Positions 1 to 64,000 of a stretch of 64,000 nucleotides of DNA are shown in pieces (positions within the stretch are counted from its first letter, which is position 1; every line of letters starts with the position of its first letter). The stretch comes from Daphnia carinata (taxonomy: Eukaryota), in contig NC_081331.1 of NCBI RefSeq assembly GCF_022539665.2, positions 10,788,001 to 10,852,000 on the forward strand. The letters run 5' to 3'. Below the pieces are notes generated by a model. The model was given only the letters and a program-made list of their open reading frames with translations. It searched no databases and was not told the DNA's origin. Made by a program: the position numbers and the translations under genes.

Positions 1-689
1 CAGGAGCAGCAGAGGAACTCCCAAGAATCAGTTTGTCCAGCTAGTTCCCCGTTTTGATGGTCATGACATGTTTGGTATACAGAAACAGAAGCTTAAAGGC
101 CATTTGTATAGGCAACAACTACAATACTGGGCTCAGACCTATACCAATGCCCTAAATAGTTGATTTAATGCGTCCCCCTGTATGACGACGCTTGCGATGT
201 CATCTATTCAATAATTTGTTGTCAAATGATCGCTTAAATGCTTAGTGCGCAGAATGCGCGATTTAACCTCATTCGTATCATGTAAATAGATTAAAGTAAC
301 TAATAGCCTGATGAACAGTGTTCAGCTTTTGTCGTTCGTTACTTGTGACCTAAACTGGTATTGGCCGTCTGGAATCTTGGTGCACGTGGTATACCTGTGA
401 TTCTGCTAATATTAAATATTTGCGACGCTACAACTTAAACAGAACGAAACTTGCCGTGTGTTAGTTTTCGCAAAAACTGGATATTATTGAACCTTGTCAT
501 TTAATATAACAGCCAACGTAAATCTATGATATCTCTACAACTTCAGCAAAGTTACTCACACAGACAACGCAAAAGTAATTGTTTTCGTGTAATCAACTGA
601 AATAGAAATTAAACATATTGCATACAAAATCATGCACAGTGGTTATTCATAATTTTAACCTAATTTCGAAAGGAAACGAGGCAACGTTT

Positions 690-1030
690 TCAGAATAAAG
701 GCTCGGCACAAAATTGGCTATCTCCACCGGTATCGATTTTCTTAACCGAAATCTCACACACCATTGTGAGATGTACTATTCGATAACATTCAGCTAACTT
801 GAACAGCTCTTTATTGTCTAGCATTGGAGTAATCGGCTCGCCTGTGTAGAGGAAATAAACAAACTGTCCAACACTTGATGCATTCATGTCATCGATTACG
901 ATCCACAAACTTGTTTTCGTGGCTGTTGTTCCGTAAATTCGGCTGTAAATATTTGCCAACAAAAATGAGATAATTTTGATGCTAAAGCACTGTGAAAGAA
1001 ACAGAAGTGTGACGTTTAGACTGTGACCGT
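690..1030 (-). pseudogene. BTB/POZ-domain (SPOP-like) gene fragment, probably degenerate
   Basis: ORF 690..1103 contains IVIDDMNASSVGQFVYFLYTGE...KELFKLAECYRIVHLTMVCE, matching the C-terminal half of a BTB domain (I.D....F..FL.FLYTG...LL.LA..Y.I..L...CE); the N-terminal half is only partly recognisable and appears frameshifted; no clear start. Confidence 0.6.
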
Positions 1031-3586
1031 TTAACCGATCCTGATAATCAAGCAAATGTTTTAAAATTTTATTAAATTTTATGAGACATATCATAAGACA
1101 CATGATGGGGAATTAGAATGAATCATCAAATTGCACAAAGCAAACCAAAGTTGAAAAGAAAACAATCCCATAGCGTCACGTGTTTCGGCTAAGGGGAGTG
1201 GTGCGCATTTTAAGATTCAAAATCTTCAAGGTGAATCGACAGGATTGTTTTTCACCCGAAAACTGCTAGCGTACCCTTCCTGCTCTATGTACCCCGCAGC
1301 TAAATTATCGAAACATCCACCGCATTGTCCAAAAAACTCTGAAAAAATGCTTACCTTTCCCTTTCTTTTAGTCGAAAAAAAAACAATCATGAATTTACAT
1401 ATTACTTTTTCAAGGATGCCTGTAACGGAGGGAAGGGTGACAATCGTTGCTTTTGTTTTAGTCTAGAAAAAAAGAGAACAACTTGTAATAAGGTACGAAT
1501 CGGGGGCAATGACATGCAAATTTACTGCCACCCCTCAAGAACGCGCCATTTTACCAAAGGCGCTTGAAAACGCCAAGGACACAATCATTTTGAATTCATT
1601 TTGCGGGAAAATATTTCGCAATTATTACAGTTTATTCTGATTGAATTCTGTCATCTCTATTATTCAGCTAAAGTATAGATTTTACTGACAGTTTGTTTCA
1701 TACCGTTTTAGCAAGTCCAACGGTAGACAATCACCATTGACAGTCCAGGTGGAAAACTACGTAGCAACACCTTCTTACGAGCCCTGTAAAATACCCGCAG
1801 AGTACAGGTAGAAGAAAAGGCTTGGCATGCAGACTAGTACACAATCATCCTTTTCCATAATAGATGCGTTCAGCTCCGTTTTCGCAGAGCTGAGCACGTT
1901 TACGATCGATATTTTAAACTGTCGTCTACCTTGTTACGTAGCTGGCCAAGTCCAGCAGTCGTGCTATCTTCACATTATCAAGTCTGCACCATCTACGATA
2001 TGTGGCAATACAATTTGTGTGTTGCCTGTTTAAGAATTAGAGCCTCTTTTATTTTCACAATGCGGTGGCACTGCATAAACTAACATGCTGTGTAAAAGCG
2101 GGCTTAACATGATGTGGCACGCCTGGTCATAGCTTCAATCCACGAATTCTAGATAACACGCTATTGTACAGAAATTCTTGACATTCATAATAGTTCTTGG
2201 TAGCACATCATGATATCTTACGACTTAACGCACGGTCTTTGCCCGTGCATGAACGGACCCTTTTTTTACGTCATGGACTAAATTAAACTGCTTCACTACT
2301 GAATCTGACGTAAGTTGACTACCCACATTTTATGACACAATCTATCCATGTAAATCATAACTAGAATGCACATATATATATTCTGCTGAAATCGCTATGA
2401 CCTACTTCTGAGCACGTATTCAACTACACAAGCGCTGAAATCGATCCGGAACGTCTGCGATTTATTTTAGTGCTGGAACAATGAGATCATCAAAAATCCA
2501 GAAATAGAAAACAAAACATGCATAGAGCGAAAGCCAAACTGTACGTAGGGTCAAGCAGTTTGATCGATTTCAATTCCATTATTAAAGCAACGCTTGAGCT
2601 CATCGTGATTCTACCATTGAAAATGAGCGGTCTCTGCTTGTCCACGTACTATGCGGTCGATCGAGCGGCCATTATGTCCCTAGCAGAAAGTAACCTGCTA
2701 ATGGACTCATGATTTATGCACAGCAAAACGTGAGGTCGTTAGATTGCAGTAGATCGAGCTGATGGGGTCACCGCTGTGAGCCATCATCTTGCTGGAAACA
2801 AGAACTTTCTGGAAGAACTTGTGAGACTCGTGGCAATGCGCGTACAAAATAGGGCCACTGCTGATGGATTCGTCAAAACGATGGCGTGACTCACGCTGCG
2901 AATCTGATGAAAAACGAACCAGTCATATGGTACTACACGTTCGTGATGCTTTATATTGCTCTTTTGTTTTTATTTCTCTCGTTCCATTCAAGTTGGTTGG
3001 TCCTTTGCTTGCCTCTACGCTCTTTTGTTTTGTTTCCTTTTTGTTATTTATTCGGCTGGCTTGATGTGACTAGCCCAGGTCTGCTGTCTTTATTTGCGTG
3101 AGCTGATGGATGATGGACCCTACACGCAATAACGACACTGTATAGTACAGGCCTATAGGGCAATGTAACTACGTGTACGTCGTCTTCTATAAGAGGTAGG
3201 TTGAACAAAATAACAACGGAAGGCTTTATATAGGGGCCAATTTTTCGTGTGGGAATCCATCCGTAGCGAAGCGGGTCTTCAACTTCCCTTTTTTTCCGCC
3301 CTTTCAGTTTTCATTTTCCAGCATATGGTTGCCAATGCTGCAAGCATTTGGGTTGCCATGACGCTGCTGTATCAATTAGCATGACAAAACACACGGTTCC
3401 ATATAGCTGTTATAGGAGGGGGGTTATCGTTCGGACTTCTTCGATGCCCGACAGCTCGAAATCTACGTCAGTTAGCCGTTTGCGTTTGCCCAGGTAGCGC
3501 GGAGTAAAAGAGTTGTCGGGTAGTCTTAAATTTATCATTTGCTGTCGCACAATCGTCGTCAAGATATCGGAGTTTGACGATCGGAA

Positions 3587-5485
3587 ATGGGGACCAGAAG
3601 TGTAGGCGGAGAAGGAGCTTATACAACACCTACTGAATGGAAGCTATGGAATCAAACGAAGGTTTAAATAACCCATGCGTTTTACGCAAGGTCTATTATG
3701 ATAATCGTTTTTGGTTGATTGACATGTTTGGCTTTTTTCCAGTTGAGTCAAAGCCAATTTGAACGGCTGACAGCCGAACGTCTTGACGCCGAAAGCAAAA
3801 GGCTTCGTGATGATGTCGGTACCCGCGTTACTTCAAGTCGTCGTGAGGTATGTTTCAACTAAATTATGATAATCTTGTATTTCACTGTGTTAACCAGTAA
3901 ACAAACGACAGGTGAGTCAGCAATTCTCGACGAGGATTAGAGATTTGCAGTACTGGTCTACCAACTTGGAATCCAAGACGGCAGAAGTTGGCTCAGAGAT
4001 AGACGCTCTGTTGCAATGCCAATCGCAATTGCAACGAATGCATCACGCCTGCGGAGGTCCGTCCTTGTTTCTATAATAGCTAATTTAGCTTCTATCCTAA
4101 GTACAGCACTATCTAATAAATAATAATAAAACCTGACAATTTATTGATTAAACTGCGTATATGAGCGCTATCTATTTGTTATACACGCAGACCCGATCGC
4201 TGTTGTTGAACAATGTCTGCAATTGCGGGAACGCCGTTCTCATGTTGATCGATGTCTTGATGAAGTTCAAAGTTCTCTGCACGATGAGCTGCGTACTTTA
4301 CGCCAAGGGGAGATGGTGCTTGGAAGGACGGTCATTGAAGCGAACGAACAGCTCAGACTCTTGCGAAGCGCTAAATTTCAGTTGGACCGTGACCTAGCCG
4401 ACAAATCCAAAGCCAGCGAGATTGATTCAACAACTGCCGGATTGGCCGACTCTGTTGTGGGCGACGGCCGTACTCCACGGCATGACATTTTAAACAGACA
4501 AGAATGTAAAGGAAAAATTGACTTTATAAAAATTTAATTTCCCTTATTTTCATAGATTGCTATCGGATCTCGTCCATTCGAGCCAAGTAAACGCAACGGT
4601 CCATTTCCCTTGGAGCACTCCCGGTGCGGATTTGGGTGGAAACGATCGTAATGCCGGAGCCATAACCAAAGCCAACAGGTTCGTACATTTTTTTATTTTT
4701 GAAGTGAATTTTTTTTGCTAATTAATTTTTTTCTTCATTGGCCAACAGGCAAACAACTCCGACTGAATGGCAAAGTTTTACAGAGAGAAACGTACAAGAA
4801 GCGTCCGAACAAGTACATCGCTCCTTACAGTTGCGAGTCACGTCAATGGCTGTTATGCAGGATATCATCCGTGACACGCGCTCTCACGCCAATCAGGTGG
4901 ACCAGCTATTCCATGACGTCATCGACCGGACGAGGAAAGCGTTGGGAGCCCTGAAATCGGAGCACAACGCCGTCTGCCAGCAAATCCAAGACACGGAAGA
5001 GACGGCCTCCGGACTGCGCGCCGCCATCGGCGCTCAAGACGCTCCGCTCGGCAGCGCCATCCAACAGCTGGCCCGGAGAACTGCCCGTCCCAACGTCGAA
5101 TTCTGTCGGTAAGTCCATGCGTGACGTATTACAGAACGCTGTCCGCATTACTGATCATTTGTTCTGTTTATAATAACAGCGACGGCGTCCAGGATTGCCT
5201 GGAAACTCGGGTGGACGTAGTCAGGACTTCGTTACGTCAACTCCAGGAAAAACTTAGTCAGGTGAGTGATGTTTAACATGATTTTGGAATTTAACGACTT
5301 CTGACTTTCTTTTTGGATGTTTGTCGCATGAAAACCAATCAAAGGCTGAGGCGTCACTACGTCGGCTACGTCAATCCAAATTCGACCTGGAGCAGGAGAT
5401 CGCCGTGAAGGAGGCGACGCTAAGGATTGACGCAGATCATTGCATGAATGCGTTGCGCAGAAATATGGTCCTTCCACAACCGTGA
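3587..5485 (+). CDS. Tektin family protein (multi-exon)
   Basis: ATG 3587 MGTRSVGGEGAYTTPTEWKLWNQ; spliced exons give ICLQLRERRSHVDRCLDEVQSSLHDEL-like, LRSAKFQLDRDLADKSKASEID, TTPTEWQSFTERN, RRTARPNVEFCRD (tektin signature RPNVELCRD) and LEQEIAVKEATLRIDADHCM; stop TGA 5483-5485. Confidence 0.9.
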
Positions 5486-6579
5486 AAGGTCAGCTCACCT
5501 AAATAGTACGATTCTCAATTTCACACTTGTTGTCGTTTGGCATTATCATCATCAACTCTCACTCAAGAGTAAATCACAAAATAATACACAGCACGAAAAC
5601 GCTTCAAACACATTTTGTAACAATGTAATAGACAGCTAAACTAATTTAGTTTTACTATCTGAAAGGAGTTCACCGAAAATTGCGAGTAGCACTTTGAAAA
5701 CATGAAAGTGTTTGACCAAGGAAATGTGCGTAAGATTGATGGTCACGAGTTTAGACACCAGGCAAATGAATAAGTTACAGATCCCCGTTAGTTTGTTTAA
5801 TCCTAACAAAAAGAAAGAGTTTCCCTTAGCAAACTTTTAAGTGATGGCATCGTCCCGGCTGACTCAGCGTGAAAAATGCTATACAAAACTTGAACGTTTA
5901 TTGAAAGAGCTTCGCTAAAAATGAACGAACGGGTAACGATTTCAATTATGTATTGAATTTTATTTGATTCCATGAATAAGCGATACAGAAACAAGTGTAT
6001 TCTTGAACATGGTTTGTTTTGGAATACAGAAAAAACTTTGAGTAATTTTTGCTTGTTGATCAAACTAGAATTAACAACCGATGAAAAAATCTTATCGTTA
6101 CGAACTTTCATTAAATATAAAGGAACTTTACGATTTCACTTATTTGATCTTGTTTATCTTCATCGTCTCTTAGCTGATTCCCTTTAAGTGAATTGTTGGA
6201 AATCTTACTCAAAATACCCGCAAGGTAAATAAGATTGACGAAGGGGGTTACTCCGTTAAGACGATATAATTGATTAATGTAAACAACCGATTCAACAGGT
6301 AAGGAAAATACAATATTATAAACGTTACGTCAAGTTTCCGCATCACTCCTTGATCAGTAAAAAATGTCGACCTAGGAATCGACGTAAACCGTTGGACACA
6401 AGGGAACATAAAGGAGTGTGGCTTAGAAACCCTTTGACGGGAAGACGTGCATTTGCCTATGAATGCCTCTAAACAATTTCAACCAACTTTCTTTACTTAA
6501 ACCGATTGACAACACACGATAAATGTCTGTAAAACTTGAAAGCCAATGTAACAATAAGGATAACGCACCAGATGTTGGA

Positions 6580-8898
6580 TTATTGTTCGAGCAACGAAAG
6601 TGCAATTGCCTCATCTTCTGGGTATTCAGCCCGTTTCGCGTTGTTGGGGATATATCGACGACCGTCAAAATATTCAAAGTGGAGGCCGACATCTGCATGA
6701 TTGATAATAGCACCGCCAGGATGGAGCTCCAAATGATCTTCAAGATGTAAAATTTATTTAGACGAGCGTTTTGTTATGAATAAGCATCCAACATGTACCT
6801 TCTGCCACATATCCTGCGTTGCCATCCTCAGTCAGAACGTAATAAAACGGCTGATCTCGGCCACGAATTAAATTCCGCGTCATTCGACTTATCCACTCAT
6901 CAGATGCTTGGCATTTGGCGTCCCATGACACGATAACGCAAGTGTACGAACGGCGCAATAATTCTTCGCCAACGCTATATTTCATGACGAGGCCGACAGC
7001 GTATCTCATCGATGATGGCCGATGACAGGCAGCTGTCTGGCGGAAAATAAAAACCATGACAAATATAAAGAAAGGCTTTCTTTGATAAAAAAAAAAACGA
7101 AGAGAATTTCTAACATTCTTTGTTTGAGATTGTTGCTCACTCAGTTTCCTGGCACACTTAGTATAAGTGATTTGACGGACACGCTCCCAATGACCAGGCT
7201 CGAAATCCACTCTAGTCCATTCATCAGAAAATTCATCCGACTGTCAATCAAGCAAAAATCATAGTCAGCTTTGCACAGAATTTAAAAGTTTCAATCTCGA
7301 GGAAACTAGCACCCAATTACCAGAAGGAGCTGGATAGCTTCTTCAAGCTGAACTCCAAGAAAGGCGCATAACTCAGCGTACGCAACGACAGAGGGAGTTT
7401 GGCCAGGCGAAATGACGCAAGCCAATCGTGAGAAGTGCAATTGGTTTCGTAATCTTTGGTCGTCACGTCGGCTATCTGGTCTATCATCGTGTACTCTAGA
7501 GCATTGGATCAAATTGTTCACCATTCGCTGGAAAACTTGTTCGGCCGGAACAGCTGCGTAGGCTTCACGGTGAATGTTTGGACGTGGTTGGCCAATTAAA
7601 GCCGGACAGGAACGAGGCTGATGTGATGCGCCGTTATTGAAGGCATCGATGAAAGTATAACTATCAGCAGATTCACGACTTTAAAAAGAAAGAACATTTT
7701 GAATATGCCAAATATTGATATGTGCGTTAGGTTACTATTCCTTACTGAGGGTGTTCCCGCCATCTAAGAAGGAAATGTTGAGGGAACGAAACGGGCTCGC
7801 ATTGGATTCCTAATCGTTTTGCGACTTCGTGGTAGATGATGCATAATGTTATGGGTATGCCTTTTTTTGTTTGAAGAACCTTTAGTGATTACAGCAACAG
7901 AGTTCAAATACGGTGCGAAGAAAACGTAAGCCATTTAGCTTACCTTATCGATATAGGAATTATCGTGTGCGTAGTAATCTTCCTTGTTGCCCTGAAAACC
8001 CTTTTCCTCATACAGTACTTGGTTTAAGCAATTCAAGATTTTTCTAACAGTTCTTGGGTCATCTGTGGCTGTCTTCGCATCTATTGCACTACTCTTCATG
8101 TCAGCAAGCTGTCTCACTCTCTGTGCAATATCTTCTAGAATTGTTTCAACTTCTCTTAAACTGGTTAAATGTTCTTGGTCTATTTGACCCCATTGGGAAA
8201 TCAGCATAGCTCCTTCCAATAAGGATATTTCAGATTCTGGTTTTGCCTTGAATTTTTGCCACATTGTTTGTAGTCTACATCTCCTTACATATCCAAGTGC
8301 TTGGTTGGCATAGAATTTGGATGTCAAATTTTGCTTCCTGAACGGGAAAAAGTACTTTAATTGTATATAAAGATTATTATGACATCACAATGTTCAATGT
8401 CCAGACACTCACTGCATATCCGTGGGATGATAAATGAGTTTCAGAAGCTCATCTTCAACAAACTGACTTGACAAAACAAAAGATGAGTCTCCCAAAATGA
8501 GCTTATCCATCAATTTAATAGGTGGCTGGCCTATTGGATAAGAAACAGCTGAGAAGTTCTCAAGAGCTTTTTCTACATCTTTAACCACTTTTAGTCGTAG
8601 AGCTACCACGTCCAACCATGGCATTTCATTTTCCTTATTTCTTAATTCATTGTGTAACCTTGGCCACCTGTCAAAGCATGGATTATATTACATAAACTAA
8701 AAACTACATAATAAACATGAAAAAACATTTGTCTTCTTACCTTATCATGAACTTCTGTCGCCATATTTCATTAGAATTTCGTATGAGGTTGTGGAAACGA
8801 TGACATGTAAGCATTAGGTGATGCAAATCTGAGATTTCAATATTATTGTACAGCAATATCTGACATAACACTTCGTTTGGAAACGAAATTATATCCAT
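6580..8898 (-). CDS. FBXO21: F-box only protein 21-like (F-box, SirB1/transglutaminase-like core, YccV-like C-terminal domain)
   Basis: ATG at 8898 gives F-box MDIISFPNEVLCQILL...LMLTCHRFHNLIRNSNEIWRQKF; middle exons LNQVLYEEKGFQGNKEDYYAHDNSYIDKV...KKGIPITLCIIYHEVAKRLG...VSFPQHFLLRW; C-terminal YAVGLVMKY...VIVSWD...QPFYYVLTEDG..YVAE and VGLHFEYFDGRRYIPNNAKRAEYPED; stop at 6580-6582. Confidence 0.9.
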
Positions 8899-10251
8899 TT
8901 GAGTTGACAACTCTTAATTTTATTATCGACAGAAAAACCACAACAAAGAAGCTTTCTCTTTATGCCAACTGTTATGGAGATGGACAATATGATGCTAAAA
9001 ATACCTGCTTTTTCGACTTGTCTCTTGTTTACATATTTGATCAGCTGTTTTCGGTCGTTGCCAGATTTGCGCTACTAAGAAACGAAAACGAAAGTTTCTA
9101 GAATTCTAGCGATTTCAATATATTACGCTATGGAAAACGAAAAACAGGTCAGATACGCTTTCCAGAAAAGAAAGTTCTTTAGTCGGTTCAGAATAGGTTA
9201 TAACTATATTAATCCCGCGATGGGAGGTGCCGGTGACCAAGTTCTGCGATTTTATAACCTTTATGATTCGTTGTCACGCATTGTAATTAACATATGTTTG
9301 TATGAAAGGATAGACATTTTTCTAAAAATCTAATAATGTTCCTAGAAAGAATCGAAAATTTTTGCTTACAAGTTGTCCACCCTGTTAATACTTTAGAACA
9401 CTCTTTAGCAAAGCGGCACAGATTTCGTGTTGAACTTGCCGATCTTCCTTCTTCCCTTAATAAGGAAAAATACAAAGAGATGGGCTGGGCTTAGTTTGGA
9501 GAAACTTTTTCCGTAGTATATACAGCTATCGATGCGGGCTACGTTACCTAAATACAGGTTTCTTTTTAAGGGTGAAGAATTTCCAAAATAACAATACGGG
9601 GCTGTTGTGATACTCAGGTACCATTCAGGTGAACATAAGACTAGAAAGTTTTCGTTTTTGAGAGTGTCAAAAATTGCAAAATTTGGCAAACGGTTTTCAT
9701 TTCGCTATTATAGTGAACACTTCAACAATGCCGACTGATCTTTGTACGCCCGTTTTCAAAAGAGCATAGTAGTTTAAACCTTCTCGCATTCCGTAAAGAT
9801 TGCTTTAACCTGGCGGTGTAATGTGGCATCCATTCAACTGAGATGACATCACGATTTTGAGGAAATCGGTGACCTTCGTCGTGTATGCCTGCCGGATGCA
9901 CTCAGTACGCTGTTGCTGTACCCGCTTCATACCGAAGAGCAGATAACACTGTGCACGCGCATCTATCAGTAAAGGCGGGAGCTGATGAGCTATGAAGAAA
10001 GAGTAAAAGTATCAGACGACCCTGACGGTCGTGCCATTTACAATTGATGTACTCTTCTCGTAGCCATAGAGGCCGCCTTTTCTACCTCAATCAGGTTCTT
10101 TATGAGGAAGAATTGCTGCTAGTGTCTAGTAGTTTCTCCTTTCTCTCATTTCTATATAATAAGACGACGCCTCCAGCTGAAGAAGAGAATGTTACAGGGG
10201 GAATAAAGGTCACCTACTAGGATTCACTTTCATCGGCAGCCTGCGTGCGTG

Positions 10252-10258
10252 TATAAAA
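10252..10258 (+). promoter_or_regulatory. TATA box of cuticle gene A1
   Basis: TATAAAA about 85 nt upstream of ATG 10337; the same TATAAAAGATGG context is upstream of paralog A2 (15327-15333). Confidence 0.7.
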
Positions 10259-10336
10259 GATGGCCATTCTTGGAATCATCTTCACACTTCTCTCAACTGT
10301 ATTCAGAAGAGCAGCACAACAATCCCAACTTGTAAA

Positions 10337-10871
10337 ATGAAATTCGTAAGTGTGACTTAGATTTAAGTAAAAATCAAATTGTTTCTAACGTGTACTAGTA
10401 ACACTAACTTACTGTACGTTCGCTGCACGACCAGATCGTCGCTCTTGCTTTCTTGGCCGTGGCACTTGCTGCACCTCAAGGAGATAAGAAGCCCATCGAG
10501 ATTGTGTCATCCAACAGCGAAATGAACGCCGATGGCAGTTATTCCTTCAAGTAAGTAAACATTCAATGCCATGTTTGATAGACCCAACTCAATAGTCAAA
10601 TTTATGCTTCATCAGTTTCGAGAGCGCTGATGGAACCAAGATACAAGAAAGCGGAAGCCAGAAGCAGGTTGGACCTAAACCAGAGGATATTGGCACCGTT
10701 TCCAAGGGATCTTACTCCTACACATCTCCGGAAGGCGTCGTCATCACTGTAAACTGGGTTGCTGATGAAAACGGTTTCCAAGCTACTGGAGATCATTTGC
10801 CCACTCCTCCCCCAATGCCCGAGCACGTCGTAAAGATGCTCGCTGACTTGAAGGCTGCCGGTGTTCTGTAA
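10337..10871 (+). CDS. RR-1 chitin-binding cuticle protein, type A copy 1 (3 exons)
   Basis: MKF|IVALAFLAVALAAPQGDKKPIEIVSSNSEMNADGSYSFN|FESADGTKIQESG...KGSYSYTSPEGVVITVNWVADENGFQATGDHLP: signal peptide plus Rebers-Riddiford consensus; introns GT-AG; stop TAA 10869-10871. Confidence 0.95.
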
Positions 10872-11545
10872 GCAATTCAACTAGAGTCTCGCTTCGTATG
10901 TACATAACGCCAAAAAAAGTCTTCGTCGAGCAAACACCCAACATCAGCTAGTTGCGCTTGTATCATATACCAATTCCCTTGTACGCGATTGAGAAATAAA
11001 AATTTGTATTTCATAAAACGTTTCATGACTTATATCAGATAATTATTAGTGCCGTTATACCTCCCTTCTGAACAATTAATGGTCTAGCATATCAAGCGTG
11101 TCTTTTTAAAACTCTATTTCTAATTATATTGAAAGCCACCAGGAATTTTGAGACAAAGCAAATAAATGGGATTGGCATCGTTTCGTCTATGGCTTTACAT
11201 TTTAGTTAAACAAACTAAACTGTTTTTTTTTGTAGTGACATTCATCCTCACTGAGTTGGTTATCGTAACGCCATTCGAGTCTTCGGTGTTAATAGAAATT
11301 AAGTAAGCTTGTAGTATAGGGAGAAAACTTCGGCCTTTGCATTACAAACACTAGAATACATAAATAGTACGACTTGTGAGTGATGGTAGATAATACATTC
11401 TTTATTTACACCAACATATTCAATCCATAACATAAAACATCACACGTCTGAATTAAGATGTTTTTACAATGTTAAAACTTTGTGTTCCATAAATATAGCT
11501 GGAGATACATTGAAATAATTTAAGCCGTCAACCAAGAATCATACT

Positions 11546-12242
11546 TTAATAGATTTTGAAGCCCTTTCCGTTGAAGGGAATGTGGACTGGGGCAACTGGG
11601 AGAACGTATTCGTGGACGGGGGCGACGGGGAGAACGTATTCGTGGACGGGAGCGACTGGGAGCTCGTAGACGTGGACGGGGGCAACCGGCAAGTGGTCAC
11701 CCTTGGGTTGGAAACCGGCCTCATCAGCAACCCAGGTCAAAGTGAACTTCTGGCCCTCAGGGGAAATCCAGTAGGAAGATCCCTTGTTGGTGTTGCCAAA
11801 GACTTCCGCGGTGTATTCTTTGCCATAATCATCGACGGTAGTGACAGTGAATTTCTTTTGCTCCTGGGCTTCCTCACGGGTGGTGTAGTCAGACTGGGCG
11901 TAGCTATGGCAAGAAAATTACCATGTTTCTTTTAGAATTTTGCGGAGGTTTGAATGGCAACAGAGAGAGCTGTAAGTGAAAACATAAAAACATACTTCCA
12001 CTTTCCGCTGCCATCAACGTTACGCTCGTCGGATTGACCAGTAACTGTGATCTCGGGGTATTTGTAGTCCTTCTCGTACGATTTTTCGTACGGCTTGTAA
12101 CTGGATGGAGCGGCGGCAGCGATGGCCAACACGGCGGCGATAACAAACTATGGGAAAATTATAAAGATATTTTAGTTAACCAGTATGAATCGCATACTGC
12201 AGTTAAACAGGAGCTAAGAGTGTTATTTTTTACCAGCTTCAT
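11546..12242 (-). CDS. RR-1-like cuticle protein, type B copy 1 (3 exons) with VAPVHEYVLP repeats
   Basis: MKL|FVIAAVLAIAAAAPSSYKPYEK...ERNVDGSGKWN|YAQSDY...KGSSYWISPEGQKFTLTWVADEAGFQPKGDHLPVAPVH...KIY*; TATA at about 12299-12305 (-). Confidence 0.95.
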
Positions 12243-13200
12243 GTTGAATTTGGTTAGTTTGCAGAATAACTGATGCTTTTGATGTGTCCAAGGGATGCTT
12301 ATATAGTCGAGTGAAGGGCACAATTTACTGCAATCGGCTGACCCAATTGTTCTCGACAAATCACAAGATATAGTTTCGTTCGACTAGATCCGAATAAACC
12401 CTTCTCTTTGTCAGGCCAGTTTTGTTAAAGCGTCATGATATCGTGAGGCGAAACGCAGTTTCTTGATTTTCACATTAGGTCATAGCCCAACAAGGCTTAT
12501 TTCTTTTTTCCAGATAACGTTTACTAAAAGCTTTCTTTAATCATTCATGCATACTTAGTTTTGAATTCAGAAAGTTAAGCATGTAAAGAAATTAAATCAT
12601 TACGTTTCCTCATAAAATTTAACGTCAGAGGGGCGATCGGAAACCAATGGCTTATGACTGAATTCTTATCGGGGACGTTATACGATCATAAGCCATAAGT
12701 GTAATGGATTAAAAATATCCGCCCCTGACGCAATTATGTGTTGTTACGAAAACCGTTAACCAATTCATTACCAACCCTTGTAAGGTTATTACCAATTTCT
12801 ATTGTAATTTTAAAGTTATCTTATTATTCAATGTCGCAATTTGAGCTTTCCATGTACCTGTTTTCATTTTTTCTGGTCCAGTGTGTTATATTATCATTCA
12901 TGTTGTCATTTTGAGTTTTGCTTTTCTGTAGTTACCCTTGAACGTGATGAACACATTTTTTTATCAACTTACCGCCCACGTACTTTAAAATGGATTTTAC
13001 ATGTTAATTTTATCGTCCTGTGTTTATCATTTGGAATTTTGCACGTTGCGAATGTAGCACTCTCTAATTGTTCTTGTAATGTACAAAAAAGATAAGTTAT
13101 ATAAGAGATATGTCATGTTTATTTACAACAGCGCATTCTATAAATACTTAAGATAGAATACATTGAAATAATTTATTATCCACAGTTAAAAAGGTATGGT

Positions 13201-13942
13201 CTAATAGATCTTGAAGCCCTTTCCATTGAAGGGAATATGGTCGGGAGCAACTGGGAGAACGTATTCGTGGACGGGTGCGACGGGGAGAACGTACTCATGG
13301 ACTGGGGCCACTGGAAGTTCGTAGACGTGGACGGGAGCAACGGGCAAGTGGTCACCCTTGGGGTGGAATCCAGCGTTATCAGCGACCCATGTCAAAGTGA
13401 ATTTCTCGCCTTCAGGAGAAACCCAGTAAGAAGATCCCTTGTTGGTGTTGCCAAAGACCTCTGCGGTGTATTCCTTGCCGTAGTCATCGACAGTAGTGAC
13501 GGTGAATTTCTTTTGCTCCTGGGCTTCCTCACGGGTGGTGTAGTCAGACTGGGCGTAGCTATAATATCATGCAAATTACGCGATTTCTTTTAGCATTTTG
13601 CGGAGGTATGAATGACAACAGAGAGAGCTGTAGGTGAAAACGTGAAAACATACTTCCACTTTCCGCTGCCATCAACATTACGCTCGTCGGATTGACCGGT
13701 GACGGTGATCTCTGGGTATTTGTAGTCCTTCTCGTACGTCTTTTCGTACGGCTTGTAGCTGGACGGAGCTGCTGCAGCAGCGGCGATGAGGACGACGACG
13801 ATGAACTATACAAAATCGAGTTGCAGAAAACAATCTTGATAAGAACTTAAGAAAACAAATGTAGGCTAATACATCTTCCAAAACTTGATAGTAAGAAATT
13901 CTATATTGAGAATCAGCATAGAGTCTAACTTACGAATTTCAT
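13201..13942 (-). CDS. RR-1-like cuticle protein, type B copy 2 (3 exons)
   Basis: MKF|FIVVVLIAAAAAAPSSYKPYEKTYEKDYKYP...GSSYWVSPEGEKFTLTWVADNAGFHPKGDHLP...; same exon structure as B1; TATAAA at about 14001-14006 (-). Confidence 0.95.
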
Positions 13943-15415
13943 GTTGGGATTGTTCGATTGGCTGTGAGCAACTGATACCTTTTGCTTGATAAATTTTTTA
14001 TTTATACTTTTGGAACCAATAACCTGCGTTCTAGTTTTGATATACACACTTGAATATGAGGTACTTTCTCGTAGGAATTCGAACATTCTCCGTGACTACA
14101 TGTTGACTAGATTTATTAGATAACCACCCAAGGTATTTCCTACAGGCCATAACCCTCATGCCACTGTTACCTTCAAACAATATTACTAGACGCTGTAAAT
14201 CCTAGCTTTCCCTTGACTCATCATACACACATAGTTTTTGGAGAGAGCTGTTTAGAAATGTTTGTCTTTGAACTTGTTCTTCGCATTATTTTCCAGAATA
14301 TAGGAATCAATTCTTGATGAGGAAAGGGTATCCATTCTTGGTATTGCCCGATAAGTACATTGCCAGTAATCCACGCCTAGGTTTGTAGTAAGTAAAGTAA
14401 GGGCATACTGTAGTTTCTTGTCGTGGACGGGAAAATAAAAGTTGGTCGACTTTATTAGAGATAGAGCGAGCACTTTGAAAAGTAGAACAACCTAGTTAGA
14501 AATTACCATTTTATTCAATGCCACGACCCTTTCACTTGGCATACTATTTTTTCAAGTCCAAGAAAATTGTCGGTGATTTTTCAAACAAGGGCTCGATCGA
14601 ATGACATAGAATGAAACCGCATTAACCCGTCAGAAAGTAAGGCAATTTTTTTTTAGTACGCTGGCCGTGATAGATGGGCTAGTACGGGCCAAGTTCCAAT
14701 GATGGAAATTTTGCAGCGCAACTTGATTTTAATTTTTGGAAGTGAACTAAAGAACAAATGGCTGGATCACGTAGAACTGTTTGAGCGAAAGTGAATTTTA
14801 TTGTAACCCAGTTTATTGTAAATCACAGCATAAAGACATTTCGCTTGAAATTATTGGTAGAGGTATAGAACGATTTGGATATGACCTTTTACTTTTAGAA
14901 AATGACGTGCATAGATTTTAAACACCTTTGATTTTCATTTTTTTTTTCTTGACGTGTTTGTATTGGCTGAATTCTTGCCATACATGGACATTCCTTTTGA
15001 CACGTAGTGTATTGAGTCTTCCAGGAATTGCTATAACAGTGTTATAGACGTGCATTGTTTATTGCTGTTCTCCATGGACAACTGGCGATAAGTCGAAGTC
15101 AGTAAAAGTACAAGTCGACCCTGAAAGTCGTGGAATTTACAATTACAATAAGCAACGTCTTCCCATCTTCGTGGCCTAAAATAAGATTCTTCTTGAGGAA
15201 GATATTGCTGTTGCTGGCCATAAATTTCTCCTTTCGCTCATCTCCATATGATGCAACGCCTCCAACTAAAGAAGAGAACGTATGCAGTGGAGGTCTCGCA
15301 ACCACCTTTCGTGTGGCTTTGTAAAATATAAAAGATGGGTCGAGTTGGAAACATCTTCACTCTCGTCTCTTCTCTGTCTCCAGTTAAGCAGCAGAACCTT
15401 CCAATATCTAAAAAA

Positions 15416-15943
15416 ATGAAATTCGTAAGTTGCAATTCAGTTTTGTAATAGTTAAAATTATACCTTCTTTTGATATTTGCAATTTATATTTTATTTACAA
15501 TGACAGATCATCGCTCTTGCTTTCTTGGCCGTGGCACTTGCTGCACCTCAAGGAGATAAGAAGCCCATCGAAATTGTGTCATCCAACAGCGAAATGAACG
15601 CCGATGGCAGTTACTCCTTCAAGTAAGTAAACATTCAATGCCAAGTATGATAGACCCAATTCAATGGTCAAACTTATGCTTCACCAGTTTCGAAAGCGCT
15701 GACGGAACTAAGGTTCAAGAAAGTGGAAGCCAGAAACAAGTTGGACCTAAACCCGAGGATATCGGCACCGTTTCCAAGGGATCTTATTCCTACACTTCCC
15801 CTGATGGCGTCGTCATCACCGTCAACTGGGTTGCAGATGAGAACGGTTTCCAGGCTACCGGTGACCATTTGCCCACTCCTCCCCCGATGCCCGCTCACGT
15901 CGTCAAGCTCCTTGCTGACTTGAAAGCTGCCGGTGCTTTGTAA
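15416..15943 (+). CDS. RR-1 cuticle protein, type A copy 2 (3 exons)
   Basis: Near-identical protein to A1: MKF|IIALAFLAVALAAPQGDKK...GSYSYTSPDGVVITVNWVADENGFQATGDHLPTPPPMPAHVVKLLADLKAAGAL*; TATA 15327-15333. Confidence 0.95.
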
Positions 15944-16860
15944 ACAATTCAATTTCAGTTTTTCAATTTTGTACGTATGTCCATACTGCCCACGATTTCT
16001 TACACTTCCCTGAAAATACAGCATAAATTTTGTCATCCTTGTGTCATACAACAATTTTCTCTACTCTATAAAAAAAACAAGAAGAAATGGGGAGGAGTTT
16101 TGTTTGTCCGTCGGTACGTAAGCCGACGGGCAGGGATAGCAGCGGCTTTGCAAAATAATTTTGTCTATTTTAAATATTATTTAATGTTACTTTTACTTTT
16201 TTTTTTAAACATGTTATATAATAACAAAGATTCGAACCTGTGATGTCAGCATGGCAGCCGCAAACTATGCCTAAGCGCCTTCCTTCAGTCTATTTTTATA
16301 TATATAAGCTGCCTATTTGAATGGATATTCCAAGTCCTCACTTCCCTCCAATGCTCTCCTCCCTCCCACCCCTCCATACCATCATTCAAGATTCTTCATC
16401 TCATCGGATTACTACACAACATTCAGCTACTTCCTTGCATCTGATTAGCAAGATTCTACATTCTCATCGCTTCGGACATCATCTACACCAACGCTGGATA
16501 TCCCTTCAAGAAAAAAGAAGAGCCATGCCTACTAAAAAAGGGGCTAAAAATGGCAGAAGAAAAAATCGATCTGTAGTACCGTTCACTACATTGAAGATCT
16601 ACCCATAAACTCGTAGGTCGTAGGTTGTTCGTAAGTCTCCCCATGGCCACTAGGTTCATGCATGCAGGCAGCTAATCATCGGGGTATGTGACCCCCTTCG
16701 ATACCGTTTTGTTTTCTTTACTGTGTCTAACACCAGTAGGGCGTACAGTAGTGTGGCTAGCAGGTTAGTAGGTAGGTAGGCTAATTTATTCTTATAACAC
16801 TAAGCGATTTAATAACACAGTGTATTTATTAGTTATCCAGGCATGTTCTTTGCGAACAAA

Positions 16861-19246
16861 TCACAGCGAAACGTCCTGATCGAAGGAAAGGCTGTAGCCT
16901 TGCTGTTTCTTCATGATATCCAACTTGGTCAAGATTTCCATGACTATCAACCTGCTGTCGTGACTGATATCACACGCTGCCACGTTTTTGGCGAAGAAAG
17001 ACTTGATTTGAGGGCCCTGTGCTAAATACGTCTGAAGCACGCCGATGCAGTGGTTTATTCTATCAGCTGGATCCCAAGGTGGTCGACAATTTTTCATGTA
17101 ATGAAACAAACAGGTCTTCAGCGCATAAGACGATGGACTGGTCTTTCGTTGGATGGTATGTTCCACACCATCTCGATGAGGATTCTTTCGATGGTTAGCC
17201 ATCAGAACGAAGAATTTAAGGAGACGGAGTACTCGAGAGACATCCGGGAAACACGACTGATGGAGGAAGACGTCACGTTCTAAAGCGAAATGCGACACTT
17301 TCCATCGACCTCGTTCATTGCGCCTGTATGGGACCAAATGTCGCTCTCGTACCTCGTTTTGCTGAGCATTTAATTTGCACAACACGTCGGGTAAATGAGG
17401 TGCTCCAGTATCTTGAAAGGGACCACCGTTAATACCAGTCAACGTAACAACCAAACTCAAATCGATACTGATTTTCATCGGTTTTTCTCGTCGCCCGCGA
17501 TAGACAAACGTCAACGTCACGCACGTCTCAGAAAGAGAAACGACTGGATGGAAAAACCGGACGTTCCATATTCGACTGCTAGCTTCTTCGATAAGCGATT
17601 TGTAATAGAACAATAGACGGCCCGAGCTGATAAAGTAGTCGGTGTAAAATGCATCAACTTCTGCATTTTCTTTAGCAAAAACGACACCGACGTCTGTACT
17701 GCTGCCTGATTCTTGTGCTAGCGCTGAAAAATGTTTCAACGGAATACCGAAATCAAATTCATTAGCCGCAAGGATATCACTTCGTTCAGCCCAACTACCG
17801 TATTCGATCAGTGGCCCGCTTTCGAAACGGTCGTCTAGCTCTCGTATGGTGTCGATTAGACTGTTCAAATACTTGCGAACATGGCGAAAGATGATGCACC
17901 AACGGCAAGAATGAAGGCACTGCCAGTGAGAATGTTCGCTCAGGTAAAATTCCACTTCATCCAAACTGAGTTTATCTTTTTGCCAAGCACTGGCCATCCA
18001 TCGCCAATTATCTGGTTCTGGAACTGGTTTCAGGTCGTGTTCTGACGATACTATCGAGCAAGACCGAAGAGGCATGAGTTTCTCATGGATAGATGGTACG
18101 AATTTTGTGAATTTCACCCGTCGGATTGGTTTGGAGATGGTTTCGGATTCATTTTGGTTGTAAACAAAGAATTTGTCGAATTGCCATGTTGGCTGACATT
18201 GTGGACACAACGTTGTTGAATTGTAACACACTTCATTCAGGTAATCCGTAGCTGATTTGCCTTTATCGCTGTGGCACTGATAAGAACTTATTTCACTAAA
18301 ATAGTACGTCCATTCCTGACACCCGAGCTTGGCCATGTTCAACACGGATTCATCGTTCCACACTAAACTTTTCCAGTCTGAATGGCGATGGGACATCATC
18401 CACGTACAGGCCGAATGGAAATCTCCGCAAGGATTGAAAAGCATTAGTTCTAATGCGTGGAGTTTTTTGTAAGTTTGACAGTGGATGTCAACACCATTCT
18501 CGACGAGTAACTGGAAAATGGGCAGCAATTTTCCACGTTGACTGTAATAGCGACACAGAATATGAAGGACGTTCCAGCCTTCTAAATCTCTGGCTTCCAA
18601 GTTGATCTTGTGACGAATCATCAGGTGAAAAAATTGAATGAGATCGGTACCCTGATAGAATCGAGCCAGATAGTGAAGAACATTCCAACCTTCTAAGTCG
18701 GTGGCTTGAACGTTCGCTCCATTTTCCAAAAGCAATTCCATGATTGGCAATAATTCTTTTGACTGGTTAAATCGCGCTAAATAATGTAACACTCCCCATC
18801 GTTTGCGGTCGGTTACGTTCAAATCCACTTTGCTGTCAGTCAGGGCCTTGATTGAACGAATTAAACTAGGTGTCTGATTGAAACGGCACAGAATATGCAA
18901 AGCTCTGTTGCCATTGGCATCGGTATCGTTGGCATTGGCTCCATATATCAAAAAAAGACGGATCAGTTTGGCCAACGAATCGTTTTGGTTCTTCCAGCAC
19001 ACCCAAAGAAGTACAGTCCATCCGTTGCTACGGATGTTCACGTCTGCACCACCACGAAGCAGATTTGCCACCCGGTTAAAACTGACAGCCTCGTGAGCCG
19101 ATTTCTTGCACAGCGACCATAATTCGACGTCTTTCTAAATTTTTGACAAAGTTTGTAATAACATATTTCAACGTTTTGTTGGTATTGTAAAAAAAAAAAA
19201 AAAAAAATCACTGTACCTTGTTTTGTGGTTGCTGAGCTGCGGCCAT
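16861..19246 (-). CDS. Ankyrin-repeat plus Mab-21/cGAS-like nucleotidyltransferase (cGLR-like), about 767 aa
   Basis: Exon 1 19246-19217 (MAAAQQPQNK), phase-0 intron 19216-19135, then one 2274-nt exon. About six 37-aa ankyrin repeats (GWNVLHYLARF-type), then YGSWAERSDILAANEFDF (GS...EFD), ISIDLSLV, WKVSHFALERDVF, VLRLLKF, SSYALKTCLFH, WDP, IKSFF: ordered Mab-21 motifs. Confidence 0.88.
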
Positions 19247-20294
19247 TGCATTAGCTTAACTGAGATTTACACTAGCAACAAGATAACCTTAGATTTCAAT
19301 GCCAAGTTAGAGTTCTTACCCGTTTAGAGAGCCAAGCGCACTTTCGTGGTGTCGGACGACTTGTCAGTTGTTTCATAATAAAATTATAAATTTTAGGTAA
19401 TTATCGCATATCGTGAGTATTTACCCATAGCTTAAGCCGTTGTAGTTATCTACAAGTGACGTACATTTGCATCACAGTATGCAGGAGCATTAAAAAGAAT
19501 CGACGCAAAAAACACTTGATACGGTGCTTATTCAGAGTTTTTATCAGAACAAGTAATAAACTTGCATCGTAGTATAAGCTACATAAGAAACGCTTTATTC
19601 TTTTTCTTCGTTATAATTTTTTCGTTTCCAAGTTTTACTCGATAAAACATTTCTGTGTTGAATGAAAATAATAGTGTTGCTCTTGATGTCTGTTCACTGG
19701 TGACCAGTCTAATTTAAAATGTTGGCAAAAGTATGTTATTATAGGTATTTTTATTTTAATCTTTGCGAACGAAGTACTATTGGCATTTCCAAATTTACGG
19801 TGCAAGTTCAATGAATATCATAAGCACCGCAACTAGCAAAGGTTTGTTAGCCAGCTAGTCGCCAACAAGAGACAAGCCAAATCTGGCCAAATACACAAAC
19901 TGTAAAACTTGTTAGGATGCTGTTTATCCTATTTTTATTGATTGTAGCCCGAGTTCTTAAATCTAGCTTAATGGCTGCCGTATAGTTTTGGCGTCTCAAC
20001 TTTGTTCGTCTTTTATTCATTAATGACCAAACATATTGAGATAAACACTTGACAAGACAGTTAGCTCGTTTATTGTCAAGTAAGTTTTGTAAAAAAATTA
20101 TCAATCTTCTTTTTAAACAACAAAATTCGAGACTGAATGCACTTTGCGCAGCGAATTAATTGCTTTTACTTCTGACAGAACTGTCATTACCTCGAAGCTT
20201 CTTCATTTGGTCATAAGATTTTTTTTGTTTTTGTTGCAGGCTGTTGCTGTTAGAGTTTACAAAAGCAGAAATTAACTGCTAAGTAATCTCAAAA

Positions 20295-23200
20295 ATGTCA
20301 AAACGACCTTCGGAAGAGTCACAGACTGGAGCCAGCTCAGGTCCTCAATGTAAAAAGGTTCAGTTTGAACCTATTAGGCTTGGTGCAATTTCTTCATTGG
20401 AGGAAATGGACATGAAAGTTCTTCAGTTTCAGAACAAAAAACTCTCACAGGTAACAAATAAAATATAATTGCTTTAGTTTGCACTATAATGTTTACCTGT
20501 CATAGCGTTTGGAACTGAGGCAAAGAACCGAAGCAGAGTTGAGACAAAGGATTGAGCAGCTGGAGAAGCGCCAGATGCAAGATGATGCTGTGCTTAATGT
20601 CATTAACCGTTATTGGAATCAACTGAATGAAGATGTCAGAATTCTTTTACAAAGATTTGATGCTGAAACTGCTGATGAAAATGAAAGCAAAAGTACAAAA
20701 CATGGCAGTTTTATAGTTCTCAGATACTCAGAATTCATATGGCTACATTCTAGATGAAAGTGAAGCGACAACATCTTTTCTTGCATTGCTTTCCACCTGG
20801 GACAAGGATGAACTCGACGAAAAACTTGCCAATCGAGTTTTAGTATCGCAACGGGCTGTTGCAAAGCTAATTAGGGCTTTTGACAGACTGCTGCAAAGAA
20901 ACGAAAAAGTTACACAAGCTCTAAAAGGAGAATCTGATAATGGTCAGCTATAGGTTAGCAGATTATTTTTCAAGTGGCTGATATATTTTTTTAAATAGGT
21001 GAAGTTGCCAATCTAGAAGAAGCCATCAAGCAGGTTAATACCGAAATTCAAGCCGAAAACAGCAATCTCCATGTACTGAATACTTCACTTCATGAAAAAA
21101 ACCATGCCATTTCTCTGAAGGTAAAATTTATTCCATTTCTAACTTTTTGCATTTCCCACCACATCCATTTGTGCTTTAGTTGAAAGAGATGCAAGAGCAA
21201 CTCACAGCGAAAGAAACCGAAGCGGCGGAGCTGCAAAACAGAGTAGATGATTTGGATTACGAACTGCAAAAACGAAGACAACGAGCCGACTCGTTGGAAA
21301 ATCACTTGGCAGAAGCGTTGGAAAAGATTAAAGTTCTTCAGCAACAACCTGGTGTTCAAGTGGAAGCTGAAAAATCTTCCGGTAGCAAAGTGGTCTCGGT
21401 GTCCCAGAAAAAGGTACTGAATTATTTTGTTTGAAAAGTGAGTTGGCAATCAATACCGAAGTTATATTAAAAACAGATGGAAGATCAACATAAAGAATTG
21501 GAAGAACAGAGAGAAATGGCCACAAATCGTTTAGCTGAACTCGATCGTCTTCATCAGAATCACAGAGACGTATTACAGCAACTAGAACACCTCAAGATGG
21601 ATGTAATACCGCTAATTATCCATTTTAACATAAAAAATTGGCAAAAATTAAAAATTCGTTATATTTCAGATTCGCCAGTTGCCTGAGTCCGTCGTTGTAG
21701 AGACCACCGAATACAAGTGCCTGCAGTCGCAGTTTTCAGTGCTCTATAATGATTCCATGGGCCTCAAAACGCAGTTGGACGAGGCTCGTCAGCAGTGGCA
21801 CACAGCGAAAAATGCTCATCTTCGTCAAATCGAATTGATGGAGGTAATTTTTAACCATACCGTGTTTACCATCCTAATTCCTTTTACTAAATATGCTCTG
21901 TTATTCCTCGCAGAGTGACGAGTTATTGAGGCAGAAGCAGTTGCGAACGGAAGTCATTCAACTAGAGGACATGCTGGCCCAGGTGCGCAAGGAATACGAG
22001 ATGTTACGCATCGAGTTTGAACAACAATTGGCGGCCAATGAGCAAACGGGACCCATTAACCGCGAAATGCGTCATCTCATCACATCTTTGCAAAACCACA
22101 ACCAACAGCTGAAAGGCGAAGTTCACCGGTACAGGAGGTCAGTATGCGGGATGTATAGACACATAAAATCAAACAGGGTCTTGCCGTCTAACCTTGAATT
22201 CTCCACCAATCATGGTGTCTTTTGAGAAGGAAATATAGAGAAACGAGCGGAGAACTAGCCAAAACTAAACGAGAATTAGAAGAAACCCAGGCCAAGGTTC
22301 AAGCACTTCAAGAAATTCGCGATGCCCGTGACGCCGACGCTGCCGCGCAACGAGAAGCAGCCGAAAACGCTGATGCCTCAGATTCCATGGGTCTACCTGG
22401 CGATGTGATTGACCCAAGTCTCGTCAAAGATGACCCGGAAATCAAAAGAGAACCAGATGATGACTCTGCCGCAGACGATATAAAAGATGACATTGGTGAC
22501 ATTAAAAAGGAAAAATGTGACATTAAAAAAGATTTGTCCGACACCAAACCAGATCCAGCTGTTTTGGCTGCAGCTGCGGCCAAGATCAAAGAACAGAAAA
22601 ATGCCGAAGCTGAAGTCGTTCGCGATCTTAAAGCCCAGCTTAAGTATGTTGATTAATATTTAGTGAAGTTCAAAATTACGTCTGGTTTTTATTATTTTCT
22701 TGCTGTCTACTCTGCAGAAAAGCGCACATTGATCAAAGGGAAATGAAGCTTCTTCTTGATATGTATAAAGGTGTTGGTAAAGAGACTCGAGATAAAACAC
22801 AGCTGATGGCGGCCGAGCGAAAAGCTCGTCTCGAAATCGATGATCTGAAACAACAGTTGAAAAAGATGCAAGCCAGCTCTGAAAGTAAACGCGAAGAACG
22901 GAAACGTCTAGCCGATGACGAGGCTGTTCGTAAAATTCGTTCACTTGAAGAAGTGGTTCACCAGTTGCAAAAGCAAGTGGCGGCCCAGAAACAGGAAGAA
23001 GAAGCTCTTTTGAATGAAATGGAAGTAACTGGGCAGGCATTTGAGGACATGCAGGAACAAAACTCTCGACTTATTCAACAGTTGCGCGAAAAAGATGACG
23101 CCAACTTTAAACTGATGTCGGAGCGCATTAAAGCCCAACAAGTTCACAAATTGCAAAGAGAAGAGAAAGACATGCTCGTTGAACAGGTTGGTTTCGTTAA

Positions 23201-23899
23201 AAATTGATTTTAAAAAATTTAATCTTAATTAGTAGCACTATTTGTTCTAAAGGTTTCGACGTTGAATATGCAAGTGGAGGCTCAAAACCAAGTCGTTCGA
23301 CGGCTAGAAGAAAAAGAACGTCTGCTCCAGAGTAGCATTTCCTGTGCCGAAAAAGAGCTGATGCTTAGACAACAGGCCATGGAGATGCACAAACGTAAGG
23401 CTATCGAGAGTGCCCAATCAGCCGCTGATCTTAAACTTCATTTAGGTACTAACCGTTGATATTCTGTTTAAATTGAAGACCATCTTGCTATTCGTGTTAT
23501 TTACTTTTGTATCTTCTGCCTATAGAAAAATATCACTCCCAGATGAAGGAGGCCCAACAAGTAGTGGCTGAAAAGACGGGCACACTTGAGGCGGAGGCTT
23601 ACAAGACGCGCCGGTTGCATGAAGAGCTAGCGCAATTGAAGCGCCGCGTTGAGCGACTCAAGAAGATTGAAGCGGCCGGAACCGCGGACGAAGTTCTTCG
23701 TGAAGAACTACGCGAATACAAGGATACACTTACGTGTCCTTCGTGTAAGGTGACGCGTAAAGACGCCGTCCTAACCAAATGTTTCCATGTTTTTTGCTTC
23801 GACTGTCTCCGCACACGGTACGAAACGAGGCAAAGGAAATGTCCCAAATGCAATGCAGCTTTTGGAGCAAATGACTATCACAGACTTTATTTGTCGTGA
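20295..23899 (+). CDS. Bre1: E3 ubiquitin ligase Bre1 (RNF20/RNF40 homolog), multi-exon
   Basis: MSKRPSEE...[89 protein letters not shown]-terminal [60 protein letters not shown]. Confidence 0.97.
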
Positions 23900-25167
23900 T
23901 AAAACCAGAGGATTTAAAATGCACCGTTCCACTTTTGTCATGTCCAATTTTGTTTCTTTGCTAGAAAATAAAAATACATTGACGTTTCATTCTAGAATAC
24001 GTTCCCTGGCGAAGATAGTTTACCAAAAAGAAAAAGGGATTTTTAGGGAACTAGGTTAAAAATCTTACCATTTTTCTGCTATGCATCGAAATGGTTATTG
24101 GTCAACTGTAGCAGTTGTTTAAATGACTGATGTCAAGTGGAATGGTACTAAGTGAAACTTTACTTTGTGTTAATGCCTCTGCTGTTGTCACAAGTTGGAC
24201 ATGTGCCACACGTTAACGTTGTTTTTTGTTTGTTTTTGGGGTTTTTAGTTCGTCTTAATCTTTTTTTTTCAAACTCCAATTTTGTTGAGAAACCAATCAA
24301 ACAGGTTCTACTACACCGACTTGTATCGCCATAGGAAAGACGTCTAGAAGACAAGAAGGCTAAGTTTTAAATAAATTATCGATTGTGAATAGAATGGCCA
24401 AATTGTAATTAATTAAACAATTTTTTTCTATTAGTGAAAACAAGGATCTTCCCCACTAGTCGTAGAACAGCCCAAGAGAAGAATTTGACCATCGAAAGTG
24501 TTGTTCCTTTTTAGAGCAATCAGTTCCAAAGCTAAAGTGGGGTGGGAAACCTCATAATTTTCGTCTGCAATACGACGTGGCAAATTATTTGGGTTAATCG
24601 TACGTCTGAAAGGCAGTCTGTAGTATCCAGTTCTACAGTCAACCGTGTAAAATGATTCATGTTAATTCAACTGAAGCGATCTGTAAACCTACCCGGTGTA
24701 TTTTGAATGCACGAAGGTACAATGTGAAACACCAAAATGTGAGATACCAAAGTTCAACTTATTCAACGGCCAAGACAAACAATGTCCCCCTTGGTCAAAG
24801 TTTCTTCAAGTCCACAGGAATCAAAGAAAAGGGACGTTGCATAAATGAGTTCGACGGGTACTCTTCTAGAAAAAGCGTCACGATTTTCACTTAACCTCTT
24901 TCTAGTTATTTGATGGGACAGCAATGTGACCTCCTTCTTAGTTTTTCCTGTTTTTTTTCAGTGTTATTGGCTTTGACAGGCTATAGATATTGCTAAAAGG
25001 CGAGTGTCGTGCTAAGCAACCCAATGCACCGGTCACGTTAGTCACTTGTCTTCCTCAAACACACACAAAAGGAGAATATCACGAGCTTCAGCATCCGTAA
25101 AGGAAAAAAAAATCGGTTTTCATCAAATTTGATTTTAGCCTTCTGTCGACCTAGATAATAGTCTATA

Positions 25168-26688
25168 ATGTTACGGAAAATTGCACTTCTGATCTGCCTG
25201 GTGCCAACCTCTCTAGCCATTCCTCGTAAGTAATTTTTTTTTGTGTGTGCTATTTCCCAATGTACACCTGATGTATATTTTGTTTGTGCAACTTTGCTTT
25301 AATACGAAGCAATTGATAATTCAACAACAATTGGGGGGATCTAACTTATCGCGAATGTCCGATCATTGTCAGGTCCAAACGTTCCGGAAGGATCAGAGAA
25401 CGATGTGTCCATTTGTTCGCTGCCCCCAGTCAGCCAGGGCACGAAGAAATGCCGGGGTTTCTTCCCACGCTGGACTTACAACGCCGAAACAAAATCCTGT
25501 ACGGGGTTCTTGTATGGCGGTTGCGGAGGCACGGATAATTTGTTCCTAAGCGAATTCGCCTGTCTGGCAAGATGCAATCAACAGGGTAAGCAGTGACATC
25601 GGTGCTTCGTTTGCTACTTTAACACTATTAATCATTAACTTCCGTTTCAATTTCAAACTTTTTTAAAGGACTGGAGAAGCTTATCAAACAAAGTGATCCT
25701 ACTTCACGGTGCATGCAACCAAAAGCCGAAGGTCTTTGTCGGGCAGTCATTCCGAGTTTCTATTTTGACGTGCAAACTGGCAAGTGCACGCTTTTCGATT
25801 TCAGCGGCTGTCACGGAAATGACAACAGATTCGCCACGGAAGAGGAATGCGAGCAGGCATGTTACCACTACCCAATCTATTGGCAAGACACCGGCAATCC
25901 TCTTTCAACTATTACTTCTACCGGAGTAACTGATTTAGGTACATTAAATGTTTTAATTTTCGTCAATTTCACTAGTCTGAATGGCTTACGCTACACCAAC
26001 ACATTCAGCTGTTTTCATTTTCTTGTTTTTGATTTGCTTTTAGGTAGCGACAACAAAGACGTCCATGGTGAAAAGCTGGACGTTTGCTCGCTACGAGTTG
26101 TAAATCCAGGGCCAAAAAGATGTAAAATCAATACTCAAGGGCGTTGGACGTACAACAGCAAAACAGGAAGATGCGATCAGTTCGAGTACATACCTTGTTC
26201 CAGCGTTGATCCACCGAATTTATTCTTAAATGAATTCGCTTGTTTGGCCAGATGCAATGAACAAGGTACACCTCTCGTAGTTTAAATCATTTTGGGTGAT
26301 AAATATTTTTAGAATTTGGCAAACCATTTAGGACTAAAGAAGCTGATTGATTCAAGTGATCCTTCGTCGCCCTGTATGCAGCCAAAAACTGCCGGCAATT
26401 GCCGTCTTTTCATTCCTAGATTCTTCTTTGATAAGCAAACTGGAAAGTGCGAATCGTTCGTATACACCGGTTGCGGTGGTAACGACAATAACTTCAAGTC
26501 GCAAGAGGAATGTTATCTCAAGTGTAACAATAATGGCTCACTAGAAGAATCTGACTCAGTTACGGTCAATTATGCTGCAGGTACTATTTCGTAAATTAAA
26601 AGTCCACAACTACAGTACGTTAGATTTTGAATCACCTCTGGTTTTTCACTTTCTAGGTACAGGTAATGTTGAAGTCCTTGAAGCTTGA
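25168..26688 (+). CDS. Secreted four-domain Kunitz/BPTI-type protease inhibitor
   Basis: Signal peptide MLRKIALLICLVPTSLAIP; four six-cysteine Kunitz domains on separate exons (e.g. CRGFFPRWTYNAETKSCTGFLYGGCGGTDNLF; CRLFIPRFFFDKQTGKCESFVYTGCGGNDNNFKSQEEC); last exon GTGNVEVLEA* stop 26686-26688. Confidence 0.9.
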
Positions 26689-27257
26689 TCATGCCGGGCT
26701 TTCCTTGATGGCATCTTCGTTAAGTCTCCGGTTGCAGTTATTTTTCCAGGAACCCAAGTGATTGATGAAAACGACTATGCTTTAGACTGGAAGAAAAAAA
26801 CCATGAACTTGCAGGTCGTTAGCATATTTCTCATTATATACAATAACTTGTAATATTTTTTATATCTGTTAAATCGTAATTGTCGGAAATTATACTTTCT
26901 TTGATAAATGTATTCTTATAAGGCTGGATGACTTTACCGAGCGATTGCATAAAACTTGTATTGCTGGCTGATTAGTAATGAACTTATAGGCATAAGTAAT
27001 CAGCCACCATCTTAAGTTGAAGTAGATAATTTAGTTTGATTAATAGGTAAATGTCACTAAACTAACTCCGATATTCAAACACGAAAAAAAGGCTCATGAG
27101 ATCATACAGTCGGATGGACACATAACGGCTAGAACTCGTTGAACGTTGTTCTTTATTTTGAGCATTTTGGTACTGGAATACTACATACGCTTCCGCCAGT
27201 GAATGGTAGAGTATTTACGCCATTTATAGGAACTTAAATTTTATTTAACCAAATTCA

Positions 27258-39068: not shown

Positions 39069-40003
39069 ATCGGTGATTGGAATAAGCGACGTCTACAAGA
39101 AACAACAAGACCATAGCTCTTCTCTACCCAAATTCCCTTCACTTTTTGAACCCCTTGGAGAAACTCGCACGCTGTACGGATAAATCTTGCATTTGTCAAG
39201 GCAGTGACACCGGCGCCCAACATATTGTAAAATGAGACTACAGACTGAATGTGTTTTGCATATAGAAACACTCCGTATACAACACGAATTTCCAGTTTAC
39301 TGAAAACGAAAGGAGAGAAAACTGTCATCTCCAGTTTAGAGCTGTGTCGCGATTACGTGGCACCGGATTGTTTATTCTTCAGTTTTCATAATTAGTGGAT
39401 TGTGCGCATTTTCACCCTGTTAAAATTCGTCAAATTTGCGAGTGAAAGAACCTAGGTTTTTCTTTGAATTAACTCAGTCACGATTTATTTGACTTGGCCC
39501 ATGTAAAATGTGTATCTTTTTGATTAGTGGTGAAGTTAACTATCGTTTCCCCTTTACCTATTACGATTTTTTTTTCTATTATTATTATTATTATTATTTA
39601 TTTTTTTATTTTAAAGAAAAAATCGCTTCACTGGGTAAATTTTGATGCAGCCGAGGCTAACTCTCCCATTTTTCTTAGAAATCAAGCTACCGAAAATAAA
39701 AAGTAGTGGTGATTGGAATGAGGGGTTAATTAATAAGGGAAATTAATAACGCGTAGAGCCTCACGATTTCCGTTGAACTTTCTTTTTATCTAACCCCTTC
39801 CGTTGTTGAAATTAGTAAGAGAAAACAAATTATCGAGTCGTGTCGGTCTCTAACCAGATCAGTTTATATGAGTGTGTTCCGTTGAAGCAAGGAGCGGGGG
39901 AAAAAAATACAACTGTGAATTTGTCAATTCATTGTAGGCTACGCATTTGTTTCACACTAGGTTACCATGGACACCTGAAACTGTTGATACCTCTGTTAGT
40001 GGG

Positions 40004-41049
40004 ATGGCTTATCCGGTTGCAAATTTCAACGATCAGTTACGAAGTGATTTTTATCGCTATTTGACATTGGACTTGAGTACACATTTGCGTAAGTAATCGC
40101 TTTAAACCAAAATCTGTAATATCTTTTACCTCTGTTTTTCTACCCATTACAATAGAGTCAATACAAGGGATAGTCGATTTGAAATTGGACGAGAAATATG
40201 GCTGCGAGACACTCGCTTTGCTACATTGGGAGCAGTTACATTCCATTTTATTGCCCGACGAGGTTAAAAATTTTTACTTAGCTTCCAACGGATTTGAATT
40301 TACTTGGAAATTTCGCATAGCTGGTGGGTAAAGTGAAAAGTTCATTTGGAAAAAAAAAATGCGTTTTTTGTTGAATTACTGTAATCAACGTTCTGTTCAG
40401 ATCACAATTATCCTGTAGGAAAAATGCACATCAACGTACTGACGGAGTTGTGCCCGGTCAATGAGCCTTTTAAAAGCCCTGATAAATATGATGGAATTAC
40501 GCGTTTGTTTGTAATTGATACCAATTTTTCTCAAGGTAAACCCGCTCGAAACGAAAAAGAAATTAAGAAAATGTCAGATTATGAGATTGTTGTACTGAAA
40601 TAGGAAGTGTCGTTCTGCTGATAACGAAAGGCACGATGAACAGCTCAGTTCATTACCTGAGTAGTCAAGGGCAATTGCACCAAATAGCAGATAGTCTAAC
40701 TGCGTATCTCCGTCTTATGTTACTCTACATGGGTTTGCCTGACTGGCCTCTTGTCCACCTGAAAATGGAACTGTCATACTGGAACAAAGTATCAACGACT
40801 TTCATGAACTTTACTATTAACAAGACGTGGGGCTTGTAGTTTCCATTCAGGCTTTACTTTTCTTCGATTCCATTTGTAATATTGTATTATTAATGTTAAC
40901 TTTAATTTTTATTACAGCAATTATATGCATACTTCGCACCATACCTTTCCCATCCCAACTGGAAATCAGAGGAAACGGAAAATCAGACCGCTTATCCAGT
41001 CAACGTGCTCGATAAGAGCATTTTTAAAGCAAATAAAACACCAAGGTAA
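40004..41049 (+). CDS. TPGS2: Tubulin polyglutamylase complex subunit 2-like (SMI1/KNR4 fold), 5 exons
   Basis: MAYPVANF...YRYLTLDLSTHL|QSIQGIVDLKLDEK...LHWEQLHSILLPDEVKNFYLASNGFEFTWK|...|LHQIADSLTAYLRLMLLYMGLPDWPL|QLYAYFAP...VNVLDKSIFKANKTPR*; follows TPGS2 motifs (WEQ....P.DVKNFY...NGF..TW; TAYYRLL..HLGLPQW). Confidence 0.85.
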
Positions 41050-41500
41050 TTATTTGTAAACGTGGACGAAGGACGTAGCAATAAACTGGATATCGCCATA
41101 ACTCTCCCCAATCGCAGACCGGTATATTTGATTTACGCTTAATGAAGAGGAGCAGGACGATTGGTTGTTTTCATAAAAAACCGTTGCATAAATATTTAAC
41201 ATCAAAATCCATTGACCGTCTGCGCAGACACCAGTATTTAGGCATTAGTTTAGACCATATCCGCAAGTGCGCAGTAGGCCACTGGGTTTGTAGGGGGAAA
41301 GGAGGGAGGAACTGTGCTACAATGAACATCGTAGCCCGAGATATGTGTGTGTTGCGTAGTGATAACACGTTGTTCTAGATTGCGTAGTACAGATTCACGC
41401 AGTTAGATGGCATAGGCAGTAAGCACAGCAAAATGGAGGTTATTGTTGTCTCCCTCGACAGTTTGTTTAATTAACGCAACTAAAAAATCGGATTTACAGG

Positions 41501-42267
41501 ATGATTACAGTGATGGACGGACATAAAAACTTAAACCATGTAGACGATCACTGCCTAGATTTCCAAAACGTGACTATCCCGTCAGGTACGTAACTAAGAG
41601 TATTTATTCATTACGCCTAAAGCTTGGCTTTGCGTATTTTTGCGCGTCTCGTAGTTTGTTTACTTTATTATTGTTTATATATACTATGTATAGATATGTA
41701 TGTTTTCCTAAATCTTTCTCCTGAAACTACAGGAAGCACTTACATTCCCGGTTCAGATCCTTGTGTATTATGTCTTTGTGAACATGGAAAGAACCTTTGG
41801 TGTCAAGCTGTTCGCTGTGCAGCATCAGAGGTAACATTTTCTGTTACCTTCACTAATTTTCAATAATTAATCTCTTATCTTGGTAAATTTTCCAGGATTG
41901 CTTGTTCTACACAACAGGAAAATCCTGCTGTGAATTCATATGCATGGATAGAGTTGTGGAAGGTCAGTTTGATGAAAAACATTAAGCTTTATGTGAAAAC
42001 ACAAGAACTAATGTTATTATTGGCATCTAGTCATATGTGGGTTCTGTTTACTCTCCCTTTTGATGATTGGTGTATTTGTTTATTACCTACACAAGAAAAA
42101 CCGTAAAATGGCAACAGGTGACAGTTCTGTGAAAAAACAACTTTGTCATATCTCATCCATACAATAACTATTTATGCAAAACTTTAGGCATATCGCTGAA
42201 CAAGTCCGACGCAGATGTCGCGTTAGTCGACCACTCGTCCATCTACGACAAGAAAGTGAAAATATAA
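41501..42267 (+). CDS. Small DGCR2/IDD-like VWC-domain single-pass membrane protein (diverged paralog)
   Basis: Five short exons: HCLDFQNVTIPSG|STYIPGSDPCVLCLCEHGKNLWCQAVRCAASE|DCLFYTTGKSCCEFICMD...|TM ICGFCLLSLLMIGVFVYYL-HKKNRK|...SSIYDKKVKI*; 5' end uncertain. Confidence 0.75.
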
Positions 42268-43697
42268 TCGATGTGTTAAATAATTAAGTTTGCATGAATC
42301 TCGTTCCCGTTAATTTTGAATATTTTAAGCCAATCTATTACTCGATAATTATTATAATCATTATGATTGTCCTATTATACTATTTATCACGTTTCTAGAA
42401 AAATACGGTCTCTGTATCCTTCTGTTGGGCGTATTGTGTTCCTTAGGGAATAACGACGATATGAAGAGCGTCAAATGGTGTGTAGCTCCGTTATTATATA
42501 TCCGTTTTCAATAAACTTCGTATAGCTAGATTTGGGGTTACTGCTTTAATATTTTAGGCGTTACGAAATACGAGACCCAAAAATATAATACACCCACCAC
42601 TGAAAGCGTGAAAGGATAAACTTTCTTCGAACATCGGCTTCAAAGGTCGGAGGCAAAGTAAATGTAGACACCACTGAAAATGGTCTGGTGCGTATTGTTT
42701 ACATCTAGTACGCAGCCATAAAATTTTGCCAAGCTTGGCACGCACCTTTACGGCGCCGAACTAAAAACAAACAAACAAACAAAATGAATAAACGGAAACG
42801 GTTTTAGTCTGTATGAAAAAATCATATGACTTGTATGTGATATCTATCCTATCATTCTGATCCCACTACCAGCAATCCTCATACTTGGTCAAAAAAGAAT
42901 ATCTAAAATGTAAAAAAAAAAGTTATTATATAAGAGCACAATATGTATGACATAATTAATTAGTATGAGGGAGAAGAAAACATCGATCTACTAACGCCGG
43001 AACCATGGCTACAGGCATCTTAGAAAGAAACAAACAATACAAGTGTGTAAAAAAGTTGGTTTTGCCTTTTTCGAGGGAAGGTTTGAATTTTTAGATCTAG
43101 AAACGTGTTTATTGCCTTTGCATTCCTTTCCATCTTCGTATACAAAAAGTTTGATGGCTTTATGGGGTAAAAAAACATTGCCATAGAGCCATACTCATGA
43201 CCAACCCACGACTTCCTGTGGTGTAGATCTAGCATCTGTACCATCTAGGTGGCAGGTCAGTCGTCAGGTCTTGCATTTGTTTATCTACCCAGTTCCATTT
43301 CTTAATAGGCAGTGTCAGTCGTTTTAGTTAGCTGAACGCTGCGTTATACTCGTGTTTATCTGGATTCTACCTGTCGTACGATAAAGTGTTCTTATCGAAG
43401 TGCTTGCTATCACCGCCAAAAATAATTTTTGGATTTTTTCTTTCGCACGAGGCCGTTTATTTACAAGATAGGGCACCTTAACACTCTATATGGCTTTGTT
43501 ACTATCTGGCTTTTCAAAGTCAAGTTCCCGAGTCGACCTGCTATTTGAAAACTGGATAAATTGACAAACAGGAAAATATTGTTATCCTATTTTTTTCGTG
43601 ACTTGACGTGACGCGATTCCCAGGTAAACTGCTTTGCCAATTAATTCATAGAGGAAACTAGTGGTTTTAATAAATATTCACACACAACAACTTTAGA

Positions 43698-45198
43698 ATG
43701 CCTGGTGAAAGGTTCCTAGTTGCCACTCCTGATAGCTCACAGGAAGATGAAATTGGTATTTTTGGAGAAAGCTGCCAAGATATTAATGGAAGGACAATCA
43801 CTGGTGGGAATCATTATGTTCCAGGTCCTGATTCATGTACAGTCTGTCTGTGTGATGGAGGAAAACCAAAATGGTGCCAGGCTGTTTTGTGTGCTGCTCC
43901 AAAGGTATCTGTGACCAAGGCGATTAGAATTGGAAATTTTATATAAAATAATATAAGACTAACTTTTGCCTAACAACATTCTTTAATATTCAACTCTTCT
44001 GTACAACTATTTTCCAGGATTGCAAATCCTTCAGAATTGGTAGTTCTTGTTGTGAATTTATTTGCTTGGATAACTCAGATGGAGTAAACGATGAAGGGTC
44101 AACTGATGTTACCTGGGGTGATGAAAATTGGGTTGGGGGTGACTTAGGATTGCGTTTAGTAGCCACAGCAGTCACTGCTGTACTTTCCCTGGCTCTTCTA
44201 GTTTTCCTTTTTTATCGTTTAAAAAGACGACGCGCACGGAGGCACTCAGGTAATTAAAATGATTGATTTCTAGACTTTTAAAATATTTTTCAAAGCAAAA
44301 TGTTATGTCTACCACATTAGCCTGCCATGAGATGGAAGGGGACACAATTCCATCTAGTAGCATAGTGAGTTATGACCATGGAGACCTGACAAGCAGTACT
44401 GGGCATTTGAGCAGGTAGTGTAATTAGGCATGCCTTACACATGAATCCATCTCCAATTAATGACTCATTACTCTCAAAAAGGCAACCCCAGCCACTGATA
44501 AATCTTGGGGAGCATCAATCTCCATTGTGTGTGATGTGGAAGCTACCTAGTTCATCTGCCACAGATTATCCGCCACCATACTCTGAAAATCCAATGAACC
44601 GTCTAACAATTGAAGATCATGAAACGATTCGTGAAACAACAAGTGAACAAATGCAAAGAAAGCATAATCGGTGACATTATTTAAACACTATATATTTATA
44701 GGTCTTTTGGCTGTTCCATCGGCCCCGTCAAATGATTTGATGAACGACGTGCCGATCAGTCAGGTGTCGTTGGTGCGACGGAGCAATGATACATTAGATT
44801 CCGGCGATTTTTTGGAAGCTGGTACTCCTCCGCCTAGCTATGCCGAAGTACTTGCCTCTATTTCCACTCCAGCTATAAACGAGATCGAAGAAAACTTCTC
44901 ACCAGTCAGAGGTAAGATCAGTTTTTTAAGCCTAGAAAACGATACAATCGTTCAATTTTATACAATCTTAACAGAAGACGAGGACGTGCTTCCTTCTGCT
45001 CAATGGAGGAACAGTTTGAACCTACCAAGAGAACGTTCCCCAGCCGAAGTTGCCATCCAACGATTCAGCCTACAACTTGCCCTGGACTGCTCAGACACAA
45101 GCAGTTGCACAAGCAGTTCGAGCCACGTCCAGCCTGGGACTTTGAGCACTTCTTCCTCTTCATCTGCCACGTCAATTGTCCATCTTGGCTCCCATTGA
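43698..45198 (+). CDS. DGCR2/IDD-like VWC-domain membrane protein with cytoplasmic PPxY motifs
   Basis: SCQDINGRTITGGNHYVPGPDSCTVCLCDGGKPKWCQAVLCAAPK|DCKSFRIGSSCCEFICLD; TM LVATAVTAVLSLALLVFLFY followed by RLKRRRARR; tail with PPPY and PPSY. Confidence 0.85.
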
Positions 45199-46072
45199 TT
45201 TTGTCTACTAATCTTATAGCAGCATCAAGTATCTACCTAACGCAGAATTTAGTAAAACAAAAAGAAAATCAGCTATTCAGTCTAGAAGATCTCGTTCGAC
45301 TGTTCGATATATTGATTCTGCTCTCGTTGTGTCTCCTTTTACTCGCTTCTCTTTTTTACTTGACTTTGTGGGGCTTCTCCATGTATTTTCTTTTCAACTG
45401 CCTTCACATAGTTAACCTTTGATTGTCATTTAAGTAATTATCTACTTGAAAATTTTTCATTAATTATGATTTATAAGGTTTTCTTTTCCGAAACATTGTT
45501 GACTGATATTCGTTACAACGTTTCGATTATGTAAAGGAAGTACGTAGAATAGGGATTCGAAAATAGCAGTCATCTATTGATGCGCACAGACGTCATTAAT
45601 AATCCTCGTGGCAATCCCGCCGGTGACGGTAGGTGCTTGTAGAGCAGATTTCTCGTGCTATTTAATCACGCCCCTAATTTCAAATTTGTAATGGTAGTCT
45701 ACTGTCGACCACTTTCGAACAAATAAATAAATTGACTTGAAGCGTATATTGTTTTGTTTTTTTTATTTTTATTTTTTTTTTTTTACTTTCGTTTTCATTT
45801 AAGATGGTTTGTAAGCGCTTGTAACCGAAGCTTTTTTGTCGCTTCGTCGCAATCGATGAGTCACGTGACTTTGACCAGCTGATTTTCATCAATTCTCCGC
45901 GGACGACTTGTCGTCAGTCAGTTTGTCTGCTCTCCTGTTCTTGTTCTGTGCTTTGTGTGTTGGGCGTGAAGATTACATTTTTCGTAAAATTGGTGCAATA
46001 TTAAAATCAGAAAAGTTGTCGAAGCTACGAAAAGTTTTATCATCGTAAAGTAAAAAGATATGAAAAGTTTGT

Positions 46073-50220
<4,148 letters not shown>

Positions 50221-53200
50221 ACTGCCGCTCATCTATTGGAAAGGGATTGGTTGCACGTATTTTTTTTTTGGTTGTTTTTTGTTTTTTTTGTTTTTTTTTC
50301 CTGTAGAGTTTTTTTTCTGGTTTCAATTAATATTCTCCTTCCCTCTCACTGTAAGATGTGTAAGGTCATTCATTCCACCGATGGTTCGTATCGTATAGTC
50401 GATTTCTACCCCTTTTGCCCCGCACGATGCTGTTTGTTTCCGATTCCTAGGGCTGGCTCATCCTTCCCCCTTCCTTGGGTAGTGTACAGTTGGTATTTTT
50501 TTTTTCCCCCTATCTCTCTTTTTTTTCCTATCTTTTTCTCTTCTTCTGCCTCTCTCTCTTTCTCTTTAAAAAAAAAAACAAACAAAACGTTTAACTCCGA
50601 CATGCGTGCTCATGTGTGTCCAATGAGCAGAGCGTATGGAGTTTCATTCTGGGGTTTCGACTTCTGCCATTTCGAGCATCACCTAAGAGTTGAAACGAAG
50701 AAGGAAGCATTTCCATTCTTTTTTTTCTATTTTCCATCCAACCCGTGTTTGGTACTATTGATGCAATATTATTAATCACGTCACCTAATTTTGGCCCGCT
50801 CGCGTCGACGCAACCCCGACATTTGCCCGCGTGCATTGTTTTTTTTTGTTTTTTTTTTCTTTCCGGCCTAGTTTGTCGCGGCTATTCTACGCAGTGTGAT
50901 ACATATTATTATACAGTATACCCTCTTCATTATTATTATAATTTTTTAAATCTACTTCCTTCCCGGTCAACGAAACAAACAAAAATAATTAAAAAGATTC
51001 ATATTCACATCATTTTTACATTCTGTTTTTCTTTGGGTTTTTTTCTCCCTTACGTTTTTGCAGCAATAACAGCCCTTTCCGACTTTTTATGCGTTCGTAA
51101 GAAGATTTAAAAAAAAAAAAAAAAAAAAAAAATCTTCCCAAATCAATACATGAGAGCTATTTACTCAATATGTAATGGCGCTCGGCCCATTTACTTTCTT
51201 CGGAAAGGATTCTATTGACGGCTAATGGAGCACAAAAAAGAAACGGTTGAATATAAAGAATACCAAATTCAAGCAGCTAAACGAAACCGTGCCATTAATA
51301 TGCTTCCATCTTCTTTTGAAGTACCATATGGCTGCCACTTGCGTTAAAAACGATGGGGTTTGGGACCTTTTCTCTTCTTTTTTTTTTCAGTTCGCTTTTG
51401 TAATTGAAGACGATCTAGTTCTATATTGTCTGATTTGTACCACTTCCCCTGGGCTTGTTCATTCTCATTTTAGGTCTCAAACCATGTGTGCGTATCCGAA
51501 AAATTATTTCTTTGAATGCTTAATTATGTAAGTTTACAGTCAAAGATTTTCTAGGTTACACTTGAGGTGAGTAGTTGATGGGTCAGTTAAAATCCAATTG
51601 TACATAATATCAGTCAAGGATACGACAAATCGTGCGCGATGCCCAGGTCTCTACCTTAAAAGTAGGTGAGTCCAGCAAAGACGCACATTTTCGTATCCAA
51701 TTTGCACGATAGTGTACATCAACGTACATTTGCGCTTCACGCTTTCGTTTACCTCCGTGAGTAAGACGTGCGTACGATTTATCATTTCGAATCTTTTCAC
51801 AACTGTTGAAACTCATTATGACATGGAATGTGTTTGATTAATTGATTAAAAAGAACTTGAGTTTCAGCATTTTCCAGTCTAGAAAATTGAAAAGTACACT
51901 GCATAAAGCTGGCGCTGGATTCCTGCTGCATGCCTGGATGCCTGACACCTATAAATGATACGCATTGAGTCGGAACTCATTTTGAAATTACTCCAAAGGA
52001 ACTGCGACCGCAATGATACCGGAAACGAAACGCTCCATCGTGTCGGACTTAACACGGTTTCCGCAGTCTGTTTCACCCAATCAAGCATCGCATTGACTTT
52101 TCGTGATCGCATCGGCTGTAAAAAATGGTAATAAAACATACTCAAAAGCGTTGTTTTAAACTAGATAAGTGATTACTTTCTCATTGACAGGGAGAAAGGT
52201 TGCAATGGTCTTCTTCATTCTTTTACAAGACCTTTATAATTCCAAAGCTTGGCGATTGTCGGAATGATCAAATGTCGAACGCCGTCATTATTGCCACCCA
52301 ACGGATGCATATTTTACTCATCTAGGTGAAACACATCATGAAAAAAATATCAAGAAACTATAATATTGTGTTTTTGTGTGTTTGTCAGGAAATGTTTTTC
52401 CAGAGATGGTGTGCGCACTGGAAACCTGTCCGTTATGGAAACAAACTTGTTACACAAGACGCCAATGTGGGATCTGTGCGTGAGTCCTCGTACGCAACCA
52501 GCCATCACTGTTACACCCTACGATGCGTACAGACAAAAAAAAAAAAAACCTTACCTCGAGATTATTTTTTTTTTTTGCCTTTGGAACCACAGAGAAAAAA
52601 AAATCAAATCAAGAAAAATTTTAATGAGAAATTGCAGATCTGAAAAGTAGAGCATTGCTAATGGGTGATCACGACTATCAAAGAAGATGCCATACCGTGT
52701 AACGGTAGTAGACCAGTAGTCGCGACCAGTCGTCGTCTTCGTTCCCCCCGTGGTCGTGAAAACCGATCGAGAAAGAAAACGAGAATAACGAGATTGTGAT
52801 CCCAGCCGTTGAGCTTCCGCTTCATCAGATGTTTTGGAATTCGGCTGGGCCGAACAGGCTGACGGTGGCCGTCATTTTATTCGTCTTCTTCTTCCTATTT
52901 GAGAAAACTGTTATGCGTTCCAAGTGGAGGCCATCAAAGTCGGAAGATAATAGCGGACGCAATGAGCACGGATTACGTAGAGGCTGCAATGAAAAAAAAA
53001 AAAAAATAGAGAAGATTATGAGAAGAAGAAAAAAAAATTCACATCCCGGTGTTACTGGAACCTCGTCCGCTTTTTTTTCCCGTCATTCGCCGAAAAAAAA
53101 AATGATTTCGCCGGCATTTCGGTAAAAAACCCAAAATGAAAAATCTGCGTTATGTCTTGTGGAGAGGCGAAGAAGAACTCAGGGAAGAGAAGACAAGAAG

Positions 53201-53380
53201 AAAATTTGAAGTAAAACTGTTCCTGGTCACGTGCCACTGGTGAGTGGGAAAAATGAAAAACGAAGAAGCAGAGACAGAAAAAAAAGAAGAAGAAGAAAGG
53301 AGAGAATCAGGTAAAGCAGATGCGTAGACAGAAGAGAAGGTACGAACGTACCTGCACACCAACTAGCGGGGCGCGGGCCA

Positions 53381-53416
53381 TATATAAAAGCCACTACGGT
53401 TCCTGTACGGTCATTC
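53381..53416 (+). promoter_or_regulatory. TATA box and initiator of the Skeletor-like gene
   Basis: TATATAAAAG at 53381-53390 with TCATT about 30 nt downstream (53411), upstream of ATG 53679. Confidence 0.65.
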
Positions 53417-53678
53417 CACTTTTGACAGTGGGGCCGAGTGGAGCTCAAGTCAAGAAAAAGAAAGAAAAAAAAAAAACGTAATAATAATCAAAAGGAAAAT
53501 TCAAAAATTTAAATATTGAAAAAAAAAAACGTTTTATATTTTTATTTTACCAATAGTGCTTTATTATCTGAGACGATAACGTTGGAAAAAAGTGAAACAC
53601 GGCCGACAAAGCAACAGCAAGAAGACGTCCACATTCTTTTTTTGGCCAGTAAGAAAATCCTCAGAGATCGGTCCGACA

Positions 53679-56600
53679 ATGGGGAACTCTTCGATTGCCT
53701 GTATGCTGGTCCTTCTCATCGCTGGTGAGTCAAACATGCACTCTTTTATTGAAACCAAATAATTATTAAGCACACACGAATAGCGTATGGTGTGCTAAAT
53801 AAATATTTCGGTTCCTCATTTTTTTTTTTTTTTTTAAGCGGTAGCTCTAAGAATTGAACATTTCGATCGGATAGGAAAATTAAGAGCTTTACTGTGTATT
53901 GAAAAAGAGATTGTGCGGGACGAGATGACTCGTCGAAATAACGGAAGCGATGGGACGTGTCCAATCGCCGATATGCGCACGTCGTTTAAATGCACGAACG
54001 TGAAAAGTAACAGTAAAGACATGTAATGCATTACTTTGCTAAGTGTGCATGGATCTGTAACCCGCCTTCGTTACAAACTCGATGGGGAAAGATGCGAGAA
54101 AAAAAAAAGGCTTAATTGTATTGAGCTACCACCAAGTCAGATGGTTGAGGGAAAGGTTTGAATAACAGCAAAATCAGACACAATACAAGACGAATGAGGA
54201 AAAGAAAAAGTAAAATTCTTTTTCGTCGTAATTGTTTTCACGCAGTACGCGCAAGGTTGCTGACATGCATTTTTGTTTTTTTTATAAGCCCCTATCTAAC
54301 GTTTGGATGGAAACAGACGGGCTCGCAAAGCCACTGCCCATCGCAAACAGATGGCCTTTCAGTTTCGGTTTCACACGAGATGTGGCTCGCCCGCCGGTGG
54401 ACAACGGCCTAACGGAAATCCGTCGCAACAGGGGGGGGGGGTAGTGAAGGTGGTCTTCCGTGTTACAATCGAGAGAGTTTGAGAAAGAAAAAGAAACTGA
54501 TTAAGCTTTTTGGGAGTAGGAAAGAAATAATCTTGCGTTGATTACGACTCTTGAATATGTAGGTTAACGGCTCTCTGCTCTGTGAGCTTGCAGGTGCCCG
54601 TCCCGGCTGTACGAACAAAAGCGATATTGCCTGTTTTTTTTTTGTTTTTTTTCCATAGGAAGTTAACATTTGTGTACGTTATCAAAGCATCAGACGAAGC
54701 ATGTTAAAGTGTAGGGAAGAGCTTCCTCTCTCCCTCCCCACTCAGAAACCATCTGGGAAGAGTTTAGAAGGGATGTTTCTTTTAACGTAAGAAAAAATAC
54801 CAGCAGAAGGTGCTGCGGGATGTTACACGCGCACGCTATAAGGTTTAGAGAAACAGCGTTCTCGTTAACCTAACGGTATAACAAGGTATTTGCTGAAGAA
54901 GGATAGCGCCGATGGTTGAACCTGGAAGGAATAGGGTGGTGGAGCACTGACCGGAACGGATTTTAAGGTTTTCTTCAGGGTTTTTTTTTTTTTTTTTTTT
55001 TTTCTTTAACACTATTTTTTGTTGTTGTTGTTATCTAGTTGGGGAGGGGAGATGTGATGCTAAGGGGTTACCTGTACCAAATCATAAGCCGTAAAATATT
55101 TTTAAGTCCTACTTGGATATGGCCCTGGTATTCAATCTCCCCACTCTCTTAGTTCTATAGTAGAAGATTTATAGGTAAAAAAAATTATTTTGTGCGGCTT
55201 TGAAAATTGCGAAGTGGAGCACAACCTTGCGCAATCATAAAACGAAAACAACTTTGTTTCTTTTTATTCACGAAATTGCGTTGGCAATTGCCGTAGTTGG
55301 TATGAGAATGAGGAATGACGACACCATTTTTCTTTCGCTAAGTGTAAAGATCCTATAGAAAGAAAAATAGGGCGAAAGATTTATACATTCAATCCCCCCC
55401 CCCCCCTCTGCTCTGTAACACTAAAAGTGCCGTTATGTTTAGGTGCTTAGTTAGATTCCTCTTTCTCTTTTTTTTTTGTCGACCCCGCGGCTGGCTTAGC
55501 TTCGCCCTTTTTTTTTCCATTTCTATATGATTTTGTAATGTCCGTCTCTTTTCTCTCGCACGTTTTTTTTTTTATTTTTCCCTTTTTAATCAAAAGAAAA
55601 GTAAATAGAAAACAATTTCCCGTGCTTGTTTTGATTATTAAAACCCAGCAAGAAACAAATAAAACGTGTGTCGAGGAATTAGAAGGGAGTGCGCGCACAC
55701 ATTTCTTATTGCCAAACGACAAACTGTTAAAATTGCTGTCGCGCTGTGTTGTTGCAACTACCGGTTGCAACATAACGGTGATAATCTTTCTTGAAAAGAT
55801 TAAAGAAAAAAAAAAAAACAGTAGGGACAGGCTCTGTGTACTTCCTCACTCGTCGCCATTCTCAGGCAATACTAGTGGTTGTTCTATGTAAAGGGATATC
55901 TCAAGCCGCTATACGGAGATCGAAAAACAGATGTTATCGGCGAAATTGGCCTTTAATACGGAAGTCAGCTGTGTTCTTTCTTCTTCTTTTTTTTTTCGGA
56001 TAATAAAACATGGGGACAAGAGCAAACGAGACAAAAAAAAAAAAAAGGAACAACTAACGTGTAACGATAATAACTGTCGAGGAATTCACACGCTATCACT
56101 TTCTTTATCGTACACGCTGTTCAAGTGAACATTCCGCTTCGGGAATACATTTTTTAAAAAGAAATTAAGAAAAACGCAACGGGTTGCCGCAGCTCACCGT
56201 TATTGCAACATTAAATGAAATTTTACTATTTCATTTATATGTATAGTTACCGAACCGCCGTATTCCAATGGATCGCAAACTTCATTCAGGTCTGTAATGC
56301 CAAAGCAAACGGCTGGTCGTCAACGAATAACTGAAACGGTGAATTTAACCAATTCCCGCCCGCCAAAAAAAAAAAAAAAAAAAAAGAAAAAGAAAACCCG
56401 ACCAAGAGAAACGGAACGGATTCAATGAAAAATTGATGGACCGGATGATGATGAAACAGGATTTACAGGCTCACGGATCGTGAAACAGCAAAGTGACCAA
56501 TTGGAATATGTCGGTCATCACAACGACAATAGTACGCTGTTATATACATTTTTATACCGAAAGAAAGAAACAAAACTTGAGCAGGGTTTTTGTAGCAATC

Positions 56601-59600
56601 GAAATTGGGTCAGTCCCGAGCGCACGAACCCGTTGCGGTACTTAAAGTCTGGGCGAAAATCGGGAATCCATACATGCGATCGATGCATAGCGTAGCCATA
56701 AAACAAGAGAATTTATCTACAACTTAACAAGCAAAAAGCAAGACCGCGAGAAAGGTTTGAGATTAAGGCCAGCGGGACGACGGACCGCGGCCGCCCGATG
56801 CGCTTTAAAAGAGAGAGAGAGAGAATTGGAAATGTGATGGCGCGATTTTGATTTCTTTCCGTTCTCGTATTAGATATACGTAAGCTTTCTCTCTCCTCGT
56901 TCTGAAACGCGTGATCCCGCTCACGCTGTGGGGAGAGCCCACACGCGGTGCTAGACACCAGACAACAAAGCAACGGCTTGTAGCAACTTTCTATGGCGCG
57001 ATGGTTCTCTTTCCTTTCTTTTTTTTTTCTGAAGATATAAATGTCATCATTTTTTTAAGCTTAAAAATTTCTCTATTTTCACCTTATTGAATTTAAAATG
57101 AGCGTTGCTGGCTTTCACGGAGCAAGATGAATTGGAAAAATTCAAGAAGTGGCGCATTAACCTTCTTTCTTGTTGCCATTTTTCCCGTCATTGTCACCTA
57201 CTTATCTATTACGTTTTAGGAAAACTGTTTCGTGCGAATCAAACTGGCAGCGCTTTTCTTATCCTTTTGGTATTATTTATTATCTTTTTTTTTTTTTTCC
57301 CGAGTACATCCGGGTTATCCCGTGAAAGAAAAAGAAAGACGTTGCACTGGTCCATCAGCCCCAAAGCGCTACTGCCCTAGATGCATTGGCCGAACAATAA
57401 CGAGTTGATGATCTTTCATCATTCTGCCATCTTTCCACTTTCCTACGAATTCGGGGGTGGGTGGGTTGGTTGATTTTAAAATTGCTTATGTATCAGCGCC
57501 AGTTACTTTCGTGCCTGTCATTCACTGCAAATCGGAGCAATTTCACAGCAATCAAAACGCCTTGCAAAGAATGGCATTTTTGAATGATTGGCAAATGGTT
57601 GGGTTACCTAACCAATGGTTCGTTACAAGATTCTTCTCAACACAAACAGTGGGAAGCCGTTATTTGACATTTCTTTTGATCCAAGACTTTGTCCAATTGT
57701 TCAGTTCCTTTCGACGAAAGCATAGCGTTGCATATCATTTGTCGGCGTGAATTTTTAGGGTCTTTTGAAAGAGGCTCTAGTTGCGGTAGTTATTACTGTA
57801 ATTGAAACACTCAGCCAATGATCGACTTCGTGTACTCACGCAAAGAATTAAAAACCGCTCTAATTAGAGCCATTGATTTTTTTTTTTTTTCTTCTTTCAT
57901 TCTGCTCCGAGATTTCGTTCCTTTTGAATGTTCACAATTCTTTTGTTTCATTTCTCTTTTCACGATTTCTAGGTGTATGCAAAGCCGACACGGGTGCCAA
58001 CACTTATTATGGCCGCTTGATTGGTTCGCTGGAATCGCAGTATCACGGAATCCGAGGCGATGTCTACGCCGTAGACGCCAGGACCCTCTTCATCAAGGGC
58101 TTCTCCTACGACGGCAAAGGACAAGGTAACTCGTGCTGCTTCGTTTGATTTTCTTCTTCTTTTTTTTTTTTTTTTTACTTAAAAAAAAAAAAAACGCGAT
58201 GACTCGATCAAGTCCTGGTCAATCAGAATAATAACATGGTCTCGGTATAATTTCATCAAACCCGGTTCAAAAGGTCGTCGTGATCGCCAACGGGATTGAA
58301 TCTTAATTCCATTACAAAAAAAAAATGCGGAGAAGGAGAGCTCTCATGCTATCTGTTTATCATTCAAAAAATTCCCTATTGAATAATCCCGTTTTTAATT
58401 TGCATTCGTTTTAACGAAACATCGTGACGTAACAGAACTTTTTCTTTTTCCTCGTTGTCGAATAGATGCGCTATTCTACGCCGGATCTTCATCCAGAGTC
58501 GGAACGGATGGCTTCGTCGTTCCCAACGAAGACGGCTCGTAAGTTTTCATTTTTCAAAAAAGATCAGTTATGTTTCCTCCTTTTTTTTTTTTTTTTTTTT
58601 TTTTCGTCTTGAATTCTTACCAGCGACGCAACAGACGGTCGCAACGTTATGTTTGGTTAAGCGTTACATATCTGCCCTTTTTTTTTTGTCTTTTCATAGA
58701 ACGGAAAGCCTTTCTAGAGCTTATGAAGACCAAGACTTAACGCTGACGTTACCCGAAGGCAAAACCATCAAAGAAATCCGTTGGTTGACTGTATGGAGTC
58801 GATCCTTTTCGGTGCGTACATTCAGCATAAGAATCTACTCAAGAGTTCAAAATTACGTCATAATCCTTTTCCATAATAACAGGAGGCTTTTGGCGAAGTT
58901 AAAGTACCAGCCGGTTTTGATTACCCGCGTCCCCAACGACTGACGCCGCTCTCCGGCATTCATCAAGTCGCTTCAGATCGTATCTACGTCGTCGACGCTC
59001 AGACTTTCCTGTTGCCCAATTTCACGTACGACGGACAAGCTCCTGGTAGGGTCGTGAAAAAAAGAAACAAAGTTTTTAATAATAAATTATAAAAAAAACA
59101 CGGTGGTCGAGTAAAAACGAATCGTTTGTTGCAACATATTTCAGATGCCTTTTTCTGGGTGGGTACGGGCCCCAAGCCGAGCCAGGAGGGAGCGCAAGTG
59201 CCCGATGAGAACGGCAAAACTGACCCGCTTCGTCGCTACGACACTAAAACGCTCGTTCTGACTCTGCCCGGCGATTTGACCGTTTTCGACGTTGAATGGC
59301 TGAGTATCTGGTGTAGGGCTTACGGCATCGATTTCGGCCACATCCGCATCCCCAAGAACCTCAATGTGCCTCCATCGCTGAAAATGCTCGGCGTCGCACC
59401 TCAGGTAAGATCCTTTCCGCTTTAAATACGAAAAAAGAAAATCTGTCAGTCGTTTGCGGGTTCTGGCGTACGGTATTTACACATGCATGTGTGTGTGCGT
59501 GTTAACCTACTATGCATATGTTCCTCACTAAACCGGATTTTCGTTCATCCGCCCGCTAAATTAGCAGAAAATAGACCGAGACCAGCTATACCTCCCCTCC

Positions 59601-62600
59601 TCTTACTAAAAATAACAGACCCCCGAAAACAATGGCATTCAAAAGTCCCCATTTTCTTTTCTTGCATAAAATAATGCAATGGGCCAGTAGTGAAGGATTT
59701 ACGCTAGTTAAACACGGAAGAGGTTTTTGAATGCCTTGCCAGCGGCACTCGTGGCTTGGCTGTATCCGCACCACTAATAACAACGGCAATAATTTAAAAA
59801 AAATAATAAATAAATAAATAATTATTATTTTGCGTTAATGCGTTGGATATCGTAAGCGGTCCCTTTCTATTTGATTGTTAATAGAGTCTATATAACACGT
59901 CACGCTTGACATTATTCTTCTCTCCCCGCTTAGCGAAGTGTTACAATCCTGAACTACTATTCCTAACAAGGTGAACCATTCCGTGAACCGGTTATTGTGT
60001 GACATTATTTAAATTAAATTCCATTTTACCGCTAACGTATTCTTTATGTGGTAAGGCAAATGAAAATAACTTCCTTCAAATAATTCTGTCTAACGAACGG
60101 ATGAGTCGTCCGCACCTCCTTCTACTACCTATCATTTCTCTCGTCTTCTTCTTTCTGCTCCCGTTTTTTTTTTTTTTTACACGCACGTTATGCACCAGCC
60201 GGACGACGACATCTACAACAAAGTGCTGATCGGTGATGGTAATAAGCCACGAACGGCTCCGTTAGCTCGACGAAGAGCGCCTCAGTACACCAATCAACCG
60301 CAACAGAATGCACGCCCTCTTCAGCAGCGCGATACGCGTCGTCCAGTAGGTCCAGCACCAACAAAAATTGTAGCACCTGCCAACCGACTGCAATCTTTTC
60401 CCGCATTCTATTCACGCTCCGTTCCTGTCCGTCACTTCAACAGAGCCGTTTAGAGTAACACCCGAACGTTACGATCTTCTCTATTAGTTTTTTTTTTTTT
60501 TTTTACCTTCACACGCTTTACTCAGTTTTCCAACAGCATAGAGTTATTAAGTACTTTATATAAATAAAAAAAAATACTAAAAAAAAAATAATAATAATCG
60601 AGAAATGTTTAGCGAAGAGGTTTTTTCTTTGTTTCCGTTAGCTTGTTATTATTCTCATCCTTCTTCACTCGCTATCCACTTTGTACGTGTGCGTGTGTGT
60701 GTGTTTGTAAAAGAAAGAAGAAAGACACACTTTGAAGCTGAAATAAAGCTGGTCTTTTTTTCCAACCTGTTTGTTTCTTCGTCAACCTGTTCTTTTCCTT
60801 TTTTTTTTTTTTTTTCAAGATTTACGTTGCCAACTGTTCCACAACTCGCCCAGCCCATCGGTTCCGTTTACATTTTTGTTGTTGTTGTGTGTTCATTTTC
60901 TTTTTCTTTTTTGTTTAAGAAATTCACCCGGTCACCTCTAACTGTAAATTTTTTCTCTTTTTTTTTTGGTTCATTGGTCGACCTTGTCTTGATTTACGTG
61001 AATTTAGGCGAAGCTCAATTGTGAAGTGCTCTGGGATGACTTGGCGCTCGAGGTCCGCTGGGCGGTGGCCGGAGAGACTATCGTCCTGCAATTGGTCGGC
61101 AAAATTGGTACACCTCTTTCTGTTGCTCTCGATTTATTTCTTTTTTTTTTTAGGCTTTTTTCATGAAAATAAATTTTGTTTTGACTATTTCCGTATAGAT
61201 GACGGACAATATGTGGCGTTCGGACCCAGTGGCGATTCAAAAAGAACTAGGATGATCGGTGCTGACGTGGCTGTTGGTTGGTTGGATCGTGAGAGTGGCA
61301 AAGGCTTTGTTCACGATCATTACATGACATCGAAATCGGCTTGTACGGCCGGAAAGGGAGTGTGTCAGGATACCCAGTCCGCTCGTGGAACCAACAATAT
61401 CCGACTGCTCAATGCTGCACTCGTCAATGATTACGTCATGCTGACTTACCAAAGGCCCCTCAAGGCACAGGATGAACAGGACAAAAGCATCATCACCAAT
61501 GGAACCCAGGCCGTCATTTGGGCTGTTGGACCACTCAGTTCAGACAATGAACCCACTTACCATAAACTCAGGAATAAAGGTAAGCATTCATTTGTATGCT
61601 AATAGTCTTGTGTTGACCGTTACATTAATTTTGTTTTTTTTTGTTTTTGTTTTTTTCATTTCCAGGTGATTTATTAATCGATTTTGGACGGTCACCTTTC
61701 TGGAACTGTCCGGCTCCGGAAGATCCGTCAGCAACGTCTGGTTCGGTTACCGTTCCATCTGTTCAACGACGACCGACCACAGAAGACAATCGCTGGTCTT
61801 CTTTAGATGGCAATTCAGTCGCACCCAATACCCAATTGTTGGCCAAGTACCAACCACCTCAACCACCTTCCCAACCTTCTCCACCCGCCGTGTCTAACAA
61901 AGTACCTTGGTATATCCCAGCTATCGAATGTAACGAACCTGAGAATCACGTCTATTACGCTCATCTTGGTCCGAACGGTGGCAGCCAAGGTTACAACGCC
62001 ATTACAGGTATAAACCAGTTAACTGAATCGTGAGATAGATCACATTATCAAAATGAGCGTGTTGAATATTTCATTGATTTAACGATGACAGGCAATCTTG
62101 GCTGGGGAGTTTCGTGGTTCATTAACGGATTACTCATTCCCGAAGTGACTGTCGTTCGTGGCGAGACTTACACATTTGTGGTAGAAGGTGGCCAAGACCC
62201 AGATCGCCCGTCTCGTTATCATCCATTCTACATTACAGATGATCCTGAAGGTGGTTATGAATTCAAAACACCCGACGAGAGATCTGTAAGCGACTTGCCA
62301 TTAGAAACATCAAAGACACAAATAATAAAATCAAAACTGATTATACTCTCCGTTTGCAGAAAATCAGAATATTTGCTGGTGTAACTTACGACCGTGATGG
62401 CAATCCCGTTTCATCGGCCCAGGGCCGCCTGTGTGAATGGGTCGAAGATCCTACCCAACCGGCCGACAAGTTCACCTCGTTCGGAGCTTATCAGAGAACA
62501 TTGAAACTTCATTGTGAAGAAGGTGAACCAGCCATTATGCAATTTAAGCCGGACGTAAACACACCTGACACGGTTTACTATCAGGTTTGTTTGTTTTTGT

Positions 62601-64000
62601 TTTTTTACTATTATTTCACTGAGAATGTCGTATCGATAACCTGTATGTTTCGTCATTCCTTACAGTCTTACGTCCACCGATATTTGGGCTGGAAAATCCG
62701 AGTTGTTGACAGCTGCGACCTGGACCATAACAATCGCAAAGCTGGAACCTCAGGGCAACCATCCGATGCGTTCAGTCCAGCTTCCAAACGACCTTCAGAA
62801 GACGAACAGAGAGAATATCCAGATTACTACGAGGACGATGTACCTCGAATTCCCGAGATTAAAAAAATCGATAACGTCGAACCTTCAAACACGATGGATT
62901 TCGCGCCGGAATATCGAGCACCTGAAAGCGAATTCTTTCCGGAAAATGCGTTCGGTAGCCACTTCCCATCTGAGTTCGAAGATTTTTTCAGAGATTCAGG
63001 TTTTGGCAGCAGAGATGAGGGCAGACCTGTTCCACAACGGACTACGGTACCGCCGCAGCGTCCTACAGCGCCGCCGCCGCGTCCCACAGCACCAACACGT
63101 CCCACAGTACCGCAACGATATTATTCAACTCAAGCACCAACTGCGCCTCCTACAGCACCGCCAACATTACCTCCAGTTAAACCAACTAAACCAGCACCTG
63201 CCGTTGTGAGACCAACCGAACCACCTCGCCAGATTGCACCGCAGGTCGCCGTTAAGGCAGAAGAACAGAAACCCCACATCAATATTCCCATCCCTGGGCC
63301 GGTGAAGCAGCTGACTAAGCTAATCCAACACACGTCCAATTTCCGCCAGCGACCCAATTTGCAACATCACCAGAGAGAACCATTGCCTAATCAAGAACCT
63401 GCCGAACCCCGTCCGTTGATTCCCGATAGGCAGCAAGATAGGTCGGCGCAATCAGAAAGGCCAGCGTGGAGCCCGCCGTCAAACGAACAGCATAATAATA
63501 ATTTCAATGCCAAGGAAGTTATTCCTACAAGAATTAATCCACCACCTGTTCAGTCTTACTCGTTCAATCCGCAAGCCGGAGGTGTTTTCAACCCGAATAC
63601 TATCATCCTGGAGAGCGGATTCAAACCTATACGTAACGTGGATGGACCTATACCTCCGCTAGGATTTGACGTCGAACCTCAGAACGTGGAAGGGAAAGGC
63701 ATCGGCGCTGAAGATCCGAGGGTCACCAGCGAATCACCTAGTCTAGTCACGTTGGATCCAGTTTTCGTCGCATCCGAACAAGATCACCGCAGACCGAAGG
63801 AACCCGTACCGATTACATTACCAAAGGCTGTTGTTCCAGTTGTCCCAGGACCGTCTATGCCAGCTCCGAGGTTCCCTCCGCACCACGAAGCCAATCATCA
63901 AGTGAATCATCCCAGTCCGCAGCAATTTAAACCGCACCCGACGCCTCCAACGCTTCCCGCACAACGTCCGCAACCCCGTCCTCCTCAGTTTAGCGGACAG
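53679..64000 (+). CDS. Skeletor: Skeletor-like secreted protein (2 DM13, DOMON, cupredoxin-like region, Pro-rich tail); 3' partial
   Basis: Signal exon MGNSSIACMLVLLIA|; 4.2-kb intron; YYGRLIGSL...HGIRGDVYAVDARTLFIKGFSYDG (DM13), second DM13 DAFFWVG...WLSIWCRAYGIDFG, DOMON NCEVLWDDLALEVRWAV...MIGADVAVGW, WFINGLLIPEVTVVRGETYTFVVEGG...YHPFYITDD, long Pro-rich exon with FNPNTIILESGFKPI still open at window end. Confidence 0.9.
60199..60453 (+). CDS. Skeletor: Putative alternative terminal exon of the Skeletor-like gene
   Basis: Polypyrimidine tract and CAG acceptor (60196-60198), phase 0 like the donor at 59405; 84 codons PDDDIYNKVLIG...RHFNRAV*; AATAAA near 60563. Confidence 0.6.
   Translation, partial: PDDDIYNKVLIGDGNKPRTAPLARRRAPQYTNQPQQNARPLQQRDTRRPVGPAPTKIVAPANRLQSFPAFYSRSVPVRHFNRAV

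What the first reader, a model, noticed from the sequence alone, without database searches (positions are those of the whole stretch)
16861..19246. Ankyrin-repeat-fused cGAS-like receptor (ANK-cGLR) with an apparently intact active site
Seen: about six N-terminal ankyrin repeats, a Cys/His-rich linker, a long helix ending DDRF, then GSWAERSDILAANEFDF (GS at about 17794-17799; E-F-D at 17752-17760), a third acidic residue in ISIDL (17461-17463), and the Mab-21 C-lobe motifs WKVSHF..E, LRLLK, SSYALKT.LFH. Established: this is the motif order of cGAS/Mab-21 nucleotidyltransferases; cGLRs make cyclic dinucleotides that signal to STING, and ankyrin fusions occur in some invertebrates. Inference: a catalytically competent pattern-recognition enzyme in a crustacean whose ankyrin array may sense or gate on a protein ligand rather than nucleic acid. 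It would probably be auto-annotated only as an ankyrin protein.
Basis: partly seen in the sequence, partly recalled or inferred. Interest (0 to 1): 0.88.

Follow-up and report, generated by a model that had tools for sequence, protein, structure and literature searches.

The report
Water-flea ankyrin-fused cGAS-like enzyme
This water-flea gene joins an ankyrin-repeat array to a cGAS-like enzyme domain whose catalytic residues are intact, and it likely makes an immune alarm nucleotide when the ankyrin groove binds a conserved trigger, offering a predicted test case for how such sensors detect things other than DNA or RNA.

Summary
Observation confirmed. The two-exon gene (19246-16861, minus strand) encodes the 767-aa Daphnia carinata protein XP_057375718.1, filed as uncharacterized; Pfam sees only ankyrin. 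A clade profile hits human cGAS at E 7e-16 with the GS, E-x-D and third Asp in register, and the model's best fold matches are cGLRs and cGAS (Z 21-24). The triad is intact in 38 of 38 family rows that cover it. ANK-cGLR fusions are already published (Li 2023), as are eight Daphnia paralogs, but this gene is not among that catalogue's nine Daphnia rows. New here: a His/Cys knuckle, likely binding zinc, splits the spine helix in every full-length member; the ankyrin groove is a near-invariant Trp/Arg/aromatic ladder, which argues against a fast-changing pathogen ligand; the same ankyrin subtype follows IRE1-like kinases; one sub-clade swaps ankyrin for a signal-peptide-like leader. Best reading (0.45): an ankyrin-gated cyclic-dinucleotide synthase signalling to STING. 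Activity, product and ligand are untested, and 'protein rather than nucleic acid' is not shown, since the core is basic (pI 8.6). New variant of a known kind; interest 0.5.

The parts
19217..19246 (-). Coding exon 1 (ATG plus 9 codons)
   Evidence: matches the first 10 residues of P0001
19135..19216 (-). 82-nt phase-0 GT..AG intron
   Evidence: contigs of a close relative in 3 of 4 runs join 19125 to 19276 with 72 letters in place of 150, which fits loss of this intron
16861..19134 (-). Coding exon 2, 757 codons plus stop
18430..19035 (-). Six canonical ankyrin repeats (aa 44-245) with a conserved Trp/Arg/aromatic groove (W49, W57, R94, W123, R131, W160, R168, W197, R205)
18175..18429 (-). Degenerate ankyrin-like helices (aa 246-330) with invariant C282 and C320-x-x-C323
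   Evidence: (16 of 16 rows)
17836..17964 (-). Spine helix of the cGLR domain in two halves (aa 401-410, acidic; aa 421-443)
   Evidence: cGLR structures align from residue 396-400
17896..17934 (-). His/Cys knuckle (H411, H413, C416, C420, C423) that splits the spine; predicted zinc site
   Evidence: 38 of 48 family rows; the 10 misses are 153-291 aa pieces
17794..17799 (-). GS loop (G456, S457), preceded by Y455
17752..17760 (-). Catalytic E469-x-D471
17461..17463 (-). Third catalytic acid D568
16897..17304 (-). C-terminal helix bundle with K622, R630, K650, Y680, K683; no cGAS-type zinc thumb
   Evidence: (Mab-21_C E 0.066)

Best explanation
The gene encodes an ankyrin-fused cGAS-like receptor with an intact catalytic triad, which likely makes a cyclic dinucleotide for the water flea's STING when its ankyrin groove engages a conserved trigger. 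Shown: gene structure, fold, intact triad, conserved groove, knuckle inside the spine helix. Inferred: (1) the triad binds Mg/Mn and joins two NTPs, as in cGAS and cGLRs; (2) the ankyrin solenoid and the knuckle-hinged spine hold the enzyme off until the groove is occupied; (3) the trigger changes slowly in evolution, most likely a conserved host or pathogen protein or peptide (about half of this reading's weight), otherwise a polyanion such as RNA or an oligonucleotide; (4) the product, most likely a cGAMP isomer, activates STING.
For: A profile of six clade cores hits human cGAS at E 7.1e-16 with GS, E-x-D and the third Asp aligned; 39 of 39 hits listed are cGAS or cGLR1 chains. VIA-align of the domain model: Cv-cGLR1 Z 24.4 (rmsd 3.4, 320 aligned), mouse cGAS 22.0, Tc-cGLR 21.9, Sp-cGLR1 21.0, MAB21L1 16.9, best TUTase 13.7. 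Triad intact in 38 of 38 rows covering all five positions; K650 45 of 45, Y680 44 of 44, K683 44 of 44, R630 basic in 45 of 45 covered rows (rows include near-duplicates). Groove positions: 14 of 18 invariant across 10 orthologs against 73 of 184 other ankyrin positions, permutation p 0.0014. Ankyrin region dN/dS about 0.08 against L001. Full-length model pTM 0.79, compatible with a defined domain arrangement. Spliced contigs spanning ankyrin and enzyme parts in runs X1 and X11. One STING gene each in D. magna, D. pulex, D. galeata. Six of Li's 15 active cGLRs needed no added nucleic acid, and the authors propose non-nucleic-acid ligands.
Against: No activity measured. Y455 stands where Li's motif has Q/T, and none of the 15 active cGLRs printed has an aromatic residue there; the gap to the third acid is 94, beyond the stated 50-90. 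The one Daphnia clade member screened (KZS11295.1, a signal-peptide-type paralog) is not among the 15 selected actives, which is not proof of inactivity. Core pI 8.6 fits plain nucleic-acid sensing. Three shrimp Mab21 proteins made no cGAMP and acted through IKK-epsilon. Paralogs with signal-peptide-like leaders keep the triad, which is hard to square with cytosolic STING signalling for the whole clade. The groove test is not corrected for relatedness or for Trp/Arg being generally conserved. STING was not checked in D. carinata itself.
Confidence: 0.45

Rival explanations
1. It is an ordinary nucleic-acid-activated cGLR (most likely dsRNA); the ankyrin array only localises it or recruits a partner.
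For: Core pI 8.6-9.0 against Li's >8.5 rule; 9 of 15 characterised cGLRs respond to dsRNA or dsDNA; R630 and R647 fall on cGAS K384 and K411 in the alignment (cGAS numbering and DNA-contact roles recalled).
Against: The first half of the spine is acidic (4 D/E, no K/R in aa 399-412) and the spine is split by the knuckle; position 647 is basic in only 17 of 45 covered rows; core pI ranges from 5.7 to 9.2 among full cores of the family.
Confidence: 0.25
2. It is an active nucleotidyltransferase with a non-immune job or a non-messenger product (for example NMP transfer to a protein or RNA held by the ankyrin groove).
For: Slow evolution and a conserved gene model across Daphnia species; aromatic residue before GS as in RNA-tailing enzymes (recalled); Atlas leads under 0.9 show ankyrin fused to poly(A)-polymerase-like domains; housekeeping neighbours.
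Against: The fold ranks cGLR/cGAS at Z 21-24 and TUTase/PAP at 13.7 or less; the best Atlas hit is an ankyrin plus Mab-21-like cluster at 0.96.
Confidence: 0.12
3. It signals without catalysis, as a scaffold that activates an IKK-epsilon/TBK1-type kinase, like shrimp Mab21 proteins.
For: Shrimp LvMab21-1/2/3 bind and activate IKK-epsilon and made no detectable cGAMP; ankyrin arrays usually bind proteins (established).
Against: The shrimp proteins are described as lacking canonical residues, whereas the triad here is intact in 38 of 38 rows down to about 30% identity.
Confidence: 0.1
4. It makes an oligonucleotide messenger that is read by the same ankyrin subtype, on itself (feedback) and on the expanded IRE1-like kinase-ankyrin proteins: a water-flea parallel of OAS-RNase L.
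For: Ankyrin ORFs of this subtype follow a kinase ORF in 5 of 13 loci scanned, best PDB match IRE1 in 2 of 2 tested; the ankyrin exon opens at an in-frame AG before the capping helix in 8 of 10 loci viewed; RNase L binds 2-5A through ankyrin W60, K89, F126, E131, R155 (mutant list); RNase L aligns over residues 10-341 of the model.
Against: RNase L scores Z 14.2, below several unrelated ankyrin proteins (up to 16.1); the kinase loci were fetched by the ankyrin motif, so their likeness is partly built in; no RNase domain was seen between kinase and ankyrin exons (by eye); the Arg-aromatic pair is variable in those repeats.
Confidence: 0.08

Closest known systems
ANK-fused cGLRs of cnidarians and molluscs (Li et al. 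2023, PMC9980059)
   Same: Ankyrin array N-terminal to a cGLR core with full triad; described as a minority architecture; nearest Atlas cluster, score 0.96, commonest Mollusca among 4 with a record.
   Different: Crustacean, shorter (767 aa), different ankyrin subtype, His/Cys knuckle in the spine. Whether the fusions share one origin was not tested.
Daphnia cGLRs in Li 2023 Table S1 (KZS11294.1, KZS11295.1 and six others)
   Same: Same clade: same knuckle, GS/E-x-D/D motif and C-lobe motifs in the printed rows; database counterparts fall in my tree.
   Different: Those have degenerate ankyrin or signal-peptide-like N-termini; this gene's orthologs are not among the nine Branchiopoda rows and lie on the other deep branch, about 30-35% identical.
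cGAS, Cv-cGLR1, Sp-cGLR1, Tribolium and Drosophila cGLR1
   Same: Fold and catalytic register.
   Different: No ankyrin array in these structures; cGAS has a C-lobe zinc thumb that is cut short here; Tyr before GS.
RNase L ankyrin sensor
   Same: Ankyrin array of similar length with Trp/Arg/aromatic groove residues; IRE1-like kinase partner domain in relatives of the array.
   Different: No special structural or sequence preference for RNase L; here the array is fused to the synthase.
Shrimp LvMab21-1/2/3 (PMC12928593)
   Same: Crustacean Mab21-fold proteins.
   Different: No ankyrin mentioned, lack canonical residues, act without cGAMP.

Membership tests
cGLR (Li 2023 criteria) | Conserved GS loop, two-acid strand and third acid | tested here: met
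   G456/S457, E469/D471, D568 align with cGAS; 38 of 38 intact. Departs from the literal string: Y for Q/T and spacing 94 for 50-90. Li's own list holds YGS paralogs and only 1 of 15 actives has T there, none Q.
cGLR (Li 2023 criteria) | [quoted passage not shown] | tested here: met
   Profile positions 54-325 of 351 match cGAS at E 7e-16; Pfam alone misses it (Mab-21_C E 0.066).
cGLR (Li 2023 criteria) | Predicted structural homology to cGLR/CD-NTase enzymes | tested here: met
   Z 24.4, rmsd 3.4, 320 residues to Cv-cGLR1; Foldseek E 5.9e-14 to cGAS.
cGLR (functional) | Ligand-triggered cyclic dinucleotide synthesis | not testable with these tools
   Needs enzyme assay.
cGLR (functional) | STING present in the same genome | not testable with these tools
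   No genome held; one STING each in three congeners.
vertebrate-type cGAS | C-lobe zinc thumb | tested here: not met
   The thumb loop is a gap in the alignment; H635 and C638 are not kept across the family.
MAB21L developmental proteins | Degenerate active site and closest likeness to MAB21L1 | tested here: not met
   Triad intact; MAB21L1 Z 16.9 against 24.4; Daphnia has a separate mab-21 gene.
TUTase / non-canonical poly(A) polymerase | Best fold match to TENT enzymes | tested here: not met
   TENT chains are listed at Z 13.7 or less, about 10 units below cGLRs.
RNase L-type nucleotide-binding ankyrin | Oligonucleotide binding in the ankyrin groove | tested here: inconclusive
   Full-length alignment but no better than other ankyrin proteins; binding untested.

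The most novel reading that the evidence does not exclude
Water fleas evolved an OAS-RNase L-like circuit from cGLR parts: this clade makes a nucleotide messenger, and one ankyrin module, moved as an exon between cGLRs and an expanded family of IRE1-like kinases, is its receptor, giving product feedback on the synthase and a STING-independent output, while a sister sub-clade became secreted cGLRs.
Probability: 0.08. Interest if true: 0.9.

Novelty: new variant of a known kind. Interest (0 to 1): 0.5.

Why it matters
What activates cGLRs that do not respond to DNA or RNA, and what fused ankyrin arrays do, are open questions raised by Li 2023. This gene is compact, conserved across Daphnia species and sits in a genetically tractable host-parasite model, so ankyrin-deletion, groove and knuckle mutants make the question directly testable. 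It also shows that the published catalogue missed a deep Daphnia branch that Pfam labels as ankyrin only.

Tried and rejected
Pfam Mab-21 search: no hit on the whole protein and only Mab-21_C E 0.066 on the C-terminal part; single-sequence PDB search gave only E 0.27 and 0.42. A single-sequence search for shorter relatives found none, but the profile search found 29. No second copy of the core in the window; neighbours are cuticle proteins and a RING-finger gene, no Rfam hit in 14000-23000. Diversifying selection on the ankyrin groove: rejected, it is the most conserved part. The first groove count was one residue out of register and was redone. dS was saturated outside the ankyrin region, so those ratios are not used. 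A closer look at the splice joint was not obtained; it rests. Papers: no paper held any of six accessions or locus ids of this gene and its orthologs; none held Daphnia + Mab-21 + ankyrin; cGLR + ankyrin gave 7 papers and cGAS + Mab21 + ankyrin + nucleotidyltransferase 3, only Li 2023 relevant by listing; Daphnia + cGAS + STING and Daphnia + ankyrin + immune listings were off-topic; PMC3710099 passages say nothing on Daphnia kinase-ankyrin genes. Three look-ups of earlier scan findings were empty.

Full report
Gene. The minus strand holds a 757-codon frame at 19134-16861. An ATG at 19246 opens a 10-codon exon, followed by an 82-nt GT..AG intron in phase 0. The spliced product is P0001, 767 aa, named in the database as uncharacterized protein LOC130696631 of Daphnia carinata, XP_057375718.1. 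Contigs of a close relative (about 92% identical) from public runs cover 16849-19125 in one piece in X1 and X11, and 3 of 4 runs laid show a joint that fits removal of the intron; only X11 is on record as RNA, and contigs do not give expression level.

Fold. Pfam reports ankyrin only and a sub-threshold Mab-21_C match (E 0.066). Single-sequence PDB search gave two weak hits, 4jlx and cGLR1 8gjy. A profile of six clade cores (A3) hits human cGAS at E 7.1e-16 over positions 54-325 of 351, aligning GS, E-x-D, the third Asp, the W-x-x-S strand and the S-Y-x-x-K helix. AlphaFold2 models have pLDDT 79.5, pTM 0.79 (full length) and 80.0, 0.82 (domain). Foldseek gives cGAS at E 5.9e-14. VIA-align against 48,161 chains ranks Cv-cGLR1 (Z 24.4, rmsd 3.4, 320 aligned), cGAS (22.0), Tc-cGLR (21.9), Sp-cGLR1 (21.0), MB21D2 (19.9), MAB21L1 (16.9), OAS1 (16.8), TUTases 13.7 or less. 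The Atlas agrees (0.96 to Mab-21 clusters). The motif alone would not suffice: 120 of 5000 shuffles carry a relaxed version.

Family. Two searches gave 16 and 29 relatives; every member with a species name is Daphnia, the rest are unnamed records. Orthologs occur in D. magna, D. sinensis, D. pulex and D. galeata. Of 48 rows examined (with near-duplicates), 38 cover all five catalytic positions and all 38 are intact. A tree of 39 rows (9 short pieces dropped; midpoint root; long-branch warning) has two deep branches, both with ankyrin-bearing members. One derived group has degenerate ankyrin (own-profile E 1e-9 to 1e-15 in 8 rows) and, nested in it, a group with no ankyrin, TGS in place of YGS, and hydrophobic leaders in 5 of its 8 rows. 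The simplest reading is that the fusion is ancestral in this clade; without a root this is inference. D. carinata has at least one more member, LOC130702585.

(a) cGLR structures align from residue 396-400, so helix 401-410 is the first half of the spine. It is acidic and is separated from helix 421-443 by H-S-H-x(n)-C-x-W-C. This knuckle is in 38 of 48 rows, the 10 misses being 153-291 aa pieces; all 38 have a further Cys or His in the loop, including the 6 that lose the first His. A zinc site is inferred, not shown. In cGAS the spine is the nucleic-acid-sensing lever (recalled), so a metal-pinned break there is a plausible hinge. The cGAS zinc thumb is absent. (b) C282, C320 and C323 are invariant in 16 of 16 ankyrin-bearing rows and may form a second site. 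(c) The ankyrin array has six canonical repeats plus a cap and degenerate repeats to about residue 330. At the three groove positions per repeat that designed ankyrins randomise (positions recalled), it carries a Trp/Arg/aromatic ladder; 14 of 18 are invariant in 10 orthologs against 73 of 184 elsewhere (p 0.0014, uncorrected for relatedness or residue type). The ankyrin region is as conserved as the enzyme or more so, with dN/dS about 0.08 against L001. This points to a slowly changing ligand rather than an arms-race target. (d) Of 14 metagenome loci matched through ankyrin only, I scanned chosen frames of 13; 5 have a kinase frame just upstream, IRE1-like in 2 of 2 tested. The ankyrin frame begins at an in-frame TAG acceptor-like site in 8 of 10 loci viewed, cGLR and kinase types alike; frames were defined from a stop, so part of this is expected by chance.

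Mechanism. Most likely (0.45) an ankyrin-gated cyclic dinucleotide synthase upstream of STING. Fold, triad, groove and knuckle are shown; catalysis, gating, ligand and STING coupling are inferred. Against it or neutral: Tyr before GS is not seen in the 15 active cGLRs; spacing to the third acid is 94; core pI 8.6 fits nucleic-acid sensing, although the first spine half is acidic; the one clade member screened was not among the selected actives; shrimp Mab21 proteins act without cGAMP. Rivals: plain dsRNA sensor 0.25, non-immune or non-messenger transferase 0.12, catalysis-free scaffold 0.10, OAS-RNase L-like circuit 0.08.

Prior knowledge. Li 2023 (PMC9980059, preprint version; I read sections 5 and 6, search passages, and matching rows of supplementary files 1-5, not the whole files) defines cGLRs, reports ankyrin fusions in a minority and in Stylophora, lists nine Branchiopoda rows, eight from this clade and one mab-21, and one STING per Daphnia species. 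This gene's orthologs are not among the nine rows, although KZS08674.1 carries the same APZ42 locus-tag series as two rows that are. No screen row is described as ankyrin, which does not show that no ankyrin-fused core was tested; the journal version's supplements may differ and were not seen. For PMC12928593 I saw the abstract and passages, for PMC5927464 and PMC3710099 passages only, and for all other papers search listings only.

Verdict. A real, conserved, uncatalogued ANK-cGLR. The architecture is known; the spine knuckle, the invariant groove, the ankyrin subtype shared with IRE1-like kinases and the leader-bearing sister group make it a new variant. Interest 0.5.

Noticed in passing
L005:618-2162, L009:411-2434, L011:277-1779, L017:3-1065, L018:542-1920: IRE1-like kinase exons followed by ankyrin repeats of the same subtype as this gene, with no RNase domain seen between them; looks like an expanded family.
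   Followed up: partly
proteins P0129, P0130, P0132, P0133, P0140: cGLR paralogs with signal-peptide-like N-termini and an intact triad; a secreted or lumenal cGLR would be unusual.
   Followed up: partly
proteins P0018 and P0021: Two D. magna gene models (LOC116915823, LOC123470049), nearly identical, on contigs of the same 19.07 Mb length: recent duplication or assembly redundancy.
   Followed up: no
protein P0107: A 1622-aa D. pulex model joins a different ankyrin protein to an ANK-cGLR; possibly two merged genes.
   Followed up: no
window 11546-11914, 13201-13563, 15560-15940: Cluster of cuticle-protein (Chitin_bind_4) exons next to the gene's 3' end.
   Followed up: no
window 21878-23899: Coiled-coil and RING-finger exons resembling a Bre1-type ubiquitin ligase (name recalled), transcribed away from the cGLR gene.
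   Followed up: no
window 35471-36274: 267-aa frame with a PurA-like match (E 2.3e-7) and a divergent C-terminal half.
   Followed up: no
window 25713-26285, 46525-47109, 61036-61602: Kunitz, C2-domain and DOMON exons; ordinary.
   Followed up: no
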